From Macrostomum lignano (lineage: Eukaryota), in contig NIVC01000900.1 in NCBI GenBank assembly GCA_002269645.1, forward strand, positions 462,117 through 526,116: a DNA stretch of 64,000 nucleotides. The letters are read 5' to 3'. Below, piece by piece: positions 1-64,000 of this stretch. Numbering within the stretch: position 1 is the first letter of the stretch; every line of letters begins with the position of its first letter. The notes beneath the pieces are model-generated. The model saw only the letters and a program-made list of their open reading frames with translations, was not told the origin of the DNA and did not search any database. The translations under genes and the position numbers were made by a program.

Positions 1-283
1 TTTAAAATTTAAATGGCCTCCTAAGAAATGCGTATTTCCATGGTTGTTAGACTGCTGCAGACTGTGGTGGTGGAGCTGGAGATATACAAATTTCTCTCAG
101 GGCTGCTAATTGACCAGAAAGATGACGTGATTAAAGCATGGGAAATGATAACAACCATGATAGTACTACGTCCCACAAACTGGCTTTCGAAGCAGGGATC
201 GGCAGATTTTTATCTCAAAGGCCAGATAAAGAATCCAGCTCATGGCTACGGGCCAGATGAGAGTGAAAAGGAAAAGGAATAGA

Positions 284-1680
<1,397 letters not shown>

Positions 1681-2948
1681 CTATTTTGGCAAAATCATGT
1701 GAAATTTCGAGTCTCAAAGTTAATCCTGAGCGGTGCTGTGCACTTTTAAAGTTAGGCTGTTTTTTTCAGCGTAGCAACCACCCCAACCTCCGCCCGCCTG
1801 CCTCTCTTTCCCGATCCCGATCTGGGCCCAGATGTGTAAAAGGGTTTCAAAATTGAATAACTTTCAGCTGCCATAAGTTTGCTCCACGTAAAGCGATTGA
1901 CTTCAAACTTGACACAGTTCTTCATTGACTCATTCTCTGCCTAAATGTAAAGTTTCAACTCTCTAACTCAATCAGAACAGAAACTGTAAGCATATGAAGT
2001 TTGTCTGCTTTTTCTGTTGTTTGTGCCGCTCACTCACTTATTCCCCCAGAGCCAGACGAAGGGTGAGGCGATAGGGCTCAATGTACATAGCAAATGTACA
2101 GTGTTTTGGAATAAAGTTTTTATAGCCTTCTCGCACCCCGAGAGTGGAGAGGCGTGGAGAGGAGAGAGTTTAGCGAGAGATTCAATTTCAAACCATCAAA
2201 CCACTGTCCTCTGTATAGACAAGTCGCAGCATGCAGTTAAACAAGGATGGCAAGGATTCGCATAAGGTACTTTAAAATTTAAATGGCCTCCTAAGAAATG
2301 CGTATTTCCATGGTTGTTAGACTGCTGCAGACTGTGGTGGTGGAGCTGGAGATATACAAATTTCTCTCAGGGCTGCTAATTGGCCAGAAAGATGACGTGA
2401 TTAAAGCATGAGAAATGATAACAACCATGATAGTACTACGTCCCACAAACTGGCTTTCGAAGCAGGGATCAGCAGATTTTTATCTCAAAGGCCAGATAAA
2501 GAATCGAGCTCATAGCTTAGGGGCAGATGAAAGTGGAAAGAAGAAGGAATATACGATTCAAAGAGAGGAGAGGCGACAGAGGGGATAAAAGAAAAGATAA
2601 AAGATAATAGGAGAGATAAGGGGGTGAGGACGTATGAGAGAGAGAGGGAGAAGAGGGGAGAGAGGAAAAGCGAGAGCAGAGAGTAGAGATGAGAGAGCAG
2701 AGAGCTGCAGATGAGAGGAGAGAGGAGACAGCAGAGAGGAGACAGCAGAGAGGAAACAGGTGAAAGAAGAGATGAGAGAGTAATGGGAAGAGAGAAGCGA
2801 TAAAGATACATCTCTACATCTCTAAGGTTCTCTCTCTAAGGATCTCTAAAGTAGAGAAGTGAGTGAGGAGAGAGGAGAGGAAAGAGGAGAATTGAGAGGG
2901 GAGAGAGGAGGAGAGATAAGAGAGAAAGACAGAGAGAGAGAGAGAGAA

Positions 2949-3105
<157 letters not shown>

Positions 3106-3231
3106 GAGAAGTGATAAGAGAGAAAAGATAAAAGAAGAGAAAGGAAAGATGAGAGAGCAAAGACGAGAGAAAAAAAGAGGTAAGGGAAAAGACGAGAGAA
3201 GAGGGGAGAGATGAGAGAGTAGAGGAGAGAG

Positions 3232-3529
3232 CATACATGCGCAACAGTCGGCCGAGTCGGCCGATCCGGCCGACCGATTTGGCGGCCAACCAAGTAAGTC
3301 GCAAAAATGCCCACCCGAAAAAATAACCAAATAGTAGTACTAAGTAGCTGACGAGGCATTTTGGATTAATAACACAGTCATAGTTACTCCTGCCGTTTAC
3401 CTAAAGTTGCCTTAATTTTGCTTTAGGGTTTTTTTACATGTAAGTCGCATTTTTGGCCAAAAACTACGTCGCATTTTTGTTAAAACTAAGTCGCATGGCC
3501 GACCGAATTTCGGAGGTTGCGCATGTATG
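3232..3529. mobile_element. hAT-type MITE, copy 1 (298 bp)
   Basis: Perfect 14-bp TIR CATACATGCGCAAC...GTTGCGCATGTATG. Perfect 8-bp TSD GGAGAGAG (3224-3231 and 3530-3537). No coding capacity. A homologous copy lies at 55858-56184. Confidence 0.9.
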
Positions 3530-4043
3530 GGAGAGAGTTAAAAGAAGAGAGAAAAGAATAGAAAGGAGAATGAAGATCAGAGAGAAGAGGGGGTGAGAGG
3601 AGAGAGGAGAGAGAAGAGGAGAGAGAAAAGAAGAGACAAGAGATGAGATAAGAGAGATGAAAGAGAAGAGAGATAAAAGAGAAGAGAGATGAGGGAAGAT
3701 ACGAGAGAAGAGGGGAGAGAGGAGAGAGGAGAGACGAGGGACGAGAGAGATGAGAGGAAACAAAGAGACGATAGAAATTTTAAAGGATCCAAAGGAAGTA
3801 GGGAGAGTCAGGGAGAGACCAGAGTTTAGCAATATATGTTTTAGAGTCAGACAGACATTGCCTGACATTCTGCGCAGTACCCCAGCCAACAATGTCTCAA
3901 ACCTTAATTTTACACGAATGTGCTCCATTTTATGTCTACCTCTATCCTACTAACTATTAACAAGTTTTTGTTTGTGTATGGCCTTAGATTTCAGAATACA
4001 TGCAAAAGTAGTTCCGGGTATTGGAATTCCCCGGGTTCAAAAT

Positions 4044-4445
4044 CCGCGGGTTTCAACAGCTTGTCTCTAACTATAAAAATCAAAACTCTGTCTGTCTGTC
4101 TGTGGACAATTTTGATCGCTATGGACTCCCAAACCACTCAACCAAATTACACCAAACTTTACACCCACCCTAAACTTACTATGGAGAATGTCTTAGGCTA
4201 CCTAAAAATTTCCTAGACTCAAGTCTTCCTACCTAAAAGTGCAAAAAAACTGCTTAAAATGCGCGATTTTTTCACTAAATCCTACATAGCGCTGCTCCAG
4301 TTTTACCAATCCTCTTCAAATTTGACACACAATCTTCAACTATTTTGACACAATCGTGTAAAATTTCGAATCTCAAAGTTAATCCTTAACAGCGCTACGC
4401 ACTTTTAAAGTTGGGCTGCTTTTTTAAGCAAGACAGCCACCCCAA
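4044..4445 (+). mobile_element. Possible non-autonomous Helitron/DINE-1-like element fragment
   Basis: Begins TCTCTAACTATAAAAATC, followed by a short (CTGT)n and a non-coding core. This resembles the layout of microsatellite-bearing Helitron derivatives. No 3' hairpin/CTRR end was confirmed. Confidence 0.3.
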
Positions 4446-5283
4446 AAGTTTCAACTCTCTAACTCAATCAGAACAGAAACTGTAAGCATGTGAAATTTGT
4501 CTGCTTTTTCTGTTGTTTGTGCCACTCACTCACTCATTCCCCCAGAGCCAGACGAAGGGTCAGGCGATAGGACTGAATGTACATGGCAATGTACAGTGTT
4601 TTGGAATAACTTTTTATAGCCTTCTCTGCACCCCCGTGGAGAGGCTACTGGCTTTCGAAGTAGGGATTGGCAGACTTTTACTTCAAAAGCCAGATAAAAA
4701 ATCCAGCTTATGTGCGGGCCAGATGAGAGTGGAAAGGAGAAGGAATAGACTATTAGAAGAGAGGAGAGGCGAGAGGGGCATTAGAGAAAATATGGAAGAT
4801 AAGAAGAGAGACAAGTGGTGAGAAGAGAGCAGAGAAGAGAGGGTGTAAGAAGAGGGGAGAAAGGAGAGATGAGATTGTAGAGATGAGACAAATGAAATGA
4901 GAGATTAGAGAGTAAAGATGAGAGATGAAAAAGGTGAGAGGAGAGTGCAGAGAGACGAGAGAAGATAATAAAGGAGAGAGAGTATAGAAGAGGGAAGAGA
5001 AAAGAAGAGAGGAGTAAGGAAAGAGAGGAGTCAGAAGAGGTGAAAGAAAAGAGTACTCAGGAGATAAGTGAGAGAACGTATAAGAGAGTAAAGATGACAG
5101 ATAAGAGAGCAGAGATGAGGGTGAACAGACGAGAGATGGGAGAACAGAACAGAGTAGAGAGAACAGAGGAGAGATAAGAGAGAAGAGATTACAGAGACTA
5201 GAGGAGAGTGGAAAGACAGGTAGAGAGAAGAGGAAATAGGAGAAGGAAGAGGGGAGAGAGGAGAAGAGAGATGGGAGAGGAGA

Positions 5284-5341
<58 letters not shown>

Positions 5342-7572
5342 TGAGAGATGAGAGAGTTAAGAGAAGAGAGAAAAGAATAGAGAGGAGAAAGAAGAGACGA
5401 AAGAAGAGGGGGAGAGAGGAGAAGAGAGGGAAAACGAAAAGTAGAGAGGAGAAAGGAGAGAAGAAAGAAAACGAAAAGTAGAGAGGAGAGAGGAAGGAAA
5501 GAGTAGAGAGAAGAGACAAGAGATGAGATAAGAGAGATGAAAGAGAAGAGAGATGAGGGAAGATATGAGAGAAGAGAGGAGAGAGAAGAGGAGAGAGAAA
5601 ACGAAAAGTAGAGAGGAGAGAAGAGAGAAAACGAAAAGTAGAGAGGAGAGAGGAGAGAAGAGAGAGGAGAGACAAGGGACGAGAGAGAAGAAAGGAAACA
5701 GAAGAGACAATAGAAATTTTAAAGGATCCGAGAGATGTAGGGAGAGTCAGGGAGAGGCCAGAGTTTGCCAATACATGTTTTAGAGTCTGACAGACATTGC
5801 CTGACTTTCTTCAGAGTACCCCAGCCAACAATATCAATGTTTGCCTCAAACCCTAATTTTACACAAATGTGCTCCATTTTATGTCTACCTCTATCCTACA
5901 AACTATTAACAAGTTTTTGTTTATGTATGGCCTTAGATTTCAGAATGTATGCAAAAGTAGTTTCAGGGATTGGAATTCCCCAGGTTCAAAATCTGCAGGT
6001 TTCAACAGCTTGTGTGAAACATAAAAGAGACATTATTTCATATATAAAATAAGTGTCATGCCAAACATAAAGGAGCCTATTTAAAGCTGAGAAAGTTGTT
6101 GAACTAGATACTTGCTATCTGGGGTTGCTTGCTATTGAGAGATGCTTGCTATCTTGGGGGGGGGGGAGAGGAGCAATGCTTGCCATCTGGGGAATGCCTA
6201 TTATCTATGTGAGGGCTTTATGTTAAATATTGTATACTTTGTTTTTTAGACAAAAGATATTCATAGCAAACATCTTTGTCCATTTTACAATTTTCACATT
6301 TCACAATTTTACTCGAATGAGGTTATCTATAAACTGAAAAAAGAATTGGTTCTAAAAAAATATGCTTCTTTAATAGATTTGCATGAATAATTTTTGCTCC
6401 TTACTTCTTTGGCACCCCAAAGGGGGGCACTAGATTGCTAGTAATTATACTTTAGATAACTAATACAATACAAATATTTTTAGTTAGATAGAAATCTAGT
6501 TTATTTAAAAAAACCTATATTATAGAATCATAGCTTTATTGCAATAGGTTAAGTGCAAGTTTCTATAACAAAGAAAAGCATTTCAAAAAAACTTTTACAG
6601 TTAAAAGATGATGGATTATGGGAGTGCAAATAAAAAAATATTATTATTTGGATATAATAACATTGCTATTTTAAAGAATTTAAATAATAGAACTTTGCAT
6701 TATTGCAAGTTATTTATAAAAAAGAAATAGACACAACTTATTTTATTATAATGTATCTATAAATATCAAACATAACAATAGAAAAAAGTCCATTATTTTT
6801 TTAATGCAAAAGTAAAGACAAAGTTCCATAATTTTAAAATTTTGGCATATATAACAGTCACATTTACAATTTTTAGCATACTTGGCATACATAGGGACTT
6901 CTTCTTGAATTTAATTCTGGCATACATATACTACCTTTTCCTGACTATAGGTATAGTGTGAATGAATTGTTGAGTTGAAAAGTATCATTGAGGTAACTTT
7001 ATTTAATACACAGGGCTAGTTAAATGATTTTTTTACATAGAAAATGTTAGAAGTATTGACTATTGATAGTCTTATAACCAACTATTTATTTAAAGGGATA
7101 TTATGTCAGAAATAGGTTAAATAACATAGTTTAGATATATATTAGTATATCCTAGGTTTAGTATAGCAATAGAATTAGCAAGAATCACTTTTCGATTCAA
7201 TTTTAATCTGCAAGTACAAAAACAGTTTTAGTTATCTACTACAAGGAAAAAAGTATAAAACCATGTTTGTATGCCAGGACTAAAAATGTTTTAAGGTAGG
7301 AGCATATTCTTTATAATTTAAGATTATAACCTTAAGTTTAAAATCTATACAGTGCTACCAATTAATATATAAAGTTTGATTTTAATTAACAAGAATACTA
7401 TAATTTGGTTATATAACTGCATCAATATCAATGTTTAATTGGCCCAAATATCAGACAAAAAATATTTGATTTTCATCGTATTTTTGCAAACTATGAAGTT
7501 TCATCGTGGCAATAATATTTATATCTTGATCTATATTAGCAATCATTAATATTACTATAATACACATTTTAG

Positions 7573-10500
7573 GTAACATTGATTTCCGTCTCGCTCTTAT
7601 CTACCTGGCTAATGAAATATTGCACAATTGCAAACGCAAAGATGCTTCAGTCTACAAGGATGAGTTCAAAAAGGTCCTACCAAATGCACTGTCTCAGCTT
7701 AAGTAAGTTGCATTTGTTTAAATCATTTAATACGGTCTGTCTTAAAATTTTAACAATAATACTATGGTCTACTAAGAATTATGAAATAATAATACTTCTA
7801 AATAATATATGAATAGCAGAAATTTGGCATTCATGGTTTTAATTTCATAATTTGATGCCCAAAAAAATAAAATTATTAGTAAGAATAAGTGAAATTTCTT
7901 TTTTATAGAGGCACGAATATTGTGGACAAGGTTGTTCGCGTTTTGGAACTCTGGTCAGACAGGAAACTCCTGGATAGTGCCGTGTGTAGCGGTCTAATTG
8001 CCGGCATAAGTAAGGAAATTTCCTTTTGTACTTTAGTTTAATTTGTCATGCATGCTACTGTTTATCAGTAGTATTTAAAATATATTGTGTTTGTTTTTTC
8101 TTTATCTAGGCTCATCGTCAGGCGCAATTGAGGACGCCAAAATTGATCCAGAATTGATTAAGAACTTTTCGGTGAGTAAATTATTTAGAATATGTCTGGT
8201 AATAATAGTAAGTCGAAGGTAACGAGAATTCTATCTATCCTAAATTTTAAATCAGTGAACTTGTTGACTTGATTTTTACCAACAAATACTACAGTAACAA
8301 GATATGCTTACTCGCAATTCAAATTTGTAAAAATGAGTAGTGTGTCTACTTTTTCCCGTAGATTGTCTGCCCAGTGTCACCTAAATTTATTGTATCAGCT
8401 AAAATGTCCTTTCATTGGGGTTTGCGGCCTCAGGAGCAAATGAGGTTAAGAAAAAACTGTTGACATTTAAGTATGTGTACACAAGTTAACGCAAGACGGA
8501 CAAAATTTAGCCCAGGGGCAGGTCCAATCTATCTCAGCCAATGAGACAGCAGTAAGGAGAGACGGACAAAACTCAGCTTAGAGGTCTGGCCTAATCTAGC
8601 TCAGCCAATTAGAGAGCAGCAAGGAGAGACGGACAAAACTCAGTCTAGGGGGTAAGGCCCAATCTAGCTCAGCCAATAAGAGAGCAGCAAGGAGAGACGG
8701 ACATTACTCACTCAGTCTAGGGGATCAGGCCCATCTAGCTCAGCCAATGAGAGAGCAGCAAGGAGAGACGGACAAAACTCAGTCTAGGGGGTAAGGCCCA
8801 ATCTAGCTCAGCCAATAAGAGAGCAGCAAGGAGAGACGGACAAAACTCAGCCTAGGGGGCAGGCCCAATTTAGCTTAGCCAATGAGAAAGCAGTTAGAAG
8901 AGGGGTCAAAGTCAGACATAAGCAGGCAAGATTTTGATCTTTCACCGCCATATTTAATCCACAGCCTGACTCGGTCATCTCCGCCCTAAAAGAGTTCCTC
9001 ATCATGGAGACTGACACGGCGTCAAAGGAGCGCCAGCTAGGCTGCATGATCTCCTCAGAGATTCACAGTCCAGCTGCTGTACGCCAGATCAAAGATCGCT
9101 CCCACGGCGAGGCCTATCGTCAGCAGCTTGAAGAATCCTGCCAACGACTCGAAGATCTGGTCCGCGATTTAGAACGCCTGGAAGAGCGTAGAGAGGCGCT
9201 ACTGTCGCTACTAGAAAAAGCTCACATGTTCTTTGCCGCTCAATATTCCGACGTTAATGTTGTCGTGACAGCCTATAAAAAATACGGCGAGATGGTCGCT
9301 TTTATGCGTCGACGAGTTGAAGATCGACTTGTTGACTCGCCCGAGGCGCCGTCGCCGCCAGCTGACACGGCCGACGATTTTGGCGCAGAAGTAGCCGTTC
9401 TAAGCCGACGCGAGGATGAGATGGAGATCGACAGCGGAGATGAGAACGGCCAGGGGGCTGCCGTGCACCACCAGCAGCAGCAGAGCAGCAAACGCAGGCA
9501 CCGGAAGCACAGGCGACACAGCGGAAGTAGCGGAGGCGCCGGCAGCGTCGGGCATCGCGATCGGGCACCGGTTAGCGGCAAGAGCGGCAACAGTCGAAAG
9601 CGATCTTCTAGGTGGGTTCTGAAATTTGAAAAGCTGAACGAGTGTTAAACAAAACACAGTTTCTTTGTCTGCTGTCTTTTTTATTGGGCCACCCTCTTCT
9701 TAATCATACTAAGCTTTACGCCACCCATTTCATGGTGTTTTTATTTGTTACCTACTTCCCAGGGTGTTTTTATTGGACCACCCTACTTCCCAGGGTGTTT
9801 TTATTGGACCACCCTGTTTCCCAGGGTGTTTTTATTGGACCACCCTGCTTCCCAGGGTATTTTTATTGGACCACCCTGCTTCCCATGGTGTTTTTATTGG
9901 ACCACCCTACTTCCCAGCGTGTTTTTATTGGACCACCCTGCTTCCCAGGGTGTTTTTATTGGACCACCCTGCTTCCCAGCGTGTTTTTATTGGACCACCC
10001 TGCTTCCCAGGGTGTTTTTATTGGACCACCCTGCTTCCCATGGTGTTTTTATTGGACCACCCTGCTTCCCAGGGTGTTTTTATTGGACCACCCTTTTCCC
10101 CGGGTGTTTTTATTGGACCACCCTGTTTCCCCGGGTGTTTTTATTGGACCACCCTGTTTTCTATCGTTTTTTTATTATTTTTGTCCACCCTATTTCCTAG
10201 AAGGTGTGTTTTTGTACCACCCTACCCTACTTTCCATTATATTTTTACTGGACCATCAAAGCTCAAGGATTTTTTGGACCACCCTGTTTCCTAGGGTGTT
10301 TTTATTGCACCACCCTCCCTAAATCCATGCCGTGTCAAACAGCGGAGCAAAAGACATCAAATAATTCGCATCTGAAATCCCCACGCAGATCCTCTCGTAG
10401 TCGGTCACGTTCCATCAGCAGCGGCCGAGAAGGCAGCGCTCATCGGCACTCTTCATCAACTCAGCATCACCAGCATCATCATCATCATCATCAGCAGCAC

Positions 10501-11163
10501 CATCGCCACGAGATCGCCATCGGCTCCGACAGTCCGCCGCCGCCTCGGTCTGCTGCTCACCAGCATCAGCAGCCGCAGAAGCAGCAAAAGCAGCAATCCG
10601 GCCGGAGCGCCACTCCAACTCTCGATGAGCGCATTGGCGGGGCCGCCGCTGCCACCGCCGTCACCACTGCCGCCGTCTCGACGCCCGGCCATCAGCTGCC
10701 AATCACGGCCAGCTCCATCGACAGCTGGATGCCGCAGCACCTGCCGGTCTGGCGGCCTCGACTGCAGCCTCCGCCTCTGCCGCCACCGCCGCTGCCGATG
10801 CCGTCAATGAACTCGCTGAATAATAGCGGCAACAATGCATCTATTATGAGTATGAGTAGTAATCATAGTAATACTAATAGTAGTGTTAGTAGTAGTCAGC
10901 CAGCGGCTACTTCGCCAACAGGTGGCGGGGTTCGACCGCCTCCTCCGTTGCCGCCTCCGCCTCCGTTTTTCCCGGCCTTCCGGCAGCAGCAGCAGCAGCA
11001 GCAGTTTATGCAACAGCAGCAAGTGTTCTCACCCTATCGTCATGCTGCTCCGCCGCCTCCTCAAGGACCCATGCAGCATCATCAGCAGCAGCAGCCGCCT
11101 CCGCCAAGGCCGACAATGTTTGAATCAGGCCAGCCCGCAATGAACCGTTGGAGACCAGTTTGA
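7573..11163 (+). CDS. RPRD2: RPRD2-like RNA Pol II CTD-interacting (CID + CREPT coiled-coil) protein, 5'-partial. Exons 7573-7702, 7909-8009, 8110-8171, 8965-9611, 10389-11163 (stop)
   Basis: Spliced translation gives ...FRLALIYLANEILHNCKRKDASVYKDEFKKVLPNAL...VVRVLELWSDRK (CID; cf. RPRD2 YLANDVIQNCKRK) and FFAAQYSDVNVVVTAYKKY (cf. YEAQYKEVKVVANAYK). An RS/His/Gln/Pro-rich tail follows. All introns are GT-AG with consistent phases. The N-terminal exon was not located. Confidence 0.85.
8485..8905. repeat. ~68-bp tandem repeat, ~6 copies, in RPRD2 intron
   Basis: Unit GGACAAAACTCAGTCTAGGGGGTAAGGCCCAATCTAGCTCAGCCAATAAGAGAGCAGCAAGGAGAGAC. Confidence 0.9.
9748..10320. repeat. 31-bp minisatellite in RPRD2 intron
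   Basis: Unit ACCACCCTGCTTCCCAGGGTGTTTTTATTGG, ~17 copies. It explains ORFs 9642..10322, 9745..10200 and 9764..10294. Confidence 0.95.
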
Positions 11164-11784
11164 ATTTTTGACTCTTTGTGCTGCTGCAATCTCCATATTA
11201 TAAATGTGTCTGTGTGTGTTCCATCCCCTTCTATTAATTCTATATTATTAAATTTAATTACTAAGTGTTATATCGTCACTATTTTTTATTGTTATATAAT
11301 GTAGTCGCATTCCTATTGGTTTCCATTGAATAAGTTTGTGTGGATTTATTGCTTGCAATTCTGATCCATCTATGATTATCATATTGGCTTTGTCAGTTAA
11401 GAAACTGCCCAGGTCAGTTTTTGTCCCCAATGTCTACTAGGGTTTATTTGTGTAGCGCAAAGTTTGCAATTGTTACATTAACCTATCTGTCTGTCTGTGT
11501 GTGTGTGTGCCTAATTGTGAGCAAAAATGATGGACAACATAAAAAAACTCCCACTGAAAACGATGATAACCCAATTAAATATGGCTAAATAGCACGGAAT
11601 GTCCAGCGTCCTACTACTTAGTAGACTTTCACTGAGTAGTAAGAAATGCACGTTTTGGTAGGAAATTTGTTAGAATATTTTGTTATAATTTTTAGTTAGC
11701 CTGCCTATAGCAAAAGTCATTAAGAAAACTTTAACATGAATAATAGCTCCACTTTAATAAAGCCAATTGCTCACAACTCTATAG

Positions 11785-12112
11785 AATTTTTCTCCGGGTT
11801 TTTTTAGTCAGTCGGTTAAACAAAATAGCAATATTTAGCATCAATTCAAACTTATCATTATAACAAGACACACTCAAGGGCCCCGGGTCAAACTATTTTC
11901 AAATAGGGAATTTCTCCGGGTTTAAAAAAATTAGTTAACTAATTTAACAAACTATCGAATTTAGAATTTTGGCGCCAATTCAAATTGTTATTGCTTAGAC
12001 TAAAATAGAAAGTGAAGTGCGTCCCCCCAGTAAGAATCTCTCCGGCTTCAATCCGTAACAAACCGGTTAAACAAATACAGAAATAACATTCTGGCGCCAA
12101 TTCAAATTTGTT
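11785..12112 (+). promoter_or_regulatory. Triplicated ~124-bp upstream module with E2F-like (TTGGCGCCAA), CHR-like (TTCAAA) and forkhead-like (TAAACAA) motifs
   Basis: TCTCCGG at 11791, 11913 and 12039. TGGCGCCAATTCAAA at ~11970 and ~12092; CAATTCAAA at 11842. GGTTAAACAAA at 11814 and 12065. Ends ~110 bp before the ATG at 12219. Confidence 0.45.
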
Positions 12113-12218
12113 TCATCTTCAGCTCACAGCGAAATCCCGAAATTTTGCTTTCTCTCGAAACAACTCACTTTTCAACTATTAAGTTCGAGATTCATCACCG
12201 AATTACGCCGTCTTTATC

Positions 12219-15200
12219 ATGGAAGCTGAGAGTGACATCAATTTCGAGCCGGAGCGAGTTCTGCTATTCGATTGTCCTTTGTGCAAATTTTTCACTACTT
12301 ATTTCTCACGCCTATCCGAGCATGCCATAGGCCATCCCGAGCGGGACATCGAGTTTGTAGTGTACAAATGCAGCGAGTGCGAGCTGCTCTGCTCTAGCGA
12401 GTATCTGCTTCAAGTTAGTGCTCTGTGTACTTTTCTGCTTTTTTGCTCGTAGCCGTATTGTTGCTTTTTGTGGGTCGCTGAATATTGGTTGCTTTACTGT
12501 AATATTTCAAATTTAATAGAGTTAGGATTAAGACTAAGATACCTCTACAGTGGACTCTGAGAATGTTACAATAGTCGACTCTCAGCATCTCAATAGCGGA
12601 CACTCAGAATCTCAATAGTAGATCATCAGTATCTCAATAGTGGACTCTGAGAATGTTACAATAGTCGACTCTCAGCATCTCAATAGCGGACACTCAGAAT
12701 CTCAATAGTAGATCATCAGTATCTCAATAGTGGACTCTAGCATCTCAATAGCGGATTTTCAGAATGTCACAATATTGGACACTGAGAATCCCACAATAGT
12801 GGACTCTCAGCATCTCAATAGTGAACTCTCAGCATCTCAATAGTGGACTCTCAGCATCTGTATAGTAGACTCCCAGTATCTCAATAGTAGACTCCCAGTA
12901 TCTCAATAGTAGACTCCCAGCATCTCAATAGTAGACTCCCAGTATCTCAATAGTGGACTCTCAGCATCTCAATAGTAGACTCTCAGCATCTCAATAGTAG
13001 CCTCTCTGCATCTCAATAGTAGCCTCTCAGCATCTCAATAGTGAACTCTCAGCATCTCAATAGTAGACTCTCAGCATCTCAATAGTGGACTATTAGCATC
13101 TCAATAGCGTACACTCAGCATCGCACAATAGTGGACTCTCAGAATCTCGAGAATAGACTCTCAGAATCTCACAACAGTAGACTATCAGAATCTCAACAGT
13201 GGACTCTAAGAATCTCAATACTGGACTCTTAGAATCTCAATAGTAGGTTCTCAGAATCTCATACTTAGTAGACTCTCAGAATCTCAATAGTGGAATCTCA
13301 GAATCTCACAAAAGTGGACTCTCAGAATCTCAATAATGGACTCTCAAAATCTCAATAGTGGAATCTCAGAATCTCACAAAAGTGGACTCTCAGAATCTCA
13401 ATAATGAACTCTCAAAATCTCAATAGTGGACTCTTAAAATGTCACAATATTGGACTCTCTAAATCTGACAATAGTGGACTCAGCATCTCAATAGTGGACT
13501 AAGAATCTCTCAATGGAGGACTTTCAGACTCACAATAGTGGACTCTCAGACTCTCAAAGTAATGGTCCCTCAGAATCTTACAAAAGTGAGTAGACTAGGA
13601 ATCGAACTCAGGACACTATTCGGGCCCCGCTCCCTCCTCACCGCGCAGGAGCACAGCGAAGTTCACCACCCGGACAAGACTGTGGTCATTCAAAAAGTGG
13701 AAGAATTATTTCTGAACTGCCGAACAGACAGCGACAATGGCGATGATGAAGAGCAGCAACAAAAGCAAGAGGAAGCTGACAATGATGAAGAGGAGGCTGC
13801 AACAGGCGCCGATGGCACTGACTACAGCAGAGATGAGGAATTCTCAACAAAGTGGACAACTAACGCCGGCTCTGTCGGCGGTGGGAAGCGAGCCTGGGCT
13901 AGCGAGAAGAACACCAATAACCAGCAGATGAAGCATCAGCAGCAGCAGTTCAGTCGCAAACGCCAATTCGGAGCCGCTGGCCAATCGTCAGCAGTCTCGC
14001 TGATGCAGCCGGGCTTCAACCGTCGCCCAATTGGTGGCCCGATGCAGCCGGTGCATTTGATGCAGAAACGATTGCGGCCGAACTGGAGCCAAGGTCAAGG
14101 AGTTCGGCAACAGCAGTTTGGCGGCGTGATGCAGCCGGATCTGGTTGTCCGAGATAAGGGCGATTACGTCATCAGCGTTAGCCGAGGCGGCTTAGAGGCT
14201 CGGCTTCGGTTCGATCCGGCATTCTATTCGTCTGAAGCTGCCAGCCAAACTTTTAATACTCTGGCCACTGAGCTGGCGTGGGAGCAGCTGAAAACTCGGC
14301 CCAAGCCAGGTGGCAAAGGCGAATCCACTGAGCCAAGGATGACGTACTGGGTTGGGCCGAAATATTCCTACGGCTCGGTGCACCTGCCCGAGAATTCTAA
14401 TTGGCATCCAGCGCTGATGCAGATTAAACAGGATGTTGAACGGGCGCTTGAGGGTAAAGTGACGTTTAACGCCTGCTTGGCAATTCTGTACAGGTGAGTA
14501 TGAGGAGACAGGGTGGCTAACTACATCGTTCCTCAACCAGCGCTGATAATCCCAGATAAACACCCCCCAAAACTCGCTAATCCCAGATAAACACCTCCAA
14601 AACTCGCTAATCCCAGATAAACACCCCCCCAAAACTCGCTAGTCCTAGATAAACACCTCCAAAACTCGCTAATCCCAGATAAACACCTCAAAACTCATTA
14701 ATTCCCAATAAACACCTCAAAACTCATTAATCCCCAATAAACACTCCAAAACTCGCTAATCCCAGATAAACACCCCCCAAAACTCGCTAATCCCAGATAA
14801 ACACCTCCAAAACTCGCTAATCCCAGATTAACACCTCAAAATTCATTAATCCCCAATAAACACTCCAAAACTCGATAATCCCAGATAAACACCTGACTCG
14901 ATAATCCCTGATAAACACCCCAAAACTCGCTAGTCTCTGATAAACACCCCCAAAACTCGCTAGTCTCTGATAAACACCCTGATAAACACACCTCAGAGAC
15001 CACAACGACTCGATGCCGTGGCACTCCGACAACGAACGCGAGATGGGTTCGAATCCGGCCATCGCCAGCGTCAGTTTCGGCGCCAGTCGACTCTTTGAGT
15101 TGCGCCGATTTGACGTCGCTCAGCAGGGCTTCGGCGGTGGCGGCGGCGGCGGCATCGGCGGAGTGGTCTTCGGCCAACAGATTCAAGGATTCCGCTCCGT

Positions 15201-15366
15201 CCACGTGCCCCTGTCTGCCGGCTCTCTGCTGTACACCTGCGGCTCCATCCAGAAGGACTGGCAGCACAGGATCGGCCGGCAGTCCGCCAGTTGCGGACCC
15301 AGGATTAATCTCACTTTCCGCACCATTGTGACCGGTTCGGGTGGTTCGAAACGGACTGGGAAATGA
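12219..15366 (+). CDS. ALKBH3: ALKBH3-like alpha-ketoglutarate/Fe(II) dioxygenase with two N-terminal C2H2 zinc fingers (469 aa). Exons 12219-12413, 13649-14493, 14997-15366
   Basis: Spliced ORF is 1410 nt. AlkB-family motifs: EPRMTYWVG..YSY, LYR..DSMPWHSDNE (HxD), ASVSFGASRLFELR, DWQHRI (His), PRINLTFR (two Arg). VVRDKGDYVIS matches the ALKBH3 N-terminal strand. N-terminal fingers: CPLC..H..H and CSEC..HSEVHH. Confidence 0.9.
12545..13590. repeat. Degenerate 22-bp minisatellite filling ALKBH3 intron 1
   Basis: Unit TCTCAATAGTGGACTCTCAGCA. Confidence 0.9.
14545..14995. repeat. ~30-bp minisatellite filling ALKBH3 intron 2 up to the acceptor
   Basis: Unit AAAACTCGCTAATCCCAGATAAACACCTCC. The array grades into the acceptor ...TAAACACACCTCAG|. 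Confidence 0.9.
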
Positions 15367-15500
15367 ACTGGCCGATTGTTGTCTGTCTGGGAATATAGGA
15401 TGCAAAGCGAGAGAACTGGCGCGATGATAGAGTGGGTGGGGGTGTTGCTGACAGGCTTATGAAATATTGGCGTGATTCTATCAAAATGACAGCGAGCGGC

Positions 15501-16353
15501 TGGGCCAGCCTTCCAAATCCTCAGTTGCTGAGCCAGCCTCCCAAATCCTCAGTTGCTGGGCCAGCCTCCCAAATCCTCAGTTGCTGGGCCAGCCTCCCAG
15601 ATCCTCAGTTTCTGGGCCAGCCTCCCAGATCCTCATTTGCTAAGCCAGCCTCCCAGATCCTCAGTTGCTGAGCCAGCCTCCCAAATCCTCAGTTGCTAAG
15701 CCAGCCTCCCAGATCCTCAGTTGCTGAGCCAGCCTCCCAGATCCTCAGTTGCTGGGCCAGCCTCCTAAATCCTCGCGCAGTTCTTGTGCCAGCCTCCCAG
15801 ATCCTCAGTTGCTAAGCCAGCCTCCCAGATTCTCAGTTGCTAAGCCAGCCTCCCAAATCCTCAGTTGCTGAGCCAGCCTCCCAGATCCTCAGTTGCTAAG
15901 CCAGCCTCCCAGATCCTCAGTTGCTGAGCCAGCCTCCCAAATCCTCAGTTGCTAAGCCAGCCTCCCAGATCCTCAGTTGCTGAGCCAGCCTCCCAGATCC
16001 TCAGTTGCTGGGCCAGCCTCCTAAATCCTCGCGCAGTTCTTGTGCCAGCCTCCCAGATCCTCAGTTGCTAAGCCAGCCTCCCAGATTCTCAGTTGCTAAG
16101 CCAGCCTCCCAAATCCTCAGTTGCTGAGCCAGCCTCCCAGATCCTCAGTTGATGGGCCAGCCTTTCAGATCCTCAGTTGCTGAGCCAGCCTCCCAAATCC
16201 TCAGTTGCTGGGCCAGCCTCCCAGATCCCCAGTTGCTAAGCCAGCCTCCCAGATCCTCAGTTGCTAAGCCAGCCTCCCAGATCCTCAGTTTCTGGGCCAG
16301 CCTCCCAAATCCTCAGTTGCTAAGCCAGCCTCCCAGATCCTCAGTTGCTAGGC
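15501..16353 (+). repeat. 28-bp dispersed minisatellite family, array 1 (~30 copies)
   Basis: Unit GGGCCAGCCTCCCAGATCCTCAGTTGCT, with an internal 256-bp higher-order duplication (CCTCGCGCAG at 15771 and 16027). Confidence 0.95.
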
Positions 16354-17668
16354 CGCTGCAACCATTGATTTTTTTGTTTTTAAAAAGACACGCATCAGTT
16401 TTCCTGCGTTGCTTCATTCGCTCTCTTTATGTCTATGTGGTTCTACTAAGAGTAGTTTACAGTGTATACTCGTAAAAGAAAATCAAAAAAATATTTTTGC
16501 TAGTTACCTTTTTGGGTAGGAATGCAAAAGAACGAAATGTTTAGTCCTGTAAGTCCGACAAGTGTTCATGCCGATGCAATGTCTTGAAATTGAATAACAC
16601 ATCCTGAGAAAAGCATTCTATACATGTGGGTTTTCGATGTTGGAGAGATCAGAGAAAGAAGGAAATCGCCAGTCGCTCTTAGGCTTGACTTCTGTCCACT
16701 GCACGCTTGTTCTCTAAAATAGGATTTTTTTTCGATTGAAAACATCTCTCGTCTTAGTCTTAAAATCCCTTGCAGAAAAATCTTATAAAATTCAATTTCT
16801 GCTGCTACAAGTAGTATGATTTGCTTTGTTGTTTAAATTTCTCTTTCCGCGCTTAAATGCGTAGAAAATCTTGTGCTCTCTCGTCTTTAGAAATGCAAAA
16901 GTGCTTCAAGTCTTGTCTTGTCGCTTCTTCTGGCCACTCGAATTTCTCTCTCTGTCTGTCTCTGGCAATTTGTCGCAATTTTCTAGTCTAGATTGAAAGA
17001 CTGGAGAACTGGCTTCAAGGCCGAGCCGATCTGCTTTTTTGGAGAAGATTGAGAAGAGATTTTTACCGGAGGAAATTTTTTTTTCCACGGTAATTGCTAG
17101 CGCAGCCCAGTCTGTGCACAAATCCAGGTACTCCCGCTAATAATGATAATGAAGAAGGAAGGATTCTGGAAGAGTAAAAGTTCCAACAAATTGCCTTCAA
17201 TTTCCTGAAGCGCACACTCGAGCGCTTAAATTAACTGGGACGGGGAATTTCTTGTTCTAATAATTCTGCCGCATTTGCCTTGTATGTCTTTAAGCACTGT
17301 TTAATAAGCATGAGTTTTCTATTGTAATAAAATCAATCACGATATGTAGCAGTTTTTAAATACCTGCATATTGTCATAACTTTGTGTGTCATTTTTATTG
17401 TAACATTTTACTCTATTATGTTTGTTATGAATCGTAATATTGTCTGCTACTCTTTCTTAGTGGACAGTTATGCCTGACTTTGTTCAGCTCGGCCAGCGGG
17501 TTTTGTTAGAATAAAAATGCAGGTGTTTTTTGTAAACATGAAATTCTGTAATTGATTTTTGTGAAGCTGCCTTTAATCTTCTGGTCTGATTTCTTTTATC
17601 TGAGCGATTGTGTGTTCCATAGAGTGCAGAATAATTTCCGTAACTCCATCGGCACTCTGTATACACTC

Positions 17669-19845
17669 CCAGTTGCTGTGCCATCCTCCCAGATCCTCAT
17701 GCAGTTGCTGGGCCAGCCTCCCAGATTCTCAGTTGCAGGCCAGCCTCCCAGATCCTCAATTGCTGTGCCAGCCTCCCAGATCCTCAATTGCTGTGCCAGC
17801 CTCCCAGATCCTCAGTTGCTGGGCCAGCCTCCCAGATCCTCTGTTGCTGGGCCAGCCTCCCAGATCCTCTGTTGCTGGGCCAGCCTCCCAGATCCTCAGT
17901 TGCTGTGCCAGCCTCCCAGATCCTCAGTTGCTGGGCCAGCCTCCCAGATCCTCAGTTGCTGGGCCAGCCTCCCAGATCCTCAGTTGCTAGGCCAGCCTCC
18001 CAGATCCTCAGTTGCTGGGCCAGCCTCCCAGATCCTCAGTTGCTGTGCCAGCCTCCCAGATCCTCAGTTGCTGGGCCAGCCTCCCAGAGTGTCAGTTGCT
18101 AAGCCAGCCTCCCAGATCCTCAGTTGCTAAGCCAGCCTCCCAGATCCTCAGTTGCTGGGCCAGCCTCCCAGATCCTCAGTTGCTAAGCCAGCCTCCCAGA
18201 TCCTCAGTTGCTAAGCCAGCCTCCCAGATCCTCAGTTGCTAAGCCAGCCTCCCAGATCCTCAGTTGCTAGGCCAGCCTCCCAGACATGGTGACCACACCT
18301 GCACTATTTTAGTATTTTGCACTATTTTTAATTTTCTGCTCAATTGCACAACTATTTTTGAAATACACTAATAAATTTCACTAACTGCTCAAAAACTTTG
18401 AGAAGTTGGTTCAACGTGAAGCTACGCAACGCAGGTTCAACGTTGAACCTGCTATCAGCCGCTCTTGACCAGGTTTGTAGCGACATGCTGCTCAGATTTG
18501 TTCGTCCTGACGTGGTGGAGGCGGCAACATCACTCTCCAATCTCTTCAATGCTGCAAAGGATCACTCTAACCAGCTAGTCAACGCTGAGCTGAGGAGCCA
18601 ACATCAGGACCACTATTGGCCGCCTGCCCAAAATAGATCGAGTGGGCTTTTTTAAGGCAGTGCGAGACTTCTATGTTGAGCTCACCAGTCGCCTCTTTGC
18701 CTACCTGCCGTTGGAAAGCAAACTTCTACGAGCTTGCGCTTTGTTGACCCAAATCAACTGCTCGATCACCAATTGAATTTGGAAGAGACGGTCATCCTGA
18801 TTGCTAAGGCTATGCCGACTGTAATTGAACCCGTTCGTCTAGACGACCTGTGACTGGAGGTCATTACGTTGCGTTGAATGCTTTGATTGAGGAGCTCGCT
18901 AGAGTCAAAGAACCGGAGAAGTTCTGGGCCGCATTGCCATGTGAGGAATTTCTATGCCTACCGCATAGAAACGCCGACAGTGAGTGGGTCATCAAATGGA
19001 TTGCCAACAATGTCACGAATGGCTGATTATACACTGGACTGTCCTTTGTCCATCAAGTCCTGGCTAAAGGCCTTCAAAAAAGAGCCATCCGATTTTTGCA
19101 TTGACCGCTCGCTGTTGGTCCTCAGCTTTGATGCCTGTGCAAACGCTGAAGCACGTGCTAAGTAAGGCAAAGGAGCGTGAAGAAGTAATGAACCGCCTTC
19201 AGAAAAAGCTAAACATGCAGCGTCGGAAGGCCAATGAGCGGGACAAGAAAAAAAGCAAGAGGACGAAGCTGCTGAACAAAAGATAAAATCAACGAAATGA
19301 GAAAACATCTCTGGCACAGGAGATGCTCCAAAAGGCGGATTAACGAGATCAACAAACAAGAAGTGAATCGCTGGACGATAATACCAGTAGAAACTTAACG
19401 TCTATATTAATTTGAGTTAAGACATGATTTGAGACTGAATGATTTTGTTTTGAATATGATTTGAAATTGGCGCAGTGAAGTGGGAAGTCTTGAATTTGGA
19501 AATACATAAAAATCGTGTCAGTGTCACAGGTTGTTGTCTGAGTTAAACAAATATATCACTGGATTCAAAAAAGTTTTTTAAAGGTTTTTGTGACTAGAAA
19601 TGTAGTTTTTTTCTTTTCTGTTTGTTAATTATTTCACATAAAGCGATTTTTTTTCCAAAAAACAATGCCTAATGTTGCTGCTCAAAAAAATTTGTCCTGC
19701 TCAATTATTTTCAAAATGCGCTGTGGTCACACTGCTCCCAGATCCTCAGTTGCTAAGCCAGCCTCCCAGATCCTCAGTTGCTGGGCCAGCCTCCCAGATC
19801 CTCAGTTGCTGGGCCAGGCTCCCAGATCCTCAGTTGCTGGGCCAA
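17669..19845 (+). repeat. 28-bp minisatellite array 2 (17669-18284 and 19735-19845), split by a hAT insertion
   Basis: Same unit as array 1. The register continues across the insertion via the TSD CTCCCAGA. Confidence 0.9.
18285..19734 (+). mobile_element. Internally deleted, degenerate hAT DNA transposon (1450 bp)
   Basis: 13-bp imperfect TIR (CATGGTGACCACA / TGTGGTCACACTG) and perfect 8-bp TSD CTCCCAGA (18277-18284, 19735-19742). Frameshifted transposase C-terminal remnants: LLRFVRPDVV, FKAVRDFY, LRFVDP, KFWAAL, and FLCLPHRNADSE (hAT dimerisation-domain motif LPHSNAxxER). Confidence 0.85.
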
Positions 19846-20495
19846 TGCCACCCTACTAGGTCCTCAATCTCATCTTTGACCTTTTCCTCTCTTTGGCATC
19901 TCTACTGTCTCACTCGCACGCATCTATTCTTCATCAATTCTAGCGAGTATTCGGGGTGCAGGCAAGTGCAGTGTGGGTTCCGTATTTGCCGCCATAATAA
20001 AAGACTTTCGACTATAGAACCGGAAGATTGAATATTGCTAGTTATACGCTCGTAGTTCATATGCATTATTTTAATTATTATGCAGTGAACTATTTGCCAT
20101 CATATATTAGTTAATACTACCAGGCTTTGATCCCCGATCTTCCTCTGTCTCGGCTTCTCCCCGCGCGATTTCTAGCTCGGCTCATCGGGTCGGTCCCGGG
20201 TTTTCCCATCTGGATTCTAGTGTAGCGATGGGATATATAATGCTTCCTAATCCCCCATCAGGGCTGCAATCAGGCGTAGAGCCGTGCCCAGTTGCTTGGG
20301 CCAATTGGATTTTCCTCAAAGAGATTCCAGTCGCATGGGTTGCTAGTTGAATCGGGTCCCGGGGATGGCTTTTAACCTTTTTTAGAACAATTTCGCCACC
20401 TCTTCTGGCTTGAATTTTCGACGTTATCACCTCATCATCAGCGTGTGGTACATTGTGTACTTTTATGTTATAAGCACTGCATGGACATCCTAGTT

Positions 20496-21341
20496 TGTCA
20501 CCATCGGGTCTTTGGCATCTTACTTTGTCGCCATTGGGTCTTTGGCGCCATTGGATCTTACTGTGTCGCCATTGTGTCTTTGGCGCCATTGGATCTTACT
20601 TTGTCGCCATTGGGTCTTTGGCGCCATTGGATCTTACTTTGTCGCCATTGGGTCTTTGGCGCCATTGGATCTTACTTTGTCGCCATTGTGTCTTTGGCGC
20701 CATTGGATCTTACTGTGTCGCCATTGTGTCTTTAGCGCCATTGGATCTTACTTTGTCGCCATTGGGTCTTTGGCGCCATTGGATCTTACTTTGTCGCCAT
20801 TGGGTCTTTGGCGCCATTGGATCTTACTTTGTCGCCATTGGGTCTTTGGCGCCATTGGATCTTACTTTGTCGCCATTGTGTCTTTAGCGCCATTAGATCT
20901 TACTTTGTCGCCATTGTGTCTTTGGCGCCATTGGATCTTACTTTGTCGCCATTGTGTCTTTAGCGCCATTGGATCTTACTTTGTCGCCATTGTGTCTTTG
21001 GCGCCATTGGATCTTACTTTTTCGCCATTGTGTCTTTGGCGCCATTGGATCTTACTTTGTCGCCATTGTGTCTTTGGCGCCATTGGATCTTACTTTTTCG
21101 CCATTGTGTCTTTAGCGCCATTGGATCTTACTTTGTCGCCATTGTGTCTTTAGCGCCATTGGATCTTACTTTGTCGCCATTGTGTCTTTAGCGCCATTAG
21201 ATCTTTGTCGCCATTGTGTCTTTAGCGCCATTGGATCGTACTTTTTCGCCATTGTGTCTTTGGCGCCATTAGATCTTTGTCGCCTTTGTGTCTTTGGCGC
21301 CATTCGATCTCAATTTTTCGCCATCAGGTCTTTTGGCGCCT
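20496..21341. repeat. 38-bp minisatellite (21+17-bp sub-units, each with CGCCATT)
   Basis: Unit TGGATCTTACTTTGTCGCCATTGGGTCTTTGGCGCCAT, ~21 copies. Confidence 0.95.
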
Positions 21342-22107
21342 TGAATATACGTAAATGAATATAGTGTCAAAAGCAGCATTCTCGTACAGTGCACAGCTGT
21401 ATGACTGCAAAGGCTGCACGGAGCGTAAAAAATGAAGTTAATTTCTAAGGGTTAGAGTTGGCGCCATTTTCAGCAGTTCTCAGAATAATGCACGTAAAAC
21501 AACGATTTAGTCACGATCTGTCTCGATTACTGCGGTGGCCATATAGTGAACCAGAGCATGGTATTGATGGTGTACTTTTATTTTAGATTTAGTTTTGACA
21601 ATCTACCGGTCGTTTGCGTCTCTTCGGCTTCTGAAAAAAATAAATTCGACATTTAAAAAGAAAGGAAAATGTCTCTGCAAGGTCGCGCAGACAGGATGCA
21701 GTGCACGCGCAATTCAGAAAACTAAGCTTGCAAGATAAAAAATAATGAATTGAAGCAACTGTTTGTTAAAAAAGAAGAGGTTCTGAAACAAAAACTAAAA
21801 AACATCCAGTCGGTGTTTCCTTGAAAGATCGAGCTAAGCCGGTCGAATTAGCGAAAATGATCAGCTGTCTGCCACCGTGGCCTCGCCGCCTTACGTGACA
21901 GAAATAGTCGCTAAGATGATTGCAAACGCGCGTTGATGTGACTTGGAGATGAATGCGATGCAAAGTAGACAGGACAGCAGGGAAACTGCATGTCTGTCTG
22001 CTGCAGCGTTGGCCCCTCAGTTTCCAGCTTACTGCAGCAAGGTCAAATGGGTTCAGTTCGCTTTTTAATTGGCTGTGGTTAGGCCTTGCATGCAGCTTAC
22101 CTGCATC

Positions 22108-22163
22108 TGGTGGCCCAGCAACTGAGGAGCTGAGGCTGGCCCAGCAACTGAGGATCTGGTAGG
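22108..22163 (-). repeat. Two-copy remnant of the 28-bp minisatellite family
   Basis: GGCCCAGCAACTGAGGA..GAGGCTGGCCCAGCAACTGAGGATCTGG. Confidence 0.8.
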
Positions 22164-22619
22164 CTGGAGCAGGCTGGAGCAGGGGAGCGGGGGCATAGAT
22201 CTCTGTGTTTGGGTTTCTCTTCTCCAGAGTCAAAGATCTCCGGCCCGGAGATTCAACACGGAAAATTACGGGATTTTACGATCGCCCGCACGGATATCAG
22301 CAACCACGAAATAAGATAAGGTTAGAGATCGCCGCATCCTAGACTCTTCGGAGTGTTTTATCTTAGAAGCTTACTTCTAGCGCAGCTTAAAAGCTTATCT
22401 ATCTAATAGTACATAGTACATTCCCATGCCTTGTATGCTCATACAGCCATCAATCAAGTAGGGCTAAATTTAGGGTTGCATGGTCAGACTTGTGCATCAT
22501 TTTTCGTCTCTCTGTACACAAGTCGAATGATTCGCACGCGACAGTCAAGTCAATTTGCGATTTTCTTACTTGGAATTGGAGGGAATCTCCAGTTTTTTAT
22601 TGGAACTGTATGCGGAATT

Positions 22620-23160
22620 ATGGATTGACAACGGTTCACCTACCTCGGCGGTCTGGTGCCCCGTATGGAGGAGGACCTCCGGCGTCGCGCAGAGGACTTG
22701 ACTGGGCGGCCTTTCATTCGATCCAGGCCGTCTTCCAGTCCGAAGGGCTACCCCGCCAGAGGGCTCGGCTGGGGCAGGCGGTGGTCGAAACCGTCCAACG
22801 CCGAGACGTGGACGCTGACGGCTATGCTAGAGCGGCAGTTGGACTCAGGGTTGCTCCGTGCGGCCTTTCGAGCTGACGAGAGCGTCGGGACCGAGGCCCC
22901 TGTACGATCGGGCCCGTCCATCATCCTGCGCCGGCGCCGACTTCAAATGGCGGGCCACGTGATCCGGGCCGAGGGCCACTGCCCCCAACCTGTTCAGGAC
23001 GTCCTGCTGCTCAACTTGCAGAGTCCGTTCAGGCGGTGTCAGGCCCAAACCCGTCGATACGTGGACCATGCCTGCTGTGCGACGCTGGGGCTGCCCGACA
23101 CTGCCAACGGGGCGGACTTCGTCCAATCTCAGGCTTGATCTGCGGCGCGCCATCTGACGC
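22620..23160 (+). mobile_element. Degenerate RTE-clade LINE fragment (RT thumb / C-terminal region)
   Basis: Frameshifted translation: RFTYLGGLVPRMEEDLRRR..WAAFHSIQAVF..QAVVETV..NAETWTLT..LERQLDS..RRRRLQMAGHVIRAE..RR, typical of the region after the RT domain in RTE-like LINEs. Confidence 0.75.
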
Positions 23161-24032
23161 GTCCTGCTCTAACTGCAGCGACCTTGCTGCGTACTTTGTT
23201 GTTGTTATAGACCGACAACACATTTACTCGTATTTACCTAAGCCAGTTATTTTTCCCTGATATGATGCATGACGGCCGCGAAATGTACAAGCTACAGTGA
23301 AGAACTTTATTTTCTCATGTGGAAAATGTCAATTCAAATGAACAAAATTATTGACGTTTTTAAGCGATTTTTACTAACCATTCACATGTATACATTATTG
23401 AGCATTGTTAAATTGTTAGGAGAAGTTAACTATACACAATAAAAAGATAATAATTTTCAACTTAATAAAACAAAATTAAAACTTGGTTTTTGCACTAGTG
23501 ACGGAGATCTCCGAGGGGAACAACAGATCGGGTTTAGGATCTCGGGATCTCGGAGACCCATAGCCGTTTGTAGTCTCCGAAAGTGATCTTAAACCCTTTA
23601 AAGTCTCCGGTCGGTGATCCAAAACTGGCCTGAGCGTCGGAGATTCCATAAACCATAACACCGGTGAGTTCAGTCAAGGTCACGCCATAAACTCACTTCA
23701 ACCTGCATTGCAGTATCTACACTATCGTCAGTTTAGTCTCTAGGCAGAGAAGCATAAATTTTATACATAAATACATAAATGTTATTATATCCTTATGCTC
23801 ACCTGGTTTACTTCCGTGTCGCCGTGGTCGTATAATGAGAGTGCAATCTAGCAGATCAGGGTGCGTAAGCTTATTAGTTCCCTGTCTAAATTAGTCAACC
23901 TAATTCGCGCGTTTGATCTTGCCGCCAAATCCAACTGGAAACAGACTGTTAAACATTTACGACATCCCTGCGAACGAAATTATGTTTATGTATTAAGGTT
24001 CAATCACAAATTATGCGGAATTTTTGCAGGAA

Positions 24033-51225: not shown

Positions 51226-54200
51226 TCACTCAGACAGGACATCATCATCCTCATCAACTGGGTGTCCGGCGTTGGACAGAACGAAGTGGCCGGCAACGTT
51301 GGCGGATCCGTGAAACGGTTGGACGTCCATCAGGGAGATGCCGTGGCCGCCGACTCCTCCTGTGTTGAGCACTATGGAGGTTGGCGCGGTTGACACGGTA
51401 GGCAGCACATTGCTGCCACCAGAAGCGGTGGAGGCTGCTGCAGCGGCCGCTGCTAGCAGGGCCTCCACCCCGGGCTGCTGGCTGCACGATCTGTGCTGCA
51501 GGAGCGCCTGACGGAGTGCCTGCCGGTAGCATGGTTCAGTGATCTGAGCTACGGGTTCAAGGATCTGGTGGCTAAAGGAATCAAGGATCTGGTGGCTAAA
51601 GGAATCAAGGATCTGGTGGCTAAAGGAATCAAGGATCTGGTAGCTTAAGGAATCAAGGATCTGGCAGCTAAAGGAATCAAGGATCTGGTGGCTAAAGGAA
51701 TCAAGGATCTGGTGGCTAAAGGAATCAAGGATCTGGCAGCTAAAGGAATCAAGGATCTGGCAGCTAAAGGAATCAAGGATCTGGCAGCTAAAGGAATCAA
51801 GGATCTGGTAGCTAAAGGAATCAAGGATCTGGCAGCTAAAGGAATCAAGGATCTGGTAGCTAAAGGAACCAAGGATCTGGCAGCTAAAGGAATCAAGGAT
51901 CTGGCAGCTAAAGGAACCAAGGATCTGGCAGCTAAAGGAATCAAGGATCTGGTAGCTAAAGGAACCAAGGATCTGGCAGCTAAAGGAATCAAGGATCTGG
52001 TAGCTAAAGGAACCAAGGATCTGGCAGCTAAAGGAATCAAGGATCTGGTAGCTAAAGGAACCAAGGATCTGGCAGCTAAAGGAATCAAGGATCTGGTAGC
52101 TAAAGGAATCAAGGATCTGGCAGCTAAAGGAATCAAGGATCTGGTAGCTAAAGGAACCAAGGATCTGGCAGCTAAAGGAATCAAGGATCTGGTAGCTAAA
52201 GGAACCAAGGATCTGGCAGCTAACTCACCTGGCTCTCATTTCGAACCCGCCTCAGCTCCTCAGCCAGCCGCCGCTTGTCATTCTCCAGCTCCTGGTTGCG
52301 AGCCTCCAGCTCTTCGATGTGCTTCTTTCGCTTCTCCCGGCACCTCGCTGCAGCCGCCCGGTTCCTCTCCAGCAGAAGTTTGCGTCGTTCGTCGTTGGAC
52401 CCGCTGACTCCGCCGCCGCCGCCACCAATACTGCTGCCTCCTCCGGTGTCAGACAGAGACGAAGTGGTTGACTCGGCTGGCCGCTTCATGCTGACGTGCC
52501 CGACACCGGAGGCTGGGGCGGCGGCGGCGGTGAGACCGCCACGCATTCGATCAATCTCATCTGCTGGCAAATTGCTCATCACTTTTTTCCGCAGATTCTC
52601 CATCACCTCAGCTTTGCCTGGTTCCTGTTTCACTTGATGCTGCTGCTGCTGCTGCTGAGATGATGTCAAAGCTGACGCAGCAGCGGTAAGAGTGGAACTG
52701 GCTGCTAGCTGGGTCAGCAAGTTGCTGTTTGCCGCTGCAGCAGCTGCTGATGTCACAGACGAAGTAGCAGATGCGGTCGTACTGGTTGAGGATGTTGAGT
52801 TGGGTTGTACCAGGAAGCTCTTGCCGCCAGGAAGGGTGACCAGGAATGACTGCTGAGCCTGGTTGGCCATCTGCTGCACCTGGGTGTTTGGGATACGAGG
52901 AGTCTGATATGATCTGAGTAGGGTGAGCATCAATCTGAGTCAGATCTGAGTAGGGTGAGCATCAATCTGAGTCAGATCTGAGTAGGGTGAGCATCAATCT
53001 GAGTCAGATCTGAGTAGGGTGAGCATCAATCAGAGCCAGATCTGAGTAGGGTGAGCATCAATCTGAGTCAGATCTGAGTAGGGTGAGCATCAATCTGAGT
53101 CAGATCTGAGTAGGGTGAGCATCAATCAGAGTCAGATCTGAGTAGGGTGAGCATCCAATCTGAGTAGGGTGAGCATCAATCTGAATCAGATCTGAGTAGG
53201 GTGAGCATCAATCAGAGTCAGATCTGAGTAGGGTGAGCATCAATCTGAGTCAGATCTGAGTAGGGTGAGCATCAATCTGAGTCAGATCTGAGTAGGGTGA
53301 GCATCAATCTGAGTCAGATCTGAGTAGGGTGAGCATCAATCTGAGTCAGATCTGAGTAGGGTGAGCATCAATCTGAGTCAGATCTGAGTAGGGTGAGCAT
53401 CAATCTGAGTCAGATCTGAGTAGGGTGAGCATCAATCTGAGTCAGATCTGAGGTGAACTCACTTGAAGAATCTGCTGCTGCAGTTGGTACTGAAGTGCTT
53501 GACTTTGCAACATCTCGGAGGGACCCGGCTTTTGTTGCTGTTCAATTTGCTGCGGTTGCTGCTGCTGCTGTAGAAGTTGCTGCTCCTGCTGCTGCTGCTG
53601 CTGCTGCTGCAATAGCAATTTCTGCTGAGCAATATAATTAGCTCCAGATTTAATATCTACTAAAGAACCGCGAAGAGCTCTGCTTGAGGCGGCCGGTTGC
53701 TGGGTAGCAACAGTCGGTCTGAGCACAGTTGATGAAGATGCAGCCGCAGAAGCTGTGGCGGCGGTGGCTGCAACGGAACTGGAGGTGATGGTGTTGGCCA
53801 GCAGCTGCAGTCCGGGCACCTCGCTAGGACCAGACGAAGCCACGTCCAATCTTGGCATCTTTGTCGGCGACAGATCCAACGGGGTACTTCTACTAGCCGA
53901 TGACAGGACCTCCTTGATCATGGGGTGCTGATTTTGGCATTGAGGATATCTGGCGTGGGAACAGACTCTATCCAGGAGGCGGAGTTAGCCGCAGCAGACG
54001 CTGCTGCCGCTGATGAAGAGGCTGTCGGCTGCTGGTGCTTCTGCAGGTTAAACTGCTTGAACGAAGCCTCAAACGGGTTGGTGCTGCCCCCGCCGTTGCC
54101 TCCGTTCGATGGTACGGCAGAAAGATTCAATAAGCCGGTGAGGCCCATGGAACCGGTGTCCAGGGTGACCACAGGTGATAGGGAAATCACCGGCGTGTCC

Positions 54201-54385
54201 AGAACTTTACCCCGAAGCTCCTTCATTGGCGACGGAGTGTCCAGCGACACGGTGGCGGTGGCTTCGGGTTTGGTGTAAAGCGGCAGTGTGGAGTGCACCT
54301 TCAATCGGTGCTGAGTCAACTCCATATTGGAGCTGAAAGATTTGCCGCAGGTTTCACAGGCTAAACCAGCAGATTTGGAAGCCAT
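51226..54385 (-). CDS. ATF2: ATF2/ATF7/CREB5-family bZIP transcription factor (~622 aa if a 1-nt frame break at 53918-53925 is corrected). Exons 54385-53463, 52879-52229, 51519-51226
   Basis: N-terminal C2H2 finger CETCGKSF..ELTQHRLKVH. DTPSP (cf. ATF2 TPTP) and NPFEASFKQ (cf. PFENEFKK). bZIP ERRKLLLERNRAAAARCREKRK...VRNESQ|ALRQALLQHRSC (cf. RNEVAQLKQLLLAHKDC). Donors GTGAGT, acceptors CAG, phase 0. The exon lengths sum to 1868 nt, one base short of a full ORF. Confidence 0.85.
51558..52222. repeat. 24-bp minisatellite filling ATF2 intron 2
   Basis: Unit AAGGATCTGGCAGCTAAAGGAATC, ~28 copies. It starts ~6 nt after the donor. Confidence 0.97.
52905..53452. repeat. 32-bp minisatellite filling ATF2 intron 1
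   Basis: Unit ATCTGAGTCAGATCTGAGTAGGGTGAGCATCA, ~17 copies. Confidence 0.97.
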
Positions 54386-55015
54386 AAAATATTTGTTTCC
54401 TAGTTAAATTATTTTATTGAGATTGCACTACTAACAGTAGCTCTGCTGCCTATACAGTGATAAATGGGGTCTAACTCATACCAAATGAACCCATGGCACA
54501 TTCATTTGGGGGCTTGCTTGTCTAAAAAATTCACCAATATTTTCTAATGCTTATATATGAAAGCATACCCTCTTCATTAGAAATTTCACAAGTAAATTTA
54601 TACAAGAAATAATATTTGTTTTAGGTTGCAAAAGAATTCAATGTCTATTTTTTTAATACACCTAAAACTTTTAGTACAAATTGTAACTAAATTAAGAGAA
54701 AAAGATAACTTTTGTTATATTTTGTATACCTTTTCAAATTCTTAGAATTGTAAATATTAGGTAATGTCAAGGACTGGATACTATTAGGATACTGCCAGAA
54801 TAATACCAAGACGCTACCATAAATATACTAAAACATTACTAACAAAATAGAATTTAAACAGCCTAAGGACGACCTTGATGGTAATAGTAGGATTTTTCAA
54901 GAGGGAAGTAAATGCCTTATAATAGCTGGTGTCAGCTTTGATAAAGAAGTTAGACCTATAATAATAGGTAGTGGTTTTTTGGAAACATTTTAGGAAAGAT
55001 CAAACAGCACTATAA

Positions 55016-56235
55016 TACGAAGGCTGAGCAATAAGTTTCCGGATGTGCCCAGACAGAAATAGTTAGAGAGAAAAAAGCAGTAACAGATTTTCAAAGTACT
55101 CTCCAGCAGATTCGATGCAAATTTTCATGTGCTCAAACCACTTGCTGAAGCAGCTGGACCAATCTGAAGCAGGCCTCCACTGCAGCTTCTGGTGATCCAT
55201 AGCAGATTCCACGCATCCTGCGCTTGATTTGTGGAAACACAAAAAAGTCGCAGGGGGCCAGGTCGGGGCTGTAGGGTGGATGACCGAGCTCTTGAATGGG
55301 CTCTCTGGCCAGAAACTCCGCCACCTGTCGAGCCTTGTGGGCCGGGGCGTTGTTGTGATGGAGAAGGATACCCCAAGCTCGAGTCCTTGGGCGACGCTTG
55401 GAGAGAGCGCTCAGCACTTCTGGCAGGCAAACGTTGGTGTACCAGTCACCGGTGACTGTGCGCTGCTGCACAAGTGGAACCGTGGCCAGATGACCGGTTT
55501 TTGCCACAAAAACGGCCACCATCTGCTTTGCCACACTGTGCTTTTGCTGAAGCTGGGATGGTGGGGTGCCACCAACTGGAGTCCACTGGGCCGACTGCTG
55601 CTTAGTCACCAGGTCGAAACTATAGATCCAGGACTTGTCACTACTGACAATATCCCAGACCAAGTTTGAGCTGTTTCTGTTGAATCTGTCAAGCATGGTG
55701 CGGCACCAGGTCACCCGAGCCTCCTTCTGCTCTGGAGTCAGCTAAGGCACACAGCATGCAGAAATCTTGCTCAGGTTGAACTGTGAATGCAGGATCATCC
55801 TAATGGATCCTGATGAAATACCCAACTCTGCCTCTATCTGGGCCACAGTCACTTGGGCATACATGCGCAACAGTCGCCGAGTCAGCCGATCTGGCCTACC
55901 GATTTGGCAGCCAACCAAGGAAGTCACAAAAATGCCCACCCAAAAAATACCCAGGTAGTAGTACTAAGTACATGGTACATAGTACTAAGTACAAGAGGCA
56001 TTTTGACTTAATAAGACAGTCATAGTTACTCCTGCCGTTTACCTAAAGTAGCGTTAATTTTGCTTTACGCTATTTACACTAGGTTTTTTTTACATTTAAG
56101 TTGCATTTTTAGCCAAAAACTATGTCATATTTTGTTAAAACTAAGTCGCATGGCCGACTGAATTTTGGAGGTTGTATATATATGCACTCGGGCATCATCC
56201 TCAACCATGGCCCACATAGTAGCAACATTATTCCT
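55016..56235 (-). mobile_element. Inactive mariner (DD34D) transposon remnant interrupted by a MITE
   Basis: TA + TIR-like CGAAGGCTGAGCAATAAGTTTCCGG at 55016. Transposase remnants: DDARV/TVAQIEAELGIS, VP*LT, IVSSDKSWIY, LLHHNNAPAH (second Asp changed to Asn), HPPYSPDLAPCDF, and frameshifted CFSKWFEHMKICIESAGEYFE. The second TIR was not found. Confidence 0.9.
55858..56184. mobile_element. hAT-type MITE, copy 2 (327 bp), inserted in the mariner ORF
   Basis: Aligns end to end with 3232-3529. Left TIR is intact; right TIR is decayed (GTTGTATATATATG). 8-bp TSD CACTTGGG / CACTCGGG. Removing the element restores D-A-R-V-T-V-A-Q. Confidence 0.88.
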
Positions 56236-59200
56236 TCATTACTTGATGAAGTCCTTATCCAAAAAAGGCTTCATCTGGCAAGCTAGTAGATGGGAGACCT
56301 TGTAGCTTGCATAAGTCACCTTGTTAGCCTTAGTGGTCTGCTTGTGGCATGCCAACATCAATCAATTTGAGGACATTTGAGCTTTGTGGCTGTGACTTCC
56401 ATTCATATTATTGTGATTTGGTTTTGGTTTTGGTTTTGAAGAAAGTGATCTATTTAGCAAAAAAGTTGGCTACATAAAATTGCAAATATATTACTTTGGT
56501 CTTGGTGATTGAAGCTTTTAATAAGTTTTTCATTGTTACAGATTATTTGCAATTTGCAAAAAAAAACTCATAACATTGCTAGTGTAGTAGTTATGTTATA
56601 TATATGCAATCTATCAATATGGTGACCAGATATTTTATCAACTGGCATTTCGTCAACTGGCATTTTGTCAACCGGCATTTTGTCAACTTGTTTCTTTTCT
56701 TTTTCAATCTAACTGTTAGACATCTTGCTCTCAAAGAGTTCCTATGTAAAAAAATAAATAAACATGGATTTCTATATTTGTATTTTGTATACAAACAATT
56801 GCAATGCTAAAATTTGAAGGTAAAAATGCTGCTCACACTGACAGACACAAAAAGGAAGATATAAAATATAAAAATGCAATTTAAAGTATGCATGCCTATC
56901 ACATTAGTTTTATGACTCATTTCATTGCCCATTAGCATTGGTTATATATATTGCAATCTTACCAGTTTGCTATACATTCATTTGCTATTTGCTAAACATT
57001 GTTAGCTAGTTGCTGAGGTATAACTTGTGCATTGCAGCTCACAGACACAAAATACCATAAAGCATGAAAAATGGGTATAGTCCTAGCAAAAGTGACTTTT
57101 AGTTAAACATTTTGGTAAAAGAAAGTGATCTATTACCCTTATGTCATACCATGTACTAATGTACATAATACTACATACCCTTATGTCATTGTCATGTTAT
57201 ATGCCAATTTAAGTGAATGATGGAATTTGGAATTTAGTGAATGATTCTATAGGATAACAAAAAAACATATTGTGCTTTACTTGCTTGAGTAGGATTTGTA
57301 TAATGCCATGGCATGTTATATAAATCTTTGTAATAGGCCTACTTTTAATTATAATATTAAAAGGAATTATTTTAATATTTAAAAAATTTAGTTAGGCCTA
57401 TATATAGATAACACAAGTAATAGTAGCAATGCCCACCTGGCCCTGCCTGACTTAACTAGGTCTAACTAGTCTTACACTTAAATAGGCCGCCTATTGAGAT
57501 CTTATAAACTTAGGTAATAAACTAATATAAATTAAAAACTTAAAACTACATTTAGCTTTAATTGCTTTTTAAACCTACATGTAGTACAACCAAGGCTAAA
57601 GGTTAAACCTACATACTTTAAGCCAGTTAAAGGACTTTTGTAAAGATAACTAAGTGACTTTTGTTATTAAACAGTTTTAAATATATATTGCAATCAAGCC
57701 TTAGATTATTTAGACCTACTAACTTCCTTTTAGAAAGTTTTCAACGAAACAGGGTACTTAAATATTTATGTGATTAAAACAAATATGCAACTAGTTTGAA
57801 AGTTTTACCTGTGTACTTTTAATAGAAGCCAATTAAATAAAAATAAAACTAACAGTCTACGTGCATACCTAAAAAATTATAATTTTTTAGTATAGATATC
57901 GATAACGGTTTTTAAAGATACTCTCCTCTTATAATTATGGTTAACGAACTTACAATTGTCGAAAGATGCATGATGCATCATTGCATGTATGTATTAGCCT
58001 GTTAGATATTACCACCATAACGTAAGAAAAGAATTGTGTATTTAAATGATACTTGAAGACTTGCATTTTAATCTGTTTAGACCTAACAATATCTAAGTTT
58101 ATTGTCTAAACTAAATTTCTCTATACTGCTACGACACACGCGTCACCTATTTATTTGTAATTAAATTAACTAATACTAATATCAATGCTAGTGGCAATGG
58201 TGTTGGCCTATTCTATTCAAATAGCTTTTGGAGGTTATATTGTTGCAAGACTAAAGTGTCTATATATCATTTTATTTTGGCTTTTTATATACTAGGCCTA
58301 AAAGAATGAATTCTGGCAATGTCCTAGGGACCTAGGCCTACTTTCCCGCATTAAATTATTTTGACCCGATTTTCATTATTTTCAGCGTAAATCATAGCTG
58401 GACAACCTCGAGCACCTGTAAATATCCTACCTCCTACCAATTTGCGGCCATTGGTAGACCTCTGTGACCTTAAAATCAATCATTGTGATTGAGAATACCA
58501 TTGAAAGCACTTGGGCCCACGCCCACATGAAGGCAAAGTTTTGTAGTCAGCATGGCACCAATGACAACCTTTTTGACTTCCACCTTAGCAAGTTTCCCTG
58601 TCGCTAACTCTAGGGGCCTACCCAAAAATTTTAAATCTTGAGTAAACTTGCTTTTGTTTGTTTGTTTCGCTTATTTTGGGTCAAAAGAATAATTTAACAC
58701 AGGAAACTGGGACATTGCCTGAATTCTTTATATACTAGGCCTCTGTTAATATATATTTTGATAAGAATATCTAATACATCATTTTGACCTTCCTTGTCAT
58801 TGACTGCCTCTACTGATATTAACAATAATAAACATAGGCCTAATTAAAATAGCAAAAACCTTTTCTATATTACCTAATTTAATTTACTTGAGATACTAAT
58901 AACAAATGAATTCTAATTTAAGTTAGGTCTTTTAATAAGACTTTTTATAACTTTTAATAAAGTTTTTAGTAAGATTTTGGAAGTTTAAAATTTATTATTT
59001 TTGAGATTTGTATCTAATAGATATTAGATAAAGCAGTAGGCCTAGTAAAAAGATAATAACAGGATCATAAAAAAGTTTAACTTTTTAATTTTGGTTCATA
59101 TAGTACTTTATGCCTATGGCACTTTTAAATGGGAAAATGTATTGCAGAGTATGACCTTTTATAAAAAGGTTCAGGGTTTTTTTAGTTTATGAAAATAACT

Positions 59201-60163
59201 TTTTTAGTTATGTTGCAGTGGTTTCTCCTTTATATAATCCCAATGATGCCACTAAGTTGTTACAGGGGTTTTGCTTCTTACTAAAATATCTATTGCTTCA
59301 ACCAAGTTGTTTTAGGCATGTTTTTTTTAATATAATCCACTTCGGTAATAGCCACTTTGGTAACAATAACAAATGATGACCACTTCAGTAACAGCCATTT
59401 TGCTAGCAGCCATTTTGGTAACAAAATGTGACCACTTCGGTAACAAGGGAGAATAACAATATATATTTTAATGTGCTTTAAGAAATGAATTCAAACAAAA
59501 TTTTGAGACAGAAGTGCAATGTATTTGACAACGATTAGCCAACAATGATTTGGCTATCTAACAATGATAGCCAACAATAATAAAACATTGTTTTATTGTG
59601 TGTTTAATCAATCAATTTGAATTTCCAGGTGCATTTGATACAAGATATATCATAGACAAATTTTTCTAGAAGGAATATATTGTTTCTTATTTTTTTAATA
59701 TATGCGCACAAAGGTTAACATAATAGTCAATAAGTCAGTCTAGTACATGTGAAGATATACATTTATGTACATATATAAATGTACTATAGTATTACGTGTG
59801 TAAATCTTACTAGTAAATGTACAAGTAGTGCAAAATTAAGTAAGAATTTAATTAAGCACAAATGCTGAAAATACTGATGAGCACAGAGTAAAGAAAAGAA
59901 ATTATTATACAGTACATGTAGAAAATAAAACAAATATCTTTGCTTTTAAAAAATGGTAGTGCTATCAACTTACAACAGAAAGCATTAGTAGAGTCCTCAG
60001 TTCTTTTCACTCGCTATAGGCAGACAACGCACTGTGACATGTTTTTCAAAGAATTAAAAAATTGCAATCTCTTGTCTCAGGCCTTGATTCTCCACTCTAT
60101 ATAAAAATAATAATAATAGTTATGCCCCATGCCAGCCACAGAAGTGGCCAAAAAGGGGGAGCG

Positions 60164-60560
60164 TCAAATTGCGTATTTCAGAGCTAGGTCTCTAATGTGC
60201 TTCACACCGGCTGCCTGGCTAGATGCTTGCGCATCTTCAAAAAGGTAGTCAATGTAGCAGGCTGATTGTCCCTGGCCACGCCTGCGCGGTCCCTGCAATG
60301 TCCATAACAGGATATCCTGCAGCGGCTCTGGGCAGTAAGCTTCAGCCCGGATGACATGTCCAGCAAGCCACAGGTGCCACTGACTCAGCAGGGCAGAAGG
60401 CCGTGTCAGGCCTGTGCACTTGTACAGGGACTCAGTTGTCTCGCTACCAGGGCCGTGGCAGGTGCCAAAACTGGCGTGGACTAGGGCCGCATGTGCCGCA
60501 TCAAGCTGCGCCTCAAGCGCCCTAGTCACCATCTAGGTCTCAGCATTGTACAGCAGGGAC
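60164..60560 (-). mobile_element. Degenerate RTE-clade LINE 3' fragment, related to 22620-23160
   Basis: LLYNAET*..LEAQLDAAH..WLAGHVIRAEAYCPEPLQDILLWTLQGPRRRGQ, versus MAGHVIRAEGHCPQPVQDVLLLNLQSPFRR in the other copy. Confidence 0.75.
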
Positions 60561-61610
60561 CCTTATTACTCTATATATAACCTATCTATTTGTGTTTATA
60601 CAAATTATATTACATCCTAATCAGAAAACTTAGTGGTACTTAGCAATAAAGTATTAAACAATTTAATGATTAAATTATTATGTACTATAATAAATTAACA
60701 TAAAGATATAGTGCTGAAAGTTGTAAATCTGCATTACCAAAATGGTCAATATTTAATACCAAAGTGGCTGTTACCAAAATGGACATTTACCATTTTTTAT
60801 ACACTAAGAAATCTCACAAACTGCTACCAAAGTTGTACTAAGGACTAATGCTTTTATTCTCTAAATAATAATTTTATTACTGTTGATACCAAAGTTGTTT
60901 CTATAGCTCCTATAATGCTTGTACTTTTATTGATTATATGTATTGTATATGTTATAAGTAGCATTTGTATTTTTATTGGTAATATATACACTTTTATTGG
61001 TAGCTTATATACTTTTCTACTGGTAGCGCATGTACTTATCTATTGGTCTAAGCAGTCTTAAGGCATTTACAAAATCATTTTTAGATGCAAAATCTTAGAC
61101 ACATTCTGTTCAATTCACTTTGACAAAAACTTGCATACATATTTCTAAATTGCCAAAAAATCTTTAAAATTTTATTGCCATTGTGTCTTTATCAACTTTA
61201 TATTATAAATGTTTTTTTTCTGTTAAACCAGTTAATATTATACTTATTAACTTTTATAGAATAGACTAACTTACATTTCATGCTACTTAAAAGTAGCAAT
61301 GCTTTTTTAGTAGTGCACTGCCACTATAAGGAAGCAATGGTGTAGTTAAAGGCAAAACTATGGCTTACTTCTGAATTACTACATTTTTATAATTGTAGCC
61401 ATAGGATCCATTTTTGCATTCATATATATTTTATTACTAGTGCATAAATTATGTGTATTCTTTTAATTTATATAGTTAAATTATTATTATAAAAAGTGAA
61501 CTAAATCCTTTTTTCATGCAAATTAATTTAGTGTTATCATTTAATTATTAAAAACACAAACAGCATAGCCAGACAATTTCATAATTAACGGTAAAGCTTA
61601 ATTCCTTGCC

Positions 61611-63695
61611 ATGGAGGAAGAGGCTTCAAAAGCAGTTGGTTCAAGCTCTGCAGGCATACCAGCTAGTGCTACAACAGATAATGTACCAGCGGCAATGGAA
61701 AGCAGTCAGGATACCCAAGCTGAAGTGACTGTTGCTCCTGCTACTGATGAAAGTAATGAAGCTGGTTGTGGTTCTTCCAACTCCTGGCTGAACATGGGCT
61801 CTTGGCTGTCCTATGCTAAGGAGCAGTCAGCCACAGTCTACCAGAGCACCAGATCGCAGAGTGCCCAAGTCTGGGGCTTTGTCAAAAAAGATTTGGGAGA
61901 ATTCGCATCGACTCTTAAAGCTGATACTAAAGCTGTGTATGAACAGGTGAGATTATTAGGGAAGGGTATGATAATTATAGTGTCATGTGAGTGAGTAGCA
62001 GTGCCTACTAAAGTATCATCTGAGTGAGTAGCAGTACCTATTGAAGTATCATTTCAGAGAATAGCAGTACTTACTGGAATAACATTTAAGTAAGTAGCGG
62101 TACCTACTGAAGTATCATCTGAGTGAGTAGCGGTACCTACTGAAGTATCATCTGAGTGAGTAGCGGTACCTACTGCAGTAACAGTGAAATGTCAATAACT
62201 ACTAAATAAATTCTTACATTATTCAGGTTCGCGCAAGCTCGGGAGTTGAAGGCGAAGATGGTGGCGCTAGCGAAGGCGGCGCTGGTCACCATTCCGACAC
62301 TACTCAGCGACTTCGAAGCGGCCTGAGCAGCCTGGTGAGCACGGTGGCTAACGCGATGTACATTCCACCAGACGACAGCGATGAGCAGGCGCTGGTGGTC
62401 ACCAAAGACGGAGAAGTGTGCGCTCACGACTGGGAGAAGAGCAGGATTGACGCTCTGAAGGCGGATCCCGCTACGTTTCTCACAGATCCCCAGGTAAATT
62501 GACGTATAACACATTTTTTTCAATCTAGAAATCCTCATTTTTCCTTATTCAAAAAGTCCCCATTTTTTCCTAAACTAGAAAGATCCTTATTTTTCCTCTA
62601 GTCAGATAGATCCCCATTCTTCCCCTAGTCAGAAAGATCCCCATTCTTCCCCTAGTAAGAAAGATCCCCATTCTTCCCCTAGTAAGAAAGATCCCCATTC
62701 TTCCCCTAGTCAGAAAGATCCCCATTCTTCCCCTAGTAAGAAAGATCCCCATTCTTCCCCTAGTCAGAAAGATCCCCATTCTTCCCCTGGTAAGAAAGAT
62801 CACCATTCTTCCCCTAATCAGAAAGATCCCCATTCTTCCCCTAGTCAGAAATATCCCCATTCATCCCCTAGTCAGAAAGATCCCCATTATTCCCCTAGTA
62901 AGAAAGATCCCCATTCTTCCCCTGGTAAGAAAGATCACCATTCTTCCCCTAGTAAGAAAGATCCCCATTCTTCCCCTAGTAAGAAAGATCCCCATTCTTC
63001 CCCTGGTAAGAAAGATCACCATTCTTCCCCTAATCAGAAAGATCCCCATTCTTCCCCTAGTCAGAAAGATCCCCATTCTTCCCCTAGTCAGAAAGATCCC
63101 CATTCTTCCCCTAGTAAGAAAGATCCCCATTCTTCCCCTAGTAAGAAAGATCCCCATTCTTCCCCTAGTCAGAAAGATCCCCATTCTTCCCCTAGTCAGA
63201 AAGATCCCCATTCTTCCCCTAGTAAGAAAGATCCCCATTCTTCCCCTAGTAAGAAAGATCCCCGTTCTTACCCTAGTCAGAAAGATCACCATTCTTCCCC
63301 TAGTAAGAAAGATCCCCGTTCTTCCCCTAGTCAGAAAGATCCCCATTCTTCCCCTAGTAAGAAAGATCCCCATTCTTCCCCTAGTAAGAAAGATCCCCAT
63401 TCTTCCCCTAGTAAGAAAGATCCCCATTATTCCCCTAGTCAGAAAGATCCCCATTTTTCCTCTAGTCAGAAAGATCCCCAATCTTCCCCTATCCGAGATC
63501 CCTATTCTCCCCCAATAAAATCCCCGAACCCATTCTGCAGGGCCAACCGGAGGCATTCCTGGCCTTCCTAAGCGAATTCAACGCAGACTCTGAGCAGCAG
63601 GAAATCTCCGAGCTGTTGATGTCGTCCTCCGAGCTGCGCTCTCTCTATTCACAGCTGGTGCCCGCTGAGATGCCGCACAAGCACTTCTGGGCCAG
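61611..63695 (+). CDS. BSDC1: BSD domain-containing protein 1, 3'-partial. Exons 61611-61946, 62227-62493, 63541-63695; continues beyond the window
   Basis: WLSYAKEQSA..WGFVKKDLGEFASTLKADT; SRIDALKADPATFLTDP; EISELLMSSSELRSLYSQLVPAEMPHKHFWAR (BSD domain, cf. EISELL..SPSIRALYTKMVPAAVSHSEFWHRYF). Splice phases are consistent. Confidence 0.88.
61988..62178. repeat. 33-bp minisatellite in BSDC1 intron 1
   Basis: Unit GAGTAGCGGTACCTACTGAAGTATCATCTGAGT. Confidence 0.85.
62565..63500. repeat. 27-bp minisatellite filling BSDC1 intron 2
   Basis: Unit AGAAAGATCCCCATTCTTCCCCTAGT(A/C), ~34 copies. Confidence 0.97.
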
Positions 63696-63789
63696 GTTCG
63701 TTCAACTGTCACTGACAGGCCCTCAAATTTTCATCCTACGTAATTCTCTTAACTGAAAAAATTCCTAAGAGTATTCAAATCCCTAGCCT

Positions 63790-64000
63790 TCAAAATCCCA
63801 AATCCTCAACTGTAGGATACCAAAAATCCCCAACTGGAGAATCCCCCAAATCCACAACTGGAGAATCCCCCAAATCCTCAACTGAAGAATCCCCCAAATC
63901 CCCAACTGGAGAATCCACAAAACCCCTAACTGGAGAATCCCCAACTGGAGAATCCTAAAATTCCCAACTGGAGAATCCCCAAAATCCCCAACTGGAGAAT
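63790..64000. repeat. ~22-bp minisatellite in BSDC1 intron 3
   Basis: Unit approximately CCCAACTGGAGAATCCCCCAAAT. Confidence 0.85.

What the first reader, a model, noticed from the sequence alone, without database searches (positions are those of the whole stretch)
12219..15366. ALKBH3-type demethylase fused to tandem C2H2 zinc fingers
Seen: exon 1 encodes CPLC-x12-H-x3-H and the CSEC half of a second finger. Its His ligands (HSEVHH) begin exon 2 in phase 0, and exon 2 runs without a stop through acidic and Q/G-rich linkers into the dioxygenase domain, so the fusion is built into the gene structure. Established: characterised ALKBH2/ALKBH3 proteins (m1A/m3C repair) have no C2H2 fingers. Inference: a lineage-specific architecture that could target oxidative demethylation to particular DNA/RNA sequences or partner proteins, i.e. 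a reader-eraser fusion. This is the strongest candidate for an undescribed system in the window.
Basis: partly seen in the sequence, partly recalled or inferred. Interest (0 to 1): 0.72.

Follow-up and report, generated by a model that had tools for sequence, protein, structure and literature searches.

The report
Flatworm ALKBH3 demethylase with zinc fingers
This is a real, transcribed gene of the flatworm Macrostomum lignano that joins two N-terminal C2H2 zinc fingers to an intact ALKBH3-type nucleic-acid demethylase; the combination has not been studied, but the gene is already in the databases, so this is a modest variant of a known enzyme rather than a new system.

Summary
Three exons on the + strand (12219-12413, 13649-14493, 14997-15366) with GT-AG introns encode a 469-aa protein. 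It has two C-x2-C-x12-H-x3-H fingers, the second split by intron 1 in phase 0. A ~155-aa acidic/Q/G-rich linker follows, then an AlkB domain with all iron- and 2OG-binding residues. By sequence and by fold the domain is closest to human ALKBH3, not ALKBH2.

The window is Macrostomum lignano. The protein is identical to GenBank PAA75158.1, whose annotation was built from RNA-seq transcripts. Three syntenic copies keep both splice sites. All five differences in the finger region are synonymous.

The architecture is not unique. A second, divergent M. lignano lineage (Mlig024840/021122) carries a homologous two-finger module in front of an ALKBH3-like domain within a single exon. Two contigs from unidentified eukaryotes encode three-finger versions. 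A third M. lignano ALKBH3 lineage has no fingers.

Most likely function: m1A/m3C oxidative demethylation of single-stranded DNA/RNA, with the fingers as a recruitment module. The "reader-eraser" idea is untested, and the finger module is acidic and lacks a canonical linker. ALKBH3 fusions to PHD, SRA and AT-hook modules are already published. Verdict: new variant of a known kind, moderate-to-low interest.

The parts
11970..12107 (+). Putative promoter region with two exact copies of TGGCGCCAATTCAAAT (11970-11985 and 12092-12107), about 250 and 127 nt upstream of the ATG.
   Evidence: 4 matches in the window at up to 2 mismatches against 0.06 expected; both copies are kept at the same spacing in the two paralogous loci L005 and L006. 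Its role as an E2F/CCAAT- or CDE/CHR-like element is inference only.
12219..12413 (+). Exon 1 (codons 1-65): start codon, finger 1, and the Cys half plus helix start of finger 2.
   Evidence: It is identical to the N-terminus of PAA75158.1.
12273..12335 (+). C2H2 finger 1 (C19-x2-C22-x12-H35-x3-H39).
   Evidence: The module aligns to finger 1 of P0053 and of the L003 protein.
12369..12413 (+). C2H2 finger 2, first part (C51-x2-C54 to Q65).
   Evidence: Pfam zf-C2H2_4 covers residues 49-72 at E 0.0033 on the 95-aa fragment, below threshold.
12414..13648 (+). Intron 1 (GT...AG, phase 0), mostly a 22-bp minisatellite (12549-13578, about 46 copies).
   Evidence: Intron length is 1235 here against 1050 and 1046 in the paralogues, with identical splice sites.
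13649..13666 (+). C2H2 finger 2, second part (E66, H67-x3-H71).
   Evidence: The splice restores the exact C-x2-C-x12-H-x3-H spacing.
13649..14493 (+). Exon 2 (codons 66 to the first two bases of codon 347).
13670..14137 (+). Low-complexity linker (residues 73-228): an acidic stretch, then a Q/G-rich stretch with three MQP repeats and two short basic patches (RKR at 168, KRLR at 205).
   Evidence: for composition and motifs. AlphaFold2 pLDDT is below 50 through residues 101-227.
14138..14493 (+). N-terminal half of the ALKBH3-type domain (residues 229-346).
   Evidence: pLDDT is about 85-98.
14494..14996 (+). Intron 2 (GT...AG, phase 2), mostly a 30-bp minisatellite (14547-14978).
   Evidence: Length is 503 here against 271 and 1001 in the paralogues.
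14997..15366 (+). Exon 3: the catalytic half of the domain, with H356 (15022-15024), D358 (15028-15030), H437 (15265-15267), R449 (15301-15303), R455 (15319-15321) and stop TGA (15364-15366). It includes a Gly-rich loop insertion (residues about 388-412).
   Evidence: aligned to the human ALKBH3 HxD...H and RxNxTxR motifs; these residues are invariant in 20 homologues.

Best explanation
This is one transcribed protein-coding gene of Macrostomum lignano (GenBank PAA75158.1, Mlig015948.g2). It encodes a catalytically competent ALKBH3-clade Fe(II)/2-oxoglutarate dioxygenase preceded by an old, conserved pair of atypical C2H2 zinc fingers and a ~155-residue disordered linker. The C-terminal domain most likely removes 1-methyladenine and 3-methylcytosine from single-stranded DNA and/or RNA by oxidative demethylation, as human ALKBH3 does. 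The finger pair most likely acts as a tethering or recruitment module on a flexible leash. It is more probably a protein- or RNA-interaction module than a sequence-specific dsDNA reader.

The gene belongs to a small family of ZnF-ALKBH3 proteins: two divergent lineages in M. lignano and relatives in at least two unidentified eukaryotes. The family arose by duplication of ALKBH3, and a finger-less copy (Mlig032459) still exists in the same genome.

Shown: the gene structure, transcript-derived annotation, domain identities, intact catalytic residues, homology of the finger module across the family, and purifying selection on the finger exon. Inferred: the substrate, the activity and what the fingers bind.
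For: Gene model. The spliced ORF of 469 aa is 100% identical over its full length to PAA75158.1. The GenBank annotation of this assembly comes only from RNA-seq and de novo transcripts with TransDecoder ORFs (PMC5730564). An independent model from the older assembly (UniProt A0A1I8I2L6, P0027) also reads straight across the exon 1/exon 2 junction.

Paralogues. Three syntenic copies, each downstream of a CID/CREPT gene, keep identical splice sites while intron lengths vary. Codons 1-109 show 5 variable codons among the three copies, all synonymous. Non-synonymous changes occur only at codons 110, 162, 175, 289 and 334.

Enzyme. Pfam 2OG-FeII_Oxy_2 matches at E 1e-24. Human ALKBH3 scores E 6e-34 against 7e-14 for ALKBH2. 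The AlphaFold2 domain has pLDDT about 90, and Foldseek puts human ALKBH3 first (E 3e-21, TM 0.89-0.91) with ALKBH2 next. H356, D358, H437, R449 and R455 are invariant in the homologue alignment.

Fingers. Two strict C2H2 patterns occur in 0 of 200,000 shuffles. phmmer aligns residues 15-78 nine times to a 943-aa poly-C2H2 protein at E 9.5e-22. Forty of the 41 PDB hits at E below 10 are C2H2 proteins (HIC2 E 0.0027, BCL11A E 0.0075, CTCF, ZHX1), mostly aligned across both fingers.

Family. The two-finger module aligns colinearly to the N-termini of Mlig024840 (E 5e-13) and of the L003 protein (E 7e-12). In Mlig024840 the fingers and the AlkB domain lie in one uninterrupted ORF. On the cDNA-like contig L003 they form one 436-aa ORF. 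The five finger-bearing sequences group together inside animal ALKBH3 in an NJ tree.

Recruitment rather than dsDNA reading. The module has net charge -6 (family range -6 to +3) against +5 to +6 for the BCL11A and HIC2 pairs. Its inter-finger linker is 11 residues and is not TGEKP.
Against: No activity, zinc-binding or expression data exist for this gene. It was not found in the stored, truncated neoblast and germline tables. The fingers are below every Pfam gathering score; the best is 18.4 bits against a cut-off of 27. AlphaFold2 gives no confident fold for residues 1-227. The 'RED' hairpin motif of human ALKBH3, thought to favour single-stranded substrates, is not conserved in the alignment, so substrate preference could differ. 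The closest solved relatives of the finger pair are sequence-specific DNA binders, so DNA binding is not excluded. Bootstrap support for placing this gene with the other finger-bearing sequences is only 79 of 200. The other four group in 197 of 200.
Confidence: 0.62

Rival explanations
1. One reading: a sequence-targeted eraser. The two fingers read a specific DNA or RNA sequence, or a modified base, and direct demethylation (for example of DNA 6mA or mRNA m1A) to particular loci, which would make this an epigenetic regulator rather than a repair enzyme.
For: The closest solved relatives of the finger pair are DNA-binding pairs: HIC2, BCL11A ZnF4-5 (which also has a long inter-finger linker) and CTCF. 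Iyer et al. proposed that ALKBH3-clade proteins fused to DNA-binding or chromatin modules might demethylate DNA 6mA (PMC4738411). The finger module is conserved and under purifying selection.
Against: Two fingers would specify roughly 6 bp at most. The module is acidic, with net charge -6. It lacks the TGEKP linker. The PDB similarities are marginal, at E 0.003-0.1. The catalytic domain is most like the m1A/m3C repair enzyme ALKBH3. No methyl-reader domain is detected.
Confidence: 0.15
2. A chimeric or mis-joined gene model: exon 1 belongs to a separate small zinc-finger gene or to an untranslated leader, and the real ALKBH3 protein starts inside exon 2.
For: M. lignano trans-splices many mRNAs, and many transcriptional units are polycistronic precursors (PMC5730564). 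No read-level data could be inspected here. Residues 1-227 have no confident predicted structure.
Against: Finger 2 exists only across the splice, with exact canonical spacing in phase 0. The first ATG codon in exon 2 (M159, MKHQQQ...) lies well downstream of the junction, and everything from the junction onwards is open. Two independent annotations join the exons. Splice sites are conserved in three copies, and all changes in exon 1 are synonymous. The same architecture occurs without any intron in Mlig024840 and on the L003 contig.
Confidence: 0.04
3. A catalytically silent or repurposed paralogue: after duplication of ALKBH3, the finger-bearing copies serve as scaffolds or binding proteins rather than demethylases.
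For: The sister lineage (Mlig024840/021122) has HxE instead of HxD and lacks the first Arg of RxNxTxR. One member also carries an extra degenerate AlkB-like domain. A finger-less ALKBH3 (Mlig032459) could cover the housekeeping role. This gene has a Gly-rich insertion at residues 388-412.
Against: In this gene every iron and 2OG ligand and the other family-invariant residues are intact. The domain models with high confidence onto ALKBH3. The insertion lies in a surface loop that is also variable and gapped in human ALKBH3.
Confidence: 0.12

Closest known systems
Human ALKBH3 (PDB 2IUW, 8JNK, 8JNR, 9NCZ)
   Same: It is the best sequence match (E 6e-34) and the best structural match (TM 0.89-0.91, 33-34% identity). 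The HxD...H triad and the RxNxTxR 2OG site are conserved.
   Different: Human ALKBH3 (286 aa, from my own knowledge) has a short N-terminus without fingers. This protein adds two C2H2 fingers, a ~155-aa linker and a Gly-rich loop insertion. The RED hairpin motif is not conserved.
Human ALKBH2
   Same: Same AlkB fold and catalytic residues.
   Different: It is clearly more distant: E 7e-14 and Foldseek E about 1e-15 at 26-28% identity. No APIM or PIP-box PCNA motif was found here.
ALKBH3-clade fusions to PHD, SAD/SRA and AT-hook; ALKBH4/NMAD-1 clade with an N-terminal Zn-binding domain (Iyer, Zhang and Aravind 2015, PMC4738411)
   Same: The principle is the same: an AlkB-family demethylase joined to a small nucleic-acid- or chromatin-binding module, including zinc-binding ones.
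   Different: That paper's text has no occurrence of 'C2H2'. My literature searches found no description of C2H2-ALKBH3.
M. lignano Mlig024840 / Mlig021122 / Mlig002470 (PAA79604.1, PAA90535.1, PAA82062.1)
   Same: They carry a homologous two-finger module at the same N-terminal position (E 5e-13), followed by an ALKBH3-like domain. They group with this gene in the NJ tree.
   Different: The catalytic domain is only about 30% identical. They have HxE and an altered 2OG motif. They are intronless and tandemly duplicated. Transcripts of this lineage are listed as 'Neoblast, stringent' and labelled simply ALKBH3.
Tandem C2H2 pairs of BCL11A (ZnF4-5), HIC2, CTCF and ZHX1
   Same: They give a colinear alignment over both fingers. 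BCL11A and ZHX1 also have longer than canonical inter-finger linkers.
   Different: The similarity is marginal (E 0.003-0.06). Those pairs are basic (+5 to +6), whereas this one is acidic (-6).

Membership tests
AlkB family (Fe(II)/2OG dioxygenase, Pfam PF13532) | Profile match above the curated threshold. | tested here: met
   88.2 bits against a cut-off of 31.2, E 1e-24, residues 255-455.
AlkB family (Fe(II)/2OG dioxygenase, Pfam PF13532) | HxD...H iron triad and RxNxTxR 2-oxoglutarate site. | tested here: met
   H356, D358, H437, R449, N451, T453 and R455 align to the human ALKBH3 motifs and are invariant in 20 homologues.
AlkB family (Fe(II)/2OG dioxygenase, Pfam PF13532) | Double-stranded beta-helix fold. 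| tested here: met
   The AlphaFold2 domain has pLDDT about 85-98. Foldseek gives TM 0.89-0.91 to ALKBH3 crystal structures.
ALKBH3 subfamily | Closer to ALKBH3 than to ALKBH2 or other AlkB homologues. | tested here: met
   E 6e-34 against 7e-14. Foldseek ranks 1-10 are all ALKBH3. The nearest named homologues are annotated ALKBH3 or ALKBH3-like: Branchiostoma, Tubulanus, Antedon and Albula.
ALKBH3 subfamily | ALKBH3-specific beta-hairpin 'RED' motif linked to the preference for single-stranded substrates (from my own knowledge of the literature). | tested here: not met
   In the alignment, human 'tgIRED--ityqqPR' faces 'ktRPKPggkgestePR'. The motif is not conserved.
ALKBH3 subfamily | m1A/m3C demethylase activity on ssDNA/RNA. 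| not testable with these tools
   This needs a biochemical assay.
Classical C2H2 zinc finger | C-x2-4-C-x12-H-x3-5-H ligand spacing. | tested here: met
   It is met twice, at residues 19-39 and 51-71. Two such patterns arose in 0 of 200,000 shuffles.
Classical C2H2 zinc finger | Pfam or other profile match above the curated threshold. | tested here: not met
   The best matches are zf-C2H2_4 at 18.4 bits (cut-off 27) and zf-C2H2 at 15.4 bits (cut-off 25.2). However, only C2H2-type families match the finger residues. A sister copy is named 'C2H2-type domain-containing protein' by UniProt, and phmmer links the module to a true poly-C2H2 protein at E 9.5e-22.
Classical C2H2 zinc finger | Beta-beta-alpha fold. 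| tested here: inconclusive
   The single-sequence AlphaFold2 model gives strand-strand-helix for finger 2 (E48-50, E57-59, H61-70), but mean pLDDT is 43.7 and finger 1 is modelled as one helix.
Tandem DNA-binding C2H2 array | Canonical 7-residue TGEKP-like linker and a basic recognition surface. | tested here: not met
   The linker between H39 and C51 is the 11-residue PERDIEFVVYK. Net charge is -6.

The most novel reading that the evidence does not exclude
Flatworms evolved a family of ALKBH3 paralogues whose conserved two-finger module gives the demethylase a defined address: specific RNAs, DNA sequences or a chromatin or repair partner. These proteins would then act as naturally targeted erasers of m1A/m3C or DNA 6mA in proliferating stem cells. 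One lineage is neoblast-enriched, and this gene has conserved E2F/CHR-like promoter motifs.
Probability: 0.1. Interest if true: 0.6.

Novelty: new variant of a known kind. Interest (0 to 1): 0.3.

Why it matters
If the fingers really address the enzyme to particular nucleic acids or partners, this family would be a natural example of a targeted AlkB-type demethylase. It would also show how ALKBH3 can be recruited other than by the ASCC complex that recruits it in mammals. M. lignano has transgenesis and RNAi, and a sister lineage is stem-cell enriched, so the question can be tested. As it stands, the finding is a correct but modest domain-architecture observation on an already annotated hypothetical protein.

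Tried and rejected
- The word-index homology search with the 95-aa finger region returned no candidate at all. The tool did not even recover the protein itself, so this says nothing about distribution.
- The profile search with the ZnF-ALKBH3 alignment was swamped by ~200-aa bacterial AlkB proteins and added no new finger-bearing member.
- AlphaFold2 was uninformative for the N-terminus, both for the whole protein with 20 homologues and for the 95-aa fragment alone.
- I tried to identify the organisms behind ENA assemblies ERZ25070786, ERZ3792534 and ERZ23498939 through the literature and found nothing. The taxonomic reach of the family beyond Macrostomum therefore stays unknown.
- I looked for this gene's transcript IDs in papers and in the neoblast and germline tables. 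Only the sister lineage Mlig024840.g4 / RNA1509_746 was found, and those tables are truncated in storage.
- I searched for PCNA-binding APIM and PIP-box motifs in the linker and found none.
- The idea that the fusion is a recent accident of one locus is rejected. Homologous modules occur in a ~30%-identical paralogue lineage and in two other organisms.
Full report
**What is in the sequence.** Reading 11800-15800 and splicing in a script gives a three-exon gene on the + strand.
- Exon 1 is 12219-12413, exon 2 is 13649-14493 and exon 3 is 14997-15366.
- Both introns are GT-AG (GTTAGT...GCGCAG and GTGAGT...CCTCAG).
- An in-frame TAA lies 13 codons upstream of the ATG (12180-12182).
- Read-through of exon 1 into the intron hits a stop after 12 codons.
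- The product is 469 aa.

Residues 19-39 (CPLC-x12-H-x3-H) and 51-71 (CSEC-x12-H-x3-H) have classical C2H2 spacing. The second finger is assembled across the splice. Two such patterns never arose in 200,000 shuffles of the 95 N-terminal residues. Both introns are filled with minisatellites, a 22-mer and a 30-mer.

**Domain identities.**
- Pfam finds 2OG-FeII_Oxy_2 at E 1e-24, residues 255-455.
- Against PDB sequences, human ALKBH3 scores E 6e-34 and ALKBH2 scores 7e-14.
- In that alignment H356/D358/H437 and R449/R455 sit on the iron and 2-oxoglutarate ligands. They are invariant in an alignment of 20 homologues.
- AlphaFold2 models the domain at pLDDT about 85-98.
- Foldseek puts ten ALKBH3 chains first (E 3e-21, TM 0.89-0.91) and ALKBH2 next.

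'ALKBH3-type' is therefore correct. One ALKBH3 hallmark, the RED hairpin, is not conserved.

The fingers are weaker by profile. Every Pfam hit is sub-threshold: zf-C2H2_4 at E 0.0033, ZHX at 0.011 and zf-C2H2 at 0.026 on the isolated fragment. Even so, the families that match the finger residues themselves are all C2H2-type. phmmer aligns residues 15-78 nine times to a 943-aa poly-C2H2 protein at E 9.5e-22. Forty of 41 PDB hits at E below 10 are C2H2 proteins, most aligned across both fingers: HIC2 at 0.0027, BCL11A at 0.0075, CTCF and ZHX1.

**Where it comes from, and whether the fusion is transcribed.** The protein is 100% identical over its full length to GenBank PAA75158.1 (BOX15_Mlig015948g2, Macrostomum lignano), on contig NIVC01000900.1. 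Wudarski et al. 2017 state that the GenBank annotation of this assembly is the 'coregenes' subset of a genome-guided transcriptome. That transcriptome combined StringTie and TACO on RNA-seq with a de novo assembly, and its ORFs came from TransDecoder (PMC5730564). The deposited CDS is thus itself transcript evidence for both junctions.

A model from the older assembly (UniProt A0A1I8I2L6, named 'C2H2-type domain-containing protein') also reads through LLQ|EHSEVHH. I could not inspect reads directly.

**Paralogues and selection.** The assembly holds three syntenic copies: the window, L005 and L006. Each lies downstream of a CID/CREPT (RPRD1-like) gene.
- Exons are 98-99.5% identical.
- Splice sites are identical.
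- Intron lengths differ, at 1046-1235 and 271-1001 nt.
- In codons 1-109 five codons vary among the copies and all five changes are synonymous.
- Non-synonymous changes fall in the linker (110, 162, 175) and at 289 and 334.

The numbers are small, but they fit a translated, constrained finger exon.

**The architecture is a family trait, not a one-off.** An exhaustive phmmer search of 1.84 billion representatives gave 4093 hits. Scanning the best 150 for C2H2 patterns and looking up their sources showed three things.

(i) A second M. lignano lineage (Mlig024840, Mlig002470, Mlig021122) has two fingers at the same N-terminal positions. Its module aligns to this one at E 5e-13, colinear over both fingers and the linker, including the HP-x-K-x-V tail. 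Its fingers and AlkB domain lie in one uninterrupted ORF that is tandemly duplicated (L007 4016-5065 and 7483-8532).

(ii) An ENA contig (L003, 1584 nt, cDNA-like) has a full ORF (80-1390) that encodes 436 aa with three fingers plus an ALKBH3 domain. The database gene call had truncated it. Its module aligns at E 7e-12.

(iii) A 22.7-kb ENA contig (L002) carries an intron-containing gene with three fingers plus the domain.

In an NJ tree of the catalytic domain, the five finger-bearing sequences group together within animal ALKBH3. Bootstrap support is 79 of 200 for all five and 197 of 200 for the four without this gene. A third M. lignano ALKBH3 lineage (Mlig032459, 490 aa) has an RS/Pro-rich N-terminus and no fingers. 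None of the named ALKBH3 homologues from other phyla had fingers. The organisms behind L002, L003 and the nearest fragment P0028 (58% identity) could not be identified.

**How it probably works.** The catalytic half has everything an active ALKBH3 needs, so oxidative removal of m1A/m3C from single-stranded DNA/RNA is the default expectation. This is an inference from family membership.

The fingers sit about 155 disordered residues away (pLDDT below 50; Q/G/E/D-rich). That layout suits a tether. Several features argue against a classical sequence-specific dsDNA reader:
- There are only two fingers.
- The inter-finger linker has 11 residues and is not TGEKP.
- The net charge is -6, with a family range of -6 to +3. 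The BCL11A and HIC2 pairs that the module resembles most carry +5 to +6.

I therefore favour a protein- or RNA-interaction role. This is inference, and DNA binding is not excluded. No PCNA-binding motif is present.

**Comparison with what is known.** No paper was found that links Macrostomum and ALKBH or that describes a C2H2-ALKBH3 fusion. Iyer, Zhang and Aravind (2015) already reported ALKBH3-clade fusions to PHD, SAD/SRA and AT-hook modules, and an N-terminal Zn-binding domain in the ALKBH4 clade. They suggested such proteins might act on DNA 6mA. The sister-lineage transcript (RNA1509_746 / Mlig024840.g4) appears as plain 'ALKBH3' in the stringent neoblast lists of Grudniewska et al. 2016 and 2018. 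Its fingers are not mentioned in the passages retrieved.

**Verdict.** However, the gene is already annotated and the principle is already published. 'Reader-eraser' remains speculation, with some features pointing the other way. I class it as a new variant of a known kind, with interest 0.3.

Noticed in passing
window 11970-11985 and 12092-12107 (+); window 47621-47690 (-); L005 2752-2767 and 2874-2889; L006 2746-2761 and 2874-2889: An exact 16-mer, TGGCGCCAATTCAAAT, occurs twice just upstream of the gene and is kept at the same spacing in both paralogous promoters. Three tandem copies of a close variant (GTGGCGCCAATTTGAA) lie at 47.6 kb on the other strand. It contains E2F-like (TTGGCGCC), CCAAT and CHR-like (TTTGAA/TTCAAA) elements, so it may be a cell-cycle promoter module.
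   Followed up: partly
window 12549-13578, 14547-14978, 15499-16349: Both introns and the 3' flank are filled with minisatellites: a 22-mer of about 46 copies, a 30-mer of about 15 copies and a 28-mer of about 30 copies. Intron lengths differ between the three paralogous copies, apparently through these arrays. This fits the ~15% simple and tandem repeat content reported for this genome.
   Followed up: partly
window about 9004-11163 (+): The upstream neighbour is a CID plus CREPT domain (RPRD1-like) gene of about 625 aa, ending at 11163. The same neighbour precedes all three copies of the ALKBH3 gene, so the copies are segmental or ploidy duplicates.
   Followed up: partly
L007 4016-5065 and 7483-8532; proteins P0053, P0178, P0056: The sister ZnF-ALKBH3 lineage (Mlig024840/021122) is intronless and tandemly duplicated. 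It has HxE (WHCEKE) instead of HxD and lacks the first Arg of RxNxTxR. The 708-aa member carries an extra degenerate AlkB-like domain. Transcripts of this lineage are listed as 'Neoblast, stringent'. Whether it is still an enzyme is unclear.
   Followed up: partly
protein P0301 (PAA53807.1, Mlig032459g1): A third M. lignano ALKBH3 lineage has a canonical catalytic domain behind a ~230-aa Arg/Ser/Lys- and Pro-rich N-terminus and no fingers.
   Followed up: no
L003 80-1390: The database gene call on this ENA contig starts at an internal Met (373 aa). The open frame actually starts at nt 80 and encodes 436 aa with three C2H2 fingers. The source organism is unknown.
   Followed up: yes
window 1-6000, 28001-30000 and 40001-42000: These stretches have extreme strand composition. 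GC skew is +0.4 to +0.6 over 1-6000. GC is 0.27 with GC skew -0.85 at 28-30 kb. GC skew is -0.58 at 40-42 kb. They are probably long satellite or tandem-repeat blocks.
   Followed up: no
window 20512-21153 (+): This ORF gives Pfam DUF3894 at E 1e-14, but with no individual stretch passing. It is probably a low-complexity or repeat artefact.
   Followed up: no
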